Shown one piece after another: positions 1 to 64,000 of a DNA stretch of 64,000 nt. Under the pieces are notes generated by a model, which worked only from the letters and a program-made list of their open reading frames with translations, searched no databases and had not been told where the DNA came from. Source of the DNA: Callorhinchus milii (Eukaryota); contig NW_024704742.1 of assembly GCF_018977255.1 (NCBI RefSeq), forward strand, positions 121,770,001-121,834,000, read 5' to 3'. Position numbers and translations under genes: made by a program. The stretch's first letter is position 1, and every line of letters begins with the position of its first letter.

Positions 1-1354
1 ATAGGTGCTGTGTGAAATGCAGGTAATGCAGTATTATAAATGCCTAAACAATGCATTGCTGGAGATATTTTAAAACACTTTAATGCAGTGAATGAAATAT
101 TGTGCATGCTGTTGTTTACACTATCTTCCTCAGCCACATATGTTCCTAGCTTGCACCTTCTCTGAACCCCTTCCTGACTGCATCTGTCACAAAAGATGGA
201 ATGGATTAGAATTTGTCTGCACCTAGTAACAAATGCAATGAAGTACATTTAAGGACCATTAAATTCAGTTGCTATTCACAAAATAAAAAAACGCGTTATG
301 TTGGGTCTATTTTTTCTGTTAGAGAACGGGAGAAAATAGGCAGAGGGGTGGGGGGGAATTAACACAAAAAAAACCTCAAGTAAATACAGGCAAAATATGA
401 CACTCAAGTATCCACTGGCTTACTATTGCACACATCACATTGTACATATAATTCTGGAATTGCCATTGATATCACAGTTGCTGGAAAAATCAGCAATTTT
501 TTAAAAAAAATGAGATTCAGGTGAAAATTTTTACCTATTGACTTTCACCCTCACGAAAATGAGTATTTATAGCTGGAAATCAAAAGTCAATTTTGATTCT
601 CCTTTAATTGCATTTGATGTTGATTTATGTAAGTACAGTGCACTTATTGGACAGCTTTCCACTGCAAATGTAGCTTTGGTTCACAGAAAATGGGAACTAC
701 AGCACACTGTAATGCATTATTTTGCTGGCAGGATGTGCTGTGGGCAAATGTTGTTTCGGGGGAGCTGGTTTTGTGCTGTGCCTGTACTCAGCACTTATTA
801 TTTTCTCTTTGGAAAGATGCTCATGCCAACATCAGGACATTGCAAAGGAGAGAAAGTACAGGGCTCCTGCCCCTGACTGTTGATTGAACCTTTGCTGTGT
901 ATGATTATATGGTACGATATTAGCAAGACATCCAGAGTTGGAAATATGTTTAAATTTGTCTCTGTTTGTAGTAATTTCCCATCAAAGACAGAAGGTTGTG
1001 GGATTGAACCCCACACCAAGAATTGAGCTCATAATCTAGGCTGACAACCCAGCTGAGTGCTGCATTAAGGTTGCAAGATTGCAAGTGAAGTACAGATGAA
1101 GAAAGCATTTCAGCCTATTGCAAAATAAATCTCTTTCCATCAACCAAGTGAGGGTTCAAACCTACACATGTTGGATGTCAAATGACAACTAGTGCATATT
1201 CTCCAGGGAGGATGTAAGCAGAGTTCCCCTTGGAGCTGAGCTGGCCCATAGAAATGTCCCACAAACACCGATGAAGTGAATGACCAATTTTATTTGGGGG
1301 AATTGTTGGTTCGAACACTTAGGATACTGGGAGAAATTTCATTGTGCCATGAGA

Positions 1355-1713
1355 TAATAATAATCATAATTCTTGCACATTTGATATAGTGCTTTTCAAG
1401 TCTTCTAGACGTCTCAAAGCGCTTCACAGAATATATTGTAAAGTGAATTGACTGTATATGTGTGGGTGAAACGTGGCAGCCAATTGCGCACAGCAGTGTC
1501 CCACAAACAGTCGTGGATTGAGTGATAAAATTTTTTTTTTAAAGGTTTATTACCACAGGAAAAGCGATTCGTCAATTGACTAACAACTGGATTCCTACTT
1601 ACTGCTAGGTAAACAGAGGCGTGTGGAGTAAGGAAACTTGCCCGAGATTTTGCCCTGCCGGGAATTGAACCAAGGTCTCTCGCTTGCGAATTGAGTGGTC
1701 TAACCACTGAGCT
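1355..1713 (-). mobile_element. Deu-domain SINE, long subfamily
   Basis: Same head and tail, plus an internal segment tctgtttacctagcagtaagtaggaa... Confidence 0.85.
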
Positions 1714-2546
1714 CCAAATCATTAATCATTAATATACACTCTAATAGGCAATCATGAACTCAGTAACACCTCCAAGGTCTTCAGCACTACATTGGATTGT
1801 CATCTTAGGCTATATGGGTTCAAAGTTTCCACGTCTTCGACCCACAACCTTCTGACTAAACATTACATGGTTTACGCCGAGTGAATAATACGTTAGCGTA
1901 AAAATACTATGGAGGAGGGAAGGGAACAAAGCTGATATTAAGCAGATATTTAAATGGGTAAAGGTGATTGATAAAGTAGGGAAAGTCTTTGTAAAACCAG
2001 GAAGTAATTGTAAAATATTAGAGTCTTAAGAAGTAGGTTCGGAACATTGAATCCCAAACCAGTTGCCAACAAGTGCAGTTGCAGTGAGTTATTGATTTGG
2101 TTATAAAGCAGATGATCATAAATGGAAAACAATTAGTGCAGTTCCGCAGGGGTCTGTTCAAGGTTCCTGTAATTCACAATACAATCAAACCTGTCTCCAA
2201 CAGCCACTCAGTACTGGGCCAAAGTGGCCTTTATATCCAGGGATATTGGACTCCTCAATCTGAGTTAGGTCAATTTTCAGTGAGTAATCCAGTGAATATA
2301 GGTGTCAAGATGAATAAGTTGGTAGTATTCTCGCCTCTGAGTCAGAAGGTTGTGGGTACATTGAGACTTCGAACTCATATAATTTAGGCTGACACTCCAG
2401 TGCAATGCTGGAGGTGTGTTGCATTGTTGGAGGTGCTGCTCTTTGGCTGAGATGTTAAACCGAGGTCCCATCTCATTCAGGAGGATGTTAAAAAATTCCT
2501 ATTTGAAAAAAGTTGGAGATAGTCTTGGCCAACATTCCTCTCTTTA

Positions 2547-2873
2547 AGTCCTGTAGCTCAGTGGTTAGAGCACTCGCTTTGCAAGCGAGAGACCTGAGTT
2601 CAATTCCAGACAGGGCGAAACCTTGGGCAAGTTTCCTTACTCCACACGCCTAACAATAATCCCTTCAAAAAACAAAACAATAATAAATTGGTCATTTTCA
2701 ATCTACGACTGTTTGTGGGACATTGCTGTGCGCAATTGGCTGCCGCGTTCGCCCACAAATATACAGTCAATTCACTTTACAGTGTGTTCTGTGAAGCGCT
2801 TTGGGACGTCCTCCCGACGTGAAAAGCGCTATATCAAATGCAAGGATTATTATTATTATTATTATTATTATTA
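2547..2873 (+). mobile_element. Young tRNA-derived Deu-domain SINE, short subfamily
   Basis: tRNA-Ala-like head with A/B boxes, Deu-like core (gtttgtgggacattgctgtgcgcaattggctgccgcgtt), L2-like tail and (TAT)n. Confidence 0.9.
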
Positions 2874-4467
2874 AAGTAAGTCCTGTTAAATGCTTTGCAA
2901 CATGCTTACAGCATGGAATACAAGGATTCTTTTTATTATTATACCAAATGCAAGGATTCTTTTTATTATGACTATTATTGATTTTAATTCTTCTAGAAAG
3001 GCAATGTTCCCTGCTTGTAAGTAACAAGGAGGCCCTCATTTTTCATCGCTTTAGAGCATTTGACTGGTGACTTATCAGTTGAATATATTGCAGTCTAATA
3101 TGTGGCGATTCATAATATTAGCTGCTGGTAATCAAAACGGTATCACACTGACCCACGGAAACTATTTCTGGAAAGCTATTCCTTTGGTCAGCATAAGGTA
3201 CTCATGCTTGTTGGAAACGGTCAGTTAACACAATACACTTCTGGTTACTAGAAGGAGTCGGTCAATGTGTTGCATTGTTATCAACTATTATTATCAACTG
3301 TGAATCTCCAAAAAATTAGGCTCAATTAACCTTTAGCCCAGAAACGTTCCGTCTTTTTTCCTAATTTTACAATTTTTATTTGTGCCCCCGGAATTCAGAT
3401 CCTTCTCTGTTGTGAACAGTTTATCTATATTTAGCTTGTCAAAGTTGAGATGATCAAATGCTGAGAACAATGGAAATGTCAAGCCAAGGGAGGCATAGGT
3501 AACTAATGAATATTTTGCTTGTTTGAGGACTGGGAGAAATTCTGCAGCATCTTTCCTCAGGAGATTAAATGAATTAAATGGACCCCTGAGGATCATTATA
3601 AATTTTATGTCTGACTTAAAAAGTACCCTGGAATATGTTTCCTGCGTTTTGTTCGGCTACTTATCTTAATTAAATGATTGTGGAATGATGGACGTCATTG
3701 TCCTATTGAAATATTGAACGGATTGCTAAATTGACCCCATTCTATCCCTGTAACTGTTTGAGTGAATTGTTTCAGAGTGACGTGTTCCTTGGCAGGATAT
3801 TAATTTTTCTCTAGGCAGCAGTTGATTTTGTTTTATCACTTCAAAAATCATTGGAAATTTCATTGTGTAAGAAATGATAGACAGGGGACCTCAACTATTG
3901 AGTCAATGAAAATTGTGAGCAGCAAAATGCTGTTGAGTTATTAAAGCATACTTTTCACCGTATAATGATTATTTGTATGTCATATTAGAATAAAAAGTCT
4001 GGTGCATCTTTATGGGAAAATAATTAGATTACTTCACTATCATATTTTAGATCGGAACTAGTAGATGTTTTGGTAAGCGGATGGACAAGAGAAACATGGT
4101 AATGCTATAGTTGTTGCTTTTATACATTAGCAAGTAAGAGCACAATAATAGTTTTAAGCTGTCTGAGCCATTATTAGCAATAATCCTTACATTTGATATA
4201 ATGCATTTCACATTGGGAGGGCGTCTCAAGGTGCTTCACCTGTAAAGAATAGTGACTGTACTTTGTTAGTCAAATGCAGCTGCCAGTTTGTGCACAGCAA
4301 TGTCCCACAAACTCCATAAAGTGAATGACCAGTTTTATGGGGGTCTATTGGCAAGGACACTGGGAGAAACTCCCTTTTCTTTTTGAATAGTGCCAATGGG
4401 ATCTATGATGCCAATCTGAATAGGCAGATGGGTTCTCAGTTTAACGTCTAATCCAAAGGTTGGCTTC

Positions 4468-4780
4468 TAATAATAATAATCCTTGCATTTGATATAGCGC
4501 TTTTCACGTCGGGAGGACGTCCCAAAGCGCTTCACAGAACACACTGTAAAGTGAATTGACTGTATATTTGTGGGCGAACGCGGCAGCCAATTGCGCACAG
4601 CAATGTCCCACAAACAGTCGTGGATTGAAAATGACCAATTTATTATTGTTTTTGGTTTTGGAGGGATTATTATTAGGCGTGTGGAGTAAGGAAACTTGCC
4701 CAAGGTTTCGCCCTGCCTGGAATTGAACTCAGGTCTCTAGCTTGCAAAGCGAGTGCTCAACCACTGAGCTACAGGACTCC
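4468..4780 (-). mobile_element. Young Deu-domain SINE, short subfamily, nested in an older SINE
   Basis: Near-identical reverse complement of 2547-2873. Confidence 0.9.
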
Positions 4781-4879
4781 ACCCACTGAGCTACAGGACT
4801 CTCTGACAATGCAGCACTCCCTCAACACTGCATTGGAATGTCAGCCTTCTTCGTTTTATCTTGTGTTCCCTTTACACTG

Positions 4880-5130
4880 AGTCGAGAAAATAAACAAGGA
4901 TAAATATTTTCAGATATGCAAGGGTGTCCGAACAAGAGGGCACAAGTTGAAAATTGTGAAGGGTAATTTTAGGACAGATTCCAGGAAATATTTCTTTCCC
5001 CAGAAGGTGGTCAACACAGGAATGAGTTACCGAAATAAAATGGTAGAGACCACAAATTCATTTAAAAAAAGGCTCACTCACCTTATCCTTTTCTAGTGCT
5101 GCTTCCACAAGAAAACCGAATGGGCCGAAT
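4880..5130 (+). mobile_element. Degraded CR1 3' fragment (similar relics near 8810-9070, 30915-31035, 39420-39690, 41460-41620, 52540-52800, 57640-57900, 58880-59240)
   Basis: TRGHKLKIVKGNFRTDSRKYFFPQKVV-like reading and a gggccgaat tail remnant. Confidence 0.7.
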
Positions 5131-6639
5131 TAATGCTGAGACGAGAAAGACATTCTATGAGAATAACCTGTGGGACTAAATTTGTATAAATTTTATAGAA
5201 GTGCAAACTTGTGATTTTATAAAATTGTACTCAAAGCTGAGTTTTGCATCACAACTGCTGTGCATCACTGAATAGTTAAAAAGATGCTGTTTTTGCTACA
5301 TTGCAGCAGTGAGTCATACACGAGCGTTCAGTGCTGAGTGATATAGAAATATATATTTAACGTAGTGATCAGAAGTCTTCTCTGCCGAGCTCTGACATAT
5401 TTGCATTTCGACCCATGATCCCTGGAGAGTTAGTTTATCAGCAATTCGGCCAGTTTTATATTCAAAGAGTCTTAAAAAGAATTAGTTTGCCAGTTTCACG
5501 AGTGGGAAAAATTCCTAAGCTATTCTGTCTTTGGTGGAAAAAATCTTTGATTCAGAATCTAAATCAGAAGGTCACTTCAAGGAAGTTTTTGCCTGATATT
5601 TTGACAAAAAAATTCGCTTTTTTTTGTTGTTGTAAAGTAGTTTTCTGTTTGAGTAAAATTTTTCTTTTGAAACATTTATTTACAGCAAAGATCTTAGTGG
5701 ACTTTAAATTGTGACTATCAAACCTTGGAAATAAGCAGACGGCTCGAGAAAAAGCAACCGCAGAATCACTGAGAATAACAGCATGAACAAAAGTAACTGC
5801 AATGTAGCTGGCAACAGTGAGAGCGTAAGTGGGACATACATGTTTTCTAGTTCTGTACAGTCAGAATCTTTTGAATTGTGTAAATTGGTTTCAGTGAAAC
5901 ATTGACCGAAGAAACTGTTTCTGCATGTACAGTATAAATGATTCAGTGAAACAATCATGCAAGATTATTTTAATGTCTGAAAAATGAATGTTCCGCCCCT
6001 AACTTCTGAATCTTTTTGACTGTGCCTGTGGTCATCTCTGCCTCCCCTTTCTTGTTCTTTGTTCAGCGTCCAATCCAGCAAATGTGAGATGTTCTGAGAA
6101 GTCATCTACATAAAGGACATGATATAAATGCTATTTGTTGTTGTTATTGTTAATGATGTTTTGACAATACAGATTGGGTGTTCATGAATATCGACTTAAT
6201 CACAAGTGCATAATTAATAACCCTGTTTATGATTAAAGCAGCTGCTTTTGTTTGGTGATTAGAATGATCTTTTTGTGATCATTTTGCCCATAAAGTACAC
6301 AGTCAAAATACGCTTTACAGTATATCCTGTAAAGCCCTTTGAGATGTCTCGACAACGTGATAAAGTGCTATACCAAATCCAAGGATTATTATTATTATAA
6401 TTATTTATTATTGGGTTTTGAATTTGCAAGAGCTGTAGGACGAAAACTTGTGGTGTTTTGTATCCACTCCTTGTATTAACTTGCACAAGGAATGGATATT
6501 CAGAAATGTCGCTAATGTGTTCCTATTGAAGGAGAACCCTGTTATTACACTCTTCAATATAGCACTGCCTCACATATACCATGGGTCTACTGTGGACTTA
6601 TGCTACCTGGAAGTGCAGTACATGCATCTTCTGGCACTG

Positions 6640-6984
6640 ACTAGACATTTTTCTGATGCTAACATCACTCTCAGCTGGGGAGCGAGGCACAGGGAGTGCT
6701 GCCTTTGTGAAGACAGTGAAATCAGCGGTGCTTCATGGGCGTTTCTTGCAGCGCTTGGGTAATGACATCAGCAGTGACCTGAAAGCTGGTTATTTTTTCA
6801 CCCTGGTTTATAATGCAGACTGTGAGATACTGGACTCAGTATAGTGAGGGTTTCCTGTATTTAATTCCTTAATCGGCATGCTTCATTGGCAGTTATTTGC
6901 ACTGAGTATCTGATTCCTGCAGTCTTTTCTTTTGGTCACTGGCAACTGAGAGGAATGGCTGTGGAGATCAGACCCTAGGAGCAG
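6640..6984 (+). promoter_or_regulatory. Candidate promoter and non-coding first exon of the PDE4 long isoform
   Basis: Repeat-free and relatively GC/CpG-richer stretch ending in a consensus donor CAG|gtaagt at 6984/6985. CRE-like TGACATCA at 6763-6770. The 5' boundary is unknown. Confidence 0.4.
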
Positions 6985-9900
6985 GTAAGTGTTGTTCAAG
7001 TTAAAACTGCAATTGGAAATTGGATAGTGAAGGGTATCTACGAAGGCCTCTTACCCCTTATTACAAACAGCGATATGAGACTACTACTATGAGCTGAAAC
7101 GAGGTGCCAGAGATGCAATTCACCTCACCACTCTATCATGTTACGGAAGGTTTCACACCGAACATGGCAATGGATCATTATCTGCCATGAAAATGATGGT
7201 GCTCACACTGATCCTCTGTCCATCTAAGTACAGTTAAACACTTGTAATGAATACAGTTAAGTGTTTCTAAATGCAATATCATCATTCTTCCACAAGTTTC
7301 AGTTGTTGGTCAGTGCTTTGTAGAAAAAAACACCTGGGGCAACAGGACTTTGTGGACACTCTGTAGATAGTGACAATAAAATCCTACATAAAAAGGGCAA
7401 TAAGAATTTTTAAAATCTTTAAAATGGTGGAAAGATTAGTCCTTGCATATATGTAAATACTTTGTCTCCCACTCTGTAAAAGAAAGAAACAAACAAATTA
7501 AATAAATAAAAAGCTATTCAGGGTGTTAAGTCTCATAGCCCCTTCAATCCATTTCTACTCCAAATTGATGTCTAATTCTTGTTTGAATTTGTTGACAGTA
7601 TATTGGCGAACTGATAATAAATGTAACTGGTACTTTATCACAGCACTCGCTGTGAGAAGGTTTAGACCTTGAACCATTTTGTATATAGTTTATTTGTTCA
7701 CTTATAAAAGACACTGAATTTTTAGCAGTGATTTTTGTGATCTATGTTGTGGAGAATAATATGACCTACAGTTCCCAAACAACATGCTTATTCAGTAATT
7801 AGACTGCAGCTTTTATTGGAGGTTGTTTTCGACTTCTCACTTTGTGTTCAAATCCCTAATGCTTCATTGTCTACTGCAGTCGTGATCCTCACAGCGTTCT
7901 GAGCTCAGCCTCAAAATCGATACAGTTGTGCTGATAGTAGTTTATTTCACCCATGTGGAGAGAAGAGCAGCAGTTCATTTCCAATTTCGGCTTGGACTAT
8001 TGTGCCGAGTGGATAGCATATGTGCGTCTGAAATTTGATGGGAGAGGCAAGTCAAAGATGTGATGATTTAATGAACATTCGATTGTTGCAATATCCTTCA
8101 AATTTCAAGTGGAGGGAAAGTGCATCAGAGTCACTGCTTCCCATTCCGTCACCAGAGAAATTGGCAAAGGAAAAGTCCCTTTCAATTAAATAAAAGACAT
8201 TTTGACCTAGATTTCACAGGGAGGTTTAGAACAGCTCAATAATGAGTTAATGCAAAGAGAGGAGATGGAATAAATAATGCCTCGGTGATGCAAAATCCTT
8301 TCAATGATCTCCAGAATGAAATGTAACAGAAATGAAAGGAAGTCAGCCATGCCAATCAACATTTCCGTCAACTCACCACACAAAATATTGTTGAATAATT
8401 TGCATGACAATATCAGAATGTTTTGGTTTGCTTTCATAACTGATATGGGTGTCAGACTAGCTCAGTTGATAGTTGGTGGACATTGCAATGTTGGAGATGC
8501 TGTCCTTCAGATCTGCCAGTTCAGGTGGATACCAATGGTCCAAAATTGGTACTCAGTTCATGGCTGTTTGTGGGATATTGCTGTGCACAGATTGGCTGCT
8601 GCATTCATCATCATCATCCTCAACAACAACAACTTGCATATATATATAGCGCCCCTCATGCAGGATAGCATCCCAAAGCCATTCATCTTCATGATACACA
8701 AACATTACATTTGACACTCTATCCTGTGAAGCGCTTTGAGGCCCTCCCAATGTGTAAGTAGCTCTATCAAATAATTATTATTTAACTTACAATTGTATAC
8801 AGTCTGAGACAAATATAAGATAGAGACTAGGATATCTAAAACACAATTTTGGCGGAACTACTTCACACAGAGGGTAGTGAGATTGCGCAACTCTCTGCTC
8901 GAAGCGGTGGTTGAAGAGATACCATAGATTCATTTAAGATGAAGATGGACTTTCACATCAGGGAGAAGGGAATAGAAACGTATGGAAGGGAGTAAGGAGA
9001 GGGTGGAGTTAAACACTGGTACAGATTGCTTGGGCCAAATGACCTATTTCTGTGATATACTTCTTGATGATTATTATTTATATTTTTTCATCTCCATAGA
9101 AAATTAAAGAAGGTTGATCCTTTTGATTCAGAGCCACTTTTGAATATTAAGTGGCAAAACAAAATTCTACAGCCAGACATGCCTGGAATCAGAGTGAATG
9201 TAGATCCTATATTAATGTTGAGATTGTTCGAGGAACACTGAATTAGCCAGGCAGAAGTTGATAAGTAGGGAAGAATTATTCGTGTCCTGTGGTGAGTTAA
9301 TCAGCCTATAGCCTCAAACCTCTTGACAGCTGCACTCACATTTTTCAATGAATTTCCAGCAGTTATGTATAATTCACTTCTCAACGTCATTTATATCGGT
9401 GCATAAATGTAAAGCCACAAAATGAATTGGATGAACTTTTGATTTACACAAAAATTGTGCAGGTCCCAGATCTTTTTGAATCAGCTTGTCCAAGTGTTGA
9501 GTTTTATAATATAAGAATCCCTGCATTTGAAATAATGTCTTGTTAAGTTGTCAAAATATCTCAAAGCACTTCACAAGATTCACTGTAAAGTGTAGATATA
9601 GTGACTGTGGGCAAGTGCAGCAGTTAACCGGTGCAGAGTGTGTATAATTAATGCTGTATTAATTTATTTATAATTTTAAGAACCGTTTTATATCAGTAGG
9701 ATGTCTCAAAACACCTTGCAGAATTTACTCTAAGGTGTAATGACTGTATTTGTAGATGAACGTGGCTGTCAGTTTGCACACAGCAGTGTCCCACAAATGG
9801 TCATGAAGTGAATGTACAATGCTATCCAGGAGATTGTTGGCCATGACACCGGGAGAAACTTCTTTCTCTTTTCGAATAGTGCAATGGGATCTTTAATGTC

Positions 9901-11569
9901 CATCTGAACACTCAATTTAAGTCTCATCTGAAGGTCGGCTCCACCATCTCCCCCAGCACTATCAGGCTTGTCCCAAGGTCACCTCTAGTGGCCAAGAGGG
10001 CAGCCTGTTGCTAGGCTTCCTCCACTTTTCACTGACTACTGGGAGATGCATGACACCAGAGGCCAAAATTGACTATCCCTCTCCCATTGTGTGATGGGAG
10101 TATATACAGACCAAAGGGTGCTGACAGAGTCCAAGGGTGATCTCTACAGTAACACTGTTGATATCAGCAGCTCCCATCCTAGAGTGTTTTTAAGCAATGC
10201 CATTTGTTCAAAACCAAAACCAAAATCAACACCAGCCTTTGTTTTTACAACTACAATATTACCTGCTTTGACTTAAGCAGCATAGAGACACTGAATACGG
10301 CTCAGTGTTATTCAAATCATTCTATCTCTCGTTTTGCTGTGTCTCATTATCATTCACTGTGTGCATCCAAATACAATGTAGCATCTGGAAGATCCTTCCT
10401 GCTTCCATCAGGGAGCAAATATATTCAGGAGTAGGAGCTGGGGTTTAATTTTGAATTTTTCATGCATGACTGGATGCACGTTTCACAGAGTGACCATTTG
10501 GCTTGTTCTTCTCTTTCACTGCTTGAAATGTCCGCATAGAGTTGTTCTGTTGGTAGCTATGATGTGATTCAGTTGGCAGGCCAGGTGAGGTCTGTGCGTT
10601 CTCAACAGAAGGGAGTTTCTCCCGGTATCCTGGCCAACAATTCCCCAATAAAATTAGTTACTCGCTCCATGGCTCTTTGTGGCACATTGCCGTGCGCAAA
10701 TTAGCTGCCGCATTCGCCCACAAAACACACAATCACTCCACTTTACAATGTATCCTGTGAAGCACTTTCTGACGTGAAAGGGGTTACACCAAATGCAAGT
10801 ATTATTATTATAATATTCTCTCCTGGATGTTTGTGTAGTCACCGATGCTTGGAATTATTTTTTTTAAAAATCACAATTCAGATCAACCATAACTTGAGTG
10901 TGGCTCCTTCCTCTCTGAACAAAGAACATCAACAGGTTAAGATTCTCAGTGTTTTCATGCCCGTCCTTCAGATGGGAATATTGCTATCCACTCACCTCCT
11001 TCTGTGCATCCTTACACTCGCAGAGCTGACATCTACTATCCGGGAGTCTGCTCTGGCTTTGCTTGTGATGTAACAGATGTGTAATTAGTTTCTGCAGTTT
11101 TCACCTAGGGGACCCCTTGCAGAAGTGAAAATCTCTAATCTCAGCTTAAAAAAATGACAGTGCAGCAAGCCTGTCACTTACTGGCTGAATACACAAGGAG
11201 AGGGCTAACATCAGCACTAATAATGGAGACTGCAGCCTGTCCACCTGCCTTTTCCCAGTACATGAAAGCATCCATAGCGGCATCATCCAGATAACTCAAC
11301 GCGAGTTGAAAAATCCCTTATAGCAGATAGTACATTGTAAATACTGGCACAAGGTTATTAAAAAGGGCGTCATTTACTCTGCACTCTCCGTGGTAGAAAA
11401 ATATGTGCAATTTGCTATTTTTGCAGGCTACTTTTTTTACCTTCTCTCCTGAAGATACTAATTCTCACTTGGTACAGGTTCACAAGTACTCAACTCCCAT
11501 GAAACTGTACTTTGCCCTTGTGGCCATTGTTCATAGGCTTTCAGTGTTGCTCTACTGTTTGGTATTGGC

Positions 11570-11790
11570 CAAAATCGGAGCCAAGCTTCATTCCATCGTC
11601 AAACAACACTTTTCCAGCAGGGCAATCTCTGGATAGAATTGAAAAGTGGCAGCGAACCTTGGCAGGTTTTCCCTTCCTCAGCCTAGCTCGGGGACACGGA
11701 AACAAATTGCCCAAGCCCCTGACCTAGCTGTTGTCGGCTAACTCAGCACAGAATGGGTTTAGAACCTACAAATTTGTGGTCGTGTTAGCC
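11570..11790 (-). mobile_element. AmnSINE2-like ancient SINE relic (others near 18068-18230 -, 24190-24510 -, 42600-43290 -, 53500-53660 +, 54250-54350 -, 60290-60600 -)
   Basis: Motifs gctaactcagcacaga, ttccagcaggg..ctggatag and ttcttcatgtgtgag match the reverse complement of the AmnSINE2 consensus as recalled. Confidence 0.6.
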
Positions 11791-13748
11791 TTTGCGACAC
11801 CTCTAAATTTTGGAACTTGTAAAAGATTTAAGAATTGCATTCTATTTGTTTAGTCTTTAACAGGATTCAAAGTATCAGAAAGTCTTTTGCTTGTGCCTCA
11901 TTGATTGCTTAGCTGCCCATTTTTTTTGTGTTATAAAAAAATCTGTATAATCCAGAAAAATCCTTGAAGCCTCGACCTTCGCCTTGAGCATCTTTTACTT
12001 CATGTAATAATGTGTTGGAAAATAACACATCTGAGTTAAGTATTGAATGTCTTTCTGTATGTTACCCACAGCTTCCTATCACAGTACTGTGGCCACAGGA
12101 TTCAAGGTGCATTCACATTTTCAAAATGAGAGTTTGCAGCACTGCTTTGTTTAAGTTTTTGATTTTATTGAGCAATGTCGCATTTTGATGGAGAAGGATA
12201 ATAATTTTGACATTGCCTCATACTATGTGCAATCTACCATATGAGCTTTTCATGAATTGCTTGTTGTTCTTGTAATGCCTTGGGGGAATGCATGCAAAGA
12301 ACTCTCCCATGGAGAATTTCCTGCACCATTTAAACAATCACACATGTCCATTTAGCTAACTATTTTGCTGTTGATAGCAGTGCTGCTGTCAGAGGCATTT
12401 TTCCAAAAACAAACGCAGTCCTTTACAAGCTCCTGGGGCAATTTACCATTGCAGTCTGTGGGTGGTTCAACTATTGCTGTCAGTTGTAGCTCAGCTAAGA
12501 AATCCAGTCCTAAAGGGATAGCACCATAAAATGGTAACAGAGCAGAGAACCAGAGTCTCTCTTTGGTCATTGCTGCTCTATTATCTCAGTCACATTTGCG
12601 GAGCTCTGCTTCTCTTGCTCACTTTGGCTATTTCTTCCGGTAATACTCCAAAGTGAAGACTTACAATAATAAATAATCCTTGCATTTGTTGTACCACCTA
12701 TTACGTTGGAAGGGTGTCGCAAAGCACTTCACAGGATTTATAACAATAATAATGCTTTATTTGATATGGCGCCTCATCACATCTTCGAGATGTCTCAAAG
12801 AGCTTCACAGAATATACTGTAAAGTGAATTGATTGCGTATTTTCTGGGCAAAGAGCGGCAGCCAATTTTGAATAGGGGGATTGTTGGCCAGGACACGAGA
12901 AGAAACTTCCCTCTCTTTTCGAGTAGTGCCACGGAATCTTTAAAGTCCAGCAGAATAAGCAGCCAGACTTCAGTTTAAAATTTCACCTGAAGGACAACCC
13001 CTGTGACAATGCAACGCTCTACCTAGATTATGAGTTCGAAGTCTTAACCCAAAGGTTGTGGGTTCAAGACACACTCTTGAGGACTCAGGCGAGAGCCCTA
13101 CCAATTGAGCCAGGTTGACACCTGGCAATACTAGGTTAGGGAATGATGTGTAATTTTAAGTTAGTGTTTGTAATGCCCTCAAGGAATGAACATTTAGTGT
13201 TCAAAGCACTGTCCCCTCATCTTAAGCTTCCCTTAATAAAGCATCTGATTAGAATTCCCATTCACCTTTGGGAAATTTGCTTTGAGATTGCAGCCCTGTG
13301 ATCAGTGGCGTAAACCCCATTTGATGTGGAGTGCAGCTATTTGTCAGCTGGTGATTGTAACAGAAGAAGTCTGTCCAACATTCTTTGATTTGTACATGTT
13401 AATTATTAAGCTATTTGTTATCTTTCTAGAATGTTTTAAACTGTTCAATTGATTCTTTGAAGCGTTGATTGCCAGTTCTGTTGATTGCTAAGTCAAATCT
13501 GTCTGGCTGTCTCTGTGTAAAATGTCTCTGTCTCGACTAGGATAGTTCATGTCAAATTACACAACAATTCTTTTGTTTAGAGAATAGTACATCAAAGTAA
13601 TTATGCTGGGAGAATGTCAAAGTTGGGGCTGAGAAGAGAAATTCCGACAGCTGGACATTGTAGAATCTAAATAATGTGCAATTCTCTGTAAACAAAATAA
13701 TTAGAAAGAAACTGAATGTGGGGGAAAATGTAAAGCATACAAGGACAT

Positions 13749-14190
13749 AGCCTGGCTCAGTTGGTAATATGCTCGCCTCTGAGTCAGAAGGTTGTGGGTA
13801 AAAGCCCCACATCGGGACTTGGAATTCACAGTCTAAGCTGATACTCCAGTGCTGAGCTGGGGTTGTGCTGCATAGCTGGGGGAAGCCGTCCTTCAGATGA
13901 GACATCAAACTGAGGTCCTGTTTGCCTACTCAGGTGGACGTTAAAGAAATCATGGCCTTACCTGAATAGAGAAGGGAGTTTCCTCTGGTGACCCGGCCAA
14001 CCTTCCTCCAAAGAAAATGGTCACTCCCTTCATGGCTGTTTGTGGGACATTGCTGTGTGCAAATTGGATGCCACGTTGGCCTAAATATCGGCCTAAATAT
14101 ACATAGCCATTACACTCCTACCTGTATGAAACCTGTGATGTCGTTTGAAATGTCCTGACTTGAAAGGCACTATTCCAAAAACATGGATTC
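13749..14190 (+). mobile_element. Older SacSINE1-like DeuSINE (other copies near 2310-2545 +, 4179-4846 -, 9690-9960 -, 12752-13121 -, 20140-20690 +, 21545-21925 +, 51735-52085 -, 59497-59965, 61316-61612 -)
   Basis: Head ggctcagttggta..ctcgcctctgagtcagaaggttgtgggt, body ...caggtggacgttaaaga...gggagtt, Deu core and L2-like tail. Confidence 0.8.
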
Positions 14191-15819
14191 CCCCAAGGCA
14201 TATAAATAAAGTAATTCGATCATAAGCTGTGCATAATCCACATCTAATAGATTTTGCCAAATGTATTCAGAAGGTCTTTCATCTACATCTCAGTGCTTGG
14301 TATTTTTCAGAATAAGTCTGGTAGATGCTAACAATGTCCCACAATTCTTAAGTTACTGTGGCCTTTGTGAAAATTTGGGTGCCAGACTCTGGCTCAGAAT
14401 GGTGAATTATTAAATCTTACAAGAAGGACAGCTAGGGTTACATGTTGGAATGGAGTTTGAAAGGACTATAATGGTTTATGTCTTTTTCCCTCATATCTTT
14501 ATGGACCTAAAGCTGGAAAAATAAACAAGGTACCAGCTAATTACAAGTCTGAAATCATTCCCAAATTAGGTAATTCTCAAACAAGTTCAAAATTACTGAT
14601 AGAAATATGTTTCCAGCGTTGCTCCCAAGTTCATTTCCCTTTTTAAGAAAATGGAATTGTGTGTGGGATCTCTAGGGATAAGGTAAAGTTGCTGAACAGA
14701 CTATTTACTGAAAAACCATCTGAAATACAGGGTCAGGAATCAAAAGCCTTTGTATCAAAGTATAGGAACTCAATCAGATAAATTACATAAGAGACAAAAA
14801 AGTTAAATCTCCTTTTAAAATGTTGTCCTGATAGAGCTGCTAACCTCGAGCAATAAGTACTCTGGTTTAAAAAATATTTTTTTTCCCTTTCGCATGTGTG
14901 TTTGATCTGTCCTCTGTTTAACTGGTATTGTTTCATCTGGGATAGAATCATTACATCCACTCTAAGAAGGGATCAGACTCGGTCTTCAATAATTCCTGAC
15001 AAATAGCCCTCCTACAGGTCGTGTCAAAACTAAGGGAAGACGACTGGATGAGAAGATGTTGCAACGTCTCAGCTTGCTAAGTGGTGGTCAATTGGTTTCA
15101 GAGCAGGGTTGTCACTTTAATAACACAGTCCAGAAATGGAGAGGCGTTCTTGATCTCCAGTATAAAGGTTCAGCAATAGCCCTTAGCTTTTCTATCATCA
15201 GCAGTACGCCTCGTGAATACAGAAGTTGATATACAGACACACTGTTTCTTAGTGAAACACAGTTTCTTGAGCACATCAGGTTTTAATCTGTAAACTATGG
15301 ATGAGGTATTCTTAACTGTTTTTCTATTCCTTTCATTTTCAAGCCTCATCTTGTCTGATGCTTTATATTGAATTATAATGATAAGGTTTGTCCGATGAAG
15401 CACAGGAGAAAGCATTGGATGTCTGCCACAACTAATCTATAATTTCATGAACTTAATATAATAGGCACTATATCGCTCTATTTGAATCAAATTATCTTCT
15501 AGATGAGTTCGAAGTTGAATTAACCAAATCTATTCATAGTAATGACATTACGCATTTTATGTCGGATTACATTTTTAAAAATCTGGCAGCATTTTAAATT
15601 CAGAAGAAAGTATTTCAGTGTGTGACAACGTTCTGTTTCTGTCTTGTCTCTTGATTTGGAAAGAGTAATTCATTGTGAATTTTATAGCAAAGTAATCAAT
15701 AGCATTACACTGACTCCCACACTCCTGCTCTTGCAGTAACTCATGTAAATTGGATACTGCCCTGGTTGAAGTACCAAACTGTTGTGAGTGTAGTGCAATT
15801 AGTGTAGTTTAATAGTAAC

Positions 15820-16145
15820 TGTTACTCCCTGCTCGCCGTCTTCCCAAATCTTCCCTCCATAAACTGCAGATTATTCAAAACTCTGCAGCTTGTGTCCTCT
15901 CCTGCACCAGGTTCCGTAACCCCATTACCCCCGTCCTCGCTCGGCTTCACAGACTCCCCATCCCCCAGAGGATCGAGTTTTGAGATCCTCGTTCCACTCC
16001 AGTCTTGCTTTTCCCTAAATCTGCGAGCTACTAAAACCTTATCAACCAGTTTGCTCATTCTGCTCAGCAGGCACTGGTCTGCTCCATTTCCCCTGTCCTC
16101 CCGAAGTGAAGGGCGCTATATAAATACAATTTGTTGTTGTTGTTT
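15820..16145 (+). mobile_element. L2 3' fragment
   Basis: Similar to the NSLL..LHKLQIIQN region; ends in gcgctatataaatac...(TTG)n. Confidence 0.75.
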
Positions 16146-16679
16146 GCAGTCTTACATTCTCAGCTACTCTGATACTTTAAAGAGACATTCTCAGTTTTTA
16201 AACCACTCTGTCTGACAATCAGTTTATTTATTTAGCTGTTTCTTTTTTTAAAAAAATCATGCAGACTAATTCTTTAATTCCCCCTGAAAATCTCAATAAA
16301 TAGAGGACGTGTGTATCTGATGGTGTAAAGCTTTCTTGACTTCTCATTAGATGTCTCAATGTGTCACTTTTTGACTGACTCAGTGTAATTCTATTCAATT
16401 ATAATCGGAACAGTAATTTTCCTTGCTAAGTAGTTCTGCATGGGAAAAGCAATAGGGGTCACAATGTTCAATTGAAAGAGGGAATGGATTATGCCTGTAA
16501 AGCCCAAATTTCCTCACTAAGATGTAAGCAGTGTTATTGACAGATGCAGATATGAACTAATTGCAATATGTGAGATATGGATCAGCTCACTGTGTAAAGT
16601 CACATAGGAAGTGGAAAATATTTGAAGAGTTTTATTGCCACTCTTGAGTGAGATTTGGTTGTCAGCTGGTTGTTTGACA

Positions 16680-17613
16680 CATGCGGATACCTACCAACTG
16701 TACCTCTCTGCCTCCACCCTTGACTCCAGGACCACTGCTGTCCTGACAGAATGACTGTCAGATTTCAAATCCCGGATGAGAGCTAACTTTCTTCAGTTGA
16801 ACGTCAACAAGACCGAAGCTCTGCTGATTGACTCCCGTCAGTGCCTCCACATCTCAGGCGCTGACAGCATCACCATCCATGAATGCACACTCCACCTTAA
16901 TAAGCCAGTCCGGAACCTTGGCATCTTGTTTGACCCTCAACTAATCTTTCTACCCCACATCCATGCCATGACTTGCTCTGTCTTCCCCCACCTCCGCAAC
17001 ATCACCCAGCTCCACCACTGTCTCGCACCGCAGGCCGCCGAAACCCTCAATCATGCATTCATTATGTGGAGGCTTGACTATGCAAACTCATTGCTTGTTG
17101 GCCACCCCAACTCCTTCCTTCATAGGCTGCAGATCATCTAGAACTCTGCACATGTGTCCTCTCTCTCACCAGGCTCCGTGACCCTATCAATCCCATCCTC
17201 TCCCGACTCCACTGGCTTCCCATCACACAGAGGATACAATTCCGGATCCTGGTCCTCACCTTCAAAGCCCTCCATAGCCTTGCTCCCCCCTGTCTCTGTG
17301 ACCTTGTAACCCCCTACCATCCTGCCTGATCCCTCAGCTCAGCGGGCTTCGGCTTGCTTCAGTCTGTCACTCTGCCATACCCTCTGGAACTCCATCCCGC
17401 AGTCCCAATGCCTCGTCCATTCCCTTGCCTCCTTCAAGGCCTATCTCAAGATCCTCCTCTTCGACCATGCTTTCGATCTCCCTGCTTCCTCCCCGGCCCT
17501 CCACCCTCCCTGATCCCGACCTCCAGCTCGGATCTGAAACACTGACTGTCCAGCGCCTTGAGATGTCCTCCTAACGTGAAAGGCACGATACAAATGTAAT
17601 TTTGTTGTTGTTG
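16680..17613 (+). mobile_element. L2 LINE 3' fragment
   Basis: NFLQLNVNKTEALLI...VRNLGILFD...RLDYANSLL; ends in the L2 3' stem-loop and (TTG)n. Confidence 0.9.
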
Positions 17614-18792
17614 TCTCAGAAACCTGGCTGAAGCTATATTTTGTACTTAAATGGGGAGAAAACGGTGGTATGTATTGAGCCAAACAAGTATTTAGTGCTA
17701 TATTGGTTTTCCTTATTCTTCACTGGTTTAAATTTCCCAGACTTGCCTTTCAGTTAAATATACCTGCTGCAATTGGGATAAGTTTCATCGTCCACAATCA
17801 GCTGATTTGCTATGTGTGCTTTAAGGAAGCAGATGGTAGGCTTCATGCCAGAAATGAGGCTAGTGAGAGCGAGGAAGGAGACTGAAAATTGGCTTAGCAA
17901 AAGAAAGCAGAAGGTCAGCACTCTGCATGGGTATAACAGATGGCAGACCCTGTGATGTTACAAATGGTAATCACAACTTGAATTCTATAGGAGTGAGAGA
18001 TACTAAGTAAATAAGGGAAAATCATAAGTATGTAAATATTTTTTGGGGGCCAATGTTCTTGGCTTTTCTTTCCTGAAGGTGCTCACTATTCTCCAAGCAC
18101 TAATAGGCCTTTGGTGGCTAGCCCAAATGTATATTCTTCATGTGTGAACCAGGGCAGTAGTTATTTTCAGTCTATTAGGTCAAATGCCCATCATAGCTGA
18201 GCCCAATCTCTTCCTTACCTGATGTCCAGCAAGACCCACAGTACAACCTCTGTAGCTGCGTAGTCCGATTAAATTTATTGACATTTAAAATACAGTAATT
18301 TCAAATAGAATTGCTCAGTTAAGATAACTTGAAGTACATCACACTGAGCTTGTAGGAAATCCTCTCTGAAAACAGGCCAAGTTGGTGCAAGTTAAAGGAT
18401 TCCTCCAAATAAAAAAAAGGCCATTCACTTCATGGCTGTTTGTGAGACATTGCTGTGCATTGGCTACCATATTTGTCTGTAAACATACAGAAGCTATATT
18501 TCATAGTAAATTCCCATGGAGCTCTATGAGACACCTCAATGAAGTGATATATCAAATGCAAGGGTTATTAATCTTGTTTGAAATTCTATGTTTCGCCCAC
18601 AAAATACAGTCAATCCACTTTGCAATATATTTTGTGAAGTGCTTTGAGATGCCTCAATGATGTGATAAGGTGCTACATCAAATGCAAGGATTATTATTAG
18701 TAGCAGTAGTAGTTTAGATCCCATTGTTTTAGCGCCAAATTATAGATCTGAGAGAAGTCTGAGTAAACAGAACCTCTGGAAGAAAATAAAAC

Positions 18793-19109
18793 GGAGTCCT
18801 GTAGCTCAGTGGTTAGAGCACTCGCTTTGCAAGCGAGAGACCTGAGTTCAATTCCAGGCAGGGCGAAACCTTGGGCAAGTTTCCTTACTCCACACGCCTA
18901 ATAATAATCCCTCCAAAACCCAAAACAATAATAAATTGGTCATTTTCAATCTACGACTGTTTGTGGGACATTGCTGTGCACAATTGGCTGCCGCGTTCGC
19001 CCACAAATATACAGTCAATTCACTTTACAGTGTGTTCTGTGAAGCGCTTTGGGACGTCCTTCCGACGTGAAAAGCGCTATATCAAATGCAAGGATTATTA
19101 TTATTATTA
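18793..19109 (+). mobile_element. Young Deu-domain SINE, short subfamily
   Basis: Full-length copy, near-identical to 2547-2873. Confidence 0.9.
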
Positions 19110-22100
19110 AACATGGAATGAGAAAATGGCATGTCATCCACCAAGCTCATTTCTAACAAACCATACAATAACTAATCTATTGTGGGCTTCAACCCACTCC
19201 CTGATTCCAGTGGTAATTGAGCAAAAACTTCAGAATATTACGTCCTTTGCCACATCTTTACCATTCAACTCCAACCACCTATCCAAACAGACTGTTACAC
19301 ATATCTATAACTGTGAGAAAATAATTCTAATCTCTTATTCATCTTGAGGCTTTTATTGAGTGCAAAAAAGGGAATCAGAATTGTTTCTGGTTTTGCTGTG
19401 TGATATTAATCACATGGGCAATGCCATAAATGAAATTGGGTACTGTCAAGGACAATAACCATTAGGTTACGAAAACCCTACTGACTCTGGTATCCCATTG
19501 TAAACATCAATCTACCCTGTTAACTGCGTTTCACACAGGAATGCCACCATTGCTCTAATGTGACATCAGTCTGCCTTTAATCTGTATTGCTCATCTCCAG
19601 TACAACACTGCTTTCTCTCTGTAGTGCAAAGCAAGAATCTGAGCGGTGCATCTCTTTACCGATCTTGGAGTGAGCAAAAGAGCATCCAATTTTCCTCTGG
19701 TTGGTATATTTGCCCACAATAGATCATAGGATCTGTAGTTTTGTATTTGGCACATTAGCAAGTGTTGGTAGAGATACCTTTCTATGGGTATTACAAATGT
19801 TGTCCTTGAAATGACTTGCATCAAATGACTGGTGCAAGTGAAAGGAGGAATGAGGTTGTTGATTTAGGCCTGGGGGAAATGCTATGAAAATGTATCATGC
19901 TGAGTGTTACAAAGGCATAATCATGTATTGTTGTATCTGAAATCTACATGAGTAAACATCTGTAGCCAGGACAGCTTTGCTCAACTGGATATCTACCTGA
20001 AAGTGATGGTAACATTTACTCTCAACACATTTTTCACCCAATTTTTCCAAAGCAGAAATTATGAAGCTGATGTACAAGGCTTCATATTAAGCTAATTTAT
20101 TAACTTTATTTACATTATCTAAAGTATTGTCAACAGTGGCAATCTGGCCCAGTTGGTAACACTTTTGCACCTGAGTCAAGCGCAACAACAGACTTTGATT
20201 TCACATAGTCTATCTAGGCTAACGCTTCTTTGCACTGCTAGCGGAGCAGTGTCCACCTACCTCTGACATTCTTAAACCCTACCAACGTGCTCGGTCCCTC
20301 CACTCAGGAGACACTGCTCTGCTTTAAGCTCCCCCACCATGCCCACTCCACTGTTGGCAGTCAGGCTTTCAGACACTCTCTGGAACTGCATCTTGGAGTT
20401 ACTTCACCTCTCTTGCCTCCTTCAAAGTCTATCTCAAGGCCTTCATCGTTGATCATGCCTTTGGTCATCTTCTCACCATCCTTGGCCTTCACCCCTCTCA
20501 AATCCAACCCCCAGCTCGGGTGCAAACCCTCAACTGCCCAATGCCTTGGGTCATTCTCCCGACATGAAAGGTGCTATATAAATGCAATCTGTTGTTGTTA
20601 CATTGTCAAAGGTCCTCGTCCTTCAGATGAGACTTTAAACTGAGGTCCTGTCTACCTATTCAGGTGGACATTAAGGATTCCATGGCATAGTTGGCCGTCT
20701 CTATAAATGTTTCCATATAAAATTCAGTCGAGCCTGAATAAATACTTTATTTCAGAGTTTGTAACACAAAGGGCTCTGCGTACAGCTCAATATAATGGCA
20801 ATTAACTTTGTAGATCCTTCTGACGTTGGCCAATGTAAAGCGGCATATAAAGCATAGACACTCTGCTCCTTTTTTCTTTTAAATTGATGGCATAGCTTCA
20901 AACTCAAATTAACAGACATCACTGGAGCTGTGGTTAGCTGTGGAGACTGTAAACAAAAGCTCACATTAATATTAATGACTAATTTATCATCATTTGTTTT
21001 TGAAGAATTAAGATTGAAGCAATTTCCATCATGTCTTAATCCATTTGTTTCAATTATTTCTGGAATGTTTACATTGAGCAGACTTTTACAAGGGGAAAAA
21101 AAAGGGAAACCACATTAGTGGGGACTAAACTTTGTCTTTGTTGGAGAAGGAATTTGTTTCGCAGGCAAATGAGGGAAAGCAGTACTATGTCTTAATCTCT
21201 GCGTAAAACCTAGAAAAAATCTCAAAGAAATGTTGCTTGAATAAAGAACATCAATGCTAATTTATACTATGCTTTGTGCAGTAATCCATTATGAAAAGCT
21301 CAGTAAAATAAATTTCACAACTTGATCTCCAGCTGATAGAACTACTTTGAATCTTATCAGTTTTGGCAAGAAAAGTAGAGTTCACTTGCAATTTGGGGAA
21401 AATGGCGGTTTTGGCAACTATTTGGCAAACAATAGAAACTGCTAGCTGTTTTGGCAAAAATCTTTTAATTTCTTTGGAGTACTTCATTAGTTAGTTTAAC
21501 TGAAATGCTAATATAATTATTTTGGTTCTGTTTGTCTAGTACTGTACTGACACTCCAATGTAGCACTATCCTTCAACAACAACTTGCATTTATGTAACGT
21601 CTTTCACGCAGGGTAGTGTCCCAGAAGTCTTCAGATGAGTTGTTAAACCAAAGTCCCATTTGCCTGTTCAGGTGGATGTTAAGATCCTACGGCTCTACTT
21701 AAAAAACAAAGGGAGTTTTTTCCCAGTGTCCTGGCCAAGAATCCCCAAAATAAAATTGTTCACTCACTTCATGGCTGTTTGTGGGGCAATGCTGTATGCA
21801 AATTGGCTGTTGAGTTTGCCAACAAATATACAGTCACTAAGCTTTCAGTAAAAATTCTGTGAAGTGCTTTGAGATGTCTTGATGACATGATAAGGTGCAA
21901 TATCAAATACAAGAATGATTTAATTATTTATTTTAATGTGGTTTCTTCCACTACGTCCTATTGCAAATATTGTGAAAGAAAGGGGTTGCAACAGAACAAA
22001 TAAATGTGTAAAATCCCTTTAAATAAAAGTTAATTCCTATCTTGGATTTCCATTGGTTATCTTTCCTTTTGTTTGGGTTTGCACGTCTGACCCTTTAATT

Positions 22101-22730
22101 TAAGCACAAATAAAAGAAGGAGGCATTGTGTGAAACGTGTAAATAACAATCAATGCATCGACTTGTAATAATAATAATCCTTGCATTTGATATAGCGCCT
22201 TATCACGTCTTAGAGACACCTCAAAGCGCTTCACAGAATATACTGCAAAGTGAATTGACTGTATGTTTTGTGGGTATATATTTTGTCGACTTGTAATGCG
22301 GGTGTAAACATGTTTACTGTGGGGTATTCACCTTGTTTCCCCTCAATGACTTTTTCCTTGTTGCTCATCCAAGAGTCCAACTACCTGGGTGAAGCAAAAT
22401 AAATGTCAAGGGCTGTCTTATTTGCCTACAAACATGGTGATCCATTGTGTGAAGCATTTTGAGACATTTCAATATCTTATAACAATTCAGTATTCATTAT
22501 TCCAAGACCAAAAATGCATCTTGCCTATTTCAGCTGTAAGATTCCTGTTTCATTCAGAATAGAGCATTTCATAAAGCTGCATTGCTGTTGGGGATGTCTC
22601 AGGTATATGAGCAGAAAGTAATAAATTCAGAAAAAAATGTAAAAAATGCTGGTTTAAATTGTTACTGTCGAACAAGCTCCTGGAGTTCAGCAGACTTTAT
22701 TGTCTGGTCAGATTGCTGTTGCGTCTTATT

Positions 22731-23052
22731 ATAATAATAATAATAATAATCCTTGTATTTGATATAGCGCTTTTCACGTTGGGAGGACGTCCCAAAGCGT
22801 TTCACAGAACACACTGTAAAGTGAATTGACTGTATATTTGTGGGCGAAAGTGGCAGCCAATTGCACACAGCAATGTCCCACAAACAGTCGTAGATTGAAA
22901 ATGACCAATTTATTATTGTTTTTTGTTTTGGAGGGATTATTATTAGGCGTGTGGAGTAAGGAAACTTGCCCAAGGTTTCGCCCTGCCTGGAATTGAACTC
23001 AGGTCTCTCACTTGCAAAGCGAGTGCTCTAACCACTGAGCTACAGGACTCCA
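22731..23052 (-). mobile_element. Young Deu-domain SINE, short subfamily
   Basis: Full-length reverse copy. Confidence 0.9.
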
Positions 23053-24514
23053 CGTATGTGATCTGAACCTCTTGAGTGCTTTCCAGTTTTGTAACCTTAA
23101 AATATGTTATTTTATTTATAGAATATTTTAGACGGAATAATTCACTGCATCGAATGCAATTATTTTCCAATAAATCTGCTGTAATGATGCCCCTGTGGAA
23201 GCTTCCTACCATCTGTAAAGGTCATTTACACCAATTTCAGTTGTCATTTTACCTTGCAAATCCAGATTGGATTAAAAAACAATGTGTACCACAAGCAAAA
23301 ACAACACAAATTGAAAACTCATCAAAATAGTATTATTGTAGATTTTTTTTGCAAAATCAAACCAGAACAATAGGCTTAATTTGAAGATTGCAACTTAATC
23401 CTGGAGTTTGGGTAGAATTCAGAAAGCTTCTGTCATTATCATCAGTGTCAACTGAACACCAGAAAGTTGCCTCACTGTTCTGCATATTTTATTGAGAAAT
23501 GGGATGAAACATAAAAGGTTCATTCCTGCAATCTAATTTCTTCAATTTCCCTATGTTTCTTTGCATGTCTATCAACTTCAAGGTTTGCAGAGAGGATCTG
23601 TGAGTGTAAGTTAATGAAATTGTTTAGTTCATAGCTTACTGGATAAGCTATTCTTGGCTGCGCAGATGAGACACAGAAAGTGTCATTTCAGTGAGGTAAA
23701 TTTTATTGTGTTCTTTAGTACTGGAACCACATACTGATAATAGCAAACCATTGAAAGAATCAGGCTTCATTATTAAGAAAGCTAATAAATATGCACAAGA
23801 TTCAAGAATTGTAGAAGACGGTAGGAAGTGAATTAATGACCTGAAACATACCGCAGTAGCTAAGCCAGTGCAAATCAAATGTAAAGGACAGCAAGGTATT
23901 TCAGGGCTTCTCTCCCCCTCAGAGAAGATGAGAGCACAACTGTTCCAGCTACAAGGTTAACGACGACAACAACTTGGCGTTGGAGTGTGCTGTTGATTCT
24001 GGTAAATGTTGCAAATATTCCCCTTAGTTGGTTGGAAAAAAAATCACTAGAATATTTAACAATATTTAAATAAAATGATTGTCCTATGCTTATAATTGTT
24101 TGATGACACTCTGCTGTAATCAATATATGTAGATCTGTCTTTTGCAATTTTATTTTCTCAGTCCAATTTTCTCCAATTGATTTATTGTAGCCCTTGACTC
24201 ATTCAAGGTCATAGTTCCATTGGTCTTGACCTCCCTCTGGTACCTTGCTTTTCTGGACATTCTTCAAGTGTGAGTGAAAAAAGCATGTATCGTCACTATT
24301 CGAGTGCTTGAGACATTCCAGCTAGCCTGATGCTTCCCGTCCAAGCTCCAAACATATATTTCTTGCTGTGGATCATTAGATGCTGGGAAGCAGGAATTTC
24401 TCTTCCCTCTACCCCCACCCCACCTGAAACCAGGAACACTGAAGCCAGGTTTAGCATCTTTGCTGGCGGCCAGGCTGACTCTGAACTGACCAGGAATTGA
24501 ACCAGGGTCTCTAT

Positions 24515-24839
24515 GTGGAGTCCTGTAGCTCAGTGGTTAGAGCACTCGCCTTGCAAGCGAGACACCTGGGTTCAATTCCAGGCAGGGCGAAACCTTGGGC
24601 AAGTTTCCTTACTCCACACGCCTAATAATAATCCCTCCAAAAACAAAAACAATAATAAATTGGTCATTTTCAATCCACGACTGCTTGTGGGACACTGCTG
24701 TGCGCAATTGGCTGCCGCGTTTCGCCTACAAATATACAGTTAATTCATTTTACAGTATATTCTGCGAAGCACTTTGAGAGGTCTAGAAAAAAAGTGCTAT
24801 ATCAAATGCAAGGATTATTATTATTATTGTTATTATTAT
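24515..24839 (+). mobile_element. Deu-domain SINE, short subfamily
   Basis: Full-length copy. Confidence 0.9.
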
Positions 24840-24959
24840 CATCATCTGCCATGACTGAGTAACTACAAGGGCCATTTAGTTTATCCAGCGAGGAGATTTA
24901 TTTAATGAAGACTATGACAGACCATAGAGAATATACCACATCTCCTCAAGATTATTGAT

Positions 24960-25412
24960 CTAATGCAATACAAATTTATATTTGTATAGTGCCTTTCGTG
25001 ACATGAGGACGTCCCAAAGCGCTTGACAGTCAGAGATTTGGACCTGAATGGTGATGGGGGGGTGGGGGGTTGAGTTCAGGGAGGGTGGAGGGAGGGCAGG
25101 ATACGAAGGTGGCCGAAGAGGGTCTTTTGATGCACCTTGAAGGAGGTAAGGGAAGGAGCGAGGTAAAGGGAATGTTCTAAATGGGTTTGAAGGGTCGGGG
25201 CAGGAAGGCTGAAGGCCCGACTACAGATGGTGGGACAGGACAGGCCAGGCTGGGAACGTGGAACAGACTGGAGCCTGCTGAATGGAGGAAGTGGACAGGT
25301 TGATACGGGGTTAGCAGGTCAGAGAGGTAGGAAGGGGCAAGGCTTTGGAAGGCCTTGAAGGCGAGGGTGAGGATTTTGAACTCTATCCTCTGGGGGAATG
25401 GGGAGCCAGTGC
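24960..25412 (-). mobile_element. L2 3' fragment
   Basis: Purine-rich stretch collinear with 31270-31720, including the tail stem-loop. Confidence 0.8.
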
Positions 25413-26774
25413 AGGGTGGTCCTCACTAAATCTCTGGATGTTGCTATTCAAAACCCCTTCCCCACACACCAACTCCTCTGTTCAACACGTGGTGGTCAGA
25501 ATCAAACTCAAAGTGTCACCCTGTCCCTCAAAACATCTATGAATAGAAAAGGTGCTATTAATAGTTTAGATTTTATTCAACAACATCAACAAACATCATT
25601 ATTTATTTATTAGTGTAATCTAATTTGCATGTTTTTTATATAGTGATACATTTACATTTTTATTGCAATAAGTCAATATGGTCAAGTTAATCATAATGAA
25701 ATAGTTCATGTTTTTAGATTATTGTTGCAATGTATTCAGTGAAGGTAGTTAGACTGTTTAGTATGTACGATGGGAGGAGAAACAAAGCTTTAGGTGGATT
25801 ACTGTTTTAATTATTTGAGTAAACTGTGTACAAATATATTTTATTTCTCTGGTTAGTGTCGTCTTTCCTCCCTAATGTCAGCACAAATATGTTTGTTCAT
25901 GATAGGTTCCCGAAATTGGATTTCTGTTAAAAAGTGATTAATATTCCTTACACTTTGAATGCCATTGATCGGGTTTAAATCTTCATTTTATACAGTCAGT
26001 TATTTGCAAGGTACAAGAAACGTCAATGCACATATTGACTTTAGCATATTGGGAGCAATAAAGCCTGGTTCAGTGTGACTGATGGTAGTGTGCTGATTGA
26101 GTCAGGGGAAACTGTACAATGATAAGCTTTTAATTTTTTCTGAATTTGGCTCTAAAGATTGGGTGTAACCAGCTGCAAGAGATTTGGGTGTTTTGACACA
26201 AAACCAAAAAGAAGTTCCATGAAAAGGGAAATATTTATTATTTTAATTTTGAACACAATATGCAAGGAACGCACACATGGATCTGCACTGTAATTGGATA
26301 GTGAGTTGTGTTTAATAGGGGTTTAATTTTTAATTTTTTTAAGTTCTTAAGAGGAGCTTGTTGCCATTTTATTGGCACTGTTAATGAGTTGCTGTTGAAC
26401 TATGCTGATTTCAAAGGAGATGGCAATGACATTATCCAGTGAGGCGAGATGTCACAAGTTAACAGAAATTTTCAACTCCTTCCTAATTTTTTTTGTCACA
26501 AAATGTGGGGCTCTGTGTGGAAATCTCAGCTGTCTCAAAGTGAAAAGTTCCAGTTGTCATGTACTTAATACAATTTTTAAAAAAAAAAATCCTCCATCTA
26601 ATTTTTCAAACTGCTTACTTTTACGATTCTCAGTTGAATACATTTCTGAAACAAGAAGCACAGTTATACGGCACAAAGGCATTAATGCCAAACTCTGTCA
26701 TTCATCGGGGCTCCAAGACATGGGTGGGGGATGGTGGTCAGTTAGGTGGAAATTCATCACCATGCTTAATAGTG

Positions 26775-29700
26775 TCCAAACCAAGCTGAGAATTCCATGC
26801 ATCCGACCTACATATAGAAATTCCAGGGATAGATTGTTGGAATGGAATGCGCACTCTCTCCCTGGAGGGATACATCCTCCTTATCTAATTCCGGAAAGGA
26901 TTAGGCGCAGCTTGGCAAGAGCCAAAGCTTGGGGATCCCAAAGTGTGCGTGAGGGTAACTGCTGGATTCTAACCAGCTAAAACCACGTAGCTTGCCATTG
27001 AAAGCACTGTCTGGCTTCCCTGAACTGTACCATCATCAAGTTGCCAAACAAAATGTAAAAGGCAATTCAAAGGGATCAGAATGAATGAGACACATCAATC
27101 CATATAGTTCACTCTCTAAAAGCATTGTCATTGTCTGACCAGTGTCTCCAAATTCCATCAATTATATGAAACTATTGCTTCACCAAAATATTATAGCAGT
27201 AGGAAAGCCTCCTCAGAAAAGTAGCTTTTATGATTTTGACATTCAGCCATTATTTTGTCTGATAACAATGCCTCTGCACTTCATAATCACAGCTTTGCAC
27301 TTTGGTGACTCAAAGTGGATTCCGTGTTAGCTGCACCACCACATCTTCTTGATCATTTCACAATTTAAGCTGTCTCCAATTGATATTCACACTGTCAGCA
27401 CAAGTGCCAGAGACTGACATGCTTTGCCAGTTTGCCTATAAAGATCACAAGCAATCAGTGCACACACTGAGCCTAGGCCCTTTATTCTCATCAGGCTGTC
27501 CGGACAAACTAATAACAGTATCTAGAGAGCTGTACGCTCAGTGTACTTCCAGTTCCTAATAAACATTCTAAATTTTTGTCAATCTCAGTCAAAAAGTTGA
27601 ACCTATTTTGTGTTTTGAAGCATTTTGAGTAATTAGTTTCGTTAGCTCAATTGTATAGCCAGTGGGAACTGGATTAAGAACAGCAGTACCGGGTAATTAA
27701 GAGTATTTTAAGACTATTCAAACCACACTGAGAGTTCAACACATGTATGCTACCTGCAAATGGAAATTTCCCTGTGGTTTGGAATTGAATACTCACTCTC
27801 TCTCCATGGAAGGACACGCTTGTTCACATAATTCTGAAGAGTATTAGGTACAGATTGGTGAGAGGCAAGGCGCAGGGACTCCAGAGTGTGTGTTGGGCTA
27901 CTTCTGGACTTCACCCATCTAAACACAGATAGCTTGTCATTGAGAGCACTGTCTGGTTAGCTTCTTACTGCTTGTCCGGGTGGGACCACCTTACCTGTTA
28001 AGGCTTCCGCTTGTAGGGTTAACAGGAATAAAACAGGAATAATTCCTGCCCCCATTCTATCCTTGATTCAATGTTCAATAAACAGCATAACTACAATGCT
28101 TGCAGTAAACATAAAACTGTAGCATGTTCGTTGCTTAAGTATACTTATTGCATAGACGAGTGCAAATTCAGAAACACTTAGTGAATTTAGGGAGGTTGAT
28201 GTAATGGTTATATTTTGCATGTTATCCTGTAATTGTTCCCTCTCCAATTTTTAATTTTCCAAACATAAAAAAATGATGTTTGGAAAAACTTGATTTTTTT
28301 TCTCTCACAAATGTTCCATATCCCAAATTTACCAGTGTAGCTGCACTATTTTTCTCCCACACTGCATTTTGCATTATTCTGTTAGTTACTTCATTGTTTT
28401 CCCTGTAAATCTCATCTGCATGAGTTGCATTCATCAGAATAAAGGCGGCAGAGAGAGACAGGGCGATACTGTGTGAATTTGTGTTTCTATTGCCCTCTGA
28501 GCATTAGAAAAATTGGGTCCTTTTTCAGTTTCATTACTTTCTAGCACATTTGAATAGCAGCTGTAAGGCTTTCCTGTCTCAATTCATGAGTCTGCCTATT
28601 GAGCCCTTGTTTCAATCATGGTGAGCAATGTTTCCATAAAGATTGATGAGGCTTTATCTTGGAATTATTGGTAGAGATACCTGTGGCAGGCAATGTTGCT
28701 CATTCCTCAGGGTGGCAAACTGTTGACGACATACCACTCAACATCCTTCTTGCCAGGACCATATCCGCTGGGGAAAATTGTTTAAAGTTAATGAAAGATA
28801 ATGAATCTTCAAACAGCATTCACATTACGCCTCATCTTCTGCAAACTTTACTTTACAGAAGTGGAGTAAAAGCTGAATCATTAAACCAACCCTTTGAAAC
28901 TTTATTACAACAAAATTAATTTTGTTTCATAGAGTGATATGGCATGGGAAGTTGGCTGAATTAGTTTGTACTGATGTTATGGACTGGCCAACAAGAGGAC
29001 ACATCCACCTCATCAAATCCTTTCATAAACACCTCCATCAGGTCCCCTCTCAATTATCTCAACTCTAGAGAGATGAGCTGAATTGGGCTTTTATAAATGA
29101 AAAAAANGTTGAAGAGAGAGAATTCTTGTTTGGTCAGCCAAGTCTCTTCACATGTGTAAACCTATTCCTAATGGAAATTTCTCCATTACCTGGAGGCTTG
29201 CACTCTGCACACTTAATCCTAGAAATTATTAGGTGCAAATTGGCAACAGACAAAGATCGGGGACCCCATAGTGTATGTGGGGCTACTATTTATGTTGAAC
29301 CTGCTTAAACCACAAAGCTTACCTCTCCTCTCAGCTCTACCTTCATGGCTCTGTCCTTGCCTGGTTCTGTTCTTATCTTTCCCATTGTTTCTACTTTGTT
29401 TCCACCTATGGCTTCTCCTCCAGCCCTCACACCGTCACGTATGGTATACCCAGGGGTTGGTCCTCTCCTTTTTAAAATGTACCTGCTCCCACTCGGGGAT
29501 ATATCCACAGGTATGGGGTTAATTCCATATTTATGTGAATGATACTCTATCACTCTGCCTCCACCCTCAACTCCAGGACCATTGCTGTCCTGTCAGATTG
29601 TCTGTCAGACATCAAGTCCTGGATGAGAGCCACTTTCCTACAGTTGAATGTCGACAAGAATGAGGCTTTCTGGCTTGGCACCCATTAGTGCCTCCTCACC

Positions 29701-30840
29701 TCAGGCATTGGCAGCATCACTATTCATGGATACACTCCACCTTACTGCCTCACTGAGCCATTAAAGAACATTGGTGTCTTGTTCAACCCTTGACTGTCTT
29801 TCAAACTCCACATCTATTCCATTACCCATTCTGCCTTCCCTCACCTTCGCAACATTCCCTGCCTCCTCCACTAACTCTCCCCCCAGGCTGCTGAAACCCT
29901 CATCCATGCTTTCATTACATCCAGGCTTGAATATGCTAACTCTCTGCTTACCTGCAAACATCCCAACTCTTCTCTCCAGCAGTTACAGATTATTCAGAAC
30001 TTTGCAGCTCTTATCCTGAAAATCACCATCACTATCGAGAGTAATCTGTTTTTTTTTCCAAATTGTTAATGAACTATTTTCCAGGTGCGTATAAATGCTC
30101 TGCTTGATTTCTGCCAGATGGAACATGAACAATCTGTTTTTTTTGGCTCAGGCTTCACATGAGCAAATCATTCAGATAGAAACTGTTTTCTGCACAATAT
30201 CAGTATTCATAAAGTTACCCAATCAATGGTAGTGGGAAATGGGAGGATCTGATTGATTTTCAATGGACTGTAATTGTCTGCTTTGATTAAACTTCAGAGA
30301 TGTGGACTCATTTCTCCTTCTTGCATGCTCTGGGATTGTGGAACCAGAGATGAAGAAACAATATTTCTGCACTCTGGCTTGCGTATCTCATAAATTGTGA
30401 TGATCTTACAGATACTGCCATATGACTGTGAGATGTTCTGCTGCATGACTATCTACTCACACATCTTTTTCCCTTTTTATTTTACTGTTAGTCTTAAATT
30501 AGTTTATTCTTCAGACATAATAACTTCTGTGTAATAACGTCTTTTTGTTTTGGGGCAGATGAATGTGTGTCAAACATGGAAATCCAGCCCATTGCTTAAA
30601 AAAATCCAAACCAGACAGAGATTCATATATCCAAGCAATTTACACATACATTATATGTTCTGTGTCCAAAATGGAGTGTGCACTCTCCCCCTGGAAGGAT
30701 ATATCCTGCTTACCTAGTACTAGAATGTTTTAGGTGTAGGTTGGTAAGACCCAATATTTGAGGGCCCTGGAGTATATGTTGCGGGTACTGCTGGAATTTA
30801 ACTAAAACTGTGTAGTTTACCACTGAGAGCATTATCCAGC
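26775..30840 (+). repeat. Four diverged copies of an unassigned ~200-250 bp repeat (fifth copy inverted at ~43884-44097)
   Basis: Shared motifs cactctctccctggag, ttaggtgcagattgg, ggga.cccagagtgt and agcttg.cattga.agcactgtctgg. Confidence 0.75.
29325..30018 (+). mobile_element. Degraded L2 RT fragment
   Basis: Remnants of GVPQG..GPLLF..YLLPLGD and the downstream RT C-terminal region, with many disruptions. Confidence 0.8.
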
Positions 30841-31257
30841 AAGATTGGATTTTATTAAGCTCTTCTTCCTCCGAAATCATCATGCTATCTCTTGAGTTGT
30901 GAAATTAGTTAGCTGCTGGAATATTAAAGATTATGGAAGTGAGCAGGATTATGGGATTAGAATAGCCAGTTTATGTGGAGAAAACCACACTGATGTTGGC
31001 CTTTATTCTGTGTTATACTATTTTAAGATTCTATGAAACTTTAATACAGTTGTGGAAGATAATAAAAGTGTCAAAAATCCAGGTAAAAACCTTTTCTGTC
31101 CTTTGCTTGGAGAATACACCTTTCCAAGTATAGAATGTGCATTTTGCCCTCTAAATATACAGTCAATCCACTTTACAATATATTCCGTGAAGCGATTTGA
31201 GATGTCTCAATGACATGATGAGGCTCTATATCAAATACAAGGATTATTATTATTATA

Positions 31258-33642
31258 CAACAACAACAACAAGATTCCATTTATAAAACGCCTTTCACGT
31301 CAGGAGGACGTCCCAAGGCGCTGCACAGTTGGGTCATGACCCGAGCAGGGGGGAAATGGTCAGGGTGAGGGGAGGGAAGGGAGGGAGCGAGGAGGGGGAA
31401 GAGAGTCGAGAGGGGAGCTGAAGGCACGGTCAAAGAGAAAGGTTTTGAGACCGGCCTTGAAGGAGGAAAGGGAGGAGGCGGCGAAGGCACTGGGGGATGG
31501 AGTTCCAGAGCCTGGGGGCTGAGAGGCTGAAGGCCCGACCACCGATGGTAGGGCGGTTGGGGCGGGGGACGTGGAGCAGACCAGAGCCAGAGGAACGGAG
31601 GGTACGGGCAGGTAGGTAGGGGGATAGTAGGTTGGAGAGGTAGGAGGGAGCAAGGCCGTGAATGGCCTTGTAGGTGAGGATGAGGATCTTGAAATCAATC
31701 CTCTGGGGGATGGGGAGCCAGTGGAGGCGAGCGAGGGTGGGAGTGATGTGGTCCCGAAGCCTGGTGCGGGACAGTACACGAGCTGCAGAGTTCTGAATGA
31801 CCTGCAGCTTGTGGAGGGAGGTGGCGGGAAGGCCGGCGAGGAGAGAGTTCCCATAGTCCAGCCTTGAGGTGACAAAGGCGTGGACCAGGGTTTCAGCAGC
31901 GTGAGGGGTGAGGTAGTGCCGTAGTCTGGCGATGTTCCGGAGGTGATGGAAGGCGGTGCCAGTTGTGGTGCGGATGTGAGGGAGAAAGGACAGCTCAGGG
32001 TCGAACAAAACGCCGAGGTTCCTGACTGGCTTTGAGAGGTGGAGAGTGCAGCCTTGGATGCTGATGGTGTCAGCGCCTGAGGTGCGGAGGCGCTGACGTG
32101 AGCCAATCAGGAGGGCCTCGGTTTTTCGCACGTTGAGCTGAAGAAAGTTGTCTCTCGTCCAGGACTCGATGTCGGACAGGCAGGCTGTCAGGACATCGGT
32201 GGTCGTGGAGTTGAGAGTAGAGGAGGAAAGGTAGAGTTGGGTGTCATCCGCATACATGTGGAAGTTAACTCCATGTCTGCGGATGATGTCACCAAGGGGG
32301 AGCATATAGAGGGTGAAGAGGAGGGGACCGAGGACAGAGCCCTGAGGGACACCACATGAGACATTCCGGGTGTGGAGGAGAAGCCATTCGTTGAGACAAA
32401 GTGAATACGGTGAGAAAGGTACGACCTAAACCATTCAAGGACAGTGCCTTGAAGGTTGAGGTGGGAGGACAAGCGGTGGAGTAGGATAGCGTGGTCGACC
32501 GTATCGAATGCTGCCGATAGGTCGAGGAGGACGAGGAGACAGAGGGAGCCCTGGTCACAGATGGTCAGGATATCATTGGTGACCTTGACCAGGGCAGTTT
32601 CTGTGCTATGGGCAGCACGGAAACCTGACTGAAGGGGTTCAAAAAGAGAATGGGTGGAAAGGAAAGAGCGCAGTTGGGAGGCGACAACTCTTTCCAAGAC
32701 CTTGGAGAGAAAGGGGAGGTTGGAGATGGGCCGGTAGCTTGATAGCTGCGACGCATCAAGGGAGGGTTTTTTCAGGGTGGGCGTGATGATGGCAGTTTTT
32801 AATGGAATGGGGACAGAGCCAGAGGAGAGGGACAGGTTGATGATGTCAGTGATATGTGGGGCAAGAAAGTGGAGCTGGGAGATAAGGAGTGGAGTGGGGA
32901 TGGGGTCAAGGGAGCAGGTGGTTGGTTTTAGGGATAGGATGAGTTCAGTGACAGAGGGTGGGGAAACGGGTACGAAGGTGTGTAGGGGAGGATGGGTAGG
33001 AGTCGGAGTGTGGGAGGGAAGGGGTGGGTGGTGGGTGGAAGTTGGAGGGGAAGTGACCGCGGAGCGGATTCCCTTGATCTTGGATTCAAGGAAATCCAGC
33101 ATCTCCTCGCAGTGAAGGTTGGAGGAGATGACCTGCGCGGGGTGGCGGGGGGGACGGAGGAGTCGGGTTGTGGTGGAAAACAGTAGCCTGGGGTTGTTCT
33201 TCGCCTCCAGGATTATCCTGGAGTAGAAGGACGACTTGGCCGAGGCTAGAGTGGAGCGGTAAATTTTGAGGAGGTCCAGCCAGATTTGTCGGTGGACCGT
33301 TAGGCCAGATTTGACACAGGTGCGTTCAGCAGCCCGCACCTGGCTTTTCAGTGAGCGGAGGTGGGTGGTGTACCAGGGGGAGGAGCGGGAGTAGGAGACA
33401 GTGCGGGAAGTGATGGGGGCAAGAGTATCGAGTGTGGAGGAGAGGGTATTGTGGAGGAGGGAGAGAGGAGAAGAGGGGTCGGTGAGGGTTGAAGGCCAGA
33501 GGGAGAGGAGTTCAGAGGACTCCAAGGCATCGGTTAGGGATTGTGGGGGTAACTTCTTCCAAGGGCGGTAGAAGATGGTGGTGGGTCTGGTGGAGGTGGG
33601 GAGGGGGGTGGAGGAGGTGAAGGAGATGAAGTAGTGGTCAGA
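31258..33642 (-). mobile_element. Young 5'-truncated L2-clade LINE (ORF2: end of APE endonuclease, then reverse transcriptase)
   Basis: Minus-strand reading gives SDH..., [65 protein letters not shown] and LHWLP. 3' UTR ends in (TTG)n. Two frameshifts (~32369 and ~31482); no in-frame stops seen. Confidence 0.95.
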
Positions 33643-36287
33643 TATATATATATATATATATTATATATTATAGAATATCCTTCCACAGGTTTGAAATGGA
33701 TGATTCTTAGATTGTAACTGAGAATGTTTGTGCTGTTCCCTCATTGTCTAGTACTGTTTATTTCTTTTTTTAAATCCTTACCATGAACTGGAAAGATCCC
33801 AACAAGTAGGGTTTTATTAAACACAGGCTGGCTTAGTGGCCCCACCAATAAATCACAAATACAAATATATTTTCACTTATTAAATCTGGTTTAATTTGGT
33901 CCTGAGAGAAATAGGCACAAATTTAATTGGTAGCGGATATGGAGAAGAACATTCTGCTCAGGCTTGAAGCACAATTGTCAGGCAGATTCTGCCCGGTTGC
34001 TCTGACACTAACTCTGCCCATAACAGACGTGTGTTTTATGTCAATTAATAGGGCTATAAAAGGGATTTGTTTCCCACTACACTGAATCCTCCAATAATAA
34101 TAATGTAAAGGGAAATATATAAGAAATTAGGCTGTTTTACTTGCAGTGGAGGAATGTAATTAGTTTGAGCATAATAAAATCCCAAATCAACTTCAGAATT
34201 AATGTAAATTTAACAGGAAAAATGTTGTAGGGAAGCTGGGAGCATTGCTCCACAAAAGCATAGAATATAAAAATGATGGATTTTCTTTTAGGTCTGTAAA
34301 ATTTTAAAAGTTGAAGCTTCTCTTTCATGTCAATCCAGTTCTGATTACAATTGCAGATTAACTGGAAGGTGACCTGCTCTTGTTATCAGTGTTCATTAAT
34401 TCTGTTTTCGAGGCAATGTTACTCCACTGGTATTTCGGAATGGCAGTTCAGTCTCAGAAGATTGAGTTGTAAAACAACTTGGAAGCTTGTATAATATCAG
34501 ATTGGTGATGCCGAATGAGACAGGAGTATCGAAATTCAGCTTCACCGAATATCGGGATCCTTCTGAAGATGAATTCCGAATGAAGGAATTCACAGTCCTC
34601 TACAAAACATAATCTTGGACAGTTGTTGAAGAGGCTTTAAAACCTACCACTTCCTTGGAGAGTTTGTGCTGTTACAGTTACAGTTGTATCAGCTTGAGTC
34701 GTTAGTAGCACTCTTGCCACTGAGTCAGAAAGTTGTGGGTTCAAGCCCACGTTGGGACGATGAAGCAAGGCCAGCGTGAGAGCAATGCCAATGGGTGAGA
34801 GGGAACCAACAACTTACATTTATATAGCGCCCCTCACGCAGGGTAGCACCCCAGAGTTCTTGACCAGAGAAGGAACAAGACCAGCGAGAGAGAGGCCAAG
34901 GCATTGCAAATGCTTGAAGAGCCCGTTGCCATGGTAGCAAGGTACCTTGGTTTGGCAAACTCATAGATTGCCTCACCTCATAAAAAGGTCACCAGCCACC
35001 ACTGTTCAGAAGGGATAGAACCTGCCTAACCAATCTTGTAGCTTTTTTTTGAGGAGGTGACATTTCAAATTGACAGTGTGAAGCTATGTGATGTAATGCA
35101 CCCAGCCAACCATCCCAAAGGCTTTCAATAAAATGTCACAAACTAATGCTAGTGGGCCTCAAGGACTTGAGTTAGCAACCGAATAAAGGTGGGGAAGCAT
35201 AAATATTTTTTTCCAGCTAGGATAAAATGGCAAAAGTATTAAAACTCAGTGAAACCTGGTTAAATTTGAGATGATATCAGGCTGGGAGGAGGAGGGAGTG
35301 AAGAAGGGTGGGGGCGGAAGGTGGGGTTGCTAGAAATTGTGGACTAATGAACAGAATGCATTTAAAAATGTCTCAATTTTGACCTGAGTTCCTTAAAATG
35401 CTAAATTCTGGTTAAATTGGCCAACGTCTCATATTCTATAAAACAGAATTAATTTGTTTCCAAATGTACAGGAGAGCATCACATTAAACCCAAATTTTTA
35501 TTTCTTTCCATTCCTGCACTACATACAGATCACATCTATCAATTCAATTATTTTCCTCCTGTCTTTGCCAGCAGTGTCTTACTTTTGTTGTCAACACGTC
35601 CCAAAACAGCTGTGAAACTACTCAGAACAAAACAGCCTAAAAAAGTCCTCTGAGGCTGGAGTACAGATGGTGTCTCACACAAAGTTTGTACTGCTGAAAG
35701 CAAAGTGATATCACTTCTACAAGTAAAGTGATTTTATACTTCCCGCTCCAAATTGGGTTGGTCGGGAGTTTAGGAAAGTTCTGTCCATGTGCAACCAAGC
35801 ACATGAGCACAACCCCGATATATGGTGTTAGTTTTTCGATAATATAGCAGACTCTTTAATAATAAGAGATTCCAAGATTAATTTGGATTAAAAAATTGAC
35901 CCATCTGATCTCATTCCTCCAGAAGAATGTGGTATTCCCATCACAGCATCAAGTTGCTTTTTAAATGAGTCCAGTGTCCTGGTCTCGATCACCCTTCCTT
36001 CTGAGTAACGACAAACTGCCGGTTAACTATATTGTACTTTATAAGACTTTAGTCAAGATGTAGAAGCCTTGTTTAGATACATCATCATACCAGCAACTTC
36101 CCCATTTGGCAGCTTTGAATTACTAGCTGTGTTTTTAAGGAGAGCGAGGATATTATAAGGTAACAATTCGGTTTAACTTCTCATTCATCGGACAACACCT
36201 CCGACAATGCACTGCATTGGACTATGAACTTACACTCCCAAAATGGAGTTCAAACCCATGACCTTCTGACTCAGGGGTGAGAGTCCT

Positions 36288-36600
36288 GCAACAACAACAA
36301 CAAGCATAAAAATGTATTTATATAGGGCTTTGAGAGGACATCACAAGGCGCTGGACAGTTGAAGGTTCACAACTGAGCTTGTGGATCGGATTCGGGAGGG
36401 GTGGGGCCAAAACAAGGGTAGGGAGGGAAATGACTGTAGGCATGGTCAAAGAGAAGGTCTTCTAGCAGACCTTGAAAGAAGCAAGGGAAAGGGGTGGGAT
36501 GAAGGGATTTCGGAATCGTGTTCCAGAGAGTAAGCACAGATAGACTGAAACCCCAACCTCCGATGGTGGGGCAGATAGAGTGGGGTTCATGAAGCAGGTC
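36288..36600 (-). mobile_element. L2 3' fragment
   Basis: (CAA)n, then reverse-strand PTIGGWGFSLSVLTLWNTIP. Confidence 0.75.
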
Positions 36601-36954
36601 CATGCCTGCCAACTAAGCCAGGTTGAGACCTCAGACTTTAAAAGTTTGTTTGAGATCGACTGAAATACAACCTTAGTTTTAACAGCGGTTGGGCAATATC
36701 TGTGCTTCAGAAAAGAGAAGAGAGGTTCACTGAGCATTCTGGCCAATAGTCCTCCAGACCAAATCAACCATTTACCTTATGGTTGTTTGTAGGTAATTGC
36801 TGGTGGAAATGACTGCCACGTTTGCCTACAAAAAACGATCACTACATTTGACAATAATCACCTGTGTAGCTCTGAAACCTTTCTTTGAAACTGATTAAAT
36901 AACAATAAAAATACAAATTTGTTCTCTCGGGATCAATTCTATTCCGAAATCACA

Positions 36955-37700
36955 CCACCTTGCTAAGCCAGTCCAGAACCTTGGTATCTTGTTTGACCCT
37001 AAACTATCCTTTCTACCCCACATCTGCGCCATGACCCGCTCTGCCTTCCCCTACCTCCGCAGCATCGCCCGGCTCCGCCACTGTCTCACACCGCAGGCCA
37101 CCGAAACCCTCATACATGATTTCATTACATCGAGGCTTGACTATACAAACTCTTTGCTTGTCGGCCTCCCCAACTCCTCCCTCCATAGGCTGCAGATCAT
37201 CTAGACCTCTGCTGCCTGTGTGCTCTCCTGCTCCAGACTCTGTGACCCTACCACCCCCATCCTCACCCAACTCCACTGGCTTCCCATCACACAGGTAGTT
37301 CAGGATCCTGGTCCTCACCTTCAAAGCCTTCCATGGCCTCGCTCCCCCCTACCTCTGTGACCTCGTAACCACTACCATTCTGCCTGCTCCCTCCGTTCAG
37401 CGGGTTCCGGCCTGCTTCACGTCCCCGCCTCGCTCGCTCCACTATTGGCGAGCGGCCTTCTGCCACTCTGCCCCCACCATCTGGAACTCCATCACGCAGT
37501 CTCTCCGCCCTTTGCCTCCTTCAAGACCCATCTCAAGATCCTCCTCTTTGACTGTGCTTTCGATCTCCCTGCTTCCCCCCCCTGCCCTCCACCCTCCCCG
37601 ATCCCAACCCCCAGCTTGGGTCCGAATCTCTGTCTATCCAGCTCCTTGGGACATCCTTCCAACGTGAAGGGTGCTAAACAAATGTAATTTTGTTGTTGTT
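36955..37700 (+). mobile_element. L2 LINE 3' fragment, same subfamily as 16680-17613
   Basis: FDPKLSFLPHI...SRLDYTNSLL; (TTG)n tail. Confidence 0.9.
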
Positions 37701-38612
37701 TTTGTAGTTGTACTTGGAATTTGGAACTCATTGTCCCCAAACCAGGAATGTGACCGCGTTTTTTGTGTTACTTCTACAAAGAAACTGCATGAAATCAATG
37801 CTACCTAATGCAATAGAAAAGGGGCAATGTTTTGATCCTTGTCATGATGTGTTGCTGCTGGTATTGTGAGTTGAGGGCTTTCACTGATTCATTTTGCAGT
37901 GTGTTGTCCAAATCAGAATGCATTTTTCTATGGTTGTGTATTTTAAGTTACACTAAATACATATTACAAGCCATTTAGTGATTTTCATTAAACATGTTAA
38001 TCATAGCAACGCCCAAAAAGGTTTTAAAATGTAAAGCTTCTATAGATGGTGGAATCAAAAATGACACAGGTTAATAATAATAATTCTTGCATTTGATACA
38101 GGACCTTATCACGTCATATTAATTATTATAGACACTTGAGAGTTTCAGAAGGGTCGTGGAACTTTTGCGGGAGATAGATGGTTCTTTATGAATACAAATT
38201 AAAGGCAAATTATTTCAATTCATGTACATCCAAATTCTGTAGTTCCACCATGATAAAAAATGTTCCTCACAGATCTCACATCAAATTGGATCATATATAT
38301 TTTCTGTCAGCATAGGCTCAATTAAGTATAACTTATTCATAAGTTCATCTGGTGAGTGGAAGGGATCAAGCTCTGAGTCCATGACCTTGCCTCTATGAGG
38401 TATACTCACTTTATGTGGAACTGACAAAGATACAAATGGGAAAATCTCAGATCGATCCATTGTGGTAAATGTCTCTTCTCTATCCTTGTAGCATGAATCA
38501 GTCCATCATGGAAATCCGATCAGTGGGGGTGGAAGATGGTGGGGGGTGGGGAAAGAAGACAGTGTTCCTCCTGCGGCAACTATCGCTTGTCTGCATTATC
38601 TCTTTAATGCAG

Positions 38613-38749
38613 GTCAAGAAGCTATCCTACTTCAGATTGAAACACATTCAGAGCTGTAATGAATTTGTGACACTGAATGACAAAACAGAAATTACCGAAT
38701 GGAACCATCTCTTTGGATGCAAGAGCAGCAACGTATAAATCTCAAAGAG
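38613..38749 (+). CDS. Candidate upstream PDE4 exon: 5' UTR plus start codon at 38699 (MEPSLWMQEQQRINLKE)
   Basis: Acceptor ttatctctttaatgcag| and donor GAG|gtaaat in non-repetitive sequence. The 17 codons from ATG 38699 end in phase 0 and splice in frame to 55327. This mirrors the PDE4D7 layout (short ATG exon, then a ~230-nt exon). No recognisable protein similarity. Confidence 0.55.
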
Positions 38750-40328
38750 GTAAATGGATATTTTGTGGTTTTATTTCATGCAAGCAGTTTTGCGGTTAAT
38801 GTAAAGGATACATTTTCCACAAGCCAACACAAAAGAGTTAATAAAATGATTTTCCCATGTGAAAGCCACACAGAGAATCCTTTATTTACATTCAATAAAG
38901 CCAAAGATAGACAGCCATAATTAAAAGCATGACTTTAAGCCATAAATCATGCCATGAAAGTTTATATGCCCCTGAGCCGCAACGTTAGAAAATCATGACT
39001 TTAGGCTGGTGTTGTATGATTTGTGAAAAGATGTTTTCCTTTCTTAATCTTTTTTAATTTAAACTACAAGTGTCTTTGCCAGAACTAAACCTTGCTGTCT
39101 AAAAAAAAGACAATCTGCTCAGGTCTGCTCAGACAATCTGCTCAGGTCACTTTTTCACCTGCGACTGAATCTAAGGGAAGGCCAGCCAGGGGGAGTAAAG
39201 AAAGCTCAAGGCCTCACCACATGGTAGACCTCTGATGGAGAAGGTGATGTGACTTTTAAGTGTCATTCCTGAGAGACTATGGCACTATGAGTACTGCGAA
39301 TAAGAGTAAAGAGTGAGGAATGGGAGGGCAGGCACTGCCCAGACTCTAGACAATGCAGAGGAGAGCAATGAGGATCATCCCTATTGTTAGAGGAAGCAGC
39401 TATGAGCAACACGTTTTGAGATGGGGTTGAGAAAGTAAACAGAGAATGATACTTTCAGATGCATTGAGACCAAGAACAAGAGGAAATGGCTTAGAGTGGT
39501 AAAGTGCAATCTCTAAACAGAAACCAGGAAATATATTTTGTTACCTAGGGGGTAATTGACAACTGCAACCTCTGGTTACAAAGAAGAGTGGTTGAGGCCA
39601 AGGTGATGGGAGGATGGTAGGATGGGAATTCTAGAACGATGAAATGAAATGGGTAGATGGACCTTCTTCATCTGAACCTTTCTTCTGATCTTGGGTGCAG
39701 AATATTGACTGCAAACCCAGGTGCCTGCACCCAGCCAGGTCTGTTAGAAGTAGTTAATCTGTTCTGCCTGCCAGGGACACTGGTTACTGAGGCTTTCACC
39801 TGTATTGATAAACCATGATTCATGAACCAATCTGTCTCCGTGCACGTTCAGTTTCTGCCTGGCTTGAGTGGTCCTTTGCCACTGTTAAGGTGTAATAATG
39901 TGCACTTATAGTACGCACACTCTAAACTGTGAAGCAGCATTAGGCTCATTTGAATTGTAATGCAATCAGAAATCTAAAAGCGGAAGACAGCTATGCACGT
40001 CTTCTGATGTCTCCATCCTCACTTGATGCTATAATTTGTGCTGTGAGAGTAATAATCAGTGACAGCTTGGGAGTAGATATTTTCTGTACAATACTCTGTT
40101 CAGTGACGTCATGCAGGTTCATACCAGTGAAATCATAACAGGGAACTGAGCAAGATTGGGGAACCTTCATGAATAGCTCTGAGACACTACCCTGCATGGA
40201 GGGCACTATATAAGTGCAAGTTGTTGTTGTTGAATATTTGCTCCAAGGTTGCTTTAGACCAGCATTTGTAAACTTTTTAATAAAAAATAAAGAGTTTTAA
40301 TGAAGAGCCGTTGTTTCTAATGCTGTTT

Positions 40329-40643
40329 GTGAAGTCCTGTAGCTCAGTGGTTAGAGCACTCGCTTTGCAAGCGAGAGACCTGGATTCGATTTCCGGCAGG
40401 GTGAAACCTTGGACAAACTTCCTTATCCCACACGCCTGATAATAATCCTTAAAAAAAAACGATAATAAATTGGTCACTTCAATCCACGACTGTTTGTGGG
40501 ACGTTGCTGTGCCCAATTGGATGCTGCATTTTGCACACAAATATACAGTCAATTAACTTTACAGTCTATTCTGTGAAGCGCTTTGAGACGTCTAGAAGAC
40601 GTGAAAAGCTCTATGTCAAATGCAAGGATTATTTTCATTATTA
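40329..40643 (+). mobile_element. Deu-domain SINE, short subfamily
   Basis: Full-length copy with the TAGAA-type tail loop. Confidence 0.9.
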
Positions 40644-40763
40644 CCGAATGTATCCTAAATTCGGTAGTATACTTAAACAAGAAAAGGAAAGTAGTTGTCT
40701 AATCGGAGGTCTACTAGGGCAAGCAGACTCTGATCAGACATTCCAGTTACAAGACATTGAAGT

Positions 40764-40888
40764 TAACTGGGAATACCAGTCTGCATGTGTGACTCTGATT
40801 TGGTTGAGTCACCTTTAAAATAGAGACTCGATTTCAAAGGTGACTCAACCAAGTCAGAGTCATGCACACAGACCGGTATTCCCAGTTA
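40764..40888. repeat. Near-perfect 125-bp inverted repeat (MITE-like)
   Basis: ~58-bp arms with few mismatches and a short loop; TA at both ends. Confidence 0.85.
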
Positions 40889-40985
40889 GGAGAGAAGCAG
40901 AGGCCACTTAGTATGAAAGTGTAATAAAATTTGCACACACATCAAGGGGTGAGAACCGTTGCAAGGCACTATATCATATGCAAGG

Positions 40986-41023
<38 letters not shown>
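40986..41023 (+). repeat. (TAT)n microsatellite derived from a SINE tail
   Basis: Follows atgcaagga, the SINE terminus. Confidence 0.9.
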
Positions 41024-42657
41024 CATCATTTGCTACCTTTAACCACTGTACCCTCTTCTCTCAGATTGCTGAACCATTTTCTTTCTATGCACACTGTGGT
41101 CATTTACCGCTTGTGTTTTTGCCGATTGTTATGCTGTGAATTAATCCCCTCACCTATTCATTAAGTGCTTTGATGTGAAAGGTGCAATGTAAATTGTATT
41201 GTATTCCTTTCCTCCAAAGCTTACCGTGCCTCAGACGTCTTGCCTTCTTTGACCTACTTCCCCCCCCTTCCTCAGATATGTTACCACCCCTTCCTTCCTG
41301 GGACTGCAACTCTCTACAATTCCATTAGTTATTATGGGTTGCCATTTTTTTACTTCAAAAGACAATTTTTGCTGGGCCCTCCAGATCCCCATCTCCACCC
41401 ACGCACAAACAAATAAATAAGCAGGGAAACTCTAAACTCCAAGGCCATAAAGAATGCAAATAGTCAAGAACGTTTGGACAGGGTAGAGCTTTTCTTTTTG
41501 GATGTGAGGTGATTGAGAGGTGACCTGTTGGAGGTATTTAAAATTAAGCAAGGATTTTTTAAGTTTAATAGACTATTTCCACTTGCGCGTGGATTCTCTT
41601 ATTAAGCCATAGTATAAAGTAGATCCAATTCTCTGCTTCAATGACCTTCCACAAGACTATTATCCCACAAGTTTATTATCAACCAGTTTGGATGAAGAAG
41701 GCTTTTTGGCCCAATTTGATCTCATCCTTCCAGAATATCAACCCTCACTTTACAGCATCAAGCTGTTTCTTAAGTCATCCCAATGCCCTGGCCTCAACCA
41801 CACTTCCAGACAACCTGTTCTGGTCATTAATTACCACTTTACATTAAAAAATGTTCCATTGGACTTTTACACCTGTTCTTCGATTTGGTGAGAAATAGAC
41901 TGTAGGAAATATGCGCTGATGATCTACCCTTGACCAAAATTGTGTTATCGTCTCCTTGTGGAGTGACTGGCAGTGGTTGAAATAGATCATATTCCATTTC
42001 TGTAGGTATACAATCTCACGAATGTGGATTCGGCTCACCTAATCTCCAAGAGGAAGGTAAAATATATTAATAAACCTAAGAAGGTGATTTTGTTTTCTCC
42101 CAAACTTAGCGTGTGTGACTCTGACTTGGTTGAGTCACCTTTCTCCCAAACTCCCCTCCCCTCACTCTGACCATTTCCCCCCTGCTTGGGTCCTGACCCA
42201 ACTGTCCAGCGCCTTGGGACGTCATGAAAGACGCTCTCTAAATGAAATCTTGTTGTTGTTGTCAAAGAACTTGCACCTTTATACCTCATCTCTGTCTTCC
42301 ATACCAGCTTTGTTAAGTCTTAAGCAATGTAAAATTATTCTGATTTCATGGGTTACTTTCATAATATATTTTAAACGCTAATAAAATGTGCTCTTTATGA
42401 AATGTGAATTTTTTTATTATATTGTTTTACAATAGTCTGTTTTATGATCTTCTAAGTCATATAATCAACAATCATTGTAAACCCCTTAATATTTTATAGG
42501 GATAGGATTAATCTTTTATTATCTGATGATAAGCAGAGTATTAGAAATGCATGTATTAATTGCTTTTTTTATATAAATTTTTCTTTTCTTTTTCCCCATT
42601 GGCATGTGTCTCTCTCTTGCTGGATGCAATTCCAAAGACACTGCTTGCCATCCATTC

Positions 42658-43017
42658 GTGGAGTCCTGTAGCTCAGTGGCTAGAGCACTCGCCTCGCAAG
42701 TGAGAGACCTGGGTTTGATTCCTGGCGGGGCAAAATGTTGAGTGAAACGAAAGTTTCCTTACTCCACTTGCCTCTGTTTACCGAGCAGTAAGTAGAAACC
42801 CGGTAGTTAGTTGATTGGCGGATCGCGTTTCCGGGGGTACTAATTCCTTAAAAAAAATTGGTCACTTCAATCCACGACTGTTTGTGGGGCACTGCTGTGC
42901 ACAATTTACTGCTGCTTTTCGCCCACAAAACATGCAGTCAATTCACTTTACAATATATTTTATGAAGGGCTTTGAAGATGTGATAAGACGCTATATCAAA
43001 TGCAAGGATTATTATTA
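42658..43017 (+). mobile_element. Deu-domain SINE, long subfamily, nested in an AmnSINE2-like relic
   Basis: Contains the extra internal segment. Confidence 0.85.
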
Positions 43018-44109
43018 GTATCCAGTTTCCCGCCCAAGTGACTATTATTCACATGTGAGGCTTGGCAGTGAGTGTTGACTTGACTGGCCACTTGTAAAGG
43101 GATTTACCTCTCCTCACATGCATACAACCAGTAGAGAATGCTGGATAGAGGCAAGGAGCAGGAATTGTTTTCCTCTCCCTAGCCCTGGGAAGCCTTGGGC
43201 CAGTTAATTCTCCCTATCTCACCCTCAGCTCAGACTGGGATGTGACCCAGCAAGTGCCTGATCTGTAAGATGTAGCTCTATCCATTACACTATAAGGGCT
43301 GCCTCCGGCATGCGTAAAATTCAATGGGATTTAATTTTAAATTGATTTTCTTTAAATCCACCTGAACAATGAAATCAAGAGTTCCCATAAATTGCATTCG
43401 CAGTATTTAAAAAGACATTTCTACCCTTTCAAGGAGTGAGCTATATATGGAAACGGAGGTTAACTATTAACCATTAGAGGCAAACCTTTTGTCAAACAAA
43501 CTGAAAGTTTGACAGATGCTTAAATGTTTGCTGTCACCTTGGTTGAATGTAAGAGATATAGGTTGATTGTTATATTGTTTTTAAACTTCCTGACCTGAGT
43601 AGCTGTGTGAATCTAACTGTAGTATTTTCTCCTTCTTAGCAAATTTGAAACGTGTTGATTATTATGATAATAATCTTTGCACTTGATATTGCACTTTAGC
43701 ACATCGTTGAGATGTCTCAAAGCGCTTCACAGAGTTTTACTGACAGACTGGCCAGCCTGGCTTATCGGCAGGAATTGGAGGGGCAGACTGAGAGAAGGGA
43801 TTCTTACCACTGGGTTCCTGTTAACTCTGCAAATCAAAGCTCTGATGGGTAGGATTGTCCTTGCTGGACTAGCAATAGGAAGTTTGCCAATACTCTCAAT
43901 GGCAAGGTTTTAGTTAGCGATATCCAACGCACACTCTCGGATCTTCAAGCCTTCGCTGTTGCCAATCTACATCTCGTATGGATTTGGTGAGCAATGTACG
44001 ACAACTCTCCAGGGAGAGAGCGCACACTCCATTCCAGACACAAAGAAATTTCCATGTATGGGAGGCATATATATGTGAAACTCTGTATGGTTTTGCCCCG
44101 ACCCTTTGA

Positions 44110-44736
44110 TTAAAGTATAAGAGTAGGGAAGTCTTGCTGCAACTGCATAGGGCCCTGGTGAGACCACACCTGGAATACTGTGTGCAGTTTTGGTCTCCTT
44201 ATTTAAGGAAGGATGTACTTGCCTTGGAGGGGGTACAGTGTAGATTTACTAGGTTAGTACCAGGGATGAAGGGGATGAGTTACAAGGATAGGCTGACCAA
44301 TTTGGGCCTATGTTCTCTAGAATATAGAAGAATTAGAGGGGATCTTATAGAAACCTATAAGCTCATCAAAGGGCATGATAGAGTAGATAGTGGGAGGTTG
44401 TTTCCCCTGGTTGGAGAAACTAAAACCAGGGGTCACAACCTTAAAATCAGAGGCAAGTCCTTTTGCACTGAGCTGAGGAAGAACTTCTTCACTCAAAGGG
44501 TGGTGAATGTACGGAACTCACTACCCCAAAGGGCTGTTGACGCTCAGTCCTTGAACATATTCAAAACTAAGATAGATTTCTTATTGCAAAAGGGATTAAG
44601 GGATATGGGGATAAGGCAGGGTCAGGTTATTATCTGGAGTTAGATTAGAAGATCAGCCATGATTGAATGGCGGGGCAACCTCGAAAGGGCCGAATGGCCT
44701 ACTCCTGCTCCTACATGTTATGTTATGATCTTATGC
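44110..44736 (+). mobile_element. CR1 LINE 3' fragment
   Basis: ALVRPHLEYCVQFWSPY..D..ALEGVQ.RFTRLVPG...RGDLIETYK..TRGHNLK..FFTQRVV, followed by the typical GGCCGAATGGCCTACTCCTG 3' end. Confidence 0.95.
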
Positions 44737-45142
44737 TCATTATGCCCATACCTTCTGAAACTCCCTGCCTTAATCCCTCTGCCTTGCTTCCTCTTTGCTC
44801 ATCTTCAGATCACACCTCAACACTTTCCTCTGTTCCTACAGTCATTTCCTCTTTCTCTCTGAGTCGACGTTAAACTTTGCCATTGTTAAGTGCTCTGAGA
44901 CGCTACTCTATGTGAAGGGTGCTATATAAATGCAAAATAGGGGAGTAACCCTCATCCTTTATTATGTGGTGATTGCTCAGTTGTTTTTTCTTTCGCTTGC
45001 ATAATCTTTAACTTAGACCAACAATATCGTTCTTTTTATCCCTTTATATTTTTGAAAATACTATAGTAACTCCTCTGACCTGTCTGCTCTTGTTCTTCAA
45101 AACTTCATATTGTCGTATGTGCTCTTTTTTCTCCCTGAATCG

Positions 45143-45480
45143 CCTAGCGTAGTGGTTAGTGTGTTCTCCTTGCAAGTGAGAGGACCTGGGTTCGATTCCT
45201 GAGTCGGGCAAAACCTTAGGCAAGTTTCCTTACTCCACACGCCTCTGTTCACGTGCCGTAGAATGTACTCCCGATGTGAAACGAGTTATACAAATGTAAT
45301 TTGTTGTTGTTGTTTACCTAGCTTTAAGTAGGAACTTAGTTGTTAGTTGATTGGTGGATTGTTTTCTGGGGGTAATAGTCCCTCCAAAAAAAATTCTGTG
45401 AAGTACTTCAAGACATTTTGACAATGTGATAAAGTTCTCCATCAAATGCAAGAAATATTATTATTAATATTTTTCATCCA
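45143..45480 (+). mobile_element. Long-subfamily SINE interrupted by a ~60-bp L2 tail
   Basis: Head cctagcgtagtggttag; insertion at ~45250-45312 ending in (TTG)n. Confidence 0.75.
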
Positions 45481-46611
45481 AATACAAGAATTATTATTAT
45501 TATCATTCTCAATCCATGACTGTTTGTGGGAGGCTGTTGCACACAATTGGCTAACGTGTTTTGCCCACAAAATATAGACAATCCAATATATTCTGTGAAA
45601 CACTTTGAGACGTCTTAATGGTGTGATAAGTTGCATCATTTATCAAATGCAAGGTTTATTATTATTATTGAGTCCTCACATTGCTAAAATCAAAACTCTT
45701 CACACTTTATTCTGCTTTAACATTATTTCCCAGGAACTCCCTTGCGTCTTTCTGTTTTCCTTACCTCATTTAATATAGACTTTTTAAAACACAAGCTTGG
45801 CTTCACCAAATCACTTCTTGACTTATACTGTTTCTTTACTGCTTTTTGTAACCTTGGTGGTGTACTGGACTAAAGGTCACAGACCTTCACCTATTCTGAA
45901 TAGAAATATCACTCCCAGGGCTGATAAATATTTACCAACTGAACCATGTAGTACATCTTGTTCCAACGTATGCTGGAAGCATTTTCAATGATGATGTCCT
46001 CTCAGTGACAGAAGATACATGGCATTGTTTTAGGGAATGTACTGTATTAAGTGATGCACGACCCCAACAGTATTTGCTGATCAGAATTGTGGAATCTGAA
46101 AAATTCTCAATTCTGGTGTCTTAAAATGTGTGCAATTTTGGAAAACAGTCTTTAAATTCATCTTTGATTTGGGGGCTGATTTTCATTTTCTATCTTTGGT
46201 GAAAAAAATTCTACATTGTAATACTGACAATTTCTGAAGATTTTTCCTCCTATAAACTTTAGGAAACAAATACACAAAGTGAAATGAATCATTCCCAGCA
46301 GTAAGGGTACATTTTGGTTCTTGTCTTGGTGTTGTGATACAATGAAGGAGTCAGACAAATGGACCAGATGGAGGATGAACATAAGCGAGTGACAAAACCA
46401 ACAGAAAATATTTAATTTCATATCTACCAATATTCAGAGTGCATCATAGAAATGAATAATAATATCCTTGAATTTGATATAATCATGTTGTTGAGACATC
46501 TCAAAGCGCTTCACAGGATATATTGTAAAGTGAATTTACTGTGTATTTTTGGGGCAAAATGCAGCAGCTAAATATGCTCAGCAATGTCCCGCAAACAGTC
46601 ATGGATTGAGA

Positions 46612-47220
46612 ATAATAATGATAATAATAATAATTATTATATTTGATATAGCGCTTTTCAAGTCTTCTAGACGTCTCAAAGCATTTCGCAGAATATACTG
46701 TAAAGTGAATTGACTATATATTGGGAACACTCAGCAGGTCAAGGAGCATCTATGGAGAAAGGAAAGTGAGTCAATGTTTTGGATCCATGCCACTTCGTCA
46801 GAAGTGGGGCATGTTGGCAGGGAGAGGCTTTTAAGCACTAACAGAGAGGGGGGAGGCAGGGCAAGGAAGACAAAGGAGAAAATGGGGTAGAGGACCGAGA
46901 ATGATGGGTTAAAGAGTTGAGATGCTACCTGACTTGCTGAGTGTTCCCAGTGACTTCTGTTTGTGTTTTCAAATTTCTAGCATCTGCAGTATTTTGCATT
47001 TTGACTGTATATTTGTGGGCGTAATGTGGCAGCCAATTGCGCATAGCAGTGTCCCACAAATAGTCATGGATTGAGTGACCAAATTATTGTTATTTTTTTC
47101 TTGAGGGATTATTATCAGGCATGTCGAGTAAGGAAGCTTGCCTACAGTTTTGCCCTGCCGGGTATCGAACCCAGGTCTCTCTTGTAAGGCAAGTGCTCTA
47201 ATTACTGAGCTAAAGGACTC
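46612..47220 (-). mobile_element. Deu-domain SINE split by a Penelope-like insertion
   Basis: Tail at 46612-46722; body and head at 47001-47220. Confidence 0.85.
46723..47000. mobile_element. Short non-autonomous Penelope-like insertion inside a SINE
   Basis: Homologous to 61685-61885 plus an inverted terminal segment; ~13-bp duplication TTGACT(A/G)TATATT at 46710-46722 and 47001-47013. Confidence 0.8.
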
Positions 47221-49545
47221 TAATTCTTGATTTGAATGAAAAATATTAATAGTAATAACTCTTACATTTGATAGAGCTCTTTATCACGCTGTGAATGCAT
47301 CTCAAAGTGCTTCACAGTACTTCACTGTGGAGTTTAGTGACTGTGTATTTTTCAGGTGTACATGTCATGTGGTTAATGCAAAATGAAAACCCCAAACAAA
47401 ACTTTGCTTTTCATTGTTGTTCAGACACTTGGTGTCTTCCCACATTAAGAACTGATCTGGAACATTTCAGCGACTTGACTGAGACAAAAACAAGCAGAGG
47501 TTGCTTTAAAGCAAACATCTGAATACCCAAATGCGTGAGGTATTCAGCAAAACTGAGGAGGAGTTGGATACTTTCAGTTTCCTCAAGGACACCGACAAAG
47601 CTGCAAGATTCTTGACAAGCTATGAAATGCTTTGAGTAGTAGATTACAATGTAGAAATCATTTTTAGTGCATAATAATTTGTTTCCTACTCTACCGTATT
47701 ATTTCACAGCATTGGTGTGTTAATGGTGTTTGTACTTTTGTCACGTTGGGTTACTGATGATGGCTTTAGTAGACCGCAAAAAACTTTTTATGAAGTCATA
47801 AATCTGAGACTTGTAAACCCACACAAGACCTGCTCATTGAAATGCCGGAGCCCCAAACTTCACCAATTTTCTTTCTGAATGCGGTAGCTATTGTTACATC
47901 TCGAGAAAAGCCATTTGGATCTGATGAGCAAGTTGAGAATTTCCTTCAAAATGTGTGAAACCATTTGGCGGCAAATGGCTTTTGTGATTCCCATTATAAT
48001 AATCCTTGCATTTGATATAGCGCCTTTCATGTCAGGAGAATCGTCTGAAAGTGCTTCACAGGATTAATCATAATAATCTTTGCATTTGATTTAGTGCCAT
48101 ATCACGTCGTTGAGACATCTCAAAGCGCTTAATTTAATTTACTTTAAAATGTATTTAATTTACTGTAAAGTGTGTGTGTTGTAGGTGAACATTGCAATTA
48201 ATATGCTTGAAATTACATGAAGGGTGCATATCAAATGCAAGAATTATTATAATAATTTAACATCTTTCTATCCTGTAAGAAATTATTTGATAATGTAACA
48301 ACTAGTTTATTCATGTTTGAATCCAAGAGGCAGGTCTGCACACTGCAAACTCACTTGTAAAAATGTGTTTGTTGGTTTCCTGGAATTACAAATAAATGAA
48401 GCTGCAACATGGGAAAGAAATCAAAGAAATTACAATACATCTCACATCAATAACAGCCAAGCCCAGAGAGAAATGTAATGGGCTGAAAGCCCAGAGACAT
48501 TCTTGAATTGCTTTTCTTGTTCCAATCTGAATTGGGATTGTGAAAAGTTACAATACAATTTACATTTAGATAGCACCTTTCACATCAGGAGGACATCTCA
48601 AAGCACTTGACAATGCCGACTGGGCACATGAGCTAGATGTGGGAGCTGAGGAGGTGGGCAGGGGAAAGATGACTAAAAGTGCAGTCAAAGAGATATGCTT
48701 TGAGAAGGACCTTGAACGAGGAGAACGGAGGGCAATGAAGTGAAATGAAAATCTTTTAAAATTCAGACTTTTGCTTGCATTGAAGTTAACTAATTGGACT
48801 TACCTGACCTGCTTCATGATTGAGATGTGCACTGTGGGAGATTACAGGCTGCTCTATGCAGGTCGCAGGAGCTGCCAATTTGATTGAACATTTTTTAAGT
48901 GATCCATGTGTTGCAAATGCTATGCTACAAATTGTTCACAAAGCAGTGGAGAACGGTCTTGGCAGAAACTATGAAATAAACATATGTAAGTTTGTATGTT
49001 AATTTATTGCAAATGTTATCCAGGCCAACATCACAGTATAACACTTCATTTTTATTCTGTTCTTTTTTTTGCATTAACAAAAAGGGCATTCTTACTCACC
49101 GTCCACCAGAAATCTGGCATTCAAACCAGCTCATTAATATTTAATTCTTAAACACTATAGCAAAAACAATACCTAAACTCACAGTGATTCAGTTCTAGTG
49201 TAATATCAGTCAGTACAAGTCACATTGGGACTGAAAATATGGAAATTTGCAAGGTTTATGTAAAATAGCACAGTAATCAGGAATCTAACCTGGGAACATT
49301 CTATTCTGTGTTGTTATTGCATCAGGTTCAGCCAAAGGGCATTTACTCGTTTGCTGATCAATAATGTAACTAGTATTTTGTCAATGCATTAAACAAGGAA
49401 AATAGCCAACAACTGATAGGTATGATTAATAACCTGATTTCCGATCATAGGCTTGTTTTTTGCTTTTGGACCTTTGTTTGGCCAAACTTCCTGCTGGGGA
49501 ATACAACTTTGGGATTCTTTATGAAATTTGATTAAGAAATATAAA

Positions 49546-49867
49546 GTAGAGTCCTGTAGCTCAGTGGTTAGAGCACTCACTTTGTAAGCGAGAGACCTGA
49601 GTTCAATTCCAGGCAGGGCGAAACCTTGGGCAAGTTTCCTTACTCCACACGCCTAATAATAATCCCTCTAAAACCAAAAACAATAATAAAAATTAGTCAT
49701 TTTCAATCTATGACTGTTTGTGGGACATTGTTGTGCGCAATTGGCTGCCGCGTTCGCCCACAAATATAGTCAATTCACTTTACAGTGTGTTCTGTGAAGC
49801 GCTTTGGGACATCCTCCCGACGTGAAAAGCGCTATACCAAATGCAAGGATTATTATTATTATTATTA
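49546..49867 (+). mobile_element. Young Deu-domain SINE, short subfamily
   Basis: Full-length copy. Confidence 0.9.
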
Positions 49868-51414
49868 AAAAAAACACATCCCAAAGATTGGCTGACAAAG
49901 GCCACTTGGGGCCAGTGTGTTGTTTTCTTATCTCTTATTTGACTTTGCTGGGCAAAAAAAAATTTGAGTTGAGGTACAGATCAGCCATTATCTATTAGAA
50001 TGGCTGAATGGCCTACTCCTGTTCCTATGTTCCCACATATATATATTATATATAATATAAACAAATAAAGGGAAAAGCCCAGAAGCAAAAACCCAAGTGG
50101 TAAGATTCTAAAATGAATTAGAAACAATGACAATGACAAACGATTGTATCAAATGTAAGGATTATTATATCCTTTTAAATTTCACCTACAAAAACACATT
50201 CACTATGTTTTCCTTTGTTTTGTTTAGCCCACAAAATACACAGTTACTGCGCTTTACAGTATATCCTGTGAAGCGCTTTGAGATGTCTAACAACATGATA
50301 ATGAGCTATACCAAATGCAAAGATTGTTATTAATATTAGTATGACATTTGGTGAGATTTTACTCTATTTCTAAAGCATATGATGCGGGATCTATTTGTTT
50401 GTTTTCAGACCAGTTCCTCATGGAGGTCAATTCTTTATACACTGACAGCTTGGGTGCACCCTGAAACAGGGTTTTATGCTTTGATCATACGATTATACTA
50501 TCATACTCTCCACAGCTTCAATAAAATTCTTCTAAACCAAACAAGTCCTTGCGTTGAACACCTTAGTGTAAGCTTTGGAGAATCTTATGTGACTGAACAT
50601 GCTCGATGAATTCATGAAATTCATGAATTCCCAAAGGAAAACACCCACTGATATTTTTAACACAGCAATAGATCACTTGTCCTCACCTCAGGGAGCCAGA
50701 TAATTGGAAACAAAGTATTCTTTTGCAATTGTAATTTGTAAAGTTTTCATTGGATACATTAATGCAAGTGAAAACATCCTGTAGGATTTATAGTTTGACC
50801 AATTAATTTTTATAAGTTACTTAAAAGAACCAAATATTGCATCATTGTGGGATATTTAAATTGGATTCAACCATATCTTACTAAAGGAAGGCTTTGTCAG
50901 GTAGCACAGCAGTCAGTCTCAGAAATATTGAGTTTAGGAGGAATCATTTCATTCTATTTTATAGAATGTACCTTGAAATGTTGGTTCCCAAAGCCAAACT
51001 TCCCAGTTTGCTGGTTTCCTCATTTTAAGAATAAGTTCCAGGGATTCCTTTGATTGCTTTGATTATTTTAATTACTCTGATTACCTTCTCTTTTGATCGT
51101 GCCTTCAGTCATTTTCCCTCCTCCACCAACCCCCAACACCCCCGACAGCCATCCACCCCCACTCCTGTCTTCCAACATCCACCCCCCCGGCCTGCCCTCC
51201 ACCCCTCTGTGATCCCAACCTACAGCTCGGGTGCAAATGAGCCAATCGAAGTCAATGCCAAAAAGGATATAAAGGATTTCCTTTAAAATCCTGTGAAATG
51301 CAATAAAAAAACATTTGTGGCTCAAAATGGAAAATGATACTAATAATATTAATCCTGTGCTTACATTTCATATAGCATCTTACCACATTGTCAAATTCTC
51401 AAAGTGTTTCCCAA

Positions 51415-51732
51415 AATAATAATAATAATAATCATTGCATTTGATAAAGTGCTTTCCATGTCTTCTCAACGTCTCAAAGCGGTTCACAGAATAGACTGTA
51501 AAGTGAATTGACCATATATTTGTGGGTGAAACGCGGCAGCCAAATGTGCACAGCAGTGTTCCACAAACAGTCATGGATTGAAAATGACCAATTTATTATT
51601 GTTTCATTTTGGAGGGATTATTATTAGGCGTGTGGAGTAAGGAAACTTGCCCAAGGTTTCACCCTGCCTGGAATTGAACCCAGGTCTCTCGCTTGCAAGG
51701 CGAGTGCTCTAACCATTGAGCTACAGGACTCC
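51415..51732 (-). mobile_element. Deu-domain SINE, short subfamily
   Basis: Full-length reverse copy, abutting an older SINE at ~51735-52085. Confidence 0.9.
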
Positions 51733-53896
51733 AAAATGTTATTGTAAGGTATAGGGACTGATTATTTTGTTGGCAAAAGGGCAGCCAATTTGTGCACTGA
51801 AATGTCCCACAAATAGCCATGAATTGAATGGCCAATTTTAACTGGGGGAGTGTTGACCAAGACACCATGGAGAAACTCCCTTCTCTTTTTGAATAGTGCA
51901 ATGGGATCTTGAATGTCCACCTTAACAGGCAGACGGGATCTCAGTTTAATGGCTCAACTGGAGGACAATTCATCTGACAATGCAGCACTCTCCCAGCCTA
52001 GAATGTGAGCTCAAAGTCCCAACTTGGAGCCCACTACCTTCTGACTCAGATGCAAAAGTGCTGTCAGGCTGAGGCAGGATGACACTTTTCAGAGATATAA
52101 ATACTTTTATCTGCTAGCAAGGTGATAGGAATTCCTTTTTTTCTTTCACAGCATTTAATAATATCTGCAAGGTTCTGAGGTTTCACAGAATGCTGATAAG
52201 TTTCAGGAAATTTACAGCTTATAGTGATAAAAATCAAATGGTGTGTGAATCTATAATTAAAAGCTAAGCAGTGTTAGGGAGATAAATCAGAAATGCATTC
52301 AATGGCACAGGGAGGTAAAAAGGAGAACATTAATTAAAAATGAGTAAAATAATAAAAGAATCTCTCAAGCATCAAATAATATATTTAACCTGCTCCAGGT
52401 TCTTTCTCAAAGTGAATGTTGTCTGAAATCCTCCATCCTATTACTGACTTGTAACTCACTCCTGTGTTGTACTCCAATGGTCTTGTTTGCTTCTGATTCT
52501 GTTCTTCAGCTGTAGAATGTGAGCTTTGGTGCCTGAATCAGATGGTATAGATGTATTTAAGAGGAAGACAAATATATTCATGAGGGAGAAGGGAATAGAA
52601 CTGTATAGGAGGGATTAAGATGGGATGTATGGATTTCTCAGTCTGGTTTTGATGGGGATGGGATTTCAACATGTGCCAGACACCTGGCTGACCCCAGGTT
52701 TCGGGGGTGGGTGGGGGGGTGGGTGGCGGGTGGAGGAAGGAAGGAGGGTGTGGAGACACATGTGGAATATAAACACTGGTTTGACTAAATAATTATATAT
52801 TCTATGTATCTACGGTATTTGAAATATTTTCAGGAGTGTTTTAGGGAGCCAACCTCAAAGAGCAGAATTCATCCAAACAGAAATCATTTGCAGGGCAATG
52901 TGTAAGGTTTGACAATGGACAGAGATACTGGGTTTCCTCTTCAACCATCATCCTCCAACCTCACCCTCCACCCCTCCTGATCCCAATCCCCCACTCAAGT
53001 GCAAATCCTTGGGAAAGGCACTATACAAATATAATTTGTTGTTGTTGTTTCATAATGATTAATTAACCTGCACACCATCAAACCTTCAGTCTTTCATTGT
53101 TTGCAATCTACCCACGTAAATCAAAGCTTTGTAACTTATACCTGATAATGATTATCACTGCAAATGGCAATGCATGTCGACACTTTAATGAAGTATAAGA
53201 AAACAAACAATATCATGTATCAATATATTTGTTTGGATAGTGTTTCACAGTACAGGATTATATTTCTGGTATATCAGGTGTATAATAACTTTTTTAAAAT
53301 ACTGTATCATAAAATGAAGACGTCGATGAACATCACAGTTGAGAATAGATGACAGTTTTGATGGATTAACATTTGTAGTGATTGAAGCAGAACTTCTTAA
53401 CATGATAGTCTAACTCCTATCATTGTTGTTCACAAAAATGATCCATGATCATGAGAGTGTGTGTTAGGAATATACAGAATAAGGTTCCTGTGGTAGTGTG
53501 TATTACGACATGCTGGTTAGATGCTCAGGCACTGCTAAGTGACCTATCTAACAGAGTTGGGATGCCACCACTGAACACACTGAGTTCTGTGGGGGAAAGG
53601 AGGGAGGTTGGATATCAACCAGCATTCCTAATCTATATCCAGTGATCTTTGCTGCAAACCTTCAAAAATGGGTGGATTCCTGGTTCGTAATGTTGGGCAA
53701 GTTTCCGTACTCCACACGTCTCTTTTTACCTAGCAGTAAGTAGGAACCCGATTGTTAATCGATTGGCAGATCACTTTTCCAAGGGTAATAATACCTTAAA
53801 AAATATATAAATTTGGTCACTTAATCCACGACTGTTTGTGGGACACTGCTGCTGTGCGCAATAGGCTGCTGAAGACGTGATAAGTTGCTATATAGT

Positions 53897-54207
53897 AATA
53901 TAAATAATTCATGCATTTTTTAGCGCTTTTCATGTCTTCTAGATGTCTCAAAGCGCTTCACAGAATATACTGTAAAATGAATTGACTGTATATTTGGGGC
54001 GAAACGTGACAGTCAATTGTGCACAGCAATGTCCCACAAACAGTCACCGATTGAAGCGGCCAATTTATTGTTGTTTTTTTTCTTGAGGGATTATTATTAC
54101 GCGTGTGGAGTAAGGAAACTTGCCCAAGGTTTCGCCCTGCCGGGAATTGAACCCAGGTCTCTCACTTGCGAGGCGAGTGCTCTAATCCCTGAGCTACAGG
54201 TCTCCAC
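53897..54207 (-). mobile_element. Deu-domain SINE, short subfamily, tail-to-tail with a long-subfamily copy at ~53670-53893 (+)
   Basis: Head, Deu core and tail all recognisable. Confidence 0.85.
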
Positions 54208-55326
54208 TATCATTATCAAATGCAAGGATTATTATCATTAATATATTTTCTTTACAGAATTTCTCCCTCTTATCCTCTCACGATACAGATGGCGACAGCT
54301 ACTCATTAACTTGTCCCAGTGGCTGTTCTTCATGTGTGAGTCAGGGAAGTGATTGTTGTCAATTGAGATGTGTTTAGCTGCCTCAGCAGCTATGGAAATA
54401 TTCCAATTCAGCTCGTCTTTACCCAATAAGTAGACCTTGGAGCAGCTTCAGTCAGAGGCAGACACACTAGCAGATTTCGCTCCTCTTATTCCAAGGGATA
54501 CTGACATGAGTTGTAGCATGCTCCCAACCTCCCTCCCTCCCTCTCTCAAGAAGGTACATCTCAAAACACGTCTCTTTGATCGCTCTCAGTTATCTTTCCC
54601 CTCCCTAGCCCCTTGGGTCCGACCCCCAGCTCAGGATGCCCATCTAGCACTGTTAAGCGCTTTGAGATGTCCTTCCAACATGAAAGGTGTTATATAAATG
54701 TAAATTGTACTTTATCGTATTGTTCTGATGGAGTCTAACTGTTCAGTGCAGACAAAACAGTCAAATCTCAGGCCCAAGTTCCTACATCAAATTCAGTGTT
54801 AACGTAAAAGTTGTTCTGTTGCAGTTGCTTTTAAAATGGCTTATTTAAGAACTTTCCAAAATTCTGCCTAATTGCTATGTTAAGCCGATGACGGTCTTAG
54901 CCTTAAGATGTCTCTATGGCTTAAATATGGCTGTGCTTTTAGCCATGTTTCCCCTTCTACCCCCTCTTCAGCTCCCACCCCAGCTCGGATGCCCAGCCAG
55001 TAATGTCAAGTCCTCTGAGGCGTGAAATTAACTGAATAGATGTAAGCCGTAAGTGCCATATGATGCATTTACTTGGTGAGTCATGAAGGGTACAGTTTCT
55101 ACATCCTTAACTTGGATTTGTTAAATCCAAGTTTCACCCACAAAATACACAATCAATCCACTTTACAGTATATCCTGTGAAGCGCTTTGAGACATCTCGA
55201 TGATATGATGAGGCGCAATATCAAATGCAAGGTTATTAATCTCTCAGATGCTCTTTTCTGTTTGCACCAATTCACTTCTCTTGGGTTTACTCATCATTCA
55301 GTAACAGATTGACCATGTATTTACAG

Positions 55327-55562
55327 AGCACAGAAGAGGTCTCTGAGGCAAATGACACAGATCCAGCAGCACTATTGGGCATGGAACCTTATCTTGTTCG
55401 AAGACTTTCCTTTCGGGCTCTACAGCTTCCACCATTAGCCTTCAGACTGGCTGAACAATTTGACTGGGAAAAAAACTCAGACACAGAGCACATACCAAGG
55501 CCAACTACGCTTGCTCTGAAAGCTCCCCCTCTAATTGCCATCACTGCAGCAGACACCTCAAG
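55327..55562 (+). CDS. PDE4D: Coding exon of a cAMP-specific phosphodiesterase 4 long isoform (PDE4D7-type unique N-terminus)
   Basis: Translates STEEVSEANDTDPAALLGMEPYLVRRLSFRALQLPPLAFRLAEQFDWEKNSDTEHIPRPTTLALKAPPLIAITAADTS. This closely matches the recalled human PDE4D7 N-terminus (GMEPYLVRRLSCRNIQLPPLAFRQ...RPTSLPLKILPLIAITSA). Acceptor tatttacag|AGC (phase 0); donor AG|gtaagt (phase 2). PDE4 family is secure, but the paralogue (4D versus e.g. 4C) cannot be settled from one exon. Confidence 0.85.
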
Positions 55563-56774
55563 GTAAGTGAAATTGAACAGTTCTTTAGTTACCTATTGTA
55601 GCCGGTTCCTCAGGCCTTACTGTACTTTTCACAGCAAGATCCCAAGTGGAAGAAGTGGTGCCATGCATCATTAAGAAAAGGTTCTTGTGTTTAATATCAA
55701 GATCCTACTTTGGGTGTATACAGTGAAAGCCAAGGTAGATGTTTATAGGCCCCTGGCATACTTATTTACTGGCTGTGTGAGTTGACATTATGTTCAGGTT
55801 TTTATAATCCTGCTTCAGTTAATTTGCAGGGGACGTAAAACATCCCTGAGTAGAGGAACAATGCGAAAACACTTTTATTCATAACCATTAGGATGAATGC
55901 ACTATGATTTGTCCAATCTTTGTCATACTTTGACTACAATAAAATTAAGATCATCATTGTCGATTCCTGAGAAGCTTTCAAATGGTGGGCACAGGAATAG
56001 AAGCAATTTTGAGATATTAATGCTTGTGTTACCTGGAACAGGATCCATTGTTGTATTGAAAAGCTATACAGACAACAATCTTTATCTGACAGAGCTTCAC
56101 TGCAGATTATATTTGCAGGCTACTCTTCTTCTGTATTTGACTTTGTAATTTGAAGGAATCTGCATAGTAAGCAGTGATATAAACAAGTATTTAATAATGC
56201 TGAAGTTCAGCTCATTACGATGACAAAATTCACTTCTGCCTTCTAGAAATGATCCAGTCAGCACATTTCTAATTGTAATTCTGAAGGGAATCCTGAAGTG
56301 TATACTTTGGAGTGGGTGGAATTTAATGATGTAACATCCTTGAGTTGGTGCCAATGAAGAGGCTTAAAGCATAAGACACTTCGCAATTTTTTAAAAAACT
56401 ATGGACTTTTACCAGTTTTGCATTTTGATTAACGTGTGGAAGTTCAGCAGCAGTGTACAGTAGCTTTAATTAAAATGAATATTTTAAAAGGCAGCATTCT
56501 CTTGCTATCGCTATAATAAAATGAAATATATTAAGCACTAAGCAAAAGTGAAACCAACATAAATCACTATCATCATATTGGAGGATTTGTTGAATCAGTC
56601 TTCTTTGTCAATACTGAAATCACTGTCATATTGAAGCATTTGCTAATTTTATTGAGCTGTCCTACATTATGTCAGAACATATTAGAGAAATAAAAGAATT
56701 TTAAAGTTAATTGTAGGGCTGTCTTTTACAGTACTGCCTGTACTTGGAGTATTGATATGTTGTACAGTACCATT

Positions 56775-57138
56775 CCTTTAGCGTAGTGGTTAGAGCATTC
56801 GCCTCGCAAGCGAGAGGACCTGGGTTTGATTCCTGGAAGAGCGAAACCTTAGGCAGCTTTCCTTACTCCACACTCCTGTGCCTACCTAGCAGTAAGTAGG
56901 AACCTTGTTATTAATCAATTGGCGGATTGGTTTTTCGGGTGCAATAATCCCTTAAACAAAATGTGGTCACTCAATCCATGATTGTTTGTGGGATACTGCT
57001 TTGTGCAATTGGCTTCAGCGTTTTGCCTACAAAATATAGTCAATTCACTTTTAAGTATATTCTTTGAAGCACTTTGAGACGTCTCGAAAACGTGATAAGG
57101 TGCTATGTCAAATGCCAGGATTATTATTATTATTATTG
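56775..57138 (+). mobile_element. Deu-domain SINE, long subfamily
   Basis: Full-length, with the internal segment. Confidence 0.85.
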
Positions 57139-60100
57139 TCAAAGGTTAAAGTCATACCAGAGATCAGGGTATCGGCTGCCCGGCTTGTATTTTGGTTAGG
57201 ACATTGGATATCTAATGGTAGATCTTCAGCATTGTGAAAAATGAATAGAAAAATATTTCCCTTTGAGCTAGCTAATAACAAACAGATGTTAACAGGTATT
57301 TATAACTGAAAGAGTTTAGTGTTATACCTCACTGGAGGCCTAAAATTTTAAGATATTAGAACAAATGAGAAATTAAAATAATAATAATCCTTAAAATTGG
57401 TCTGATGAATCAAAGTGCTTCACAAGATTTTACTGTCAAGTGTAGTGTCTGATTATTTTGCAGGCAAATACTGCAGCCAATTTGTGCACAGGGAAAATGG
57501 TTCCAATTTTGCTAATCTAAATTAATTCCAACATTCAAAAAGGGAGTAAGTGGATATCTTAAGGAATTACTAACCAGTGGTGGAGGAAAAAGCTTAAAAG
57601 GTATTTTATGATACTGTATCAACATTCGTCTGAAGAGACCTGAGGTGTTGAAAAGACTAGTTTCAGAAAAAGTGTGTCATGTTTCACAAATCCAATGGAA
57701 TCTGTTAAGAAGGTAAATCAATCAGCGGATGAGGCATTTCCTGTGGATGCAATCTACTCTACTTGGATTTTTGTAATAGTTAATAAATCCTGCATCTGGC
57801 ACTTTAAGAGGAAATTAGGGCTCATTGAATTAATCGCAATTTAGCCAACTGGATTGAAAACTGATTTAACAGTTGAAACAGGAGGAGAGAGTGGAGTTGA
57901 TTTAATGGCATATTCAATATTCATCACACTAGATGATTGAAGTTTGACCCACTTCACTTTGTGGTGCTAATCATGGGCTCCTTTGGTGACCCAGGGTATT
58001 GGACATCTGGTTTATGGTTTTCAACTGGGAGTCCTGGATAGCAGGATGCCAGCTGTCCTGAATTGATTTGTTTGGTAAAAATCACACTAACCATCAGATC
58101 TGGATTCTAACTCCACATACGTGACTCCACAGATGTCACTGGTGAGGATTGATTCTGGGGATGTGAGGGTGGGGCGAAGGAGGGGATTGGGAGTATTTCC
58201 CTTCCAGCACCCTTGTCTTGGCCAACAATCCCCCAAATAAAATTGGTCATTTACTTTGTGGTGGTTGTGGGACAATGCTACAAAATATACTGTCATTAAC
58301 CTTTATAGTATGTCCTGTGAAGCGCTTTGAGACATCCTCGACATGTGGAAGATACTAAATGTAAGGTTTGCTATTATTATTTGATGTAATAAATATTGAA
58401 TTGACCACAAAATCCCTTCGTGACCTAGCACCTCCCTATCTTTCTGACCTCCTTTATCCCCACTTCACTACCCATTGCCTCTGTTATGGCCTCCTGCTTG
58501 TCCCTCATCCCCTCCACTCCACTATTAGCAGCAACGCTTTTAGTCACTATGCCCCGAAGCTTTGGAATAGAGACTGAAAGCCTGACAGACTTGAAATAAA
58601 AATTGACAGTCATAATAATTTGACACCAATTGCCTGTGAAATGCTTTGAGATATTTCAAAATGATAGGGTTTTTTATCAAATGCAAGGATTATTATTTCT
58701 TGTTAATATAAATAGTTTTGATTGGTGGAGAACAAGAGTGCAATATCAATGAGCCTGAAATGAGACAGAGGATTCCATATATTTTTTTTACCTCCTACAC
58801 AACAGTTGGAATAAAATACCATCCCAAATACTTAATGTTCATGTTGATTGGTTTATTTACAGTAGATCTACAGAGCATCGACTTAAGTGGATAATTCAAG
58901 GTTATGAGAAAAAGAACAGACATAAATTGATCAAGTGCTGTGTGAAACACAATTTTTCCTGTTCTGGGAGCAAGAAAGTGTCAAATATGCAATGCTATAG
59001 GGGGAATAGCATGGTTTGTAATGTCAGATTGATATCCTAGATTTTGTTCAATTACCTTAGGGGGTCATGGAGAAATTTCACATAGTTGTATGTTGGAAAT
59101 ATTATGTCTTAGCAGTCACCTCCCGCAGGAGGTAAAATAAATTGAATGGAATCCATGATAGTACAAATTGTACATGGTCTTTTGAGGGAACAAGCTCAAT
59201 GCACTGAATGGCTTTATCTCATTAGATTGTTTTAATGTTGTTTTACACTTTATTAAAGTGCACTGATAGATGTATTTCATGATATCTTATGCTCTGGGAG
59301 ATTGCAATAACTGCATTTGTGACAAAGCAAGAATACCAGTAACAGACTGTACAGAAGAATTAAACATACAGAATGAATCAAGCCATGATGTTCATATGTC
59401 CTCTAAACTGTAAAGTGGACCCTTGCTTTTTTCACTAATCATGATATTTTGAGTCAAATGTTTGAGTATTTGGCTGACAGGCTGAAAAAGATACCTGTCA
59501 GCCTGGCTCAGTTGGTAGCACTCTTCCCTCTGGTTAAGAAGGTTGTGGGTTCAACACCCCCCCACGCATTCACACTTGAAACTCACAGTCTAAGCTGGTA
59601 CTCCAGTGCAGTGCTAGGGGGTGAGCTGCATTATTGAAGGCGCCATCCTTTAGATGATTGCCAGTTCAGATGGACATTAAAAGATCCTGTGACACTGTTC
59701 GAAAAGAAAAGGGAGTTTCTCCTGGTGTCCTGGTCAACAATTCTGCCAAATAAAATTAGATACCAGGAGAAACTCCCTTTTCTTTTTGTACAGTGCCACA
59801 TGATCTTAAACATCTACCTGTACAGGCAGGTGGAACTTTGGTTTAATGTCTCATCCGGAAGGCGCTCCAACAATGCAGCTCTCTCCAGCATTATTTTGGA
59901 GTGTCAGCTGATATTGTAAGTTCCAAGTCCCAAAGTTGGCAATCTTCTTACCCAGAAGCAAGAGTGCATTTCATATTTTTGTTACCTGTAAACTGTTCCT
60001 CTGTATTTAGAGTTTTTGTTTGTTCATACTGTCTCTACCCCATCAAAGGTATCTCTCACCCCACAGCTGTTTTTAATGTTCTGATAAATGGTCATTCCCA

Positions 60101-61669
60101 AGATGTTAACCTTTCATTCTCCATCAGACTCTGTTTTTCCCATTTCCAAGTTCGAGCATCAAAGCTCTTCTGTGCATAAGGGACCCATCAGCCCCTGTTG
60201 TCTGATGTTTTTAAATTAGTTTTTTTTAATGATTCAACTTTCCAGATTATCTGCACTATTATTTTTCTTCTCCAGTTTTCTCCCCTTGTTTCCTCTTCTG
60301 AAGGTGTTTGAATTCTTTTTCTTGCTACTGAGGAATGGTTCATGGCAATCAGGTGCCCTCTTGTACCTGATGGGGACAAAAAGCCCATCATGTGCGAGCC
60401 TTGATGGTGAATGTTGACAGGTTATTTAACTGGTTGAAATCACAGACGAGTCTATTTCTTTCCAGAACCAACATATCCACATATGCAAAGTGATCTGCAA
60501 TGGCTAGTTTGCCCCTACTTAACATTGAGCGTTGAGATCAAGTGTGATACTTCAAATGTTCCTCTGCCAGAGATGGGACAACGTAGCACAGACCAGGATT
60601 TAATTGCTTTTATGGTTTCAATATAAATCCAGGTGTGCTGCAGGCATTTTAAAAACATTTTCAAAGTTTAAAACGTTTCTCTTAAAAGTTCTTGGAAAAC
60701 TATTCTATTTGTTCCAATGCTATTAATAAATAATAACCACAAGTGTTTGGCATTAGGTGGAGATACTCTGGATGTTCTTAATTGCACCAACACAGACCAA
60801 TCCTCAACCCTTTATCAAAAGCATTTTGGAGCAGATAAGTATAAATCAAATAATTGCAGTAGCAAAAAAATAAGGGGCATCAATGTGACCCTTTGACATT
60901 TATTTTAGTCCTGTCAGCTTGACATTGAAACAGCTATAGGATTGCAATATGGGTGAAGTAATGGTGTCTCAATCTCAGGCAAGGGGCAGGGAATGCCACA
61001 AGAGCTCTTCATTTTCATCAAAGGTCTCTTGCTCAATTATGTTGACAGACATAGGACTCCAGAGTATCCACGAATGTATTATTCAATGGGTCGTGCGAGA
61101 CATTTATTTCCCTGACCCTTTATGTAATATGTAGCATTTGAACTGTTTTATTAATGCTTCTTTTCTAGATAAACATACAAGGGTTGAAAATGTGGTATTT
61201 GCAACAGAGAATTTGTAAATATTGAATCCTGCTAGGAAACGTCACATCACAAACACCTACAGGAACACTGTTTTAACCCAATCCATTTCCAGGGACTCTT
61301 GTTGATTATAATCTATAATAATAATCCTTGCATTTGATGTAGCGCCTTGTCACATCATCGATGTCTCAAAAGGCTTCACAGGATATACTCTAAAGTAGAT
61401 GGACTGTATTTTGTGGGCAAAACACAGCAGCCACTGATGATTGGCAATGCCCCATCAACAGCCATGGAATGAGTGACCAATTTTTGTTGGAGGATTTGTT
61501 GGTTAGGACACCGAGAGAAACTCCCTCTCCCTTCCCTGCTCGAATAGTGCCGTGGGACCTTTAACATCCAGCTGAATTGGAAGAGGGGACCTTGATTTAA
61601 TGTTGCATCCAACATAATCTACTTATTATTTCTCCACTCTTTTGTTGTAAATAACAATATGCATATAAC

Positions 61670-62160
61670 TCAAACAGAAGTCGCTGGGACACTCAGCAGG
61701 TCAGGCATTAGGTCAGGCATCTATTGAGAAAGGAAAGTGAGTCAACGTTTCAGGTCCACGATCCTTTGTCAGAACTGGGGCATGTTGGGAGGGAGAGGGT
61801 TTTAAGGGCTAACAGAGAGGGGGGAGGCAGGATAAGGAAGACAATGGAGAAAATAGGGTAGAGGACAGGGGATGATGAGTTAAAGAGGTGTTAATGATGC
61901 AAAACAAAGATGGAGGCGGGGAAATTGCAACAATGCAAAACAAAAAGGGGTGGAATTTGGAACAAAATAGGCAAACCAGAGAGAGAAGAGGTATGTCTGG
62001 GATCCAGATGATGTGGTAATGGTCATAGGAGAGGGGGAAGGTGAGCTGTTATGGTCTGAAATTGTTGAACTCAATATTGAAGCCAGAGGGCTGAAATGTC
62101 CCAAGCAGATAAATGAGGTGCTGATCTACAAGCTTGCGCTGTGGCTCATTGGAACTTGTT
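61670..62160 (-). mobile_element. Penelope-like element 3' end: GIY-YIG ORF C-terminus and pseudo-LTR
   Basis: 62159-62049 on the minus strand reads TSSNEPQRKLVDQHLIYLLGTFQPSGFNIEFNNFRP*, resembling the PLE endonuclease C-terminal motif (R.L.E..LI..LGT..P.G.N). It is followed by a pyrimidine-rich UTR and a hammerhead-like motif. Confidence 0.8.
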
Positions 62161-62199
62161 CTCCATCCACGGTCTCCTATGCTGTTCCACAATGGTGGA

Positions 62200-62486
62200 G
62201 CTCAAGGCCGAGCTAGGGGGAGGGAGTAGGCTTAGACCGTATGCGCGGTTGAAAAGGAAGGGCTTCAGGTGCGACCTAAAAATGGGAAAGGAGGTGGGGA
62301 GGCAAAGGAGTTGAGGGAGAGAGTTCCAAAGTTTTAGGATACAGTGGCTGAAGGCATGGCTGCCGATGGTGGAGCAGAGGATTTGGGCTATGCTGAGGAA
62401 GCTGGACCCAGTAGAGCGGAGGTATCGGGTATTGCTATGGGGCGAGAGAAGCTTAGAGAGATAGGGAAGTGCCAAGGAATGGAGGG
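62200..62486 (-). mobile_element. L2 ORF2 C-terminal fragment lying between Penelope-like arms
   Basis: LHSLALPYLSKLL..LRS..IGSHAFS..KLWNSLP..FRSHLKPFLF. Confidence 0.85.
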
Positions 62487-62727
62487 GACACACCTTTTTT
62501 CTCTCTGGTCAGCCTATTTTGTTGCAAATTTCCCCCCCACCCATTTTGTTTTGCACTATTAACACTACTATTCCCCTGTTGCGTTGCAATCCCCCTTTGT
62601 TTTGCATCATTAACACCTTTTTAACCCATCATCCCCTGTCCTCTACCCCATTTTCTCCCTTGTCTTCCTTGTCCTGCCTCCCCCTTCTCTGTTAGCCCTT
62701 AAAAGCCTTTCCCTGCCAACATACACC

Positions 62728-62764
62728 AGTTCTGACGAAGGGTCGTGGACCCAAAATATTGACT
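62728..62764 (+). ncRNA. Degenerate minimal type I hammerhead ribozyme motif (other copies at 61740-61776 - and 46769-46805 -)
   Basis: Three-copy consensus AGTT-CTGACGA-A-GGGTC-GTG-GACCC-GAAA-CG-TT-GACT; each copy has core substitutions. Confidence 0.7.
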
Positions 62765-62826
62765 CACTTTCCTTTCTCCATAGATGCTGCCTGACCTGCT
62801 GAGTCTTTCCAGTGATTTCTGTTTTT

Positions 62827-63026
62827 CAGGCCGGTCTCACGGTCTCTTTGACCGTGCCTTCAACTCCCCTCTTGACTCTCTACCCCCTCCTTGCTCCCTC
62901 CCTTCCCTCTCCTCACCCTGACCATTTCCCCCCTGCTCGAGTCCTGACCCAACTGTCCAGCGCCTTGGGACATCCTCTTGACGTGAAAGGCGCTCTATAA
63001 ATGGAATCTTGTTGTCGTTGTTGTTG
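62827..63026 (+). mobile_element. Short L2 3' end inserted into a Penelope-like repeat
   Basis: Highly similar to the reverse complement of 31258-31457; (TTG)n tail; flanked by TGTTTTT on both sides. Confidence 0.9.
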
Positions 63027-63669
63027 TTTTTGTTTCAGATTTCCAGCATCTGCAATATTTTGCATTTTGTTTACGAATATAACCGATCCCCTTCTCCTCC
63101 TCATTCATCACTGGGTATCTTGGAGTTATCCTGTCCTACAGATATTCAGTCAAAGCTTGGATGAGTTGCTGCTATTGTAGTTGCCGAGATCACAGTAGAT
63201 GTACTGATTTGACCTGCTCCTTGAAAGTAAAATCTGTTGTCTACTCGATAGATTGATGTGCGTCCCACGCTCTGTCAGCCAGCAATGAGATCTCACCTGA
63301 ATTTACACTTTAATTTTTCCCAGCACTTGTAAAATTACACTCAGTTTCTGACTGCTGACCTTTCAACATCCGAGATATTACAAGTCTATAAATTTTATAC
63401 TGGGGGAATACAGACAGACCTCCTACTGCTTCCAATGGGAAAACCGCCCCCATTTCAATTGCTTCTCAAACTTAATTGAGGGAAACTTTTGAAATAGCAG
63501 CACACAACCGTAGAAATCTACCGCTCAGAAAAAGGTCACTTGGCCCATCCTGTCTGGGTCAGCTCTTTTAAGAGAAATATGTTATGTATTAGTTATTACC
63601 GGTAATAATTATCATATCACACACTGCATATTTTCCTCTAATATTGCTTATTCATAGAGTCAAGCAACA

Positions 63670-63977
63670 ACAATAATAATAATCCTTGCATTTGATATAG
63701 TGCTTTTCACATCTTCTAGACGTCTCAAAGCGCTTCACAGAATATACTGTAAAGTGAAATTGACTGTATATTTGGGGCGAAACGCGGCAGCCAATTGTGT
63801 ACAGCAGTATCCCACAAAGAGTCATGGATTGAAGCGACCAATTTATTTTTTTTTCTTGAGGGATTATTTAGGCGTGTGGAGTAAGGAAATATGCCCAAGG
63901 TTTCGCCTTGTCGGGAATCAAAGCCAGGTCTCTCATTTGCGAGGCGAGCGCTCTAACCACTGAGCTACAGGACTCCA
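63670..63977 (-). mobile_element. Deu-domain SINE, short subfamily
   Basis: Full-length reverse copy. Confidence 0.9.
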
Positions 63978-64000
63978 CGTACTCCACATTCATAGTACTC

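Follow-up and report, generated by a model that had tools for sequence, protein, structure and literature searches.

Extent and layout of the insertion

Within the window (the whole 64,000-nucleotide stretch of Callorhinchus milii DNA analysed here), positions 61670-63071 very probably represent a single insertion of an endonuclease-bearing Penelope-like element (PLE), which is old and now dead. This segment is composed of two inverted PLE 3' ends, the end of an ORF and two L2-type pieces, and on the minus strand it is ordered as inverted pseudo-LTR, L2-type piece, ORF end and pseudo-LTR. By its pseudo-LTR, tail, target-site duplication (TSD) and ORF end, the insertion belongs to the endonuclease-bearing PLEs. 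The original prediction had described inverted arms around an ORF end and an L2 fragment, and this arrangement stands, except that there are two L2-type pieces, the second of which interrupts the right arm. That a single TSD encloses the entire segment, and that only one end bears a tail, are points beyond that prediction.

The left copy of the PLE 3' UTR, or pseudo-LTR, lies on the minus strand at 61670-62048, where it follows the ORF stop and ends before the terminal tail. Its inverted copy occupies 62487-63071 on the plus strand and, as judged from alignment to the left arm, is more 5'-truncated; it runs from 62487 to 62826, where it is broken, and resumes at 63025 with a terminal tail (63025-63071, 89% identical over 46 nt to 46958-47003) that is absent from the left arm. 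Alignment of 61672-61997 with 62824-62487 reversed (80.4% over 347 columns, E 1e-87) bore out the proposed inverted repeat with arms of ~330 bp, giving 279 matches in 319 ungapped columns and a best ungapped core of 198 nt at 90%. The left copy carries a private 9-bp duplication near 61700-61720, with nine letters absent at 61708 in contigs from all four sequencing runs, and contigs of run X5 extend past 61672.

The outer ends of the segment are flanked by an AT-rich 12-bp TSD (61658-61669 and 63072-63083), the two copies of which are identical at 10 of 12 positions. Random flank pairs matched this well 20 times in 5000 (about 0.4%), and with one real flank kept fixed, 10 and 3 times in 5000. 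The two mismatches count against a single event and would suit two independent PLE insertions in opposite orientation, flanking an older L2 fragment and with an apparent TSD that arose by chance. In addition, identity between the arms (88.8%) is much the same as that between the right arm and a third copy in the window (88.3%), no derived change shared by the arms was seen among the matches listed (40 of 300 rows), and PLEs tend to insert close to other copies (PMC6765202). Two insertions are nevertheless unlikely, given the chance of only about 0.1-0.4% for a 10/12 match placed exactly at both outer ends, the inner junctions, which hold no copy of either outer flank in the sequences compared, and the combination of a tailed and a tail-less arm, which recurs at 46723-47000; derived changes in common are in any case not expected of two young copies from a single master.

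This last unit is a second, independent insertion. It consists of a tail-less pseudo-LTR piece on the minus strand (46723-46919, 88% identical over 198 nt to the right arm) and, as revealed by self-alignment, an inverted partner on the plus strand (46920-47000), which comprises the last 81 nt with the tail and lacks the hammerhead. The unit lies inside a tRNA-headed SINE and is flanked by a 13-bp TSD (46710-46722 and 47001-47013, 12 of 13 identical). Both loci share the same plan, in which a tail-less piece on one strand is joined to a tailed piece on the other, the tail is one-sided, and the TSD, of 12 and 13 bp, respectively, lies outside. A profile of the three motif-region copies detected no further copy in the window except the inverted stub at 46920.

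Several other repeats were observed in the window. The Rfam list includes 15 tRNA-like heads, 13 of them above the gathering score. They belong to a single abundant SINE family, about 330 nt in length, of which the window contains up to about 30 partial copies. A fold-back at 59681-59807, with 49-nt arms at 90%, is a SINE-related segment that recurs many times. The 125-nt fold-back at 40764-40888, whose arms are 86% complementary, has a 27-31-nt match at 42112-42142 and resembles a small non-autonomous DNA transposon; its weak sub-threshold Rfam miRNA matches are due to the hairpin. Self-comparison also gave a two-copy 249-nt repeat (26766-27014 and 27708-27956), which is diverged, since a strict short-word re-check returned the self match only.

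L2-type pieces and the ORF end

The LINE pieces at 62209-62486 and 62827-63024, together with the LINE at 31257-33660, are taken here to be of L2 type. The last of these is a long minus-strand LINE with a 490-codon open stretch (32191-33660) that matches RVT_1 (E 1.6e-15), and its 3' end shares 90% identity with the insert at 62827-63024. This insert is a later L2-type 3' end of 198 nt on the plus strand with a (TTG)n tail. It shows 182 matches in 202 columns to 31257-31458 (minus strand), and a 7-bp TSD (62820-62826 and 63025-63031) bounds it within the right arm. In all four runs, contigs that continue past 62826 read directly into the tail sequence that lies beyond the insert, from 63025.

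The middle piece (62209-62486, minus strand) comprises the end of an RT ORF and the start of a 3' UTR (tblastn E 4e-10 to 31427-31642), and adjoins 48 unassigned nucleotides (62161-62208) with no window match beyond 10-11-mers. Runs X1 and X5 each contain one contig across the PLE/L2 junction; an assembly artefact was rejected, as these contigs differ by 1 and 0 and the runs come from two studies (X1 may be the assembly source). It is possible, if tentative, that the PLE machinery carried foreign DNA here, in which case the left cDNA would have run into 326 nt of L2-derived sequence, by 5' transduction from a donor within an L2 3' UTR or by a template switch to an L2 RNA, while the second strand primed an inverted tailed copy. 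In line with this, the middle piece shares its strand with the ORF stub, has no 3' tail and yielded no TSD. A later L2 insertion followed by a deletion may instead account for this piece. Depth over it is 24-28, compared with 14.6 in the flank (run X1), and this proximity to the single-copy flank argues against a large chimeric family. The literature on PLE inversion and transduction consisted, among the matches listed, of work on human LINE-1 or general reviews, which is too thin to call PLE transduction unreported. For the L2-type peptide, ESM Atlas matched three unnamed eukaryotic clusters at 0.93, which were set aside for their low recognition score.

On sequence grounds, the predicted peptide of 62049-62159 (minus strand) is the C-terminus of a PLE ORF, with PLE similarity from about 62157. 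A GIY-YIG-like ORF end had been proposed at this position. An ORF C-terminus is indeed present, but it comprises only the last 36 codons and the stop. These codons encode the final C-terminal part of the GIY-YIG domain, past its GIY and YIG motifs; the RT and GIY-YIG motifs are absent from this copy because of truncation. A comparison with PLE proteins matched the peptide to the C-terminus of cartilaginous-fish RT/GIY-YIG proteins (56% over 32 aa). A HMMER scan with the peptide retrieved two proteins at E ≤ 0.001 in 1.84 billion representatives, and a three-sequence profile matched 16 of 67 candidates (two of the 16 being profile members), 15 of them from cartilaginous fishes; 14 are labelled as rays, skates or Callorhinchus, one is from whale shark and the remaining one is unlabelled. 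This distribution points to a cartilaginous fish as the very probable host. The peptide aligns to the last 32 residues of its relatives at 50-59% (E 3e-12 to P0005). Word-indexed protein searches with the 50-residue frame that holds the peptide, and with P0003, gave no match; the profile search alone worked.

Pfam has no family for the window peptide or the L2-type peptide, while its GIY-YIG family was matched by five of the seven relatives scanned (E 5e-4 to 5e-3, all below the curated cut-off). In the longer, uncharacterised relatives, an RT catalytic motif is accompanied by a CX4CX2C linker, and cysteines separate the two nuclease motifs; the linker is found in P0008, P0010 and P0015, which are 44-56% identical to the window peptide over 27-32 shared residues. 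In PMC8557442, a CX2-5CxxC linker is assigned to Neptune and Nematis and is absent from Penelope/Poseidon, so the relatives would be Neptune- or Nematis-like by linker, a reading taken from the relatives' proteins. As a separate observation, the PLE C-terminal peptide occurs in host isoforms of rays, skates and Callorhinchus (P0004-P0007, P0012, P0013 and P0016-P0018). Many peptide matches are host gene models with an exonised piece, exonisation or mis-annotation being frequent, and at the end of the Callorhinchus PCBP3 model, 13 of 17 residues agree with the window peptide.

Hammerhead motifs and their decay

Candidate minimal type I hammerheads are located in the left arm (61740-61776, minus strand), in the right arm (62728-62764, plus strand) and in the third copy (46769-46805, minus strand). 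These are the three positions at which a consensus motif had been predicted, but no copy is exact, with 3 differences in 37 for the arms and 7 in 37 for the third copy. In the left motif, G8 is changed to A and C11.1 to U, there is one change in stem II, and the predicted scissile site is after 61744. The right motif has perfect stems I and II, a change of G12 to A and a change of the 15.2/16.2 pair from CG to UA, with a predicted scissile site after 62760. In the third copy, both G12 and G16.2 have become A, and stems I and II are damaged. Within the palindrome AACGUU reported as stem III, the stem proper is limited to the four nucleotides A15.1-C-G-U16.1, since the outer A and U are the core bases A14 and U17.

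The cores CUGANGA and GAAANNUH are intact in none of the three copies, which are therefore relics and not working minimal hammerheads. G12 is the general base of the hammerhead. Judging from the bases present, neither arm motif should cut now, as the left lacks G8 and the right lacks G12, and the third copy is without G12 and the palindrome. Each copy is thus missing a catalytic core base, in agreement with the expectation that these copies are probably inactive.

The core losses that had been named (CUGACAA, AAAAUA and AAAACA) were all present, and all fall in columns that read CG, TG, CA or TA across the copies. There are four inferred CpGs in 197 shared columns, all within the motif, and three of them touch core or helix III bases. 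Changes affect 8 of 24 CpG positions versus 29 of 567 elsewhere in the three copies, a contrast that is inflated because these three copies also served to define the CpG columns. A comparison of the window with other copies in run X1 gave A>G at 31 and T>C at 40 places, versus 17 each for G>A and C>T; this tally pools all repeats of the stretch, and its lean toward A>G and T>C is as expected if the window copies lost C and G. The claim that the ancestral motif was intact holds in part: a CpG-aware reconstruction restores the cores, but the simple majority sequence of the three copies does not satisfy the descriptor, since only one copy retains G12 and only one retains G16.2. We therefore infer an intact ancestral motif as a reconstruction from three copies, two of which derive from one event.

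Descriptor searches gave a mixed result. The published min-HHR descriptor (Fig. S7 of PMC4209133) had 0 exact matches in the window, and the 26 matches of an Rfam scan up to E 5 include no hammerhead. A simple core pattern was rejected as uninformative, with three window matches, none of them in the repeat, and three reached in 14 of 100 shuffles. When one core change was allowed and the stems were kept perfect, the window gave two matches, which are both arms, versus one in 12 dinucleotide shuffles. The looser test with one core change and one mispair says little, because the shuffles give 10 matches in 12. For a helix I of 3-7 bp and a helix II of 3-7 bp with a 3-10-nt loop, the right arm has perfect helices of 4 and 5 bp, the left arm passes in a shifted 3-bp register and the third copy fails. 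The extra A after A9 and G10.1 are found in all three copies, while C11.1 and the palindrome at 15.2-16.2 are each found in two of three. The CG to UA change in the right arm keeps the palindrome, but with three copies only it may be a double decay. At 61762, the one motif position among the rows listed, the letter of other copies, which accounts for 88-95% of depth in all four runs, restores the left stem II pair. Once CpG decay is allowed, a fit to the published metazoan minimal hammerhead in every structural feature is supported at the level of sequence.

Energy calculations, for their part, give the ribozyme reading no support. The predicted folding energies of the 49-mers yielded z-scores against shuffles of 0.16 (right arm), 1.48 and -1.64 (the last for a different hairpin), none of which is significant; the hammerhead is the lowest-energy fold of the right-arm 49-mer, and two of the three copies fold otherwise. 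In a 100-nt context, a competing hairpin is preferred in both arms. The best fold of the reconstructed monomer is at -10.8 versus -8.2 kcal/mol for the hammerhead, and that of the reconstructed dimer at -28.3 versus -14.5 kcal/mol for the double hammerhead, which is possible but not lowest. In the computed whole-unit fold of either strand, the sense motif has 34 of its 37 bases paired to the other arm, and in a read-through RNA the motif would be buried in a predicted 290-bp hairpin. As the arms lie on opposite strands, with one sense motif per transcript, there is no tandem dimer between them.

We consider it barely conceivable that the motif is a chance look-alike of a hammerhead in a PLE 3' UTR. 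The lack of any exact descriptor match, Rfam match or folding signal would agree with a look-alike, as would the 10 matches in 12 shuffles, but strict stems reduce this background to one match in 12 shuffles, the motif sits where PLE hammerheads are expected, and all unselected features of the published consensus are present. We give equally little credence to a locus that is functional today, either as an active ribozyme or as a co-opted long hairpin acting on a host transcript. The predicted duplex of the read-through RNA is long enough to raise this idea (of 326 left-arm bases, 287 on one strand and 292 on the other pair with the right arm), but both cores are broken, decay of the arms has been about as fast as that of the third copy, one arm carries a LINE insertion, and no host exon was recognised in the 128 of 205 open stretches of at least 55 codons scanned in the window, where short exons would escape. 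A dead insertion with decayed hammerheads is the reading retained below.

The family, published systems and proposed mode of insertion

Contigs matching the 1.8-kb stretch numbered 31,205, 5,411, 45,916 and 37,709 in the four runs, with all its repeats pooled, and depth was highest or second-highest over the pseudo-LTR end in each. The family is very abundant in the runs of three organisms. No contig spanning the whole stretch was present among the matches listed, and contigs of a putative RNA run cover the locus but are uninformative on expression. No copies were found in viral contigs, phage records or prokaryote genomes. Two metagenome matches were rejected as chance, being near-identical stretches between bacterial-type genes without hammerhead stems. 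At 61870 and 62634, both arms carry the majority letter of organism A, and organisms B and C mostly have the other letter, which hints at lineage-specific subfamilies and activity after the split.

A ribozyme-bearing PLE family, as originally predicted, is supported by the peptide matches, the motif structure and the abundance in four runs. A non-autonomous hammerhead element, either a non-LTR retrozyme or SINE-like, would be a very unlikely substitute for a PLE end. Depth is 539,266 over the motif-bearing end versus 6,594 over the ORF end (run X1; a crude measure), so that most copies would be short, and a preprint describes animal retrozymes that are likewise hammerhead-bearing repeats derived from PLEs and present in one chondrichthyan (bioRxiv 10.64898/2026.07.22.740005). 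However, the retrozymes in that text are tandem arrays, which it requires to have at least two consecutive complete motifs, whereas the window copies are inverted and dispersed and none is complete. The depth gradient is explained by 5' truncation, and continuity of the repeat with the PLE ORF end largely excludes a retrozyme.

The PLE motifs can be compared with the min-HHRs of PMC4209133, which describes type I motifs with a 4-bp helix I, a 5-bp helix II, an extra base after A9, G10.1-C11.1 and a loopless palindromic helix III, located 3' of the ORF in mostly truncated, dispersed copies, all as in the window. Opposite-strand pairs are about 100-700 bp apart in that paper; the window pair differs in being about 950 bp apart, in a 5' flank that is not U-rich and in the core losses of all three copies. 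The paper also reports that single minimal motifs did not cleave and that dimers cleaved at a low level. The 56 examples in Fig. S3 of PMC4209133 include fish, lamprey, coelacanth, frog and reptile and no cartilaginous fish, and about 15 of them (counted by eye) have a C-G-U-U ending.

The insertion units are comparable to those of endonuclease-bearing PLEs in PMC8557442, where an inverted 5'-truncated copy lies beside the insertion and a 30-40 bp tail is often at one end only. An inverted partner, a one-end tail, a variable TSD and heavy 5' truncation are common to both; unlike those units, the window tail reaches about 45 nt past the end of the left arm, and the junction holds 326 nt of non-PLE DNA. 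For PAc, a Poseidon element of Anolis carolinensis, PMC11167929 describes an AT-rich target, cutting and extension of both strands, and two RT start sites that bound the tail. Its hammerhead lies in the pseudo-LTR, is abolished in cleavage by a G8 or C3 change, is protein-assisted and is dispensable for insertion in vitro. The AT-rich target and single tailed arm of the window fit PAc priming, whereas the linker of the relatives is that of another clade than Poseidon. The tail at 63025-63071 agrees with the one-sided tail of 30-40 bp in PMC8557442 and PMC11167929. PLEs are present in all vertebrates studied, according to PMC4350176. Published work already covers this type of element, its ribozyme and the inverted layout with one tail, the kind having been described in 2014; our literature search found no publication joining the hammerhead ribozyme with Callorhinchus.

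In an active family member, the RNA would have had a minimal type I hammerhead some 270 nt downstream of the ORF stop. By analogy with published PLEs, cleavage would trim the transcript and would need either a second copy on the same strand, with helix III formed from two ACGU palindromes, or the element's protein. The GIY-YIG nuclease would have cut AT-rich DNA with a 12-nt stagger, as reflected in the observed TSD, and each exposed end may then have primed RT at either of two start sites, separated by some 45 nt. The expected product is two inverted, 5'-truncated 3' ends with one tail, a layout observed at two loci, for which the two-primer route is suggested by PMC11167929. In the weakest step, the left cDNA might have passed the ORF end into L2-type sequence, most simply either because a truncated PLE within an L2 3' UTR served as the template or through a template switch. 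Afterwards, a second L2-type 3' end entered the right arm, where its TSD is observed, and CpG decay took G8 from one motif and G12 from the other, the losses observed today.

A single locus is of little weight by itself. It extends the range of PLE minimal hammerheads to cartilaginous fishes, for which the 2026 preprint has already described hammerhead-bearing repeats from one chondrichthyan, and both window loci display the one-sided tail expected of two-site, two-strand priming. As the only inferred CpGs in about 200 nt of the repeat all lie within the ribozyme, host methylation would quickly disable genomic copies, and this decay would also conceal them from exact descriptors and Rfam. The route by which the middle L2 piece came to lie between the arms is of some interest: if foreign DNA was carried, the locus would preserve a record of two-ended priming that brought cargo along, and a family so abundant might have reshuffled both host and LINE sequence across the genomes of cartilaginous fishes.
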